Shown here: positions 1 through 64,000 of the stretch, in pieces | Numbering within the stretch: position 1 is the stretch's first letter | How the letters are laid out: each line of letters opens with the position of its first letter | Origin: Trichechus inunguis | Lineage: Eukaryota | Reading direction: 5' to 3' | Length of the DNA: 64,000 nt | Assembly (NCBI GenBank): GCA_046562895.1 | Contig: CM102164.1 | Span: 32,523,842 to 32,587,841 of the forward strand | Notes under the pieces: generated by a model | Told to the model about the DNA's origin: nothing | Database searches by the model: none | Seen by the model: only the letters and a program-made list of their open reading frames with translations | Program-made: the position numbers and the translations under genes

Positions 1-125
1 AGCATCCCTACAGGACATTGTAGAACTGCCCCATAGGGTTTCCAAGGAGCGGCTGGTGGATTCAAACTGCTGACCTTTTGGTTAGCAGCCAAGCTCTTAA
101 CCACTGAGCCACCAGAGCTCCCAAT
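1..125 (-). mobile_element. AfroSINE-type tRNA-derived SINE, partial and truncated by the window edge
   Basis: The plus strand ends in ...ggctggtggattcaaactgctgaccttttggttagcagccaagctcttaaccactgagccaccagagctccc. This is the reverse complement of the tRNA-like head GGAGCYCTGGTGGYGCAGTGGTTAAGAGC. Confidence 0.8.
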
Positions 126-864
126 GTCACTAGGGAAATGTAAATCAAAACCACAATGAGGTATCACTTCACACCCACTAAGATGGCTATGATTAACAAA
201 CTGAAAATAACAATGTGTTTCTGTGAGGATATGGAGTAACCCGGAACCGTCGTCCAATGCTAATGGAACTGTAAAGTGACACAGCCACTGTGGAAAACAG
301 TTTGGCAGTTCCTCAAAAATTAAACAGAATTACCATATAATACAGCAATTCCACTCCTAGGTATATACTAAAAAGACTGCAAAGCAGGAACACAAACATA
401 CTTGTTTACCAATGTTCACTGCAGCATTTTTTCACAGTAGCCAAAAGGTGGGAACAACCTAAATGTCCATCAACAGATGAATGGATGAAGAAAATGTAGT
501 ATATACATATAATGGAATATACTCAGCCATAAAGAAAAATGAAGCCCAGATACATGCTATATATGGATGAACCTTGAAAATATTATGCTGAGTGAAATAA
601 GTCAGTCACAAAAGGACAAATACTGTGAACCCATTTGCATGAAATATCTAGATTAGGCAAATGTATAGAAGCCAAAGTTTATTAGTGGTTACCAGGAGCG
701 AGAGGGAGGGGGCATTGCTTAGGTGACACTGAGGTTCTGTTCAGGGTAAAGGAAAAATTTGGAAACAGTGGTGATGATTGCACAACATGATGAACATAAT
801 TAATGTCAATGAATTGTACATGTAAAAAATGTTGAAATGGCAAATATTTTGTTATATATGTTTA

Positions 865-865
<1 letters not shown>
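126..865 (+). mobile_element. Ancient L1 fragment: ORF2 C-terminus plus 3'UTR (L1M-like)
   Basis: Contains the conserved L1 3' motifs aaatgtaaatcaaaaccacaatgaggtatcacttcacacccactaagatggc and ...gaattgtacatgtaaaaaatgttgaaatggcaaatattttgttatatatg. Confidence 0.75.

Positions 866-910
<45 letters not shown>
866..910. repeat. (CA)n microsatellite, about 22 units
   Basis: Uninterrupted acacac... run. Confidence 0.95.
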
Positions 911-912
<2 letters not shown>

Positions 913-1212
913 AGTAGTACCACCCTCAAGCACAAAACTGAAATTCAACCACATTAAAATGACAATTTTCGTTCATAAAAGGTTAACAAAGAGTAAAAGG
1001 ACAAGCCTTAGAATTAGGAGAAGATATTTGCAAACTAACTGTTGAAGGACTATTGTGGTGGTAAGGAATCCTCCCACAAATAAAGAAGACAGACAATAGA
1101 AGAACAGGCAAAAGACAATAGAATAAAGGGCAAAAGACCTGAACAGGCTCTTTTCAAAAGAGGAAATATAAATAGCTAATAAACATAGGCAAAGGCGTTC
1201 AACATATTAACT

Positions 1213-1640
1213 AATCAAGGAAATGCAAATTACAACTACAATGAGATATCGTTACACCCCTATCAGAGTAGCAACATTTTAAGTCTAACAATAGCAAGTA
1301 CTGTCAAAGTGTGGAGCAAAACAAACACTAACATGGCTGGTGAGAGAGTAAAATCATTATGGAGAATATTTTGGCAACATTATTAAAGATAACTCATATG
1401 AATTACCCAGTAATTCCACTCCTAAGTATATGCTCTACAGAAATGAATGTGTATACACCAAAATGTAAAAGAATGCCCACAGCATTCATTGTTTAACATC
1501 CAAAAACTTTTTTAAAAGTTCAACTATCTCAACCAAAAATTATATTCATAAATGGAATACTACTTTGCAGTAAAAATTAATGAATTAGGACTGCACTCAT
1601 CAACATAATTAAATCTCAAAAACAATTTTTAGTGAAAGAA
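1213..1640 (+). mobile_element. Ancient L1 3' fragment
   Basis: aaatgcaaattacaactacaatgagatatcgttacacccctatcagagtagc ... cagtaattccactcctaagtatatgctctacagaaatgaatg is the typical L1 ORF2 C-terminal region. Confidence 0.6.
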
Positions 1641-2249
1641 GACAGAAGAATATATATAGCATAAGTCTGTTCATAAAGCTCAAAAACAAGTAAAACTAAT
1701 ATATATTTTTAGGGATGCATCTATGTGAGTTTAAACTATATAAAGAAAAGCAATGTAATATGATCAAAGAGGAGCACATAGAGGGGGGGTAGTTCTATTC
1801 TATAGTGCTGGTAATGTGTTATCCTTACCTATTAAGTGGCTACACAAGTATTTTCTTTATAATTGTTTGTCAAACTGCACATTCTATCCACTTCTCTAAA
1901 TTTATTTCACAGAAATAGTTTTTTTTTTAATTCCAAGCAGATTAAAGACCCAGAAGTAAAAACAAAAGTTCATCGAAGAAAATAGTATATGATTAACAAG
2001 GATTTCGTAAGGTCATGAAAAGCAAAAACTATAAAGGAGAAGACTGATAAATCCAATACAAGGAAAAACATGTACATAAAAAATACAAACTGAAAAATTA
2101 AACCTAGATTGGGAGAAAATATTGGCAGTGCTCATAACTGACAAAGGATTAGTATGCAGAATAAATAATTAACTTCAAGAAACACATACATACCAAAATT
2201 TTAAATGGGCAAAAGATAGGTACGGGCAAGTCACAAAAAGATGTTCACA

Positions 2250-2590
2250 TAACCTCACCAATAATCAGGAAAATGCATATTAAAACTACATTGACTCACC
2301 ATTTCACACCCATCTGATTGGCCAAATTTTTTAAGCCTGATCATATCAAGTGTTGGTAAGTACGAAGAGCATATTAATATGCTGATAGTAATAACTGGTA
2401 GAACTACTTTGCAGAACAAAGGCAAAACCTCCAAAGCAAAGTTGCCCAGGCCTGATGTGACCCAGCATCCTACTCTAAATACGTATCCCAGGGAAACTCA
2501 CGTGATCAAAGACGTGTTCTGCAAGATTTATTCATTATCATGAAAACCTGGGAAAAATCTGAATGTCTATCAGCAGGAAAACTTAACTAC
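2250..2590 (+). mobile_element. Ancient L1 3' fragment, degraded
   Basis: aaaatgcatattaaaactacattgactcaccatttcacacccatctgattggcc is an L1 [11 protein letters not shown]-type motif. Confidence 0.45.
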
Positions 2591-2899
2591 AACAAATATA
2601 CAATGGAATCTGTATAGCTATTAAAATGAATAAACCAGATTTTACATGGATTAATGTGGGTAAGTCTTAAAACATTGAAAGAAAAAAGCAAATTGCAGAA
2701 TGATAACCTAGAGTATGAAACAACACTATATTGATTAATGGACATAATGTAGTAAAAGAATAAAAAACACGGAATGCTATCAGGGTAGAAATTAACTGGG
2801 GGGGAGTAAGACACACAGGGGCCTCATTCATATTTACAATGGTTTTTTCCTAAAATTGGGTATAAATATTCTTTATATTACTGATACATTTCATTAGAA

Positions 2900-3884
2900 A
2901 GATAATAAACAACCTCCTACCTTGGGCTGGCAAATAATTTTTCTTATATTTTTCTACCTGGGTTCCTGAAGAAATCTGCCTTCTTTGAAAGCAAACTGAT
3001 GGGTTCTGTAGTATGAGAGATAATTTTGAATATAAGTGTTACTCTACATATTAGTACAATGAATGAAACAGAAGTCAACAAACAATAAGATTGTTTTAAA
3101 TTTGATCATTCATGTTGTTTTCAGGTGCCATTATTAAATACCCACCAAAAGGTCTAATCTTAATATAGGCCAAAGTGAAAAAGTTAAATTTTTTTAGAAA
3201 TTAAATGTTCCTTTTGAAATCTAATCATTCTTCATGTTAGGACGTAACATGTAACATAAAACTAAACAGTGTCCTATTGCTGATATTGCTATAATAATAT
3301 TCTATTAGGTCCTGTGCCTCTACTCTATTCCCTTGTTCTCAACAGAACTCATGGTCAAACATCAGCAAAATCTCCTTTGTCTTCAACCTATTGTGTGAAC
3401 ATTTCTCCTTCATGTTCTTGCTCTAACAGAGTCTTCATAAACCCTAGGTCTCCCCTCATAACACTGGTTACCACTGTATTCCTCTCAAGTGATAGAAGTT
3501 TTCTCTCCCACAGAGCTCATACCACTAAGACAAAGGTAGGGTAGATGTCCTTCTTGCGCCACATCATCACTTCCAGCCCAATCACTTTCCCTCCTCCCTA
3601 AATCCACTGCCTCAGCTTTCAATCTCATGTCCTCATACTCATCTTTACCCCTCCCTCATTGCTGCAGTCATCACTCCTGCTCATCCCTTGCAGATGTTTA
3701 GATCCTAGCTTACTGTCATCTTCTCCCTACTCTATTATTATTTTTGCTAGTAAACGATACTTTCAAGACGTTAGCTTCTCATTTTCTTGGCCTACTCTCC
3801 TCAGAGATTTTGTCCTTTATCCTACCTCAGCTATACAATCCAATGGACAATCTTTAGAATTTGTCATTATCAATAACTGCTGCT
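2900..3884 (+). mobile_element. L2 (LINE-2)-like 3' region fragment, low confidence
   Basis: C/T-rich sequence with L2-type phrasing (…ccactgcctcagc…ctcattgctgcagtcatcactcctgctcatcccttgc…). It abuts a SINE insertion. Confidence 0.3.
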
Positions 3885-4262
3885 GCTGTTGTTGTTAAGG
3901 TACTGTCGAGTCAGTTCCAACTCATACAGACCCGCCCGGTGTACCTGGTCCTGTGCCATCCTCACAGTGGTTGCTATTTGAGCCCACTACTGCAGATACT
4001 GTGATCAGACCATGTTCCACGGCTACTCATAAGGTTTTCACTGGCCAGTTTTTTAAGAAATAGATCACCAGGTCCTTCTTCCCAGTCTTAGTCTGGAAGC
4101 TCCACTGAAATCTGTCCACCATGGGCGACCCTGCTGGTATTTGAAATACTGGTGGCATAGCTTCCAGCATCACAGTAACACACAAAGCCACCACAGTATG
4201 ACTAACTGACAGATGAGTAGTGGTCAATAACTGCAATGCCACGAAAACCTCAGTTTTAGGTG
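3885..4262 (-). mobile_element. Afrotherian SINE variant with an AfroSINE-type 3' tail and a non-canonical head
   Basis: The plus strand starts gttgttaaggtactgtcgagtcagttccaactcatacagaccc, the antisense of the shared AfroSINE 3' tail ...gagtcggaatcgactcgacagcacctaacaac. The body differs from the canonical tRNA head. Confidence 0.5.
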
Positions 4263-5593
4263 TGGCCAAGATGGTGGAGTAGTTAAACGCTTCCTATATC
4301 CCTCTTACAACAAAAACCTGGAAAAACAAGTGATTTGATTCTATATGAATATCTAGGAGCCCTGAACAAGGCAAAGTTGAGGAATCCGACTGAGTGACAG
4401 GGGAGAGGGAGACGGTTTGGAAGAAGCGAAGAGCACCAGAGCCGTGGCGGCGAAACTGCAGCTCTGCAGCCACACCAGTTCGCAGTGAAGCAGGCAAACA
4501 GCTGTGCTGTGTGCGCTCTCGGGAAGCAGTTTCCACATTGAGAGAGACCCGGCAGCAGAGATTCTGCTTGGACGCTCCAAACCGTGAAAAGCAGCTCCCA
4601 AGTGGCTAAGATTAAGTACCATGCATTTGGCCTTTCACTGGGATGAAAAAACAAAGCCCATTTGGGAAAAACCTCTCTCCCTTTTACCTCCTCCCTCTGC
4701 GCTCTTTAACGGGAGTCCGCTGGGCCAGAAGTAGATCCCAAAAGGCGCCCTGACCCATTCTCCTGGCCTTGGAGAGGGAACAAATAAGCTAGTGGCTCCC
4801 CTAAGCCAGGAACACAGGGTCGGCACAGCTCCTTTGCTAGGGAGAGGTATAAGGGGTCTGCAGACTCTGAGTGCCTTATACCCCTGTATAGACTTGTGGG
4901 GACCCATCTCAACAGTGTCAGCCCTCATTACCACGGTACAACACAGCAAACATCTGAAGTTTAACTTCAACTGCTTCAGCTGTGAACTGGCAGATTTGTG
5001 ACCCTCAAAACAGCCCTGCCCCTTAAGTAGGTACTTTTATCGATCCGCAGCAGGGGATTGAGGACTGGTGGTATCACCTAAAGCTCCTGGTCACCTGCTA
5101 CAGGAGTCCAAGAAAAAGTGGTGCCCTCGAGGCTTTACAACCAACAGAGTGGGGTGTTCACAGTCCAGCTGCAAAACTCACCTACCTACTCACCCTAGAG
5201 AATAGGGACACGCTTTCCTTTCAGACTCTCAGGGGAAGCCGTCAGCCCCCTGCCTGGCTCAGCACGTGATCCCCTACCACAGCCAGAGTCCATCGCCTGC
5301 GCCAATCACCCATGCCTCTCTAGGAATGGGGTTGAGAGCCTGCATCACACACTTGGCGACCAACTCCCTGGACACCCAAGCTGAACCCATATAGGAAAAT
5401 TTTAATGGACTCCTGTGTGCACATACTTAGTTACAGAACTAACTGCCTGATGACAGGATGTTAGCGATTCAAAGCTGTCAAAAATCAAACTAGTGCAGAC
5501 GAGCAGCCTATTTGGGCATATCAAAACAAAACAAAACAAGAAGCTAGGTCTTACTAAACAAATATAAAATAAAATTATAATAAATTATTGCTG

Positions 5594-6596
5594 GCTTGGA
5601 GACAACAGTCAATACCAAGTCACAAAAAGAGGCAGTCCATGATGGCTTCAGCAAGCTCCTGAAATAAAGAATCAATAAATTCTCTGGAGGAAGAGAACTT
5701 CCTGGAATTAGCAGAGGCAGAATACAAAAGATGAATATACAGAACTCTTCTGGAAATTAGAAAGGAAATTCGACATAATGCAGAAACAGCCAATGAACAT
5801 ACAGACAAAGTAGTAGCGGAACTTAAAAAAAGTATTCAAGAACATAATGACAAATTTAATAGGCTGCAAGAATCCACAAAGAGACAGCAATCAGAAATCC
5901 AGAAGATTAACAATAAAATTTCAGAATTAGACAACTCAATAGAAAGTCACTGGAGCAGAATTGAGGTAGAAGAAGTTAGAATTAGTGATAATGAAGATAA
6001 AGCTCTTGACGCCAACTTATTTGACGAAAAATCAGATAAAAGAATTAAAAAGAATGAAGCAACTCTAAAAGTCATGTGCGACTCTATCAAGAGAAATCAC
6101 TTACGAACGATTGCAGTACCAGAACAGGGGGGGATAAGAGAAAATTGTTAAAGATTTGTTGACAGAAAACGTCCCTGATATCATGAAAGATGAGAATATA
6201 TCTATCCAAGATGCTCATCAAACCCCACATAAGGTAGATCCCAAAAGAAAGTCACCAACACATACTATAATCAAACTTACCAAAACCAAAGATAAAGAGA
6301 GAATTTTAAGAGCGGCTAGGGATAAAAGAAAAGTCATCTACAAAGGAGAGTCAATCAGAATAAGCTCGGACTACTCAGCAGAAACCATGGAGGCTAGAAG
6401 GCAATGGGATAACATATATAAAGCCTTGAAGGAAAATAACTGCCAGCTAAGAATTATACACCCAGCAAAACTGTCTCTCCAATATGATGGTGAAATTAGG
6501 GCATTTCCAGATAAACAGAAATTCAGGGAATCTGCAAAAACCAAACCAAAATTACCAGAAATATTAAAGGGAGTCCTATGGTTAGATAATCAATAA
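5594..6596 (+). pseudogene. L1 #1 ORF1 remnant (start codon mutated; 146-aa C-terminal piece intact)
   Basis: ORF 6156..6596 contains …IMKDENISIQDAHQTPHKVDPKRKSPTHTIIKLTKTKDKERILRAARDKRKVIYKGESIRISSDYSAETMEARRQW…. Confidence 0.8.
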
Positions 6597-7041
6597 CACC
6601 AAATAACAACCCAAGACTAGAACACAGGACAGAGCAACCATATATTGACTCAGATACAGATATCGAAAATACATCAAAGCTAAAAAATTGAAAATAGGGA
6701 AACAGATACCAAAACGTAAAAAAGGACAACATTAAAACAAAAAAGAGAGACTTAAAAAATGCAGACATTGATTTTTCATATGCAGGGGAAGTTAAAGTGA
6801 TATAAAGTAATAAAAGACTGGCATAAACTTAGAAAAAAAGGGGTAAATATTAAGGTAACCACAAAAGAATCTAACAATCCTACAAATCAAAATAAAAAAG
6901 GAGAAAAGCATAAAGACCCAGCAAACACAAAATCTACAACAAAGAAAAACATGAAAAAAAATACATAAAGAAAAATGACTCAGCACAGAAAATTGAGGAG
7001 AACAAAGAAACTGTGAACAATACACAAAAAGAGATATCAGG

Positions 7042-10000
7042 ATGACAGCCCTAAACTCATACCTATCAATAATTATGCTGAATGTTAACAGACTTAATGC
7101 ACCAATAAAGAGACGCAGAGTGGCAGACTGGATAAAAAACCATGATCCATCTCTATGCTGCCTACAAGAGAGGCACCTTAGACTTAAAGACACAAACAAG
7201 CTAAAACTCAAAGGATGGGAAAAAATATATCAAGCAAACAACACTCCAAAAGAGCAGGAGTGGCAATATTAATCCCTGACAAAATAGACTTTAAAGTAAA
7301 ATCCACCACAAAGGATAAGGAAAGACACTATATAATGATGAAAGGGTCAATACACCAGGAGGACATAACTATAATAAATATTTACACACCCAACAACAGG
7401 GCTCCAAAATACCTAAAACAAACTCTAACAGCTCTGAAGAGGGAGATAGACAGCTCCACCATAGTAGTAGGAGACTTCAACATGCCACTTTCGGTGAAGG
7501 ACAGAACATCCAGAAAGAAGCTCAACAAAGACACAGAAGAGCTAAATGCTACAATCAACCAACTTGATCTCATAGACATGTACCGAACACTGCACCCAAC
7601 AGCAGCCAAGTATACTTTGTTTTCCAATGCACATGGAAAATTCTCCAGAAGAGACCACATATTAGGCCATAAAGCAAGCCTAAACAAAATCCAAAACATC
7701 GAAATATTACAAAGCGTATTTTCTGACCATAAAGCCATAAAAGTGGAAATCAACAACACAAAATGCAAGGAAAAAAAATCAAACACATGGAAACTGAACA
7801 ACACCTTGCTCAAAAACTACTGGGTTATAGAATAAATTAAGGAGGGAATAAACAAATTTATAGACTCAAACGAGAATGAAAACACATCCTACCAGAACCT
7901 TTGGGACACAGCAAAAGCAGTGCTCAGAGGTCAGTTTATAGCAATAAATGCACACATCCAAAAAGAAGAAAGGGTCATAATCAAAGCATTAACCCTACAA
8001 CTGGAACAAGCAGAAAGAGAGCAGCAAAAGAAGCCCACAGGCGCCAGAAGGAAGGAAATAATAAGAACTAGAGCTGAATTAAATGAAATAGAGAAGAGAA
8101 AAACAACTATAAGAGTTAACAAGTCCAAAGCTTGTTCTTTGAAAAGATCAACAAAATTGATAAACCACTGACCAAACTGACAAAAGAAAAACAGGAGAGG
8201 AAGCAGATAACCCATATAAGAAATGAGATGGGTATCACAACAGACCAAACTGAAATTAAAAGAATCATAACAGATTACTATGAAAAATTATACTCTGACA
8301 AATTTGAAAACCTAGAGGAAATGGACAAATTTCTAGAAACTCACTACCTACCTAAATTAACACAAACAGAGGTAGAACTAAATAAACTCATAACAAAAGA
8401 AGAGATTGAAAACATTATTAAAAAACTACCAACAAAAAAAAGCCCTGACCCTGATGGCTTCACTGGAGAATTCTACCAAACTTTCAGAGAAGAGACAACA
8501 CCCCTTCTACTAAAGTTATTGCAGAGCATAGAAAAGGATGGAATACTCCCAAACTCATTCTATGAAGCCAGCATAACCTTGATACCAAAACCAGGTAAAG
8601 ACACCCCAAAAAAAGAAAATTACAGACCAATATCCCTCATGAACATTGATAACAAAATTTTAGCCAATAGAATTCAGCAACATATCAAAAAAATAATTCG
8701 CCATGACCAAGTGGGATTTATACCAGGTATGCAGGGATGGTTCAACATTAGAAAATCAACCGACGTAATCCACCACATAAATAAAAGCAAAGAAAAGAAT
8801 AACATGATCATCTCAATTGATGCATAAAAGGCATCTGACAAAGTCCAACACCCATTCCTGATAAAAAACTCTCAATAAAATAGATATAGAAGGGAAATTT
8901 CTCAACATAATAAAGGGTAGCTATGCAAAACCAACGGCCAACATCATTCTTAATGGAGAGAGGCTGAAAACATTCCCCCTGAAAACAGGAACAAGACAAG
9001 GATGCCTTCTATCACCACTATTATTCAACATTGTGCTTGAGGTCCTAGCCAGAGCAGTTAGGCTAGAAAAAGAAATAAAGGGCATCCAATGAGGTAGGGA
9101 AGAAGTCAAAGTATCTCTATTTGCAGATGATATGATCTTATACACAGAAAACCCCCAAAGAGTCCACAAGAAAACTACTGGAACTAACAGAAGATTTCAG
9201 CAAAGTTTCAGGATACAAGATAAACATTCAAAAATCAATTGGATTCCTTTACACCAACAAAGAGAACCTTGAAGAGGAAATCACCAAATCAATACCATTT
9301 ACAATAGCCCCCAAGAAGATAAAATACTTAGGAATAAATCTAACCAGAGATGTAAAAGATCTTTACAGAGAAAACTACAAGATACTACTGCAAGAAACTG
9401 AAAGAGACCTGCATGAGTGGAAAAATATACCTTGCTCATGGATAGGTAGACTCAACATAGTGAAAATGTGAATTCTACCCAAGGCAATCTACAGATACAA
9501 TGCAATCCCGATCCAAACTCCACCAGCACTTTTTAATGAGATAAAGAAACAACAAATCACCAACTTCATATGGAAAGGGAAGAGGCCCCGAATAAATAAA
9601 GCACTTCTCAAGAAGAAGAACAAAGTGGGAGGCCTTACACTACCTGATTTTAGGACCTATTATACTGCCACAGTAGTCAAGACAGCCTGGTACTGGTACA
9701 ACAACAGATACATAGACCAATGGAACAGAGTTGAGAATCCAGATATAAGCTCATCCACCTATGAGCAGCTAATATTTGACAAAGGCCCAAAGTCCATTAG
9801 TTGGGGAAAAGACAGTCTCTTTAACAAATGGTGCTGGCATAACTGGATATCTACATGCAAAAACTGAAACAAGACCCATATCTCACACCAACTACAAAAA
9901 CTAACTCAAAATGGATCAAAGACTTAAATATAAAATCGAAAATGATCAGGATCATGGAAGAAAAAACAGGGACAACGCTAAGGAGCCCTAACACATGGCA

Positions 10001-10700
10001 TAAACACAATACGAACCATAAGTAACAATGCACAAGCACCAGAAGAGAGACTAGATAAATGGGAGCTCCTAAAAATCAAACACTTATACTCATCAAAAGA
10101 CTTCACCAAGAGTAAAAAGACAACCTACAGACTGGGAAAAAAATTTTGGCTACGACAAATCCGATCAGCATTTAATCTCTAAAATCTACAAGATACTGCA
10201 AAACCTCAACAACAAAAAGACAAATAACCCAAGTAAAAAATGGGCAAAGGATATGAACAGGCACTTCACCAAATAAGATATTCAGGCAGCTACCAGACAT
10301 ATGAAGAAATGCTCATGATCATTAGCCATTAGAGAAATGCAGATCAAAACTACAATGAGATATCATCTCACCCCAACAAGGTTAGCATTAATCCAAAAAA
10401 CACAAAATATCAAATGCTGAAGAAGTTGTGGAGTGACTGGAACACTTATACACTGTTGGTGGGAATGTAAAATGGTACAACCACTTTGGAAATTGATTTG
10501 GCACTTCCTTAAAAAGCTAGAAATAGAAGTACCATACGCTCTTTGGAATATATCCTAGAGAAACAAGAGCCATCACACGAATAGGTATATGCATACCCAT
10601 GTTCATCGTAGCAGTGTTCACAATAGCAAAAAGATGGAAGCAACGTAGGTGTGCATCAACAGATAAATGAATAAACAAACTATGGTATATCCACAGAATG
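7042..10700 (+). pseudogene. L1 #1 ORF2 remnant (endonuclease and reverse transcriptase, multiple stops and frameshifts)
   Basis: ORFs 7042..7272, 7215..7835 and 8132..8827 contain [32 protein letters not shown]…, …[31 protein letters not shown]… and …[23 protein letters not shown]…. Confidence 0.85.
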
Positions 10701-11774
10701 GAATATTATGCAACAATCAAGAACAATGATGAAGCTGTGAAACATCGTATAACTTGGTGGAAGCTGGAACTTATTATGCTCAGTGAATTTAGTCAGTCAC
10801 AGAAGGACAAATACTGTATAAGACCACTATTATAAGAACTCATGAAAAGGTTTAAACACAGAAGAAAACATTCTTTGATAGTTACAGGGGTGGGGAGGGA
10901 GTGTGAGGGTTATTCACTAACTAGATACTAGATAAGAATTATCTTAGGTGAAGGGAAGGACAGCACACACTACAGGGGAAGCCAGCGCAACTGGACTAAA
11001 CCAAAGCAAGAAGTTTCCTCAATACAATCAAATACTTTGAGAGACAGAGTAGCAGGGATGCGGGGTCTGGGGACCATGCTTTCAGGGCACGTCTATGTCA
11101 AGTGGCGTAACAAAGCTTATTAAGAAAATATTCTGCATCCTACTTTGGTGAGTGCCGTCTGTGGTCTTAAAAGCTTGCAAGTGGCCATCTAAGACGCATC
11201 AATTGGTCCCAACCACTTGGAGTAAAGGAGAATGAAGAACACCAAAGACACAAGGAAAGTATTAGCCCAAGAGAGAGAATGGGCCACATAAACCAGAGAC
11301 TTCATCAGCCTGAGACCAGAAGAACTAGATGGTGCCCGGCTACCACCAATGAACATCCTGACAGGGAACACAACAGAAGGTCCCTGATGGAGCAGCAGAA
11401 CGATGGGATGCAGAACTCAAATTCTAGTAAGAAGACCAGACTTAATGGTCTGAGACTGGAGATGCCCTGGAAAGCATGGACCCTGGACTCTCTATCACCC
11501 CAGAACTAAAACAATTTCCGAGGCCAACTCTTCAGACGGGATTGGACGGGACTGTGGGACATAAAGTGATACTCGTGAAGAATGTGCCTCTTAGTCGTGT
11601 AGCTACAAGAAACCAAAGGGGCAGCTTCTGTCCAGAGGTGAGATGGGAAGGCAGAGAGAGTTAGGAGCTGGTTGAACGTTCATGGGGAGTCGGGGGCGGA
11701 GGGGAGGAGTGTGCTGTCGCAGAATGGGGTGAACGGTTGGGGTCTCGTAACAATGTTTGTTAAAAATCCTCAAT

Positions 11775-11992
11775 TTTAAAGCACTCTATGAAGTCTCCAG
11801 GTGGTGCAAACGGTTTGCACTTGACCACTAACCTAAATGTTGGAGGTGCAAACCCACCCAGCAGCACCACAGAACAAAGACCTGGTGATCTGCTTCTGTA
11901 AAGATTACAGACAAGAAAACTCTATGGACCAGTTCTACTCTGTAACACATGGGGGTCGCCATGAGTCAGAATCAACTTGACAGCAACAGGGT
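11775..11992 (+). mobile_element. AfroSINE inserted in the L1 #1 tail
   Basis: Sense tRNA-like head gtctccaggtggtgcaaacggtttgcacttgaccactaacc and tail …gggggtcgccatgagtcagaatcaacttgacagcaacagggtggtt. Confidence 0.8.
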
Positions 11993-12399
11993 GGTTGCTA
12001 GTTAGAGCATTCTACAAAATAATTAGTATGGTCTCTTCACAAAGCCAATGCCATTTAATAAAATGCTGAAGTATTTAGGGTAAGATATCATGATTTCTGC
12101 AATTACCCAATTCACAAAAATGGCAAGTTTTAACTGACTGAATCTAGGTAGTGGGTATTCAAGTTTTTGTCATACTATTCTTTTAACTTTTCTCTATTTT
12201 GGAAAGCTTTCCTAATAAAATACTGGGTGGGGGTGTGAGAATCCCACTTTCTGACTACCATAGCCTATCTTTCCAGCTCATTCCTCTAATACCCCATCTC
12301 AACAATGCTTACAGGCTATAGGGTCCTACAATTCATTGATTCATGTTTTCTGTCTCTCAGAACCCTGTATCCTTATGCAGCTTAAACTTACGGTTCAGT

Positions 12400-14950
12400 G
12401 CTGTCACTCATGTTACATATACTGTGAACCTGCATGCCCCTCTCTCACTTTGTAGTATTCACTTGGATAACCACACCTCTGCTAAATTATAATGCTACCA
12501 CCACGTCTGGGCCTACCCAAAAAAGCAAAACAAGAAAAAACAACAATGTGAACAATTCTCACTTTACATTTATGATGACTAACCTCAAGTGGACCCTAAT
12601 ACAGCCCAGCAATCAGACTACATTTCCCCGTCTATTTGCGCTTTCACTCTCTTACACAACTATTACACACTTTCTCCCATCTCCTCAAGTCTCCTACAAA
12701 TCCTCCTCCATCCTCACTCTCAGCTAATGACTGCTTCCTATTTCACTGAGAAAGTTAAAGCAATTAAAAAAGAACGTCTAACAAGCTGCCACCACCCACC
12801 TACCCTATATTCTGTAACTTCTATTACTAGGGATAAATTGTCCATACTCCTAGCTAAGACCAACCCATGCATTTATTCACTAGATGCCATCCCCTCTCAA
12901 AGACATTGCTTCAACAATTCTCCCTACTTTCTCCTGCATCAATATTTTCCTCTCTATTGAATCAATCCTATCAATACATAAACATCTGTTCATTTTCTCA
13001 TCTTGAAAAAACAAAAAAATACTTCCTCCAGCCACTAGTCTCACTTATCTCCTTATATTTACTACAAAACTACTCCAAAAAACTATAATACTCTGTAATT
13101 TCTCCTTATTCTGTCTTGCGCCAGCTCCAATCAGGCTTTCATCTGCAACACCCCAACCCGAAGAAAAGGATCTTAGCAAGGTCATAAATTATTTCTACTT
13201 GGTAAATCCAATGCTCAATTTTCAGTTCTTATCTTACTTATCAGCAGCATTTGACACTGTTGATCACTCTCTCCTCCTTGATATACTTTCTGTACTTGGC
13301 TTTCAGGACACCATACTTGCCTGATTTTCCTCATACCTCTCTGGCTACTCATTCTCCACTCCCTTGCTATTTCCTTCTCATCTTCCCATCTTGTAATAAT
13401 TTGGCTCAGTACTCGATATCTACACTCACAGCTTTGATGATGTCTCCCAGGTCCACGCTTTACCACACATTCTGATGACTCCCAAATTTATATCCCCAAC
13501 CTGCACTTCTCTTGATATTTGGTGTTAACTACTTACTTTACATCTCCACTTGATATACAGTAGGCATTTCAAACTTACCTCATCCAAATGTGAACACCTA
13601 ATATCCACATCCCATAAAAATCTCTCTTGTGACTTCTCATCACAGTAAGTGGAAACTCCAGTAGGCAAAAAAAACTAAACTTAAAAGCCATTCTTAATTC
13701 CTTTCTTGCTGTCAAACCCCATATCCAATTCATCACAGATACTGTTCGCTTCTCATCACCTCCACTGCCGCTACCCTGGTCTAAGCCACTATCATCTCTC
13801 ATCTCAATTACTGCAGTAGTCCTCTAACTCATACCAATTGCACCCATGTTGTTGTTAGGTGCTGTAGAGTCGGTTCCAACTCATATTGACCCTATGTACA
13901 ACAGAACGAAACACTGCCTGGTCCTGCGCCATCCTCACAATCATTACTACACTTGAGCCCATTGTTGTAGCCACTGTGTCAATTCATCTCCTTGAGGGTC
14001 TTACTCTTTTTCACTGATCCTCTACCAAGCATGATGTCCTTCTTCAGGGACTGGTCCCTCCTGATAACATGTCCAAAGCACATGAGACAAAGTCTCACCA
14101 TCCCTGCTTCTAAGGAACATTCTGGCTGCCCTTCCAAGATAGATTTGTCTGTTCTTCTGGCAGTCCATGGCATATTCAATATTCTTAGCCAACACCATAA
14201 TTCAAGGCATCAATTCTTCTTTGGTCTTCCTTATTCACTGTCCAGTTTTCACAAGCATATGAGGCAACTGAAAATAACCATGGCTTCGGTCAGGCGCATC
14301 TTAGTCCTCAAAGTGGTATCTTTGCTTTTTAACACTTTACAAAGGTCTTTTGAAGATCTGCCCAATGCAATATGTCATTTGATTTCTATTCTTAAGTCTA
14401 CAGCAGATATAGAGTGAACTTACTAAAATAACAATGATTAGGCCACTCCTTTATTCAAAGCCCTCCAATGGCTTCCCATTTGACTCAGAGTAAAAGTTGA
14501 AGTGCTCACAATCATCTATTAAGGCCTAACATGATCTGCACCCTCCATCCTCCATTATATCTCTAATCTCAGCTCCTACAATTGTCCCGACTCACTCTGC
14601 TCCAGGTATACTAGCCTCCTTGCTATTCCTCAAACCTATCAGGTAGACTAGTGACTCTTCACACTTGGTATTCACTTTGCCTGCTACAGTCTTCACCCAG
14701 GGATCAGCATGGCTTCCTCACTCATCTTCTTCAGGTCATTATTCAAATGTCAGTTTCTCAGTAAGGCCTTCCCTGGCCATCCTATTTAAAATTGCAACAC
14801 CCTCACCCCTTCCCTGCTTTTTCTACCTAGCTTCTTATTTGTATTCTTTCTCTGCCACTACAATATAAGTTCCATGAGGGCAAAGAATTTTGTCTGTTTT
14901 GTTCAATGTTGTATCCCTAGTGCCTAAAACAGTCGCTGGCACATAGTCGT
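12400..14950 (+). mobile_element. L2 (LINE-2) 3' terminal region of about 2 kb, interrupted at 13848-14425 by a SINE
   Basis: Matches L2 3'-end phrasing …tgactcccaaatttatatcc…cacttgatat…ggcatttcaaacttac…aaccccatatccaattcatca…tcatcacctccactgc…ctggtctaagccactatcatctctc…. After the insertion it continues with …aaagccctccaatggcttcccatttgactcagagtaaaag… and ends in the MIR-shared tail …cagggatcagcatggcttcctcactcatcttcttcaggtcattattcaaatgtcag…taaggccttccctggccatcctatttaaaattgcaacaccc. Confidence 0.55.
13848..14425 (-). mobile_element. Afrotherian SINE with an RTE/BovB-like internal domain, inserted into L2
   Basis: Starts tgttgttaggtgctgtagagtcggttccaactcat (antisense AfroSINE 3' tail). The interior, ggcagtccatggcatattcaatattcttagccaacaccataattcaaggcatcaattcttc…, resembles the antisense BovB/RTE 3' region. 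The flanking L2 sequence is contiguous. Confidence 0.5.
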
Positions 14951-15166
14951 CAATATAGATAAATGAAAGACCAAATACTTGATTTAAAAAGATGATATGC
15001 ATGTGACTCTCTACGAAAACTTTACTTGATCTATTTTAACTGAGATTATTTGCCTATTGTGGAATACCTCCTTTATAAGAATTATTAAAAACTGATTTTA
15101 AAATTACCTGTGTAGCAATGCTCAGTGACAAATGCTCTACCCTTGACATGACAAAACCAAACTTAC

Positions 15167-15409
15167 CATGGATTCATCTTTTCTCACAGTAGTCACACAC
15201 TGATCTGCCTTTATGCTGCTTTCAATAGCTTCTGCTCTCTTCCAAGCATCTAGCCGAAATCTTTCCATCACTTTTATTTCTTCTCGGAGGTCTGTGTTCT
15301 CTTTGACTAACATTTCTATCTGGCTTCTAAGACGGCTATGTGTACTTGACCATTTTACTTCTTTTCTTTTCAGATCTTCCTGTAAATCTGCTATCTGCTG
15401 TTTTAAAGC
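15167..15409 (-). CDS. CENPJ: CENPJ/CPAP coding exon, 243 bp, phase 0 to 0
   Basis: Minus-strand translation: [81 protein letters not shown]. Acceptor ccatAG|GCT, donor ATG|GTAAGT. Matches human CENPJ …[65 protein letters not shown]…. Confidence 0.85.
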
Positions 15410-16140
15410 CTATGGTGGGGGGGGGAGCATTACTAGAGTTAAAATAATGCAATGTAAGAATAAAGACACATCAAAGAAACAGAACAGCCAGTTCAAAAAG
15501 ATACTATCATAAGAATTCAATATATGATGAAGGAAGCATCACAGGCAGCAAAAACAGAAGGCTTAGTCAACAAATCACATTTTAATAACACTGAATTTTT
15601 CATAAGAGGGAAGCAGTAGATCTGTTTAGAGCCTAACCTCATACCATAGAACAAAACTAACTCCAGAAGACAGACATCACTTAAGAGTTCATTGCAACAA
15701 TACCGTCATGAGGTAATAAAGGTCTAAAGATATTAATTAAAAGACAAAGAAAAGGATAAATGGGGAACATACGATGAAGAAAAATTAACAGGAATTCATG
15801 ACTAATTGAAGGAAGAGTTGAGGTAAAGGGAAGAATAAAAGAATCCAAATCCAAAACTAGCTGCCCTGAAAACTGGTTCTATTTGAAATTCATAAGAAAA
15901 CAGTTTAAGAAAATGAGTTGCTTTAGATGGTCTAAATGACGTAAGTGAAGAAACTGCTGGAAGTGTCTAGAAGCAGTTTGCAATTGTACAAACAGAAATC
16001 AAGAGTGATACCAGAACAAAGGAGAGGTCAGCTACACAGAAGGAGCAGCAAGTTATGGGGAATGACAGAGAGCTGAGGACAGGAGTAAAGGGAGAAACAA
16101 GAGCACATTCTCTCCTACCTCAAAACCCACTCTGATACAA

Positions 16141-16330
16141 GACTGTTGTTAGGTGCTGCTGAGTCGATTTTGACTCATAGCGACCACGTGATAGAGTAGA
16201 ACTGGCCCATAGGGTTTTCTAGGTTATAATCTTTACAGAAGCAGATCACCAGGTCTTTCTCCTGTGGAGCAGCTGGGTGGGTTCATACTGTCAATCTTTC
16301 AGTTAGCAGCCAAGCATTTAACCACTGTGC
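16141..16330 (-). mobile_element. AfroSINE
   Basis: ctgttgttaggtgctgctgagtcgattttgactcatagcgaccac…cagttagcagccaagcatttaaccactgtgccaccagggctcc. Confidence 0.85.
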
Positions 16331-16374
16331 CACCAGGGCTCCTTGATATAAGACTACTGGAAGTGAAAAGCTCT

Positions 16375-16600
16375 GTACCAGTACCAGTTGCCGTTGAGTT
16401 GAATCTGACTCATGGCAACCCCATGTGTGTCACAGGAGAATTGTGCTCTCCACAGGTTTGCAATGGTGAATTTTTTGGAAGCAGACTGCCAGGTCTTTCT
16501 TCCAAGGTGCCTCTGGGTGTACTCAGACATCCAACCTTTCAGTTAGCAGCCAAGACCACTAATCATTTGCACCATCCAGGAACTCCCAAATGCTGCTCAG
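16375..16600 (-). mobile_element. AfroSINE
   Basis: …gttgccgttgagttgaatctgactcatggcaacccc…cagttagcagccaagaccactaatcatttgcaccatccaggaactccc. Confidence 0.8.
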
Positions 16601-16914
16601 TTCTGTGCGATCCCCATGACTGGTTCTGGATCAGGCTGTTGTGATCCATACTGGGCTTTCACTGGTTGATTTTATTAATATACATTGGTATAAAACTTTA
16701 CATCCAATCTCATTTAAGCCTTACAACAGCCAAGAAAGTCTTTTGAACCCTAATATCTTCCTCTATCACCTAGTCATAATAGACTCTTTCTTAGGGGTAT
16801 TACATTACAAACAGCATAGTCTTTGGAGTTGGCAAGATCAAGGCTTGAATCCCAGTTTTGTGCCTTGACAGTTTCTTAAAGAAGGTCATTAACCTCTCTG
16901 AAAATTAGTGTTAT

Positions 16915-17450
16915 CGATTAAAATGTGTCCCCCAAAAATGCGTATCATCTTGGCTAGGCCACGATTCCCACTACTGTGTGGTTGTCCACCATTTGGTGAT
17001 CTGATGTGATTATACTATGTGTTGTTGTAAATCCTAATCTCTATGATTGTCAATGAGGCAGGATTAGAGGCAGTTATGTTAATACGGCAGGCCTCAATCT
17101 ATAGGATTTGGTTGTATCTTGAGTTAATCTCCCTTGAAATATAAAAGAGAGAAGCAAGCAGAGAGGAGAAGGGACCTCCTACCACCAAGAAAGAAGAGCC
17201 AGGAGCAGAGCGTGTCCTTTGGACCCGGGATCCCTGTGCTGAGAAGCTCCTAGGCCAGGGGAAGATTGATGACAAGGACCTTTCCCCAGAGCTAACAGAG
17301 AAAAAACCTTCCCCAAGAGCTGGCACCCTGAATTTGGACTTCTAGCCTCCTAGACTGTGAGAGAATAAATTTGTTTGTTAAAGCCATTCACTTGTGGTAT
17401 TTCTGTTATAGCAGCACTAGATAACTAAGACAATTAGCTTCTGTATTTAT
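16915..17450 (+). mobile_element. Solo ERVL-MaLR (MLT1-type) LTR
   Basis: Ends with the MaLR LTR terminus …ggacttctagcctcctagactgtgagagaataaatttgtttgttaaagccattcacttgtggtatttctgttatagcagcactagataactaagacaa. Confidence 0.7.
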
Positions 17451-17749
17451 AAAATTGTAGATTACAACAAATCTCACCAGATTGGTATAAAGATTTTATA
17501 AATAAGAAATTTTTAACATCTTTATCAAGCAGGGAAATAGCCTTATTAATACTAAAATGATAACACACGAGTCTTAAAAAAAAAAAAAAAAAGTCTGAAG
17601 TAACCAGTTATAGGAAGCAGAGAGACTTTAAAAAATTCAAGGGCAATGCTAAAAGGGGAAAGGGGCTGACACACTTGAAGATGCTACCACTGGTAGAGCT
17701 GGAACTACCTGAACATTGAAAAGGAAATTTTTCAATTAATTAGTGTTAT

Positions 17750-18170
17750 AGATTGAATTATATGCCCCAAAATAAGTGTTGTAATTCCTAATGTCTTTGC
17801 CTGTGGCTAGAATCCTATTTGGGAATGGGTTATCTTTGTAATGTTAATAACACAGGATTGGTGTAGGGTGCATCTTGAGTCAAAAGATATCAAAAAGATA
17901 CAAAAAAGATCAAACAAGCAAGCAAGAAGCAGAGATGGGGTAAGACAGATGCCAGTACACATGGACATCTCCAGGCAACCAGGAAACAGAAGCTAAAGAG
18001 ACAAGAAAGAGCCTTCCTCCAGAGTCAGCAGAGAGAAAAAGCCTTCCGGTAGAGCTGGCGCTCTGAATTCGGACTTACAGCCTCCTAAACTGTGAGAAAA
18101 TAAATTTGTCTGTCAAAGCCATCCACTTGTGATATTTCTGTTATAGCCATACTAGATAATACAATTAGAG
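17750..18170 (+). mobile_element. Second MaLR (MLT1-type) LTR, same orientation, 300 bp downstream of the first
   Basis: …ggacttacagcctcctaaactgtgagaaaataaatttgtctgtcaaagccatccacttgtgatatttctgttatagccatactagataatacaa. Confidence 0.7.
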
Positions 18171-18360
18171 TTAACATGAGTTTGTGAAAGGCTACCAATC
18201 AATAATGATGAACATAAACTCCAGGAGGGCAAAAATGTCTTACACCAATTTTCCCCAGAGCTTAGAACAGTTTCTAGTATATAGAGTTCTCAAAAGATTG
18301 GTTGAATGAATGAATACCCAAAACAGTTAATATAGAAAATAATAATACAAAACAAAAAAA

Positions 18361-18500
18361 CCAAACTCATGGCTGTTGAGTTGATTCCGACTCATAGCGA
18401 CACTATAAGAAAGAGCAGAACTACCCAACAGGGTTTCCAAAGAACAGCTGGTGGATTTGAACTGCTGGCCTTTTGGTTAGCAGTCATAGCTCTTAACAAT
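18361..18500 (-). mobile_element. AfroSINE
   Basis: ctcatggctgttgagttgattccgactcatagcgacac…ggtggatttgaactgctggccttttggttagcagtcatagctcttaac. Confidence 0.85.
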
Positions 18501-18895
18501 ACACCACCTATTTAATCTTTTAATGACTTTAATAAGAGAAGAGTATCAATAAATATAGGTATTCCTTCTATTAAGTATGTATCTATTTATTAAGTATATA
18601 TTTGTACAGTAGAAGGAGAAAGAAGGATAAACACAGGGAACTGTGAATAAGTCAAACAGTACAAGAAAAAGAACAAAGTATACCAAAAACAGAAAGAAAT
18701 AATAAATACCCATGGCCACACATGATAACCAGATCTGAAAAGGGGTTCAATACTTAATATCAGAAGTCATATAAAACAACAAAGTAGAAAGAGGGTTCAA
18801 GAATGAGTACCCAAATGATAAAATAGTTTAACATCGTAAAGAGGAACACTAACTCACCAACCCAATCCTTCATCTCCAGGACATGAAACCTTTAG

Positions 18896-19045
18896 ATCAG
18901 CACTGTCCAATATGGTAGCCACTAGATACATGAGCACTTGAAATGTGGCTTTGATAGAAGAAATTGAATTTTTTATTTTATTTAATTAATTTAAATTTAA
19001 ATAGCCACATATGTCTAGTGGCTATCATGCTGGACAGCACAGACT
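18896..19045. mobile_element. Palindromic MITE-like element (hairpin with about 40-bp inverted arms)
   Basis: Left arm cagcactgtccaatatggtagccactagatacatgagcacttgaaatgtggct. Right arm atagccacatatgtctagtggctatcatgctggacagcacag is its near-perfect reverse complement. The central loop is AT-rich (attgaattttttattttatttaattaatttaaatttaaat). Confidence 0.6.
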
Positions 19046-19659
19046 TAAATACATTATTTCAGGAAAAAGCACCAGGTTGCAAGAAAGTAAACTGTGTCAT
19101 TCACTTAGCAAAGTAAAGTATAACTACAAAATGAAAGCTCAGTCTGCTTTGGTTTGAATCACCTTGGAAGAAGAAATTAGGTCCTGTGCTGCAAGAAAGA
19201 GAAACAAGAGGGGAAAAAGAAAACAAATCAGTCTTAATCTTATAATCTTGGGTGGTCTGAGAAGCTCCTCCCCCCGGCTTTGGGTCTAGTAAGATTTTCA
19301 TAATATAGCAAGGTATCAAAGGAAAGTATTGCTCTAATCCTAAGAGATTTAAAAACAAGAAAAATGAAATGATAAACTCATTGTGCAAGTATTTAAAAAT
19401 AGACTGTGGTTTTAAACTGAGCCAAAACCTTTGTGATAGCTCAACTGGTTATGTTTTAATCACTGTTTAAAGTATTCAAAGTGTTCACAAAAAGTCATGC
19501 TAAATTTGTAACCATAATTCAAATTGTTCAAAAGAAATTCAATAAAGTTTAATATCAATTTTTAATCTTTTTCTCTATCAGACAGGCAAAGAGCAAAAAG
19601 TCTGATAACACCGTGTTAGTTAAGACTGAGGGAAAGAACAAACAGTCTAATAATTGCAG

Positions 19660-19805
19660 TTCAAACCTACTCAGCAGCTCCGCAGTAGAAAGACCTGGTG
19701 ATCAGTTCCTATAAAGATTACAGCCTAGAAAACACTATGGGGCAGTTCCACTGTCACATGAGGTCACTGTTAGTTGAAATTGACTCAATGGCACCTAACA
19801 ACAAA
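19660..19805 (+). mobile_element. AfroSINE, 5'-truncated
   Basis: …cctggtgatcagttcctataaagattacagcctagaaaacactatggggcagttccactgtcacatgaggtcactgttagttgaaattgactcaatggcacctaacaac. Confidence 0.7.
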
Positions 19806-19989
19806 AATATGATACTTACAGAGGGATAACCTGGCAGTATCTATCAACGTACATACCTTTTAACCCAGAAATTACACTTGTAGAAATTTATCTTACAGAT
19901 ATACTTGAACATGTAAGCTACATGAGCGCAAGGATTTATTTGTTTTGTTCACTACTGAATTTTCAGTTCACAGGCTGTGCCTGGCACAC

Positions 19990-20190
19990 AGTGAAAAAAT
20001 CAAACCCATTTCCATCAGGTTGATTCCAATTCATGGCAACCCCATGTATTACAGAGTAGAACTTCCCTATAGGGTTCTCGTAGCTGTAATCTTTACAGTA
20101 GCAGATCACCAGGCTTTTCTTCCGTGGCATTGCTGGGTGGATTTGAACCTCCAACCTTTAGGTTAGTGGTCAAGTACAACCATTTGCAAC
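19990..20190 (-). mobile_element. AfroSINE
   Basis: ccatcaggttgattccaattcatggcaacccc…ggtggatttgaacctccaacctttaggttagtggtcaagtacaaccatttgcaacacccag. Confidence 0.85.
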
Positions 20191-21504
20191 ACCCAGAAAC
20201 CTTGGCACATAGTAGATACTCAATAAACAAGGGCTGAATGAAAAAGTAGAAGAATGATTGTGAGAGGTGATGTCATTCTTATAAACAGAAGAATAGAGAA
20301 CAGATACATGTTTAATTATAGCACATTCATATAATGCAATTCTATGCAACTATAAAATACAGAATAAGGATACTCTTTAAGATATAGAATTTCAGAATAC
20401 TATCATTGATGTTAAAAAAAAAAAAAAACAACCTATGAACTTGCTTAAATGCATAGAATTTCTCTAAAAACACACAAGAAACTGGTAACACTGGTTGCCT
20501 CCACAGGGGTAAATTAGGTGGAAAAGTTTAACTGTACATCTTCTTGTACAGTTTGAATGGGAATATATTATCTTTTGAAATAAAATTTGTGATATATTAG
20601 ATTTAATAAATTGATCATTAACCAAAATATAATGGCACACGTGTTTCCCCACAAAAATAGAATTAAAGACCTTAATCAACACAGTAGTATGTGATAACTT
20701 AAGCCATAGGTGTGCAGATGAGATTGTTCAAGGATGGCATACTACATGAGAAAGAAGACAAAGGATGAAACTTGAAAATACTAATATTTAAATATGGAAA
20801 GTAGACAATAAGTTTGTATTTTATGCTACAAGCAATGAACAGCCATTTAAACTTTTTCTTTTGATAAGCTGTAAGTTTTCACTTTCATGACATCCAATGT
20901 ATCAGTTTTCTTTCACAGTTCTTTGTGTCTTCTCTTAGAAATCTTTTCAAATGCCAGTGTCACAAATATATTTATCTTTTTTGTAGAAGCTTTATAGTTT
21001 TAACTAGAAATGCATTAGTTCTTTTTTTTAACTTATATTCCATGAACTATGTTCATTTCTAACTTCGAAATGAATAGGAATCACAATTTGGCCTACTGGT
21101 TTTAAGTTTTAAAATTAAACATCTAGTTTGTATATGTGCCTTAAGGTACTATAAATGCACAGAATTAACAATATTCGGTGTGCACTGGGTCAAAAAGATC
21201 AACACAACATTACACTCATGAATGTCCAAGTCCTGCCTTGTTATTTCAGCCATGACATTATCAGGGTCTTTTATTGGAAGCCTTTAGTAAGAAAATAATT
21301 GATATGTTTTACTCTTTAAACATCAGACTACAAAAGATGCAGTTGCTGAGGCAATGTCTTGGGCATATTATTTGTTGAATGAGTGAATGATTAATAGATT
21401 GATACACAATTTCTCTTTTGACACATTAAATCACTCTAATGAGATTCTTACAAGATTGTCACCTTTAACAACTTAAATGAGTACGATATAAAGAACTGGC
21501 ATAC

Positions 21505-21670
21505 CTGTATTTCTTCACGTTCCTTTTTATCTGGAAAAGATCTTGCAGCTGTAGTGTACTTTTCAAAAACTTTGCGTTCTTTTTGTAGCTTCCTCATTTC
21601 CTTCTTTTTAAACTCTTCTATTTGAGCCAGTTCTTTCGCTTTCTGTTGTTCAAAGTCAGAAATTCCTCTC
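21505..21670 (-). CDS. CENPJ: CENPJ/CPAP coding exon, 166 bp, phase 2 to 0
   Basis: Minus-strand translation: (R)[54 protein letters not shown]. Acceptor cattttAG|G, donor CAG|GTATGC. Matches human …[53 protein letters not shown]. Confidence 0.88.
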
Positions 21671-22029
21671 CTAAAATGACCCAACCATGTTATCATCTAG
21701 GGGGACCATTTCAATACAGTAATCCACACGTGGTACCCAAATGGAAAACAGGTGACAGCCTGACATCGAAGAGCTGCTAGTGCTGGTGAATCTATCTTCA
21801 CTACATATGACTGAAAATACCAGCTAATTCACACATTCAAATTCACTGAGCACCTACTATGGATCAAGCACTATAATAGGTAATGGAAAAATCATAGCGA
21901 ATAAAATTCCTCCTGCCCCCATGAACCTTTTTACACTTAATGAGAAAAACAGACAATAAAGATAAATATGTAAAAAATATGGCACATTACAAGTGCTAAG
22001 GAGGAAAATAAAGCAAGGAAGCAGGTTAG

Positions 22030-23050
22030 GGAATATCAGGATAAGAGGTTGACATTTTGGATGGGTCTACCTTGCTGAGATGATAACATGTGAAGGAAGA
22101 CCTGAAGAAAGTGAGAGAATAAGCCATATCTGGACAAAGAGCAGTCCAGGCAGAGGGAATACCAAGTACAAAAGCCCTGAGAGGGGAATGTACCTCATGT
22201 GTTCAAACAACAGTCAACAGGCCAATGTAGCTAAAACAGAAGGGACAAGGGAGAGAATAGGAAAACATGTCAAAAAAATATCAGAAGTCCAGATTAATTA
22301 CGGTCTTATAGACCACTGTGAGGACTTGCAGCCCTGGTGGTGCAGTGGTTAAGAGCTCTCCTGCTAACCATAAGGTCGGCAGTTCAAATTCACCAGCCGC
22401 TCCTTGGAAACCCTATGGGGCAATTGTACTCTATCCTATACGGTTGCCATGAGTTGGAATTGACTCGACAGCAGTGGGTTTGGTGAGAACTTGGTACTTG
22501 CTCTGAGATAGGAAGCTTAGAAGAATTTTCATCAGAAATGTCATAACCTAGGTTCACTCTGGATGCTGTGTTAAAAGCGTAGGGAGACACAGAAGGAAGC
22601 AAAGAGACCAGTTAGAAAGCAATTTTATTAACCAGGCGAAAGACGATGGTGACCTGGCCTAGAGTGGTAGCTGGGTGTGTGGTGAGAAGTGGTCATATTC
22701 TAGATCTATTTTGTAGGTAGAGCTGATACTGTTTGCTAATGGATTAAATGCAGAGTGTGAGAGAAAGAGGAGGTTCAAGGACAACTCCAAGATTTTTGGC
22801 CTAGGTAAATGGAAGAAGAGACTTATTGGCTAATATGGGGAAGACAATGAGAAGAATGGGTTTGGGAGGAAATATGAGGAATAAATTTTTCTTAAAAGTG
22901 ATAAATTTGAAATACCTACCAATATCCAAGTAGAGTGGTTAAGTAGGCAGTAAGATATGGGATGTGGGCTAGAGACTGAAATTGGGGCTATATCAGCCCC
23001 AAGATGGTATTTAAAGCCATGAGATTGGACAAACTCTCTTCAAGGGAGTG
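22030..23050 (+). mobile_element. Ancient LINE (L2/CR1-like) internal fragments, low confidence
   Basis: Phrases such as gtgaaggaagacctgaagaaagtgagagaataagccatatctggacaaagagcagtccaggcagagggaataccaagtacaaaagccctgagagg and …gatatgggatgtgggctagagactgaaattggggctatatcagccccaagatggtatttaaagccatgagattggac… recur in ancient mammalian LINE bodies. Confidence 0.3.
22320..22475 (+). mobile_element. AfroSINE
   Basis: gccctggtggtgcagtggttaagagctctcctgctaaccataaggtcggcagttcaaattcaccagccgctccttggaaaccctatgggg…ggttgccatgagttggaattgactcgacagcagtgggtttgg. Confidence 0.9.
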
Positions 23051-23099
23051 TAGATTGAAAAGAGAAAGGACACTCATACATGACTAAATATTCAAAATT

Positions 23100-23650
23100 T
23101 CTATAACATACACGCAATCATATATTCAAAGGCAAAAACTGGGGAAGAATACTTACAGCACATTCGACAAAGGTTTAATATCCTACAAAACTCCTACAAT
23201 CAATAAAACAAACTTCCCACTAGAAATATGAACAAAGGTCACAAAGAAATTTACAAAAATAAATACAAATGACCACTAAATACAAAGAGAATGCTCAACT
23301 TTATTATTGATAATTAAGTAAATGCAAATTTTAACACGTTAATAAAAAAGATATCATTATCAGGTTGGCAAGATTTTAAAAGACTCAACTTTGGTAATGG
23401 AGAAAAGGGATAAGAATAAGCCTTATGGCTGGCTCATGCAACAGAAATTCTTCCTAAGAAATTTATCCTAAGTATAGTTTAAAAAAAAAGAAAAAAGAAA
23501 AAGTGCTAGCATATATATGATGATATTTACTGCAGGAAAATTTATAATAGTGAAAAATTGTAAACAAGGTAAATTTCCATCAGTAGATCAAATGAGTTAC
23601 AGTAGCACCCATACACTGCAGTCATTTAAACTATAGAAGATTAGCCTGTA
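23100..23650 (+). mobile_element. Ancient L1 3' fragment
   Basis: aagtaaatgcaaattttaacacgttaataaaaaagatatcattatcaggttggcaagattttaaaagac… has L1M-type ORF2 C-terminus phrasing. Confidence 0.5.
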
Positions 23651-23654
23651 CTAA

Positions 23655-23862
23655 TAAGGAGGCCTTGGTGGTGTAAATGGTTAGCATGCTTGGCTGCTAA
23701 CCAAAAGATTGGAACTTTGAGTCTACCCAGAGGTACCTTGGAAGAAAGACTTGGCAATCTACTTCTGCAAAACCAGCTCTTGAAAACCCTATGGAGCATA
23801 GTTCCACTCCAACATACGTGAGGTTGCCGTGAGTCAGAATCAATTCAACAGCAAATGGTTTT
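23655..23862 (+). mobile_element. AfroSINE
   Basis: ggaggccttggtggtgtaaatggttagcatgcttggctgctaaccaaaagattggaactttgagtctaccc…gaggttgccgtgagtcagaatcaattcaacagcaaatggtttttt. Confidence 0.9.
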
Positions 23863-24374
23863 TTAATAAAGTGAGATGTCTATTATACACTAAAGTGAAA
23901 AAGCAGATTAAAAAACGAGATATATATTATAGAGCCCAGAGCTTGGGAGCAGAATGCGTCGGTTGGAATTGTGGCTGTCATCTACTAGGTGGGGGAACTC
24001 AGACAACTTGCTTAACTTTCAATGTCTCAGTTTCATATTAAGATGGGAAGAATAACAATCACTGAACTCAAGGATTAAGTTATGCTTAGAATCTGGCATA
24101 ATTAAGAGTGTTGAATAACTATTAGTTATTATTTTATGATTTAAAATGTTCTTTAGAGATAAAAAGTATACATTTTAAAATAATGAAGGAGACATTTAAG
24201 AAGTTATCTTGGGTGGTGAAGGGGTTTAGAATAAATTACCACTTTTTAACCTTCACCACTGTTTGTTTCTAACAGGCATGTATTTCCATACATATCAGCA
24301 GAAAAACAAAGATTTTCTACTAAAAAAAATAACAAAATAACTACTCTTTGGAGTTTGATTTTTATAAAGGTAAC

Positions 24375-27300
24375 AGTGGGGCAAGGCCAAGATGGCGGAG
24401 TAGTCAGCCACTTCCTGTGGTCCCTCTTACAACAAAGACCCAAAAAAAACAAGTGAATTGATTGACAATCTAGGAGCCCTGAACATCAAAGGCAAAGTTG
24501 AGGAATCAGACTGAGTGGCGGGAGGAGGGAGACATGGCTTGGAAGCAGCAAGGAGTTGCCAAACCTGACCCGGTGGGAGCCGAAGCCCTTAAGGCCAGAT
24601 CAGCTGGTGTGCGCAGTGAGGCAAGCAGTGGCGCTCGGGAGGCATTTTCCACATCGGGAGAAACCCAGCGGCAGAGAGTCTACTTGGCCATCCAGAACTA
24701 GTGAAAAGCAGCACTTAAGTGCCTAAAGATAAGTATTTGCATCTGGTCTCCCACGCGGACCAAAAAATAACCCATTTGGGAAAAACGTCTCTCCCGTTCA
24801 TCTTCCCCCTTCCCGCTATGCACTGGGTCCTGGGCCAGCTTCAGCGACTGCCAAGTCCTGTGGGCCAGAAGTAGGACCCATCACATGCCCTGAGCCATTC
24901 TACCAGCCGTGGAGAGGGAACAAATTAACAAACGGGAAAAAATAAGCTGCCAACTCCTCTAAGACAGGAACTCAGGGTTGCACAGCTCCTTTGCCTAGGG
25001 ACAAGAATAAGGGGTCCACGGACTACGAATGCTTTTCATCCCTGCATAGACATGTGTGGGCCCATTTCAAAAGCGTAGGCCCTCAACACCACAGTACAAC
25101 AGGGTATATACATGAAGTCTAACTTCAACTGTTTCAGCTGTGAAGTGGCAGGTTTGTAACATTTGACAGCGCTCTGCCCATTAAACAGGTTCCTCACCTG
25201 CCCACATCAGGGGCCTGAGGACTGGTGGCTGCACCCACACCACCTAGCCACCCATGACAGGGGTCCAAGGATAAGCAGTACCACCTAGTCATCACAGCCA
25301 CCAGCAACAGGTGCTCATAGTCCGGCTGCAAAACCCACCTACCTATGTGCTCTAGGCAACAGGGACACAGTTTCCTCCCAGACACTCAGGGGCAGCCGTC
25401 AGCCCCCTGCCTTGCTCAGTGTGTGACCCCCTACTGAAGCATGATACCTGTGCCTACACCAATTATCCATGCCTGTCTAGGACTGTAGTTGAGAGCCTGC
25501 ACCACACTTAATGACCAACTACCTGGACAACCGAGCTGAATCCATACCAGAAAAGTTAACAGACTCCTGGATGATATACTTAGTAACAGATCTAACTACC
25601 TGGTGAGAAGACATTAGAGCTTCAAAGGCGCCAACAATCAAACTAGCTTAAAAGAGCAGCCTATCTGGGCATATCAAAACAAAACATAGTAAGAAGCTAG
25701 GACACAATAAGCAAACATAAAATAAATTATAATAATTTATTGATGGCTCAGAGACAACAGTCAATATGAAATCACATAAAGAGGTAGACCATGATGGCTT
25801 CAGAAAGCTCCCAAAACAAAGAATCAATAAATTTTCTAAAGGTAGAGAATTTGTTGGAATTAGGGAGGCAGAATACAAATGATTAATATACAGAACTCTT
25901 CAAGAGCTCAGGAAGCAGATCTGGCAAAATGCAGAACAAGCCAAAGAACACACAGACAAAGCAAAAGAGGAACTTAAGAAAGTTATTCAAGAGCATAATG
26001 ACAAATTTAACAGGCTGCAAAAATCCACAGAGAGGGCAATCACAAATTCAGAAGATTAACAATACAATTTCAAAATTAGACAAAACAACAGAAAGTCATA
26101 GGAACAGAATTGAGGCAGCAGAAGTCAGAATTAGTGAATATGAAGATAAAGCCCTTGACACCAACTTATTTGAGGAAAAATTAGATAAAAAATGAAGAAA
26201 CTCTTAGAATTATGTGAGACTCTATCAAGAGAAATAACCTAAGAGTGATTGGACTACCAGAACAGGTGGGGATAATAGAAAATAGAGAGAAAATTGTTGA
26301 AGGTTTGTTGACAGAAAACTTCCCTGATATCATGAAAGATGAGAAGATACTTACCCAAGATACTCATCGAACCCCACATAAGGTCGATCACAAAAGTAAG
26401 TCACCAAGACATATTATAATCAAACTTGCCAAAACCAAAGATGAGAGAGAATTTTAAGAGCGGCTAGGGATAAATGAAAAGTCAGCTACAAAGGAGAGTC
26501 AGTAAAACTAAGCTCGGACTACTCGGCACAAACCACGCAGGCAAGAAGGCAATGGAATGGCATATACAAAGCCTTTAAGGAAAAAAACCGACAGTCAAGA
26601 ATTACATATCCAGCAAAACTGTCTCTCAAATATGATGGCAAACTTAGGGCATTTTCACATAAACAGAAGTTTAGGGCATTTGCAAAAACCAAAAAAGTTA
26701 CAAGAAATAGTAAAGGGAGTCCTCTAGATAGAAAACCAATAATACCAGATAACAACCCAAGACTAGAACACAAGACAGAGCAACCAGATATCAACCCAGA
26801 TAGGGAAGGCACAAAACTAAATCAAAGCTAAAACACTGAAAATAGGGAAATAGAGAGGTCAATATGTAAAAGATGACAACATTAAAACAAAAAAGAGGGA
26901 CTAAAAAAAATGCCGACACAGATTTTTCAAATGGAGAGGAAGTCAAGGTAACATAAAGAAATAAAAGACTTGTTTAAACTTAAAAAAAATAGGGAAATAT
27001 TCAGATAACCACAAAGGAAACTAACAATCCTACACATCAAAATAAAAAACAAGGAAAATATACAGACTCAGCAAATACAAAATCAACAATAATGAAAACG
27101 ATGAAAAGAAAAAACAAACAGAAACGAATCAGCACAGAAAATTAAATGGAACAAAGAAACTGTCAACAACACACAAAAAAAGACATCAAAATGAGAGCAC
27201 TAAACTCATACTTATCAATAACTACACTGAATGTAAATGGACTTAAATACACCAATAAAGAGAAAGAGAGTGGCAGAATGGATTAAAAAAACATGATCCC

Positions 27301-28482
27301 TCTATATGCTGCCTACAAGAGACACACCTTAGACTTAAAGACACAAACAAACTAAAACACAAAGGATGGAAAAAAAATATATCAAGCAAAAACTGCTCAA
27401 AAAAAGCAGAAGTGGCAATATTAATCTCTGACAAAATGGACTTTAAAGGAAAATCCACCACAAAGGATAAGGAAGGACACTATATAATGATTAAAGGATC
27501 AGTACACCAGGTGGAAATAACTATCGTAAATATTTACGCACCCGAAAGGGATCCAAAATACGTAAAATAAACTCTAAAAGCATTGGAAAGAGAGATAGAC
27601 AGCTCAACAATAATACTAGGAGACTTCAACACTCCACTTTCGGTGAAGGACAGAACATCCAGAAAGAAGCTCAATAAAGAAACGGAAGATCTAGAGGTTA
27701 CACTCAACCTACTTGATCTCATGGACATATAACGAACACTCCATCCGACAGCAGCCAAGTGTACTTTCTCCAGAATAGACCATATACTAGGCCATAAAGC
27801 TATAAAAGTAGAAATCAGTAACAGAAAAAGCAAGGAAAAAAAATCAAATACATGGAAACTGAACAACACCTTGCTCAAAAACTACTGGGTTATACAATAA
27901 ACTAAGGATGGAATAAAGAAATTCATAGAATCAAACGAGATTGAAAACACATCCTACCAGAGCCTTTGGGACACAGCAAAAGCAGTGCTCGGAGGTCACA
28001 TTATAGCAATAAATGCAAATCCGAAAAGAAGAAAGGGCCACAATCAAAACATTAACCCTACAACTCGAACAAGCAGAAAGACAGCAGCAAAAGAAGCCCT
28101 CAGGCACCAGAAGAAAGGAAATTATAAGAATCAGAGCAGGATTAAATGAAACAGAGAACACAAAAACAAAAAGAGTTAAAAGACCAAAAGCTGATTCTTT
28201 GAAAACATCGTCAAAATCAATAAACCACTGGCCAAACTGACAAAACAAAAACACAAGACGAGCAAATAACCCGTACAAGAAATGAGATGGGTGATATCAT
28301 AACAGACACAACTGAAATGAAAAGAATCAATACTATGAAAAATTGTACTCTAACAAATTTGAAAACCTAGAGAAAATGGACAAATTTCTAGAAACTCACT
28401 ACCTACCTAAACTAACACAATCAGAGATAGAACAACTAAATAAATCTATAACATTGAAAAGGTAACTAAAAAACTCCCAACA
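24375..28482 (+). mobile_element. LINE-1 (L1 #2): 5'UTR, ORF1 remnant and 5' part of ORF2, 3'-truncated where L1 #3 begins
   Basis: Start agtggggcaaggccaagatggcggagtag. ORF1-like 25790-26720 (…MIGLPEQVGIIENREKIVEGLLTENFPDIMKDEKILTQDTHRTPHKVDHKSKSPRHIIIKLAKTKDERE…). The ORF2 start 27190 runs to …KSITLKR.LKNSQQ at 28482. Confidence 0.85.
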
Positions 28483-29852
28483 GAGAGGCAGGGCCAAGAT
28501 GGTGGAGTAGTCAGATGGCTTCCTATATCCCTCTTACAACAAAGACCTGGAAAAACAAGTGAGTTGATTGTATATATCTAGGAGCCTTCAACAAGGCAAA
28601 GTTGAGGAATTGGACTGAATGGCCGGGGGAGAGGGAGATGCTTCGGAAGAAGCGAGAAGTGCCAGACCAGGCTCGGCTGGAGCTGAAGCTCTTCAGCCCC
28701 GACCAGGTCAGAGGTGCACAGTAAAGCAGGCATACATCTCCACGCGCATGTTCGGGAGGCAGTTTCCACATCGAGAGAGATCTGGCAACAGAGATTCTGC
28801 TTGGACACTACGAACCAGTGAAAAGAAGCTCCCAAGTGGCTAAAGATAAGTACATGCATGTGGCCTTTTGCGGGGATTTAAAAAAAAAAAAGAAAAAAAA
28901 GCCCATTTGGGAAAAACCTCTCTCCCTTTTACCTCCTGCCTCCTTGCTCTGCACTGATCCGGCCTTCCAAAGTCTCTGAGCCCCCTGGGCCAGAAGTAGA
29001 TCCCAAAAGGCGCTCTGACCCATTCTCCTGGTCTTGGAGAGGAACAAATAAGCTACTGGGCCCCCTATGCCAGGAACTAAGGGTCAGCACAGCTCCTTTG
29101 CTAGGCACAGGCATAAGGGGTCCACGGACTTTCAGTGCCTTCCACCACTGAATAGACTTGTGTGGACCCATCTCAACAGCTTAAGCCCTCACTGCCACAG
29201 TACAACAGGGTAAACACCTGAAGTCTAACGTCAACTGTTTCAGCTGTGAAGTGGCAGATTTGTGACCCTTGACACAGCCCTGACCTTTAAGCAGGCACCT
29301 TTACCAGTCCGCACCAGGGGCTCAAGGACTGGTGGCTCCACCTACGCCACCTAGTCACCTGCTACAGGGGTCCAAGAATAAGTGCTTCCCTCGAGTCTTT
29401 ACAGCCAACAGAGTAGGGTGCTCATAATCCGACTGAAAAACTCACCTACCTACTCGCTCTAGGGAATAGGGACACGCTTTCCTTTCAGACACTTGGGGCA
29501 GCCATCAGCCACCTGCCTAACTCAGTGTGTGACCCCCTACTGCAGCCAGATACCTGAGCCTACACCAATCACCCATGCCTATCTAAGACTGTAGGTGAGA
29601 GCCTGCACCACACATTGGTGACCGACTGCCTGGACACCTGAGCTGAACCCATACAGGAAAATTTAACAGAGTCCTGTGTGCACATACTTACTTACAGAAC
29701 TAACTACCTGGTGACAGGACGTTAGAGCTTCAAAGGCGCCAATAATCAACCTAGCTCAAAAGCGCAGCCTATTTGGGCACATCAAAACAAAACAAAACAA
29801 GAACACCAGGACACATTAAACAAAAATAAAATAAAATTATAATACCTTATCG

Positions 29853-30856
29853 ATGGCTCGGAGACAACAGTCAATATCAAGTCACATAAACAGGCAGTCC
29901 ATGATGGCCTCAGCAAGCTCCCAAAATAAAGGATCAATAAATTCTCTGGAGGAAGAGAACTTCTTGAAATTACCAGAGGCAGAATACAAAAGATTAATAT
30001 ACAAAACTCTTCTAGAAATTAGAAAGGAAATTTTACGAGAAGCAGAAACAGCCAAAGAACACACAGACACAGTAGTAGCAGAATTTGAAAAAGTTACTCA
30101 AGAACATAATGACAAATTTCAAAGGCTGCAAGAATCCACAGAGAAACAGCAATCAGAAATCCAGAAGATTAACAATAAAATTTCAGAATTAGACAACTCA
30201 ATAGAAAGTCAGAGGAGCAGAATTGAGGCAGTGGAAGTTAGAATTAGTAATACTGAAGACAAAGCACTTGACGCCACAAAACTCAGGTAAAAGAATTAAA
30301 AAGAATGAAGAAACTCTAAGAGTTAGGTGGGACTCAATCAAGAGAAATAACCTACGAGTGATTAGAGTACCAGAACGGGGGGGATGACAGAAAATACAGA
30401 GAAATTGTTGAAGATTTATTGACAGAAAACTTCCCTGATATCATGAAAGATGAGAAGATATCTATCCAAGATGCTCATCGAACTCCACATAAGGTAGATC
30501 CCAAAAGAAAGTCACCAAGACGTATTATAATCAAACTTACCATAACCAAAGATAAAGAGAGAATTTCAAGAGCAGCTAAGGATAAAAGAAAAGTCAGCTA
30601 CAAGGGACAGTCAGTAAGACTAAGCTCGGACTATCCAGCAGAAACCATGCAGGCAAGAAAGCAATGGGACGACATATATAAAGACTTGAAGGAAAACAAT
30701 TACCAGCCAAGAGTTATAGATCCAGCAAAACTGTCTCTCAAATATGACGGCGAAATTAGGCAATTTCCAGATAAAAAGAAGGTTAGGGAATTTGCAAAAA
30801 CCAAACCAAAATTACAAGAAATACTAGAGGGTGTCCTCCAGTCAGCTAATCAATAA
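29853..30856 (+). pseudogene. L1 #3 ORF1, two 145-aa pieces separated by one in-frame stop (ORF1 of about 334 codons)
   Basis: MARRQQSISSHINRQSMMASASSQNKGS…EAVEVRISNTEDKALDATKLR and MTENFPDIMKDEKISIQDAHRTPHKVDPKRKSPRRIIIKL…YKGQSVRLSSDYPAETMQARKQWDDIYKDLKENNYQPRVIDPAKLSLKYDGEIRQFPDKKKVREFAKTKPKLQEILEGVLQSANQ. Confidence 0.85.
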
Positions 30857-31324
30857 CATCAGATAACAACACAAGACTAGAACACGGGACACAGCAACCA
30901 GATATTGACTCAGACAGGGAAGTTGAAAATACATCAAAGCCATTGAAAATACACCAAAGCTAAAAAACTGAAAACAGGGAAACAGAGATAACAATATGTA
31001 AAAACGGACAACATTAAAACAAAAAAGAAGGACTTAAAAATTGCAGACATAGATTTTTCATATGACGGGGAAGTTAAGGTGATATAAAGAAACAAAAGAC
31101 TGGTACAAACTTAGAAAAATAGGGGTAAACATTAAGGTAACCACAAAGACAACTGACAATCCTACAAATCAAAATTAAAAACTAGAAAAATATAAACACT
31201 CAGCAAACACAGTATCAACAACAATGAAAAAGATGAAAAGAAAATACATAAAGAAAAACAACTCAGCACAGAAAATTAAGAGAAACAAAGAAACTGTGAA
31301 CAACACACAAAAAGAGACATCAGG

Positions 31325-34300
31325 ATGACAGCACTAAACTCATACCTATCAATAATTATGCTGAATGTAAACGGACTTAATGCACTAATAGACAGAGTGG
31401 CAGACCACACAAAAAAGCATGAACCGTCTATATGCTGCCTAGAAGAGACACATCTTAGACTTAAAGACACAAACAGGCTAAAACTCAAAGGATAGAAAAC
31501 AATATATAAGCAAACAACACTCAAAAAAGAGCAGAAGTGGCAGTATTAATCTCTGACAAAATAGACTTTAAAGTAAAATTCATCACAAAGGATAAGGAAG
31601 GGCACTATATAATGAATAAAGGGTCAACACACCAGGAGGACATAACTATAATAAATATTTACGCACCCAACAACAGGGCTCCAAACTACATTAAAAAAAC
31701 TCTAACGACACTGAAAAGAGAGATAGACAGCTCCACAATAGTAGTAGAAGACTTCAACACGCCACTTTCGGTGAAGGACAGAACATCCAGAAAGAAGCTC
31801 AACAAAGACACGGAAGAGCTAAATGCTACAATCAACCAACTTGATCCATAGACATATACTGAACACTGCACCCAACAGCAGCCAAGTATACTTTCTTTTC
31901 CAACATACATGGAACATTCTTCACAACAGACTACATATTAGGCCATAAAGCAAGCCTTAACAGAATCCAAAGCATCAGAATATTACAAAGCATCTTTTCC
32001 GAACATAAAGCCATAAAAGTGGTAATCAAGAGCACAAGAAGCAAGGAAAATCAAACACATGAGAACTGAACAACACCTTGCTCAAAAACTACTGGATTAT
32101 AGAAGAAATTAAGGATGGAATAAAGAAATTCATAGGATCAAATGAGAATGAAAACACATTCTACCAGAACCTTTGTGACACAACAAAGGCAGTGCTCAGA
32201 GGTCACTTTATACCAATAAATGTACACATCCAAGAGGAAGAAAGGGCCATAACAAAACATTAACCCTTCAACTGGAACAAGTAGAAAGGGAGCAGCAAAA
32301 GAAGCCCTCAGGGAAAGAATAAAGGAAGTAATAATAATCTGAGCAGAATTAAATGAAATAGAGAATAGAAAAACAATTGAAAGAGTTAACAAGACCAAAA
32401 GCTGGTTCTTTGAAAAGATCAACAAAATTGATAAGCCATTGCCAAACTGACAAAAGAAAAACAGGAGGGGAAGCAAATAACCCATATAAGACCTGAGGTG
32501 GGTGATATCACAACAGACCCTACTGAAATGAAAAGAATCATATCAGAATACTATGAAAAATTGTACTCTAACAAATTTGAAAAACTAGAGGAAATGGACA
32601 AATTTCTAGAAACACACTACCTACCTTAACTAACACAAACAGAGATAGAACAATTAAATAAACCTGTAACAAAAAAAGAGACTGAAAAGGTAATTAAAAA
32701 ACTCTCAACAAAAAAAAGCCCTGGCCCGGACGGTTTCACTGCAGAACTCTACCAAACTTTAAGAGAAGAGTTAACACCACTACTACTAAAGGTATTTCAG
32801 AGCATAGAAAAGGATGGAATATTCCCAAACTCATTCTGTGAATTCAGCATAACCATAACCCTGATAGTAAAACTAGGTGAAGACACCACAAAAAAAGAAA
32901 ATTACAGACTAATATCCCTCATGAACATTGATGCAAAAATCCTCAACAAAATTCTAGCCAACAGAATTCAACAACATAACAAAAAAAATAATTCACCATG
33001 ATCAAGTAGGATTTATACCAGGTATGCAGGGATGGTTCAACATTAGAAAAACAATCAATGTAATCCATCACATAAATAAAAGACAAGAACCACATGATCT
33101 TATCAATCGATGCTGAAAAGGCATTTGACAAAGCCCAACACCCATTCATAATAAAAACTCTCAACAAAATAGGAATAAAAGGGAAATTCCTCAATATCAT
33201 TAAGAGCATTTATACAAAGCCAACAGCCAACATCATTCAAAATGGAGAGATCAGGAAAGCATTCCCCTTGAGAACAGGAACCAGACAAGGATGCCCTTTA
33301 TCACCACTCTTATTGAACACTGTGCTGGAGGTCCTAGACAGAGCAGTTAGGCTAGAAAAAGAAATAAAGGGCATCCAATTAGGTAGGGAAGAAGTCAAAG
33401 TATCTCTATTTGCAGATGCTATGATCTTATACACAGAAAACCCCAAAGAATCCACAAGAAAACTACCAGAACTAACAGAAGATTTCAGCAAAGTTTCAGG
33501 ATAAAGATAAACATACAAAAATCAGTTGGATTCCTTTATAGCAAAAAAGAGAACCCCAAAAAGGAAATTACCAAATCAATACCATTTACAATAGCCCCCA
33601 AGAAGATAAAATACTTAGGAATAAATCTAACCAGAGACGTAAAATATCTATGCAGACAAAACTACAAGACACTACTGCAAGAAACTGAAAGAGACCTGCA
33701 TGAGTGGAAAAACATACCTTGCTCATGGACAGAAAGACTCAACATTGTGAAAAATGCCAATTCCACCCAAAGCGATCTACAGATACAAGGCAATCCCGAT
33801 CTAAATTCCAACTGCATTTTTTAATGAGATGTAGAAACAAATCACCAACTTCATATGGAAAGGGAAGAGGCCTGGATAAGTAAAGCATTACTGAAGAAGA
33901 ACAACAAAGTGGGAGACCTCACACTACCTGATTTTAGAACCTATTATACTGCCACAGTAGTCAAAACTGCCTGGTACTGGTACAACAACAGCTACATTGA
34001 CCAATGGAACAGAATTGAGAATCCAGAAGTAAATTCATCCACCTGTCAGCAGCTGATATTTGACAAAGGCCCAAAGTCCATTAATTGGGAAAAGACAGTC
34101 TTTTTAACAAATGGTGATGGTGTAACTGGATATCCATTTGCAAAAAAATTAAACAAGACCCATACCTCATACCAGGCACAAAAACTAACTCAAAACCGAT
34201 CAAAGACTTAAATATAAAATAAAAAATGATAAAGATCATGTAAGAAGAAAAAATAGAGACAACGCTAGGAGCCTTAATATATGGCATAAACAGAATACAA

Positions 34301-35050
34301 AGCATAAGTAACAAACAACACAGACACCAGAAGAGAAACTAGGTAACTGGGAACTCCTAAAAATCAAATACTTAATGCTCATCAAAAGACTTCACCAAAA
34401 GAGTAAAAAGACAACCTACAGACTGGGAAAAAGATTTTTGGCTATGACAAATCCGATCACTGTTTAATGTCTAAAATCTACAAGATACTGCAAAATCTCA
34501 ACAATAAAAAGACAAACAACCCAAGTAAAAACTGGGCAAAGGACATGAACAGGCACTTCGCCAAACAAGAATTCAGGCGGCTAAAAGATACATTAGCAAA
34601 TGCTCACGATCATTAGCCATTAGAGAAATGTAGATCAAAACCACAATGATATACTACCTCACCCCAACAAGGCTAGCATTAATCCAAAAAACACAAAATA
34701 ATAAACGTTGGAGAGGTTGTGGAGAGACTGGAACACTTATACGCTGTTGGTGGGAATGTAAAATGGTACAACCACTTTGGAAATTGATTTGGTGCTTCCT
34801 TAAAAAGCTAGAAATAGAAGTACCATACGATCCAGCAATCCCGCTCCTTGGACTATATCCTAGAGAAATAAGAGCCATCACACGAATAGATATATGCACA
34901 CCCATGTTCACTGCAGCACTGTTCGCAGTAGCAAAAAGATGGAAACAAACCTAGGTGCCCATCAATAGATGAATGGATAAACAAATTATGGTATACTCAC
35001 ACAATGGAATACTACGCAATGGTAAAGAATAACAATGAACCCATGAAACA
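31325..35050 (+). pseudogene. L1 #3 ORF2 remnant
   Basis: atgacagcactaaactcatacctatcaataattatgctgaatgtaaacggacttaatgcac…, then the RT motif region (…[23 protein letters not shown]…) and the C-terminal ORFs 33094..33504, 33855..34211 and 34646..34954. Confidence 0.8.
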
Positions 35051-37224
35051 TAACACGGAGGAATCTGGAAGGTATTATGCTGAGTGAATTTAGTCAGTTG
35101 CAAAAAGACAAATATTTTATTATAAGAACTCAAGGAAAGGTTTAAACACAGAAGAAAACGTTCTTTGATGGTTATGAGCGTGGGGAGGGAGGGAGAGGGG
35201 TTTTCACTAACTAGATAGTAGACAAAAATTATCTTAGTTGAAGGGAAGGACAGCACGCACTACAGGGGAAGTCAGTACAACTGGACTAAACCAAAAGCCA
35301 AGAAGTTCCTGAATACAACCAAACACTTTGAGGGACAGAATAGCAGGGTGGAGGTCTGGAGACCATGCTTTCAGGGGACATCTAGGTCAATTGGCATAAC
35401 AGAGTTTTTTAAGGAAATGTTCTGCATCCCACTTTGGTGAGTGGCGTCTGGGGTCTTAAAAGCTTGTGAGCGGCCACCTAAGATGCCAACCCACCTGGAG
35501 TAAAGGAGAATGAAGAACACCAAAGACACAAGGAAAGTATTAGCCCAAGAGACAGAAAGGGCCACATAAATCAGAGACTTCATCAGCCTGAGACCAGACG
35601 AACTAGATGGTGCCTGGCTACCACCAATGACCTCCCTGAGAGAGAATACAACAGTCCCTGAAGAGACAGGAGAAAAGTGGGCCGCATAACTCAAATTCTA
35701 GCAAAAAGACCAGACTTAATGGTTTTACTGAGACTGGAGAGACCCCGTAAGACGTGGCCCCAGACTCTGTTAGCCCAAAACTAAAACCATTCTGGAGGTC
35801 AACTCTTCAGACAAAGATTAGACTGGACTATGGGACATAAAATGATAGTTGTGAAGAGTGTGCTTCTTAGCTCAAGTAGATACATGAGACTAAATGGGCA
35901 GCTCCTGCCCAGAGACGAGATGAGAAGGCAGAGAGAGTCAGGAGCTGGTTGAATGGGCACAGGAAGTTCGGGGTGGTAGGGAAGAGTGTGTTGTCACAGT
36001 ATGGGGAGAGCAACTAGGGTGACAAAACACCATATGTATAAATGTTTGTATGAGAGACTAACTTCAATTGTAAACTTTCACTTAAAGCACAATAAATAAA
36101 TAAAAAAAAGGTAACTGAACTTCCTTTTAATGTGGATTAATACCACTCTATAATCCCTTATCTGGAATTTCTCGGGCCAGATGTGTGTTTTAGAATTCCA
36201 AATTTTTCATATTTTAGAAAAGAAATATGAGAGTAACATCATGGCAGATGGTAGAGTAGGAAACCATAGGAATTGGTTCCTCCACTGAAACAACTAAGCT
36301 GGCAGGTACTGCCAGAATCAACTGTTTCGGAATTCTGGAGTCTAATCAAACACTTGTAGTGTCCAGGGAAGTACTTGATGAAGAAACAGGCCAGTAAGTT
36401 TCGGTGAGTTTCAACATTTCTCATAACAGCTACCATCCATCAGCCCCTAGTCCCATGGCAGGCAGTTGTGAAGATGGTAGCCCATGTTCCTGGTCTGGCT
36501 TGCTCGTGCTCGGGTTGGCAATAAGGACCCTGGCCAAAATTCAAGGGTTGTGGTTTGTTTTTTTCTGTTGTGCATAAACTCATTTAGTTTACTGCAAAGT
36601 AGTCGTGGCACAGCACACAGGTAACACCCCAAGACAATCATACAGAAGTGAAGAATCAGGGAAGGGTAAAGTCAGTCCAATAATTAAAGTCCAAATCTTC
36701 AACCTTCAGGCATTTAAGGGTTATGTGTTTTTATCTGGCTGGAGGTCCACTGAGAGACAAGAACAGAGACTGGACATTGAAATCAACCTCCTCAATCTGA
36801 AGTGGCTTCCCATTTGGCAGCTATCAAAAGAATTTAAAGAGACAGAACACCTTTTTCCCCCTTGAATCTAAGCATTAAAGGAAATCTGTCAGGTCACTGG
36901 CTGAATGCAGAGATAATGGAACAGAGACTTCAGTGACTACACATGGCAAAGAATATAATCTCTAAAAAAATAGTTTGGAAGTCGCTAATCGAACGAACGA
37001 CTGTTGCCCTCAACAAGTAACAATAGCAATCCCTAGGAGGGGAGAATCTGATGTTCAGAGTTACCACATTACAATATTCAAAGTCCAGTTTTTAACAAAA
37101 AATGACCAAAAACACAAAGAAAGAGAAAAGTATAGCCCATTCACAGAAAAAAAGAAATTAACAGAAAGCATCCCCAAGAAACCTCAGACTGAACTTATTA
37201 GACAAAGACTTTAACTGTCTTAAA

Positions 37225-37390
37225 GATTGTGGCATAGTGGTTAAGTGCTACAGCTACTAACCAAAAGTTCAGCAGTTTGAAATCCACCAGGCGCTCCTTG
37301 GAAACTCTATGGGGGTGGTTCTACTCTGTCCTATAAGGTTGCTATGAGTTGGAATCCACTCAACAGCAACAGGTTTGGTTTGGTTTTTAA
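37225..37390 (+). mobile_element. AfroSINE
   Basis: ggcatagtggttaagtgctacagctactaaccaaaagttcagcagtttgaaatccaccaggcgctccttggaaactctatggggg…ggttgctatgagttggaatccactcaacagcaacaggtttgg. Confidence 0.9.
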
Positions 37391-37714
37391 GGATTGTAGG
37401 ATGAAGAATTACTTTAAGGTCCAAAGAATTTGGTCTTTGTCCTCAAATCCTGGAAGGTAACCTTTAAATCTCTGGAATTTCTGGAGTGACTGGAATGTCT
37501 TTGTTATGTTAACAAGGTGACTCAGGATATGGGGACTCAGAAGATCCACTTGGAGATATCAGCCCAATTTCTGGGGAGGGCAGCTGAAGACTGCATTCAA
37601 CCACATGGGCAATGAGTTAATCATTCCTATGTAATGAACCCTAATAAAAATTCTGGACACTGAAGTTCCAGTGAGCTTTCTGGTTGGGAATAAACATCGA
37701 CACATCAGGAGGAT

Positions 37715-40087
37715 GTCTCAGTTATCTAGTGCTGCTATAGTAGAAACACCACAAATGGGTGCCTTTAACAAACAGAAATTTATTTTCTCACAGTTTAGAA
37801 GGCTAGAAGTCCAAATACAGGGTGTCAGCTCTAAAGAAAGGTTTTCTCTCTCTTTGAGCTTCTTTAGCTTGCTTGTATAATCTGTTTTATATCTCAAAAG
37901 AGATTGACTTGAGACACACCCTACACTAATCCTGTCTCATTAACATAACAAAGAAATCCCGTGGGATTATAACCACAGGCATAGAAGTTAGGATTTAAAA
38001 AATATTTTGGGGGGACAAATTCAATCCATAACATTCTACCCTTTGGCCTCCTAAAATTCATGTCCTTGCCACATACAAAACCCATTCACCCCACCAAATC
38101 ATCCCAAAAATCTTAAATCAACTTCAAGTCCAAAATCTCATCTTCTGAATCATCAAAATTAAATATGAGTGAGACATTAAGCGTATTCCATCCTGGGGCA
38201 AAATTCCTCTTCATCTGAGAACCTGTGAAATCTAGAATACAGGTTATCTGCTTCCAAAACACACAGGTGGAACAGGCACAAGGTATAAATCCCCATTACA
38301 AATGGGAGAAACTGGAAGGAAGGTCGGAGGGACAGGCACCAAGCAATTCTAGAACACAGCAGAACAATTTACATTGCCCCTCAAGGTTTGAAAATAATTC
38401 TCTGTTCTCTGAGACCATCTAGTCAATGGTCCTGCCCTCCAGACTCTGTGTGTTGGCCATGCTCTCTGGATTCTGGGTGGAAGCCCCTCGGCCCTGAGCT
38501 TCAACTCTTCCTTCCATGCCCACTGGGGCAGACCCACTCTCCTTGTCCATCTGAGTTGCGAACCCATCCCCTTAGCCCCAACAGGCCCCTTTCTTCTGCC
38601 CCTTGAGCATGGCAGCTCCACCTCCTCAGCTTTGGGGAACGGCCCGATCCTCTTGGCCAAACTGAATGGCAGCCCCACACTCCAGAACAAGTTGAAGTTC
38701 TGACTCTTTTGAAACCTAGGAGGCCATGGCTCTACCCTTTGACACCCCAGAGGCCGTTGCCCCACCCTTTGAGACCAACGCAGCCCTGCCTCCTGTGCTC
38801 CTTCCAACAGTACTGCTGATCTCTAAGCTGCTCCAGGGATGGTCCTTTTCTTTTCCTGGAGGACAACAGATGTAGCTCCTTTGGCTTGTTACCTGCCTGT
38901 AGAATTCCAAGAGGCAGACAGCAGTCTCTCCTTTTGTTCTTTCTCTGCCCCCTTCAGTCTAGGCTAATGGGTTTTCTGCAGTGGTAGTTAGTTAGATCCA
39001 TCAGTCACAAGCTTAATGTCTTTAACAAAAGATTGTGCAGCCATGTCCCTGATGAAAATTTTAGGACACTTGTCCTTAGTGTACACAACAGAATTTTCCA
39101 AATCTTTAAGTTTTGTTTTCATTTTGTACAGTTCATTTTTAAGTCCATCTCTTCCCTCTCACATTTTACTATAAGCAGCAAGGAGAAACTACGTGGCCCC
39201 TTTAAGATCTTGCTTAGAAATCTCTTCAGCCACATATTCAAGCTCATCACTTACAAGGTCTACCTTCCACCAAACATTTGAACATAATTCAGACAAGTTC
39301 CTTGCCACTGCATAAAAAGCATCTCCCTTCCTCCACTGTCCAATCACATGTTCATCGTTTTCTTTTAAAGTCCCACCAGAAGCACATTTAACATCCACAT
39401 TTCTAACAACATTCTGCTGCTGGAGTCATATGTATTCTCCAAAATGATAGGCTTTCTCTATAGCCCTACTCACTTCTTTCTCACAAGAATCGCCTTTGAC
39501 ATCTATAATTCTACGAACGGTCTCTTCAAGGCAATCTAGGATTTTACTATTATGCACCTTAAAACCATTCCAGCCTACACCCATTACCCAATTCCAAAAC
39601 CACTTCCACACTTTAGGTATTTGTTACAGCAAGACTCCTACTTCTCAATACCAAATTCTGTCTTAAAAAGTTATCTAGTACTGCTATAACAGAAATACCA
39701 CAAGTGAGTGGCTTTATCAAAAGGAATTTATTTTCTCACAGTTTAGGAGGCTAGAAGTCTGAATCGAGGGTGTCGGCTCTAGAGGAAGGCTTTCTCACTC
39801 TGCTGGCTCTGGAAGAAGGCCCTTGTCCCTTCAGCTTCTGCTTCCTAGTTCCCTGGAGATCTCCATGTGTCTTGGCATCTATCTGACCCCATCTATTCTT
39901 TCTGCTTGCTTGTTTGATCTTTTTTATTCTCAAAAGAGACTGACTTAAGACACACCCTACACTAACCCTGTCTCACTAATATAACAAAGACAACCCATTC
40001 CTAAATAAGATTATTACCATAGGCATAGAGGTTAAGATTTACAACACAGTTTTTGGGGATGCAATTCAATCAATAATAGAGGGTAAC
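37715..40087 (+). mobile_element. Full-length ERVL-MaLR element (5'LTR 37715-38036, internal 38037-39658, 3'LTR 39659-40087)
   Basis: Two direct LTR copies. The first starts tgtctcagttatctagtgctgctatagtagaaacaccacaaatgggtgcctttaacaaacagaaatttattttctcacagtttagaaggctagaagtccaaatacagggtgtcagc… and ends …ggggggacaaattcaatccataaca. The second starts tgtcttaaaaagttatctagtactgctataacagaaataccacaagtgagtggctttatcaaaaggaatttattttctcacagtttaggaggctagaagtctgaatcgagggtgtcggc… and ends …ggggatgcaattcaatcaataa. The internal region has MaLR-int phrasing (…ttctaccctttggcctcctaaaattcatgtccttgccacatacaaaacccattcacc… through …ctcctacttctcaataccaaattctg) and no coding capacity. Confidence 0.8.
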
Positions 40088-40244
40088 ACAACCTTAGGGC
40101 ATGGAAGTTCCACATTAGGGACCGTTTCAGATGTCACCCTATGTATCTCTTCTTTTGTATCCTTCATAATAAAACTGCAATTGTCAATATAGCACCTTTC
40201 TGAGTTCTGCTATTCTTTCTAGTGACTTATTGAACCCAAAGGGG

Positions 40245-40510
40245 TAGTTGGAACCCCCAAATTTGTAGCCAGTTGTCCAGAAGCACAGGTGATCCTGGAG
40301 ACTAAGCGTGCACAACTAGTATCCTGAAGGGGTGGTGGGAACCCCTAAATTTGTAGCCAGAAGGTCAGAAGTGCAAGTGTCCTGTGACCCTTAAGCTTGC
40401 AGCTATTGTCCTGAGGAGGTAATGTGAACCCCTAAATTTACACAGTTGGTAGAAGTGTGGGTATCCTATGGACCCACAAACTTGAAGCTGGTGTCTGAAG
40501 TCTCAGGCAG
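40245..40510 (+). repeat. Tandem monomers of about 90 bp (three copies) in the L1 #4 5'UTR
   Basis: ggaacccccaaatttgtagccagttgtccagaagcacaggtgatcctgg… / ggaacccctaaatttgtagccagaaggtcagaagtgcaagtgtcctgtg… / gaacccctaaatttacacagttggtagaagtgtgggtatcctatgg…. Confidence 0.7.
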
Positions 40511-43254
40511 ACTTGGCAATGTAGAGGAAATGTTCCCTTTAACCTGTGAGATATGACCTATTCCTGGGTGATATTTGCAGTTGGTGTCAGAGAAGACACT
40601 TAGAGTTGGTGTCAGAAGAGACACATCATAAATATGCTCAAAGAGCTGAAAGAAATCATGGACAGAGAACTAAAGGAAATCAAGAGAATGATACATGAAC
40701 AAGTAGGGAATATCCATAAACAGATCCTATGGAACACCAACAAGTATACCAACATACTCATTAAGGGAGTCCAAGAAGGAGTAGAGAGAGAGAGAAGCAG
40801 AATAAAGAATAATCAAATATTTCTCAAATTTTATAAAAGACATGAATCTACACATTCAAGGGCTCTAAGAACTCCAAGGAGGATAAACTCAAAGAGTTAC
40901 CAAGACAAATTATAATCAAACTACAGAAAGCCAAAGACAGAATCTTGAAAGCAGCAAGACAGAAGCAACTCATCACGTACAAGGGATCTATAATAAGATT
41001 AAAAGTTAATTTCTCATCAATTGAAGGTGAAATTAAGACATTCTCAGATACTAGTTTACCTGCCCTACAAGAAGTGCTGAAGGAAGTCCTTCAGGCTGAA
41101 GTGAAAGAACATCAGACGGTAACTCAAAGCCATATAGAGAAATAAAGAACACTGGTAAAAATAACCACAAAGGTAAATGGAAAAGCTAGTATCATAGGTT
41201 TGTAACTCCTCTTTTTGTTTTCTATATGGTTGAAATGCAAATGTATAAACAATAATTATAAATCTATATCAATGGGCACACAATGTATAAAGATGTAATT
41301 TGTGACAAAAACAACATAAAGGGGAGGGAAACAAAGCTGAGCAGGAACAGAGTTAATATATACTACTGAAGCTAAATTGGTATTAATTCAAACTAAATTT
41401 TTATAAATTAGGGATATTAACTTTAAAACCCATGACAACCACCAAGAAAATAGCTAAAAAAATAAAATACAGAAAAGGAAATGAAGAGGTAATTAAAATG
41501 GTACACTAGGAAAAAAATCAATGAAGGTAAAAGGAATGCAGTTTTGAAGAATGTGAAGAACACAAAAAACACAGCAGAATGGCAGAAGCCATTTATTATC
41601 AGTAATGACTTTATTTATGGATTAAACTCACCAATTAAAAGACAGAGATTGACAGAATGGATAAGAAAGCATGATCCAACCATATGGTGCTTACAAGACA
41701 CTACCTTTAGACACAAAGACACAAATAGGATGAAGGGGTAGAAAAAAGATATTCTACGCAAACAGTAACCAAAAGAGATCTGGGGTGGCTATGCTATCAG
41801 ACAAAATAGAAATTAAGCCAAAATTTTTTACAAAAGGCAAAGAAGAACATTATATACTGATAAAAGGGTCAATTCATAGAGTATATGTAACAAATATAAG
41901 CATATATGTACCAAACAAAAGAGCCCCAAAATCTATGACCCAAAAACACTGACAGAATTGATGAGAGAAATAAACAGTTCCACAATAATAACTGTAGACT
42001 TCAATACCCCACTTTCGATAATGGACAGAACATCTAGACAAAAGATCAATAAGAAAATAGAGGACTTAACACTATAAACCAACTAGACCTAACAAACATA
42101 TATACAGGATGCCCCACCCAACAACAGCAGGATACATATTCTTCTCTACTGCACATGGAACATTCTCCAGTATAGGCCATATGTTAGGCCACAAAATAAT
42201 TCTCAATAAAGTTAAAAAGATTAAAATCATATAAAATACCTACTGTGACCACAATGAGATAAAGCTAAAAATCAGTACCAGAAGGAAAACTAGATAGTTC
42301 ACAAATACATGGAAAATAAATAAAACATTCTTATACAACCAATAGGTCAAAGAAGAAATCATTAGGGAAATTAGAAAACACTGAGACAAATAAAAATGAA
42401 AACACAACATACCAAAACTTATGAGATGCACCAAATCAGTGCTCAAAGGGAAATTTTTAACTGTAAATGCCTACATTAAAGAAGAAGAAATATCTCAAAT
42501 CAATGACCTAACTTTGCACCTTAAGGAACAGGAAAAATAAGAGCAAACTAAACCCAAAACCAGCAGAGAAAGAGAAATAATAAAGACTAGAGCAGAAATA
42601 AAACAAAATATAGACTATAAAAATAAGAGAAAACCAACAAAACCAAAAGCTGGTTCTATGAAAGGATCAACAATATAGACAAACCTTTAGCTAGACAAAA
42701 AGACAAGACTCAAATTACTAAAATCAGAAAAGGAAACAGGGCCATTACTATCATAATGACAGATATTAAAAGGATTATAAGAGAATACTATGGACAACTG
42801 TATGCCAAAAAATTAGATAATCTAGATGAAATGGACAAATCCCTTGACTCACTAATTAGTAGACTGTCTCAAGAAGAAACAGAAAATTTCAACATATAAC
42901 AAGAGATTCAATCAGTAATCAAAATATTACCAAAGAAAGAAAAGTACAGGGTCAGATGGCTTCATTGTTGAATTCTACTAAACACACAGGGAAATGCAAA
43001 TCAAAACCATTTCATCCCCACTAAGATGGCTATCATAAAAAAAAAAAATGTGAAAAGAACAGGTGTTTGCGAGGATGTGGAAAAATTGGATTTCTCATCC
43101 ACTGCTGGTGGAAATGTAAAATGGTACAATTGCTGTGGATAACAGTTTGGCGGTTGTTCAAAAACTTAAACACAATAGCCAAAAAGGCAGAAATAACCCA
43201 AATGTCCATCAACACATGAATAAACAAATTGTGGCATGTACATACCCATAAAAA

Positions 43255-43410
43255 AAAAATCAAAACCCACTGCCATCGATTCCAACTCATAGCAACCCTA
43301 TAGGACAGAGTAGAACTGCCCCAGAGGATTTCAAAGGAGTGGCTGGTGGATTCGAATGAACTGCCAGCCTTTTTATTAGCAGCCAAGCTCTTAACCACTG
43401 CACCACCAGG
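43255..43410 (-). mobile_element. AfroSINE inserted into L1 #4
   Basis: cccactgccatcgattccaactcatagcaaccctataggacagagtagaactgccccagaggatttcaaaggagtggctggtggattcgaatgaactgccagcctttttattagcagccaagctcttaaccactgcaccaccagggctcc. Confidence 0.9.
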
Positions 43411-43659
43411 GCTCCAGCATATACATACGATAGAATATTATTGTCATAAAAAGGAATAAAGTACCAATACATGCCACAACTTGGATAAACGTTGAAAATA
43501 TTAGTCTAAGTAAAAGAAGCCAGATAAAAAAGGTCACATATTACATGATTCCCATTACACCCTCTCCTCACTTATCGACATGGTTAAGTGCCAAAGACCA
43601 GGTTGTTATGTGAAAATGCGGATGACCATATCAGATCACAAAATGGAAGATAACTACAT

Positions 43660-43790
43660 CATTGCATAACTGCCAAACTACATCATTACATAATTGCCAA
43701 ATTACATCATTACGTAACTGCCAAACTACATCATTACTTAATTGCCAGATCACAACATTACATAATTGTCAAACCAATGAGAATCATGGC
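43660..43790 (+). repeat. Minisatellite of about 24 bp, five copies, in the L1 #4 3' region
   Basis: cattgcataactgccaaactacatcattacataattgccaaattacatcattacgtaactgccaaactacatcattacttaattgccagatcacaacattacataattgtcaaacc. The ORF 43662..43901 is an artefact of this repeat. Confidence 0.85.
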
Positions 43791-44039
43791 CCAGTCAACT
43801 TGACACATAACCTTAACCATCAAAGCCAGCGCTACTCGTCCTCGCACCTCAGTGTTCATTACTACCAGACACATGTCGTTAATGCACAAAATAGATGGTA
43901 GATTTTTTACTATTTGAGGTAAATGTGAAATGTCAGATAACAAGAGAGTCAATAAGTGAGGAGAAGGTATATACGAAAGATCCAGAATTGATAAATTCAT
44001 AGAGACTGAAAGCAGATTTTTGGTTGCCAGGAGATGGGG

Positions 44040-44185
44040 AGAGATTACTTATGGGTGATTACTTAATGGATACAGATTACTTAAAGAATATGATTGACTT
44101 AATGGATATAGATTACTTAAAGAATATGATTACTTAATGGATATTAAGTGATTACTAATGTATATAGGGTGATTACTTTATGGAT
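44040..44185 (+). repeat. Minisatellite of about 36 bp, three to four copies
   Basis: gattacttaatggatacagattacttaaagaatatgattgacttaatggatatagattacttaaagaatatgattacttaatggatattaagtgattactaatg…. Confidence 0.85.
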
Positions 44186-44684
44186 ATGGGTGTTTCCAGG
44201 ATAATGATAATTTTGAAACCAGAGAGAGGTGGCACTTGCAATATGTTGCAAATCCACTAACTCTGAATGTTATGTAAATTTATTCTCAATTTAAAAAAAG
44301 AAAAAGAAATACACAGTATGTATACTAAATAACATTGCCAGCAAGGTCCAGGGCAACAACCTGTAATCAAAAGTATTAGTATTTCTGCAACAAAATATGT
44401 GACTATTCACAATAAGTGGAGGGAGGGGGAGAACTATATAAATAGCCTCATGTAAGTTTAGTTCAGGTTTTGTTACCCAACAAAATCAAATCAGGTCATG
44501 ACATAGAGTGGAATACCACATTTACCATATTGCTGGCCAAGATAGTACTTGATTTATAGCACTTGAATTCATAGTTCCAAATTGCTTTTCAAATAACAGT
44601 TTATGACCTTACGACTAAGAGAATTCCGATTTTAATATGTCTTTGACCACATTAGGTCATTTAAAAAAAAATCTTAAGCCATTA

Positions 44685-44825
44685 ATCCACCGCCATCAAG
44701 CCAATTCCGACCCTATAAGGCAGAGTAGAACTTTCCCACAGAGTTTCCAAGGCGCAGCTGGTGGAGTCGAACTGCTAACCTTTTGGTTAGCAGCAGAGCT
44801 CTTAACCGCTGCACCACCTCCTTTT
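44685..44825 (-). mobile_element. AfroSINE, 60 bp upstream of a CENPJ exon
   Basis: ccaccgccatcaagccaattccgaccctataaggcagagtagaactttcccacagagtttccaaggcgcagctggtggagtcgaactgctaaccttttggttagcagcagagctcttaaccgctgcaccacc. Confidence 0.9.
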
Positions 44826-44907
44826 CATTTATATTTCTTGGATTAATGAGAAATACTTTCAACTGCGTCGCTGTATACTTTTTCCTGACTTACAGATGCA
44901 AACTTAC

Positions 44908-45040
44908 CTGAGTTTTTCCAAAGCACTTTCTCTTTCAATGCGAAGTTTAGTTAAAGATGTGTTCTCATCTCTGAATTTTTCTATTTCTGTTTCCAATTCA
45001 ATAACTTTCTCTCTCAAAACCTGGGATCGAGCGCCGTCAT
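44908..45040 (-). CDS. CENPJ: CENPJ/CPAP coding exon, 133 bp, phase 1 to 2
   Basis: Minus-strand translation (with a shared G from the previous exon): [44 protein letters not shown](R). Acceptor ttttatAG|AT, donor CTCAG|GTAAGT. Matches human …[45 protein letters not shown]…. Confidence 0.85.
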
Positions 45041-45149
45041 CTATAAAACAGGCCATAAATATTGAGCTTCACAAAAGGCCTTCTAGTAGCAAACACATTA
45101 GCCATTAACACTAAGAGCCAAGATTATGGTAAACATGTGCCAATAAAAT

Positions 45150-46330
45150 GGATTACAAACCATGCTTCAAATAAAAAAAGAAAAAGAAAATTAACAGGCC
45201 TAAGTTCCAGAGGAAACCAGTCTAAATTTAAGAATTAAGTTATTCAACTGCTAAAGGTTATCAATCTGACAATGAATTATTTATAAAAAGAACTCATTCA
45301 AGTAAATTTTTTAAAAAGAGCAATATATATAAATAGCTTAAGAACATGGAGTAATTCACAAGAGATCTAAAGGGCTAATCAATACCAAAAAGAAAATTCA
45401 CCCCACCATTACTAATCAAAGAAATGCATATTCAGATTTTTCCTCCTATCAAATTGGCCATTGTAAAAAAAAGAAAATAGCCAATACTTCCATCCTTCAA
45501 TCGAAACAAGCATTTTATCTGCTGGTACTATCCTTTTGGGAAAAAAATTTTTATATATATCATGAGGTTAAAATATAATCTACCCTTTGACCCAGTTATT
45601 TTACTTTTAAAATTCTAGTTTAGAATGAACACGCAAAATTATACCAATATTTTTGCACAAAAATATGCATTGCAGCATTAGTAAAACAGTAAAAAAAAAT
45701 TTAAGTGTCCATCATTAAGGAAACTATAAATATAAATTATACTATGTTCATATAAGGAAGTGCTCTGTAACCATTTTTAAAGCACACAAAGTTTTAAAGA
45801 CATAAACAATGCATATAATATACTCGGTCAAAAAAAAAGATGTTATAATATATGTCTCTATCGTATCAAAAATATATAGGAAAAATGACTGAAAGAAAAT
45901 ATCCCAAAAAGTATAGCAGTTACCTTTGGATAGTTTAGTTATAAACATTTTTGCTTCAATACTTTTTAAGCTTCAAAACTTCCTGCAAAGAGTATTATTT
46001 TTAAAATCAATACTTCAAAAAAAAGAAAAGCTTAAGCTATAATTTATGTTTTAAGATACCTATCCTCAACTAGGCACTCAGAACATATAACAATATAATG
46101 AAAAGGAGCTTTTCAACATCAGCTGAATACTACACAACCATTAAAAGGCATGAGGCAGCTAAATGTGTATGTTCCAACAACCTCCACAACTGATCATAAG
46201 CAAGGTGCAGAACAGTGTATAAAAGCATGCTTTTATTTGTGCAGAAAAGGGGAAGATTATATACACACACACTAATGTTTTTATATACATGGGATATTTT
46301 TAGGATACACAAATAAAATGGTAATGGTGG
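45150..46330 (+). mobile_element. Ancient L1 3' fragment (ORF2 C-terminus plus 3'UTR)
   Basis: aaatgcatattcagatttttcctcctatcaaattggccattgtaaaaaaaag… aatctaccctttgacccagttattttac… ccaatatttttgcacaaaaatatgcattgcagcattagtaaaacagtaaaaaaaaatttaagtgtccatcattaagg has L1 ORF2 C-terminal phrasing. Confidence 0.55.
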
Positions 46331-46679
46331 CACCTCTAAGAAGGGGGCCTGGGAGCCAAGGTCTGGGGAAGAAAGGAAATTCAGTTTTTACTATACTCCC
46401 CTCATGGTCATGCTTCACAGGTTAATGCACACGATGGTAAAAAAATCATCATAAAAAAGTATGCAGGAGGTGGAGTCAACACGGTACCCTAGACAGATGC
46501 ACCATGCTGCCCTCTACAGCAAAGATACAAAAAAAAAAACTAAGTAAAACACATACAAATGTCAGTCCTGGAAACTTGAGCATCAAACAAAGAGATAAAG
46601 AACTAGATCAACTACCTTATGGAAGAAGAAACTGACAGAAAACAGAGAACAAGGAGCCCCCACCCGCTGGCTCCCGCTG

Positions 46680-47230
46680 CACCACCATTTTTTTCTTTCT
46701 TTTCTTTCTCCCTCCCACCAAGCCCCATTTCCCGCTGGCCACGGGGTCTGACCCAACCCACCTGCCAGCCTCCACCACGCCATTATTTTTCTCTTCTTTT
46801 TCTTTCCCCTCCCATCTACCACCTACACCACCTACCCTCCTTCCCATTGGCCCCCACAGTGCTGCTGTGAATACAGTGCCACCAGAGCACTGGCCCACTG
46901 CTGTCCTGGGTCTACCCCACCAACCCATGCCAGCCCCCAATGTGCCATTATTTTTTTTCTTTTTTCTTTTTCTTTTCTTTCCTTTCCATCTTTTCTTTCT
47001 CCCTCCCACCTAGCACCCTAAGCCACCTCCCTCACTTCCCACCAGTCCCTGGGACCACACCGCCCTCACACACCAGCTCCTGCCATGTTGTCCTTTTTTC
47101 TTTCTTTCTCCTTTTTTTCTTTCTCCCTCCCACCTAGAGCCATATCCCACATTCCCCTATTCCCACCAGACCCCGGTGCTCAGCCCACCCCCACATCGGC
47201 TTTACACTGCCCCTCCTCTCCCACCACTTG
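46680..47230 (+). repeat. Four tandem pyrimidine-rich monomers of about 140 bp in the L1 #5 5'UTR
   Basis: Four copies of …cattattttt(c/t)tttctttctccctcccacc…ccagcc…cacc… at about 46690, 46783, 46947 and 47086. The 130-aa and 83-aa ORFs here are low-complexity artefacts. Confidence 0.75.
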
Positions 47231-50200
47231 ACTAGCTGCTGAACATTGGGAAGCGAGCCCATACACTCCCTGTCTGACAACCCTACCCATCTGGCGAGGG
47301 GCTGTGAACACTCCCACACAGCTGGAAAAACATCAGGAGGCAGACAGCACCTGCTCAGTCCACCCTCAGCCACCTTTCCAAACCAGAGTAGAGTGAAGCA
47401 GGTTCGCCTGATCTCCTGCTGCCCTGCCCAACCAGATAAGGTGGTAAAATCTAACATGCCCACAGACAAGCAAGCAGCAAAGCACACCCAGTCCACCTGC
47501 CAGGACATATCAGAACAAAACAAAAAAGCAGAACCAAAGAAAAAAACATACAATCAATAAATAAAGAAAATCATATGTTAATGTCTCACAGAAACCTGGC
47601 AATATCAGGACATAAAAAAGCAGGGCAACATGGCACCAGCAAGTAACCAAAATAAAGAATAAGATGACCATTCAGTAGAAGAAAAGGCAGACAAAGCACC
47701 TGATATGGATTTCAAAAGACTAACGTTTAGGGCTCTCCAAGAGATTACAGTAGAGTTTAAGGAAAACACAGACAAAACCAAGGGAAAAATAGACAAAACC
47801 ATGCAAAATACAGACAAAACCAATGAAAACACAGAAAAGCAATAGAAGACTTCAGGAAAATAATACAAGAACAAAACATTAAAATGAATAAACAATTAGA
47901 AATCATACAAAAACAGCAACTAGAAATCCAAAAGGTAAACAACAAAATTTCAGAAATGGACAACATAATAGAAAGTTTTAGGAGCAAATTTGAAACAACG
48001 GAAGGCAAATCAGCAAGACTGAAGACAAATCTATGGATGCCACTTTGTTGGAGGAAAAATCAGGGAAAACAGTGAAGAAAACCGAAAAATTATGTGGGAC
48101 ACAATCAAGAGGAAATAATTACGTGTGATCAGAGTTCCAGAACATGAGTAGAAAATGGAAAACACAGAGAAGACTGTGTAGGCAGAAAACATCGCAAATA
48201 TGAAGGATGAAAAGCTGACCATCCAAGATGCTCAACGAACCCCACAGAGGACAGACCCCAAAAGAAAGTCACCAAGATATATCATAATCACACCTGCCAA
48301 AACCAAAGACAAAGAAGAAATACTGAGAGTGGCTCGAGAAAAATAAAAAGGCACTTACAAAGGGGAAAGCAATAAAACTAAGCTCTGATTACTTGACAGA
48401 AACTATAAGCAAGAAGGCAATGCTATGACATATATAAAACCTTGAAAGACAACAACTACCAACCAAGAATAATATATCCTGCAAAGCTCTCTCAAATATG
48501 ATGGTAAAATTAGGACATTTCCAGATAAACAAAAATAAAAGGAATTCATAAAAACCAAACCAAACTGACAAGAAATATTAAAGTGAGTCCTTTGGTTAGA
48601 GAACCAACAACATCAGGCAACAATCAGAGTCTAGGACACAGGACAGCATGAGCCAGATACCAATCTACATAAAGAACTGTCAATACTAAAACAAAGCTAA
48701 AAGACAAGGTAACAGAGACGTCAATCTGTAAATGACAACAACAAAACAATAAAAGAGGGAATAAAAAGTGTACATGTAGAACTTTCAAACAGACAGGAAG
48801 TCAAGGTAATATTAAGTAATAAAAAACTCATTCAAACTTAGGAAGACAAGGGTGAATTTCAAGGTAATCACAAAGAAAGCAAATCGGTTCATCAAAATAA
48901 AAACATCAAGACTCAGTAAATAAAAAATCTATAGTAACGAAAAAAATGAAAAGAAAATTCACAAACAAAAGGAACTCAGCACAGGAAAGTAAGAGGAACA
49001 AGGAAAACGTCAGCATCACAAAAAAAAAGCACAATATGACAGCAATAAACTCATAACTATTGATAATCACACTGAATGTAAATGATTTAAATGCACCCAT
49101 AAAGAAACCAAGAGTGGCAGAACTGATTAAAAAAAACACAAACCATCAATATGCTGTCTACCAGAGACACACCTCAGACACAAAGACATAAATATATTAA
49201 AAATCAAAGGATGAAGAAAAACATCAAGCAAACGGGAACCAAAAAAGAGCAGTAGTGACAATACTAATCTCAGATAAAATAAGACTTTAAAGACAAAATC
49301 CACCACAAAAGACAAGAAAGGACATTATATGATTAAAGGGACAATCCAACAAGAAAGCATAACCTTAATAAATATCTATGCACCCAACGACAAGACTCCA
49401 AAGTACATAAAACAAACGTAACAGCACTGGAAAGAGAAATAAGATAGTTCCACAATAACAGTAGGAGAATTCAACACACCACTCTTGGTACAGGACAGAG
49501 TATCTAGAAAGAAACTCAACAAAGACATAGAAGATCTAAAGGTCAAAATCAACCAACTCAACCTCATAGACATATACAGAATACTCCACTCAACAGCAGC
49601 AAAGAATACATTCTTTTCTAAAGCACATAGAACATTCTCCAGAATAGACCACACTTTAGGCCACAAATCAACCCCCAATAAAATCCAAAACATCAGAATA
49701 ATACCAAGCATCTTCTCTGATCAAAACACCATAAAAGCAGAAATTAATAACAGGAAGAGCAAGGATAAAAAATCAAATACATGGAAACTGATTAACACCT
49801 TCCTTAAAAACAACTAAGTAATAGAAGAAATCAAAGAGGAAACAGAAAAAAAATTCCTAGAATCAAATGAGAATGAAAACACATCGTACCAAAACCTTTG
49901 GGATACAGCAAAGGCAGCACTCAGAGGTCAATTTATAGCAATAAATGCATACATCAAAAAAGAAAAATGGGCCAAAATCAAAACACTAGCCCTACAACTC
50001 AAATAGAAAGAGAAAAGCAAGAGGCTCATAGGCAAAGATTAGAGAGAAATTAATGAACTAGAGAGCAGAATAACGATAGAAAGCTCAAACAAGACCAAAA
50101 GTTGGGTTCTTTGAAAAGATCAACAAAGTTGACAAACACTGGCCAAACAGACAAAAGAAAAATAGGAGAGGAAGCATATAACTCAATTAAGAAATGAGAT

Positions 50201-52739
50201 GGGAGACATTACAACAGACCCAACTGAGATAAAAAGGATCACAACAGAGTACAAAATTGTACTTCAAATTTAAGAACCTAGTGGAAATGGACACATTTCT
50301 AAAAACATACTACCTACCTAAACTAACACAAACTGAGATAAAAAATCTAAACAGACCAATAACAAGAGAAGAGATATAAGAGGTAATAAACTAAAAAAAA
50401 AAACTGCCAACAAAAAAAGTCCTGCTCCAGACAGCTTCACTGGAGAATTCTACCAAACATCAAAGAAGAGCTCATACCAGTAATACTCAAACTCAGAGCA
50501 TGGAAGAAGAAGGAATACTCCCGAATTCATTCTATAATGCCAGCATAACCCTGATACCAAAACCAGGCAAAGACACTACAAAAAAAGAAAATCACAGACC
50601 AATATCTCTCATGAATACTGATGCAAAAATTCTCAATAAAATTCCAGCCAATAAAATCCAGCATCACATCAAAAAAATAATACATCACAACCAAATGGGA
50701 TTCATACCAGATATGCAAGGATGCTTCAACATTAGAAATTTAATCAACATAATCCACCACATAAATAGAACAAAAGAAGAGAAACACCTGATCATCTCAA
50801 TCGACTAGAAAGGGAATTTGATAAAATCTAACACCCCTTCCTGATAAAAACTCTCAATAAAACAGGAATAGAAGGGAAATTCCTCAACAAGATAAAAGGT
50901 ACCTATACGAAACCAACAGACAAAATTATTTTCAACGGAGACAGGCTGAAAGCATTCCCCTTGAGAACAGGAATAAGACAACAATGCCCTTTATCATCAC
51001 TCCTATTTAACATTGTGCTGGAAGTCCTAGCAAGAGCAATAATGAAAAAAGAAATAAAAGGCATCTAAATTGGAAAGGAAAAAGTGAAACTATCCCTATT
51101 CACAGATGATATCCTACACACACAGAACCCAAAAGACTACACTAAAAAACTACTGGAAGTAACAGAAAGATTCAGCAGAGTAGTAAGATACAAGCTCAAC
51201 ATACAGAAATCAGTTGGATTCCTATACACCAACAAACAGAACTTTGAAAAGGAAATCAGGAAAACAATACCATTTATAATAGCCCCTAAAAAGATAAAAT
51301 ACTTAGAAGTAAAACTAACCAGGGACGGAAAAGACCTATGCAAAGAATACTACAAAACACTAATGCAAAAAACCAAAAGAGACCTACACTAAATGGAAGA
51401 ACATACCATGCTCACAGATAGGAAGACTCAACATTGCAAAAATGTCAGTTCTACCCAAAGCAATCTACAGATATAATGCAATCCCAATCTAAATACCAAC
51501 AGCATTTTTACAAAGATGGAAAAACTAATCAACAACTTTATATGGAAAGGAAAGAGGTCCCAGATAAGCACAGCATTATTGAAAAAAAAAAAAAAGAAAC
51601 AAATTAGGAGGCCTCACACTACCTCATCTCAGAACCTACTATACATCCACAGTAATCAAACCAGCCTGGTACTGGTACAAGGACAGACACATAGACACAA
51701 GGAACCAGAAGCAAGAAACCAGACGTAAATCCATCCACCGATGGTCAGCTAATCTTTGACAAAGGACTAGTCTATTAAATGGGAAAAGACAGTATTTTTA
51801 ACAAATGGTGCTGGCAAAACTGGATGTTCATCTGCAAAAAAATGAAACAGGACCCATACCTAACGCCTTACACAAAAACTCAAAATGGATCAAAGACCTA
51901 AATATAAAACCTAAACTTACAAAGATCATGGAAGAAAAACAACGCTAGGGGCCCTAATTCATGGCGTAAATACAATACAAACGATAACTAACAATGCACA
52001 AACACCAGAAAAGAAACTAGATAACTGGGAGCTCCTAAAAATTAAACAATTATGTTCATCAAAAGACTTCACCAAATGAGTAAAAAGCAAACCTACAGAC
52101 TGGGAGAAAATTTTTGGATACAACATATCCAACATGGGTCTAATCTCTAAAATCTATAAAATATTTCAATATCTCAACAACAAAAAGACAAATAATCCAA
52201 CTAAAAAACGGGCAAAGGACATGAACAGATACTTCACCAAACAAGACATACAAGCAGCTAACAGACACGAGGAAATGCTTGTGATCATTAGCCATCACAG
52301 AAATGCAAATCAAAACTCAATGAGAGGACTCCGGCAAGATGGCGGTCTAGGCAGAAGCACCACGCCGTCCCTCCACAACAAAGATCCGAAAAACTAAGCC
52401 AAACAGAGAATCAACAATCCTGAAACCCTAGAACATCAAATGAAGAGATAAAGAACTCAGCCGAACACCAAACGGAGTAAGAATACTGAAAGAGAACAGA
52501 GAGCGAGGAGAGATTCATGCAGAGGTCCCCTACCAGCTAACGCAGCGCGGATCCACCATCTTGGACTCCTATCGGAGACCAGCAAACAGGGGTACGAGAG
52601 AGCAGCCTCACAGAGCATCCAGAGGGACACAAAACAGCCGGTAATTTGCGGTGTGCGCTTTCCCACCCCCCACTCCTCTTCGCCCCGGCTGGGGCTCCCC
52701 TGCTTCCTGTGTCCAAGGTCTCTTGGCTGGGGGGCGCCG

Positions 52740-53125
52740 GGTGGTTGGATTCCGTGCGCCCGGGCGGGCGGCTCTCTGGGGACCGTTTGTTGGCTGCTGG
52801 TGTTGCCTTTTCTGCTTCTTTTGGTTTCTCGCTTGCCTCTCGCTGCCTCCCCCTCCGTTTGCTCAGGTGCCTGGCTCCGAGCGCCGTCTTTGCCCTCTCC
52901 TCTGGGGCTGTGGGGACTGCGTTCGGGTGTGCGGCTCCTTCCGGGTCTGGTCTGCTGCGCGGGCGAGGGACTGGGGCCTTTGTTCGTTTGCTCCTCTGCT
53001 TCCCGGGGCCGCGGGCTCTGGGCTCAGAGCTGCAGGCCGCTTGGATTCCGCGCGCCGGGGCGGGCGGCTCCTTGGGTGCCGTTTGTGGGCTGCAGGTGTT
53101 GCTTTTTTTTTTTTCCCCTTTTTTC
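52740..53125 (+). repeat. Tandem duplication of a CpG-rich monomer of about 300 bp in the L1 #6 5'UTR promoter
   Basis: ggtggttggattccgtgcgcccgggcgggcggctctctggggaccgtttgttggctgctggtgttgccttttctgcttcttttgg (52740-52825) versus ccgcttggattccgcgcgccggggcgggcggctccttgggtgccgtttgtgggctgcaggtgttgctttttttttt (53037-53115). The period is about 297 bp and many CpGs are retained. Confidence 0.8.
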
Positions 53126-53854
53126 TTTTTCTGCTTCTTTTGGCCTCATCTCTCTGTCTCTTCCTTTTCTTTCTGATTCCTGAATACCAGGCATTGTATG
53201 CCTCTGCGCCTTCTGAGCAGGCTGTGCTGTGAAACCTGGGACCGACTTCCCCAGACCTCATAGCTGCATCGGTGGGATCCCTGAGAACTTTGCAGTTCTT
53301 TAACTTTTCTGATTTTTATTTGTTCATTCTTTTCTTTCTCATCCCCCTTCTGTTTTTCTCCGTTCCATAGTCTCTCATCTGTCCATTCCAACGGAAAGCT
53401 CCCCTAGCATTCTTTTATGTTTGTATGTTGTTTTGCTGCTGCTCCTCTCTCCTCTCTCCCATATCCAGCTTAGCTTCACACATAACCATCTCCCCGCTGC
53501 ACACTGCCTACCTGCACCATGAACTTGACATCACACCAACAGGCTGTGCAGGCACAGCCTATTGGAACTTGCCCAGCACTGACTACCGACCGTCCTGGTG
53601 GCTTCGGTGAGGACAACAAACAACCCGTCCCAGTGGCTCCTCTTCAGCTAGACCTGCCCAGCTGTACCACACGTGAGTGACTGAACTGGCCAGTTGGAGA
53701 AGGAGGCGAAAAGTATTGAGTCCACAGACGAGTGAACAACAAGGGCCACACAGTCGGCCTGCTCAGACATACTCAAATTTTTCTTTTCTTAAAAAGGGAC
53801 GACACAAAAAAAAAAAAAAAACCACAATCAATAAACAAGAGAAATATCTACTGA

Positions 53855-54904
53855 ATGCCCCGAAAACAGCAAACAATATCAAAACTTTTACGAAAACAAG
53901 ACAGGATGGCTCCAATAGGCGTCCAAACTAAAACACCAGATAACTCTCCTGTGGAAGAAAATACACTAGAAGTACCTGATAGGGAACTCAAATCACTAAT
54001 ACTAGGAATTTTCCAAGAACTGAGGCAAAAAGCTGACAAACATGAGGAAAAAATAGACAAATTAATGGAAAATACAGACAAAAAATTGGAAGAATTCAGG
54101 AAGATGATGCAGGAACAAAATGCCAAAATAAATTCACAACTAGAAATTATACAAAAACAACAATTAGAAATCCAAAAGTTAAACAATAAGATTTCAGAAA
54201 TGGATGATGTCATAGAAGGGCTGAGAAGTAGCTTTGAAACCGTGGAAGACAGGATCAGTGGAACTGAAGACAAACACTTGGATACAACTCTGTTTCAGGA
54301 AAACTCAGAAAAAAGAACAAAGAAAAACGAAGAGACCCTGAGAGTTATGTGGGACATAATTAAAAGCAAAAATTTACGAGTGATTGGCATCCCAGAACAG
54401 GGGGAGAAAACAGAAAACACAGAGAGGATCATTGAGGAACTGCTGACAGAAAACTTTCCCAATATCATGAAAGATGAAAAGCTGGCCATCCAAGAAGCTC
54501 AACGAACCCCATATAGAAGAGACCCCAAAAGAAAATCACCAAGACATATCATATTCACACTCACCAAAATTAAAGACAAACAAAGAATCCTGCGAGCAGC
54601 TCGTGAAAAACAAGAAGTCACATACAGAGGAGAAACAATAAGACTAAGCTCAGATTATTCGGCAGAAACCATGCAGGCAAGAAGGCAGTGGGATGACATA
54701 TATAAAATCTTGAAAGAAAAAAATTGTCAGCCAAGAATAATATATCCTGCAAAACTCTCGTTCAGATTTGATGGTGAAATTAGGTCATTTCCAGATAAAC
54801 AGAAACTAAGGGAATATGCAAAAGTCAAACCAAACTTACAAGAATTATTAAAGGGAGTTCTTCGATCTGAGGACAAACAGCTTCAGCCCTCAGGCAGGAC
54901 CTAG
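53855..54904 (+). CDS. L1 #6 ORF1, intact, 349 aa (L1 ORF1p: coiled coil, RRM and C-terminal domain)
   Basis: Continuous ORF MPRKQQTISKLLRKQDRMAPIGVQ…LEIIQKQQLEIQKLNNKISEMDDVIEGLRSSFETVEDRISGTEDK…NLRVIGIPEQGEKTENTERIIEELLTENFPNIMKDEKLAIQEAQRTPYRRDPKRKSPRHIIFTLTKIKDKQRILRAAREKQEVTYRGETIRLSSDYSAETMQARRQWDDIYKILKEKNCQPRIIYPAKLSFRFDGEIRSFPDKQKLREYAKVKPNLQELLKGVLRSEDKQLQPSGRT. Confidence 0.92.
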   Translation: MPRKQQTISKLLRKQDRMAPIGVQTKTPDNSPVEENTLEVPDRELKSLILGIFQELRQKADKHEEKIDKLMENTDKKLEEFRKMMQEQNAKINSQLEIIQKQQLEIQKLNNKISEMDDVIEGLRSSFETVEDRISGTEDKHLDTTLFQENSEKRTKKNEETLRVMWDIIKSKNLRVIGIPEQGEKTENTERIIEELLTENFPNIMKDEKLAIQEAQRTPYRRDPKRKSPRHIIFTLTKIKDKQRILRAAREKQEVTYRGETIRLSSDYSAETMQARRQWDDIYKILKEKNCQPRIIYPAKLSFRFDGEIRSFPDKQKLREYAKVKPNLQELLKGVLRSEDKQLQPSGRT

Positions 54905-55332
54905 GAAACAGGATCATACGAACCAGATACCATTCTAGGAAATGAACTCTCAAGGAAGGACTATCCAAAACCAAAAGAAATACAACAGGGAATCAGAAGA
55001 GTCAATCAATGGATGACAACAACATCAAGACAATGAAAGAGGGAATAAACGGCATAGGTATAGAACCTTCTAATGGAGAGGAAGGCAGGGCTATACCAAG
55101 TAAGGGTAGACTGCTTCAAACCTATAAAGATAAGGGTAAAATTCATGGTAACCACAAAGAAAGTTAACAAACCAACTCATAAAAATAAAGATGAAAATCA
55201 TAAAGTCTCAGCAAAAACAAAACCTACAAAAACAAAAGAAATGATCACAAAATCCACAAACAAGAGTAACTCAGCACAAGAGAGTAAGAAGAACAAAGAA
55301 AACTTCAGCACCACAAAAAAAAGCACTACAAA

Positions 55333-58300
55333 ATGACAGCAACAAACTTACATCTATCAATAATTACACTGAATGTAAATGGACTCAATGCACCCATAAA
55401 GAGACGGAGAGTGGCAGAATGGATAAGAAAACAGGATCCATCAATATGCTGTCTACAAGAAACACACCTTAGAAACAAAGATGTGAATTTATTAAAAATC
55501 AAAGGATGGAAAAAAATATATCAAGCTAACAATGACCAAAAAAGAGCAGGAGTGGCAATTCTAATCTCAGATAAAATAGACTTCAAAACAAAATCTACCA
55601 TAAAAGACAAAGAAGGTCACTATATAATGATTAAGGGGACGATACATCATGAAGACATAACCATAATAAACATCTACGCACCCAATGACAGGGCTCCAAA
55701 ATACAGAAAACAAACTCTAACAGCACTGAAAAGAGAAATTGACAGTTCCACAATAATAGTAGGAGACTTCAACACACCACTCTCAGTAAAGGACAGAACA
55801 ACTAAGAAGAAACTCAGCAAAGATACAGAAGACCTAAAGGGCACAATCAGCCAACTGGACCTCATAGACATATATAGAACAATCCATCCAACCGCTGCAA
55901 AGTACACATTCTTTTCCAATGCACATGGAACGTTCTCCAGAATAGACCACATCTTAGGCCACAGAGCAATCCTCAACAAGATCCAAAACACTGAGATAAT
56001 TCACAGTATCTTCTCTGACCACAATGCCATCAAGGTAGAAATTAACACTAGAAAGAGCAAGGAAAAAAAATCAACTACATGGAAACTGAATAATACCCTG
56101 CTTGCACATCAATGGGTAATAGAAGAAATCAGAGATGGAATCAAAAAATTCCTAGAATCAAACGAGAATGAAAACACATCATACCAAAACCTTTGGGACA
56201 CAGCAAAGGCAGTCCTCAGAGGACAATTTATAGCAATAGATGCACATATCAAAAAAGAAGAAAGGGACAAAATCAAAACATTAACTAAAGAACTCAAACA
56301 AATAGAAAGAGAACAGCAAAAAAAGCCTACAACCACCAGAAGAAAGGAAATAGTAAAGATCAGAGCAGCAATAAATGAAATAGAGAACAGAAAAACAATA
56401 GAAAGAATCAACAAAACTAAAAGTTGGTTCTTTGAAAGAATCAACAAAATCGACAAACCACTGGCCAGACTGACAAAAGAAAAACAGGAGAGGACACAAA
56501 TAACCCAAATAAGAAATGAAATGGGAGACATTACAACGGACCCAACAGAAATAAAAAGGATTATAACAGAATATTATGAAAAACTATATTCCAACAAATT
56601 TGAAAACCTAGAGGAAATGGATAAATTTCTAGAAACACACAGCCTACCCAAACTACAACAAAGTGATATTGAAAATCTGAACAGACCCATAACAGGAGAA
56701 GAGATTGAAAAGGCAATAAAAAAACTCCCAACCAAAAAAAGCCCTGGCCCAGATGGCTTCACTGGAGAATTCTACAAAACATTCACAGAAGAGCTGGTAC
56801 CAGTTCTACTCAAGCTATTTCAGAGCATAGAAAAGGAAGCAACACTTCCAAATTCATTCTATGAAGCCAGCATAACGCTGATACCAAAACCAGGCAAAGA
56901 CATCACAAAAAAAGAAAATTATAGACCTATATCTCTCATGAATATAGATGCAAAAATTCTGAACAAAATTCCAGCCAATAGAATTCAGTATCACATTAAA
57001 AAAATAATACACCACGACCAAGTAGGATTCATACCAGGTATGCAAGGATGGTTTAACATTAGAAAATCCATCAACGTAATACACCATATAAATAGAAGGA
57101 AAGAAAAAAATCACATGATTATCTCAATTGATGCAGAAAAGGCATTTGACAAAGTCCAACACCCATTCCTGATAAAAGCTCTCAATCAAATAGGTATAGA
57201 AGGGTAATTTCTCAACATAATAAAGGGCATCTATGCAAAACCAACGGCCAACATCATTCTTAATGGAGAGAGGCTGAAAACATTCCCCTTGAAAACAGGA
57301 ACAAGACAAGGATGCCCTTTATCACCACTCCTATTTAACATTGTGCTGGAAGTTCTAGCTAGAGCAATAAGGCAAGAGAAAGAAATAAAGGGCATCCAAA
57401 TTGGTAATGAAGAAGTTAAACTGTCCCTGTTTGCAGATGATATGATACTATACATAGAAAACCCTAAAGACTCCACAAGAAATCTACTGGAACTAATAGA
57501 AAGATTCAGCAGAGTAGCAGGATACAAGATAAACATTCAAAAATCAGTTGGATTCCTATACACCAGTAAGGACAACGATGAAAAGGAAATCAGGAAATCA
57601 ATACCATTTTCAATAGCCCCTAAAAACATAAAATACTTAGGAATAAATCTGACCAGGGATGTAAAAGACCTTTACAAAGAAAATTATAAAACACTACTGC
57701 ATGAAACCCAAAGAGATCTACATAAATGGAAAAACATACCATGCTCATGGATAGGCAGACTCAACATTGTGAAAATGGCAATTCTACCCAAAGCAATTTA
57801 CAAATACAATGCAATACCGGTCCAAATACCAGCAACATTCTTCAAAGAGATGGAAAAACTAATCATTAACTTTATATGGAAAGGGAAGAAGCCCCGAATA
57901 AGTAAAGCACTACTGAAGAAGAAGAATAAAGTTGGAGGACTCTCACTACCTGACTTGAGAACCTACTATACAGCTACAGTAGTCAAAACAGCCTGGTACT
58001 GGTACAACGACAGATACATTGACCAATGGAACAGAATTGAGAACCCAGATGTAAATCCATCCACCTACGGTCACCTGATCTTCGACAAGGGCCCACAGTC
58101 CATCAAATGGGGAAAAGACAGTCTTTTTAACAAATGGTGCTGGCAAAACTGGATATCCATTTGCAGAAAAATGAAACAGGACCCATACCTCACACCATAT
58201 ACAAAAACGACTTCAAAATGGATCAAAGACCTGAATATAAAGCCTAAAACTATAAAGTTCCTAGAAGAAAAAATAGGATCAACACTTCAGGCCTTAATAC

Positions 58301-59049
58301 ATGGCATTAACAGGATACAAACCACAACCATCAACACACAAAACCCAACAGATAAACTAGATAAATGGGATCTTCTAAAAATCAAACACCTATGCTCTTC
58401 AAAAGACTTCACCAAAAGAGTCAAAAGAGAACCTACAGACTGGGAAAAAATTTTTGGACAGTACAAATCAGACAAAGGTCTAATCTCCATAATCTACAAG
58501 AAAATCCAACACCTCTACAACAAAAAGACAAACAATCCTATTAAAAAATGGGCAAAGGAAATGAACAGACACTTCACCAAAGAAGACATTCAAATGGCCA
58601 ACAGACACATGAGGAAATGCTCGCGATCACTAGCCATTAGAGAAATGCAAATTAAAACCACAATGAGATACCATCTCACTCCGGCATTACTGGCACGAAT
58701 CAAAAACACTGGAAATAACAAATGTTGGAGGGGCTGTGGGGAGATGGGAACTCTTATGCACTGCTGGTGGGAATGCAAAATGATACAACCATTTTGGAAA
58801 ATGATATGGCGTTTCCTCAGAAAACTAGAAATAGACATACCATTCGATCCAGCAATCCCACTCCTAGGAATATATCCTAGAGAAATAAGAGTCGTCACTT
58901 GAATAGACATATGCACACCTATGTTCATGGCAGCATTGTTCACGATAGCAAAACGATGGAAACAAACTAGATGCCCATCAACAGATGAATGGATAAACAA
59001 ACTATGGTACATACACAATGGAGTACTATGCAACGAGAAAGAACAATAA
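55333..59049 (+). pseudogene. L1 #6 ORF2 (endonuclease and reverse transcriptase), single frame with two nonsense codons and one C-terminal 2-bp deletion
   Basis: ORFs 55333..57207 and 57289..58902 are in the same frame (both start positions are 1 mod 3). Stop TAA at 57205-57207 (IEG*FLNIIKG, expected AAA). Stop TGA at 58900-58902 ([12 protein letters not shown], expected CGA, a CpG decay). Near 59014, …[14 protein letters not shown] replaces the expected WY.H.MEYYA…, implying a 2-bp deletion. Otherwise carries the EN, RT ([23 protein letters not shown]…[11 protein letters not shown]) and cysteine-rich ([19 protein letters not shown]) motifs. Confidence 0.9.
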
Positions 59050-61871
59050 TGAATCAGTGAACCATCGCATAACATGGATGAAACTGGAGGACATTATGCT
59101 GAGTGAAATAAGTCAATCACAAAAGGACAAATATTGTATGAGACCTCTATTGTAAAAACCAATGAAAAAGTTCACATGCAAAATGTAACAATTCTTGTTG
59201 GTTACCAGGGATGGGAGGGGTGGGGGGGGAATATTAAATAGGCAATAGACAAGTGGTATCTTGGGTGAAGGGTCAGACAGTACTCAATACAGGGGAAACT
59301 AACACAACCTGTACAAGGAAAGGTCATGGAGGCCCCATGGACAGATTCAAACTCCCCGAGGGACTGAGTTGCTGGACGGAGGGCTCTGGGGACCATGGTC
59401 TCGGGGAACATCTAGCTCAATTGGCATGACACTACTTATAAAGATAATGCTCTACATTCTACCTTGGTGAGTAGTGTCTGGGGTCTTAAAAGCCTGTGAG
59501 CGGCCATCTAAGATACTCCACTGGTCTCATCTCTTCGGGAGCAAGTGAGAATGAAGAGAACAGGATACAACGAAAAGATTAGTCCAAAGGACTAATTGTC
59601 CACAGCTACCAAGACCTTCACCGGACTGAGTCCAGTACAGCTAGATGGCTACCCGGCTACCACCGCTGACTGCTCTGACCAGGATCACAACAGAGGGTTC
59701 TGAACAGAGCTGGAGAAGGATGTAGAGCATAATTCTAACTCACAAAAAAAAAAACAAAAGACCAGATTTACTGGCCTAAAGGAGACTGGAGAAACCCCGA
59801 GAGTATGGCCCCCAGACACCCTTTTAGCTCAGTGGTAAAGTTACCTTCGAGGTTCACTGATCAGCCTGCGAGTGGACAGCCCAGTAAAACCATGAGAGTA
59901 ACGAGGTACAGGAGTCCAGTGACAAGGCCCAGAAGGCAGAAGGGGAGTAGGAAGCTGATGATAGGGAACACAAAATAGAGTAAGGATATTGTTGATGTGT
60001 TGTGAGATTGTTAACCATTGTCATAGGGCAACATTTGTAGTAACTGTCAAATGGGAGACTATTTTGTCCTGTAAGCCTGCATCTTAAGTGAGAATAACAG
60101 CATAATTAGAAGAGCGTAGTCAATGTCACTTAAATGTGTATGTAAAAAAAAATTTTTGAAATGGAAAAAAAAAAAAAAAAACTCAATGAGATACCACCTC
60201 ACTCTGACATTAATGTCACTGATCAAAAAAACAGAAATTAACAAATTTTGTAGAGCTTGCTGGGAGACTGGAACTCTTATGCACTGCTGGCAAGCATGTA
60301 AGATGGTATAATCACTTTGGAAAAAGATATTCCACCTCCTTTAAAAGCTAGATGCCCATCAACAGATGAATGGATAAAAAAAGTATCGTAATACACACAA
60401 CGGAATTCTACCCAACAATACAGAACAATGATGAATCTTCAAAACATCTCACAGCAAGGATGAATCTGGAGGGCATTATGCTGAGTGAAGTAAGTCCATC
60501 ACAAAAGGACAAACACTGTATGAGACCACTATCATAAAAACTCAAGAAAAGGTTTACACACAGAAAAAAACAATCTTTGATGGTTATGAGGGAGGTAGAA
60601 GAGGGTTGGGGGGGAGATCACTAACTAGATAGAAGACACGTGTTAACTCTGGTAAACGGAAAGACAACACACAATATAGGGAAAGTCAGCAAAACCTGAC
60701 TAAGGCAAAGTCATAGAAGCTTCCTAGACACATCCAAACACCTTGAAGGACCAAGTTACTGGGGCTAAGGGCTGGGGACAATAGTCTCAGTGGACCTCTA
60801 GGTCAATTGCAATAATATAGCTCATAAAGAAAATTTTCTACATCTTACTTTGGTGAGTATTGTCTGGGGTCTTAAAAGCTTGTGAGCAGCCATGTAAGAT
60901 ACATCTATTGGTCCCATCCCGTCCAGAGTAAAGGAGAATGAAAAAAATCAAAGACACAAGAAAAATATTAGCTCAAAGGACAAAGGGACCACATGAACCA
61001 CAGCCTCCACTAGCCTGAGCCCATGGTGCCTGGCTACCACCACCGACCACTCTGACAGGGATCACAATGTAGGGTCCCAGATAGAGCAGGAGAAAAATGT
61101 AGAACAAAATTCAAATTCACAAAAGAACACTAGACTTACTGGTCTCACAGAGACTGGAGGAACCCCCCAGACACCCTGCTAACTCAGAACTGAAGCCACT
61201 CCCTAAGTCTACCTTTCAGCCAAAAATTAGACAGACTTATAAAACAAACAACAGCACATGTGAGGGAAGTACTTCTTAGTTCAAAAAAGTATACGAAACC
61301 AAAAGGGCAACACCTGCCCAAAAGCAAAGGCGAGAAGGTAGGAAGGGACAGGAAAACTAGACAAATGGACACAGGGAACCTGGGGTGAAAACAGGGAAAG
61401 TGCTGACACATTGCAGGGATTGTAACCAATGTCAAAAAACAATTTGCGTATAAAATTTTTGAATGAGAAACTAAGTTGTGCTGTAAACTTTCACTTAAAG
61501 TGCAATAAAAAAAAAGTGTGCACACACAAAGGTCCACACCACAGTAACACATATAAGTTAGGTACTCCATGGTTATAAAAGAAACTTAAATGTTATCTTG
61601 CTTTATAATAAAGCACTTCATTGTAAAGTCCTGGAAATGCTAAGACACAGGCTTAAGTTTGAAAAACCTGAAGGCATAATTCATCCGACTCTCTTATACT
61701 AGTGATTATGATTTAGATCCAGAAAATCAGTAAAATTTTTAAAAATCCCCAACTAACTTGATTTCTACTGAACAACTAGAAAGCTCAAGATTTCAAACAT
61801 TTTCTTTGACAACATAATGATAAATGTTAAATTTATTATATTTTGATATGTATTTTATAATGCTGACTTAC

Positions 61872-63492
61872 CAGGTAGTTGGTCTTCACTTATGGTTAAC
61901 TGGGGTTCATTTCCCAAACGTGAATCTGACTTTGGTTTTGGTTTCAGAGAAGGGAAGAATTTTATCATAAGATCTGATGTAGGAGGAGGACCTATGCTCC
62001 TACTGGATTTGCTTAAGTCTTCTCCCTTCTTGACTAGTGCAATCTTCCTTTTTACTGTTTTGTCTAGTACACATATTTCACTATTAGGGCAGCTTGTCTG
62101 AAGAGTCCCATAAACAGCTTCATTCCCAAGAATAACATCATGTTTACATGAATTCTCTTCAAGGTCAGACCAAGTTCTTTCATCATCAAAGTCAACTCTA
62201 CTCATACTTATGGATGAGGTTTTTCTTGAGGACTCAGAAACTTTATTTTTCATGCTTTCTATTATAATAGACTCACCACTACTATAATCTTTATCAGACA
62301 AATCTAGATCAATATCCCTACTTTTATCTTTTTCTTGAGTCTCAGTGTCCCTAAAAAGCTCCTTTCCATCAGACACTTCTGCACTATCTGCTGAACTGCT
62401 GAGACACCTTTCTTTATCTTCAGTTGATGGTTTTATGGTAATATCAAGCTGTTCCTCAGAGTCGGCGCTACTATCACTGTTCCTAACACCTTCATCATCG
62501 TTTGCATTCCATCTAGTTTGATTTTCAGAAGTGTTCATCTGAAATGCTCTCCTACTAATTTTATAAGATTGTTCCATCAGTCCAGTTGGTGATGATACTG
62601 AATCATTTTGTTTGGGTGGGACTTCACACTCGCTCTTATTTTTATGCTCAATATGGTCAAGATCCTCATTTTGGTTCCATTGACTAATAGGATCCACTGT
62701 ATTCGTCTTCTCCTGCTGCAGAGCTTTGACAGGGGTAGAATACATTTGGTGACCTTTGCCAATCTGTTGATCCCTTTCTAAGATTTTCAGTACAAACGAG
62801 GAATTACTGGAAAATGACATTTCATCAGCAGCTTGTTCTAAAAACAAAAATTCATCTAATTCCAAATTTTCCTTTTCCTTTTCTTGTTCCCAACTTTCTA
62901 ACTTTTTCTGAAGAGAAATATCAAAAGAAGATTCTGACTCTTTTACAGTCTTGCCTATCAGGCTCTTAGAAGCCATGCAGTTGACCAGCCCTGTCAAAAG
63001 AGGGTGTTTTTCTTTACTCCAGACTTTGCAGCCAGTATCACCAGGTTTTGTACCCTCTAATACATTTTCTTTATTATTAGATTCAACTTTTAGTTCTGAA
63101 TTGATCTGGTCTCTAAATTGCCCGTCACATTTCTTCCCTGCCTGTATTTTCAATCCCAATGGCGAGAGACTTTTTCTATTATTACTCTTCAGAAGTTTTG
63201 GCTTCTGATTGAGTGTGATAGAACCACTCTTGGTTCTAACTTTACTATTCTTCTTAACAGTAGAGTTCTCGGTACATGGGCCTTTATTTATAACAGCAGT
63301 TTTCCGTTGGAATTGTTGTCGATCTACTTTAAACTGATGTTGGTCTTCTGAGATGCTCTGATTAGTGACTAGTTTACTTTCTTTCACTATCTGAAACTTA
63401 GATTTGGCATTAGTAAATCTAGCTAAACCTTCTCCTCTTTTTAAGAATGGTCGTTTTGGTTTTGCTTTGATTAACAATGATCCTTCTGCTTC
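61872..63492 (-). CDS. CENPJ: CENPJ/CPAP large coding exon, 1621 bp, phase 0 to 1, no internal stops
   Basis: Minus-strand translation: [70 protein letters not shown]…[75 protein letters not shown]…[25 protein letters not shown]…[146 protein letters not shown](G). Acceptor ttttatttAG|GAA at 63494-63493. Donor CCTG|GTAAGT at 61871-61870. Collinear with the human CENPJ large exon (…[34 protein letters not shown]…[21 protein letters not shown]…). Confidence 0.9.
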
Positions 63493-63810
63493 CTAAAATA
63501 AAAGAATATATGAATTAATTCTTGTATTTCTTACAGCTATATCTAAGTAATCTCAAAGTTTTGTTTTGTTTTTCTTCTTGCAATTCTATTCTATTGTGGA
63601 TTATTCTGTCCTACAACCTTTTAAAATTATGGTAAAATATATTTAACAAAATATTTGCCAATTCAACAATTTATGTGTACAATTCATTGACACTGACTAC
63701 ATTCATCATGTTGTGCAACCATTTAACACTTCAAATTTATTTTTAAAGCAAATTATAAATTAATCTCTAAAGATTTGAAATAAATCAATTAAAATAGCTG
63801 AAATGCTAAC

Positions 63811-63913
63811 CCTTAGCTGTTTTTGTTTCAGTTCTTGTTCTTCCAACCGAATCTGTTCTTCCAAGTAATCTTCAAATGTCTGTTTCTTTTCTCTAATAGC
63901 AGCTTTAATAGGC
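63811..63913 (-). CDS. CENPJ: CENPJ/CPAP coding exon, 103 bp, phase 2 to 0
   Basis: Minus-strand translation: (R)[34 protein letters not shown]. Acceptor ttaattAG|G, donor AGG|GTTAGC. Matches human …[36 protein letters not shown], and is followed in frame by EAEG… of the large exon. Confidence 0.85.
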
Positions 63914-64000
63914 CTAATTAAAAATAAAGAATACAGTTACTTAACATGCAAATCATGATGTGGTAAATTATATTTAGTGTTCCTGATACAGATACCCTGA

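Follow-up and report, generated by a model that had tools for sequence, protein, structure and literature searches.

The 7,856-bp element at positions 52326–60181 (+) of the window (the whole 64,000-nt stretch of DNA analysed here) is a LINE-1 of a known kind: an ordinary full-length element that survives as a disabled copy. Its ORF1 and ORF2 architecture and its complete set of target-primed reverse transcription hallmarks establish the assignment. At a probability of about 0.88, we consider it a fixed and now inactive copy of the afrotherian ('AfroLINE') lineage, inserted by target-primed reverse transcription and decayed since. Most mammalian genomes are expected to contain young full-length L1 copies, and recently active afrotherian L1 lineages have already been described.

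Structure of the element

The initial annotation had described a full-length element with an intact 349-aa ORF1, a CpG-rich 5'UTR that had escaped decay, an unbroken 17-A tail and perfect target-site duplications, lying among visibly older L1s. All of these features are borne out by the results below, except that the span given for the element (52325–60180) was off by one base at either end.

The 5'UTR (52326–53854, +; 1,529 bp) carries a YY1-like box, CAAGATGGCGG, at 52335–52345 (+; nt 10–20). Two older full-length L1s in the window begin at the homologous position and also have the box, identical in one (from 24376) and CpG-decayed in the other (from 46470), and, judged from this shared placement, the 5' end of the young L1 is complete. 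The UTR is CpG-rich, with 66 CpGs at an observed/expected ratio of 0.60, compared to 0.22 in the rest of the window and 0.21 in the 5'UTR of the older L1 that hosts the insertion. The ratio rises to 0.72 in a GC-rich, A-poor and CpG-island-like core (52641–53130), which includes two direct repeats (52694–52811 and 52990–53107) that are 78% identical at a spacing of 296 bp; Tandem Repeats Finder detected no monomer array in the 5'UTR, just this two-copy repeat. With its CpG-island-like composition and YY1-like box, the 5'UTR is a candidate internal promoter. ORFs of 176–193 aa in all three sense frames of the core, and one of 132 aa antisense, were dismissed as a compositional effect of the A-poor stretch.

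ORF1 (53855–54904, +) is uninterrupted and encodes a coiled-coil region, an RRM (aa 173–267) and a C-terminal domain (aa 270–333). It matches Pfam families PF02994 and PF17490, and its residues 122–339 align to human ORF1p (2ykp; 2ykp/2yko match at 6.6e-61). A spacer of 428 bp (54905–55332, +; 50% A) separates ORF1 from ORF2; three older copies have a homologous spacer of about this length. An 87-aa lysine-rich ORF lies inside this spacer, and its stop overlaps the ORF2 start (ATGA). We set this ORF aside because it was not significant (168 of 5,000 shuffles were equally good) and because its ATG is not conserved among the older copies; that it is nevertheless a real coupling ORF for ORF2 translation is improbable.

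ORF2 (55333–59155, +) occupies a single frame and comprises 1,274 codons once repaired, so that its length is 3.82 kb and not the 3.7 kb initially annotated. It consists of an endonuclease (55333–56046, +; PF03372, 6.7e-22), a reverse transcriptase (56881–57651, +; PF00078, 9.4e-48; FADD at 57430–57441) and a Cys-rich motif, CX3CX7HX4C (58723–58776, +). The catalytic motifs QETH, GDFN, SDH and FADD are all present, and the product aligns end to end with human ORF2p (query aa 1–1270 to 1–1268 of the 8uw3 chain, 1961 bits).

The 3'UTR (59156–60164, +; 1,009 bp) shares its layout with older copies, contains a G-quadruplex-type tract, GGGATGGGAGGGGTGGGGGGGG, at 59208–59229 (+), and is followed by a poly(A) tail of 17 uninterrupted A (60165–60181, +), the last four of which may belong to the target-site duplication. 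A public relative described below (L002) is 93.3% identical across the 3'UTR, and the element follows the family sequence to the last bases before the tail. Two other accounts of the 3' end were rejected. The internal A-run at 59744–59754 could have been the old tail of one element with a second behind it, but both the older copies and L002 run colinearly through this stretch. Similarly, the last 12 nt (TTTTTGAAATGG) or last 65 nt before the tail could have been transduced from the source locus, but L002 continues with ...GTAGAAATTTT at that point. Rfam and tRNA scans of the element found nothing.

Insertion site and proposed mechanism

Two perfect 14-bp copies of the target-site duplication, AAAACTCAATGAGA, flank the element (52312–52325 and 60178–60191, both +), of which only 10 bp are unambiguous, the first four A being indistinguishable from the tail. 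The bases at the insertion point, TC|AAAA, match the target of the L1 endonuclease, whose consensus is TT|AAAA. Around them lies an older L1 that was split by the insertion into a 5' part (46470–52325, +) and a 3' part (60192 to about 61510, +), which are colinear in BLAST. The flanks of the young L1 rejoin into a colinear ORF2 segment of this host, from which the empty site was reconstructed (aatcaaaactcaatgagataccacc), and the presence or absence of the insertion is a candidate marker for studies of recent afrotherian phylogeny or of populations. The host L1 has many stops and shares 79.9% identity with the young copy; for the remaining L1 pieces of the window identity to the young copy is 70–80%, and most of them are riddled with stops and frame breaks. 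Outside the repeats, the window contained no convincing exon-like ORF.

From what is known of L1, we infer that RNA from an active source element was inserted here by target-primed reverse transcription. The ORF2 endonuclease would have nicked the bottom strand at TTTT/GA within the older L1, the poly(A) tail would have primed on the T-run, and reverse transcription would have proceeded to the very 5' end of the element, giving the 14-bp duplication.

Lesions in ORF2

All three lesions in ORF2 are derived, since older paralogues in the window and public relatives of the element show the unmutated states. The first is a TAA at codon 625 (57205–57207, +) that replaces AAA (Lys625); AAA is found in three older paralogues as well as in the two closest public relatives, L003 and L002. 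The second, a TGA at 58900–58902 (+), arose by CpG transition from CGA (Arg1190), which is retained in two older paralogues and in L003, L002 and L004. Both nonsense changes are as initially annotated. The third lesion is the loss of 2 bp (CA) from an ACACACA run (59015–59018, +); at 59017, three older paralogues have extra bases (two bases in two copies, a single base in the other), and L003 and L002 each have two. This deletion had also been recognised, but its position had been given as about 12 codons before the natural stop, whereas it lies 46 codons before the TAA at 59153–59155; the first out-of-frame stop comes about 10 codons downstream of it.

Retrotransposition-competent L1s have both ORFs uninterrupted. 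In this copy, ORF1 and the CpG-rich putative promoter region are still intact, while ORF2 is interrupted by two in-frame stops and one frameshift. The copy has also gained private missense changes, such as L547P within a conserved stretch of ORF2, and repair of the three lesions may therefore not suffice. The two nonsense mutations, the deletion and some of the missense changes would have been acquired after insertion, and together such changes leave the copy unable to mobilise itself. With three obvious repairs, whose ancestral states are now known, the element offers a template for an active consensus of its afrotherian subfamily.

Relatives in public collections

The closest public relatives (L001–L005) sit in contaminant or host contigs, namely in assemblies of Pseudomonas sp. 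MOB-449, B. subtilis and A. tumefaciens and in ENA metagenome contig ERZ23499736. Those in bacterial assemblies are contaminants, and all five may stem from a related species and not from the host species itself. The short close relatives of ORF2 were found with a shorter, C-terminal query; a full-length ORF2 query returned long top matches of 60–70% identity that masked the short close ones. The closest two are 95–98% identical to the young L1: L003 at 97.75% over 2.5 kb of ORF2 (from which the copy differs by 2.25%) and L002 at 95.0% over a 3.8-kb stretch that takes in the complete 3'UTR. For L001, which aligns with the 5'UTR and the beginning of ORF1, identity is 87%. The public relatives are without the three lesions, unlike the young L1, which represents a derived branch. 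In L003, a 739-aa C-terminal part of ORF2 (P0363) reads through without interruption and is open across all three lesion sites, while L002 and L004 have frame breaks or cover the 3' end only.

Nothing closer than 97.75%, and no relative at 99% or above, was found in the collections searched, which hold hardly any afrotherian repeat DNA. Neither ORF1 nor the 624-aa N-terminal ORF2 ORF had an exact-protein record in public assemblies, and scanning genome and metagenome contig collections for ORF1 peptides and for a 30-mer common to the element and L001 gave zero matches.

These results bear on whether the copy is a relic of an extinct lineage, left by one of the last L1 bursts with no competent sister copies remaining. 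L1 extinction has been put forward as a possibility for four afrotherians (PMC5203782), and such a history would be consistent with the three knock-out lesions of the copy, with the state of its close relatives other than L003, and with the want of a match at 99% or above. However, absence from the collections means little given their content, L003 retains a 739-codon open ORF2 segment, and the selection signature described below indicates that the lineage was active until shortly before insertion; we regard extinction as tentative and rather unlikely. If the host is among the species proposed to have lost L1 activity, the element places the last L1 activity there in the past few Myr. The initial annotation held the lineage to be probably still active, a proposal for which we found no support. 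We find it improbable that the subfamily is still retrotransposing in an afrotherian scored as a candidate for L1 extinction from an early draft, in which case intact sisters would exist and the extinction call would be an assembly artefact.

Selection and age

Three-way polarisation of the young L1, L003 and L002 over 2,527 nt of ORF2 assigned 49 private changes to the young L1, 6 to L003 and 50 to L002. Measured against the public relatives, private change in the young L1 amounts to 1.9% in ORF2 and 5.3% in the 3'UTR. Its private ORF2 changes comprise 25 synonymous and 23 non-synonymous substitutions, compared to a synonymous share of 0.23–0.26 expected under neutrality (p=5e-5). This synonymous excess indicates that the lineage was under selection, i.e. 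active, until shortly before insertion: purifying selection acted on the source lineage up to about the time that the copy was made.

Having just 6 private changes, L003 is suspected to be a consensus-like assembly. Young repeats are the usual place for errors of this type, raising the question of whether near-identical L1 reads were also collapsed or chimerised into a consensus-like sequence at the locus studied here. A collapsed consensus would not show the 49 substitutions, two stops and 2-bp deletion that are private to this copy, and both junctions with the host L1 are exact, with matching duplications; we find an artefact of this kind scarcely credible.

The copy itself provides an estimate of decay since insertion. 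Given that 5.3% of random substitutions would create stops, its two stops in 4,869 coding nt correspond to 0.77% divergence (95% CI 0.09–2.8%). With private change split into pre- and post-insertion components by assuming a dN/dS of 0.1–0.2 for the active lineage, we estimate post-insertion decay at about 0.5–0.9%. From this we infer an age of roughly 2–5 Myr using an assumed rate of about 2.2e-9 substitutions/site/yr, a rate that varies several-fold among afrotherians; over that time the copy would have drifted neutrally. CpG decay was not used for dating: about half of the 54 CpGs in the aligned part of the element (53811–59820) are TG/CA in each older copy, a comparison that is confounded by change along the L1 lineage.

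The insertion is thus young on an evolutionary scale, as had been proposed, but 'very young' is not supported for a copy that lies 2.25% away from its nearest public relative and is perhaps 2–5 Myr old. It is probably neither brand new nor polymorphic, its estimated age being close to that of human L1PA2 and unlike that of a polymorphic insertion. An extremely recent and possibly polymorphic insertion would imply that the copy took over its lesions from a defective source RNA mobilised in trans. The perfect target-site duplication, the pure 17-A tail, the intact ORF1 and the preserved 5'UTR CpGs could be read in this way, though a perfect 14-bp duplication and a 17-nt tail are usual at such divergence and therefore do not discriminate. 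The proteins of an L1 have a strong preference for their own encoding RNA, and for this reason RNA whose ORF2 is truncated is seldom mobilised. Moreover, about 0.5–0.9% of neutral decay fits both the nonsense count and the non-synonymous excess. We consider so recent an origin very improbable, and favour a fixed copy that was inserted intact and disabled afterwards.

Afrotherian affinity and comparison with other L1s

Protein comparisons point to an afrotherian, probably AfroLINE, affinity of the element. Among named proteins the highest identities are to Elephas, Loxodonta and Trichechus; for ORF1, elephant and manatee sequences reach 54–56%. ORF2 is 77% identical to a Loxodonta fragment (P0161), compared to mostly 60–71% for boreoeutherians, with no xenarthran L1 among the matches listed, and it shares with the Loxodonta fragment a C-terminus of the form ...KDKYC[IM]RPLL directly before the stop. 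Waters et al. 2007 (PMC1764860) reported lineage-specific AfroLINEs that had recently been active in aardvark, golden mole and elephant. The young L1 nonetheless differs from the elephant sequences, being only 56% identical to a 338-aa full-length elephant ORF1 (P0003) and 71–77% identical to presumed elephant ORF2 fragments, and this distance suggests a separate afrotherian L1 lineage, in a host that is probably not an elephant.

Human L1 (L1Hs/L1PA), compared here through structures of ORF1p (2ykp) and ORF2p (8uw3/8sxt), follows a like plan: a YY1-type box near nt 10–20, an ORF1p with coiled coil, RRM and C-terminal domain, and an ORF2p with APE-type endonuclease, reverse transcriptase and Cys-rich tail. 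The two also resemble each other in their G-rich 3'UTR tract, A tail, target-site duplication and TT|AAAA-type target, and human copies of L1PA2 age show a similar degree of decay. Their 5'UTRs, however, are unrelated in sequence past the first few tens of nt, and the noncoding parts of the young L1 are longer than those of human L1 (5'UTR, 1.5 versus 0.9 kb; spacer, 428 versus 63 bp; 3'UTR, 1.0 versus 0.2 kb), while its ORF2p ends (...KDKYCMRPLL) about 20 residues before human ORF2p. Spacers of several hundred bp between ORF1 and ORF2, like that of the young L1, are found in L1 families of perissodactyls and megabats (280–500 bp in horse and rhinoceros; PMC5872511), which belong to another host clade and are compared here by spacer length.

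Structure and insertion site of the young L1

The young L1 is one continuous element of 7,856 bp on the forward strand (52326-60181), comprising a 5'UTR of 1,529 bp (52326-53854), an uninterrupted ORF1 of 349 codons (53855-54904), an A-rich spacer of 428 bp (54905-55332), ORF2 (55333-59155; 1,274 codons if repaired, with a TAA stop at 59153-59155), a 3'UTR of 1,009 bp (59156-60164) and a poly(A) tail of 17 A without a break (60165-60181). ORF1 carries the L1 RRM and C-terminal domains, and ORF2 the endonuclease and reverse-transcriptase domains (Pfam). Human ORF1p aligns with ORF1 residues 122-339 and the solved human ORF2 protein with ORF2 over residues 1-1270 (1961 bits); the endonuclease motifs, FADD and the Cys-rich motif (18 residues) are all present.

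A perfect target-site duplication, AAAACTCAATGAGA, lies on either side of the element (52312-52325 and 60178-60191), its length being 10-14 bp because its first four A run into the tail. The target, TC/AAAA, differs by one base from the classical L1 endonuclease site, TT/AAAA. The flanks (~46470-52325 and 60192-~61510) are an older host L1 whose halves are colinear with the young element's 53811-58668 and 58661 onwards, so that the empty site could be reconstructed from the window alone; it agrees with the one predicted in the initial annotation.

The element opens with GGACTCCGGCAAGATGGCGG, in which nt 10-20 form a YY1-type box. In human L1, initiation is guided to the right position by a similar box close to the beginning of the 5'UTR. 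At 24376, another full-length but older L1 begins GGGGCAAGGCCAAGATGGCGG, with the same YY1-like box, and the host L1 at 46470 begins with a CpG-decayed form of the young element's opening sequence. Because these older L1s begin alike, we consider the young 5' end complete to within a few bases. The older L1 at 24376-28502 has an apparently complete 5' end and a ~1.4 kb 5'UTR unlike the young copy's in structure. The YY1-like core also occurs in inverted form, CCATCTTGG, ~220 nt into the young 5'UTR (52556-52564), within GGATCCACCATCTTGGACTCC, a loose mirror of the element's first 20 nt. A-poor stretches with internal direct repeats are found in both the young 5'UTR (52641-53130, G+C-rich) and that of the host L1 (46657-47200, pyrimidine-rich). 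In the young copy, two repeat units, 78% identical, lie at a spacing of 296 bp, a faint hint of monomer-like organisation as in mouse L1.

A 3' transduction was rejected: L002, a 3.8-kb public contig of the same family, tracks the young element to ...GTAGAAATTTT, matching ...GTAAAAAAAAATTTTTGAAATGG, and the odd last bases are thus family sequence. The long 3'UTR and long spacer are found in older copies as well, and spacers of 280-500 bp have been described in perissodactyl L1 (PMC5872511). The spacer contains a lysine-rich ORF of 87 aa (55073-55336) whose TGA overlaps the ORF2 ATG (ATGA); an equally long open stretch arose in 3.4% of shuffles. Its ATGACAGC context is kept in older copies; its own ATG is not.

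ORF2 lesions and competence

TAA at 57205 and TGA at 58900 both lie in the ORF2 frame, and downstream of ~59017 there is a +1 shift, after which the frame stays open as far as the natural stop. The initial annotation had read the stops as AAA to TAA and as a CpG transition from CGA to TGA, correctly in both cases: AAA is present at 57205 in three older L1 paralogues within the window, and CGA at 58900 in two of the three. It had also described a 2-bp deletion about 12 codons before the natural stop; the deletion is real but lies 46 codons upstream of that stop, with the first out-of-frame stop ~10 codons past the deletion. At this site each of the three older paralogues is longer, two of them by two bases and the third by one. 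Ancestral states at the lesion sites also occur in the public relatives L002, L003 (an ENA metagenome contig) and L004 (CGA at 58900 in all).

Because ORF2 is broken three times, the young copy is incapable of mobilising itself. Private missense changes are also present, such as L547P; it falls in NKILANRIQ, an ORF2 stretch conserved across the sequences of human, rabbit, dog, horse and L003. The open ORF1 alone carries little information, since at ~0.8% divergence it would probably be open anyway.

Age of the insertion

Two independent approaches were used to estimate age. The first was a count of nonsense changes: ~5.3% of random substitutions in ORF1 and ORF2 create stops, and two stops in 4,869 coding nt correspond to ~38 substitutions, or 0.77% (95% CI 0.09-2.8%). 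The second, three-way polarisation over 2,527 ORF2 columns, assigned 49 private changes to the young copy (1.94%), 6 to L003 (0.24%) and 50 to L002 (1.98%). The 48 private changes in the young copy's coding sequence comprise 25 synonymous and 23 non-synonymous ones (two stops counted in), where neutral mutation would give a synonymous share of 23-26% (binomial test, p=5e-5); the private changes of L002 (17:33, synonymous:non-synonymous) are near neutral. This synonymous excess indicates that the branch leading to the young copy was mostly under purifying selection, i.e., within an active L1 lineage.

Synonymous divergence on this branch is ~4% and non-synonymous ~1.3%; private change in the 3'UTR (5.3%, 27/505) is in line with the former. 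If dN/dS in the active lineage was 0.1-0.2, neutral decay since insertion would be ~0.5-0.9%, in agreement with the nonsense count, and the insertion would date to about 2-4 Myr ago at 2.2e-9 substitutions per site per year, with several-fold uncertainty. The insertion had been called very recent; young it is, but by these decay estimates it is nearer to a human L1PA2-age element and probably neither new nor polymorphic.

The 5'UTR had also been described as CpG-rich and undecayed, which our counts bear out. It contains 66 CpG at an observed/expected ratio of 0.60 (0.72 in the GC-rich core, 52641-53130), compared with 0.21 in the host L1's 5'UTR and 0.22 in the rest of the window. Over the first 200 aligned nt, the host copy has TG or CA at several positions where the young copy has CpG. 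The young copy has 54 CpG in the aligned stretch 53811-59820, which takes in the end of the 5'UTR, both ORFs with the spacer between them, and most of the 3'UTR; each older copy shows TG/CA at about half of these. Since CpG half-lives are tens of Myr, such retention would serve only as a weak clock.

Relatives and probable place among afrotherian L1s

An exact-protein look-up returned no record for ORF1 or the first ORF2 segment. The best ORF1 relative, P0001 (89% amino-acid identity), lies on L001, a contaminant contig of 1,149 bp with 87% nucleotide identity to the young element; the assembly that includes it is that of MOB-449, a groundwater Pseudomonas (PMC9634551). The next named ORF1 matches are Elephas, Loxodonta and Trichechus proteins (54-56%), and a full-length elephant ORF1 (P0003, 338 aa) is just 56% identical. 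Full-length ORF2 is mostly 60-71% identical to boreoeutherian L1s and 77% to a Loxodonta fragment (P0161), which has the same unusual C-terminus, KDKYC[IM]RPLL. Presumably elephant-derived ORF2 fragments are 71-77% identical. These protein identities and the common C-terminus support an afrotherian origin; with elephant ORF1 and ORF2 sequences this distant, an elephant is an unlikely host.

A shorter C-terminal ORF2 query recovered a 90% cluster: P0253 on L002, from the same assembly as L001; P0362, from a Bacillus subtilis assembly; P0361, from an Agrobacterium assembly; and P0363, an uninterrupted 739-aa C-terminal part of ORF2 on L003. Nucleotide identity to the young element is 97.75% for L003 (2,529 nt) and 95.0% for L002 (across 56347-60148). 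Contaminant contigs of afrotherian-type L1 sequence are present in three bacterial assemblies that are unrelated to one another (L001 and L002, GCA_024054415.1; L004, GCA_034555075.1; L005, GCA_013358225.1), and their proteins carry bacterial labels: MCO6060498.1, 'reverse transcriptase family protein [Pseudomonas sp. MOB-449]'; NUL20362.1, 'endonuclease [Agrobacterium tumefaciens]'; and WP_322840249.1 [Bacillus subtilis].

Lineage-specific L1s showing signs of recent activity have been described in aardvark, golden mole and elephant (PMC1764860), a preprint puts the number of potentially active L1s of the Asian elephant at 4,143 (PMC12424770), and candidates for L1 extinction include four afrotherians (PMC5203782). 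A single full-length, slightly decayed copy sits comfortably with these descriptions, and the young L1 is of an already known kind, its features being ordinary.

In NUP42 isoform X1 of Loxodonta and Trichechus (P0004, P0005), the C-terminal half is derived from L1 ORF1; this appears to be the same kind of case as the L1-derived coding exons reportedly treated in a 2025 Genome Res paper. A tRNA-derived SINE (11790-11990), ending ...GGGGTCGCCATGAGTCAGAATCAACTTGACAGCAAC, adjoins the 3' end of an older L1 (5.6-11.8 kb); it seems to resemble AfroSINE, in keeping with an afrotherian host if so.
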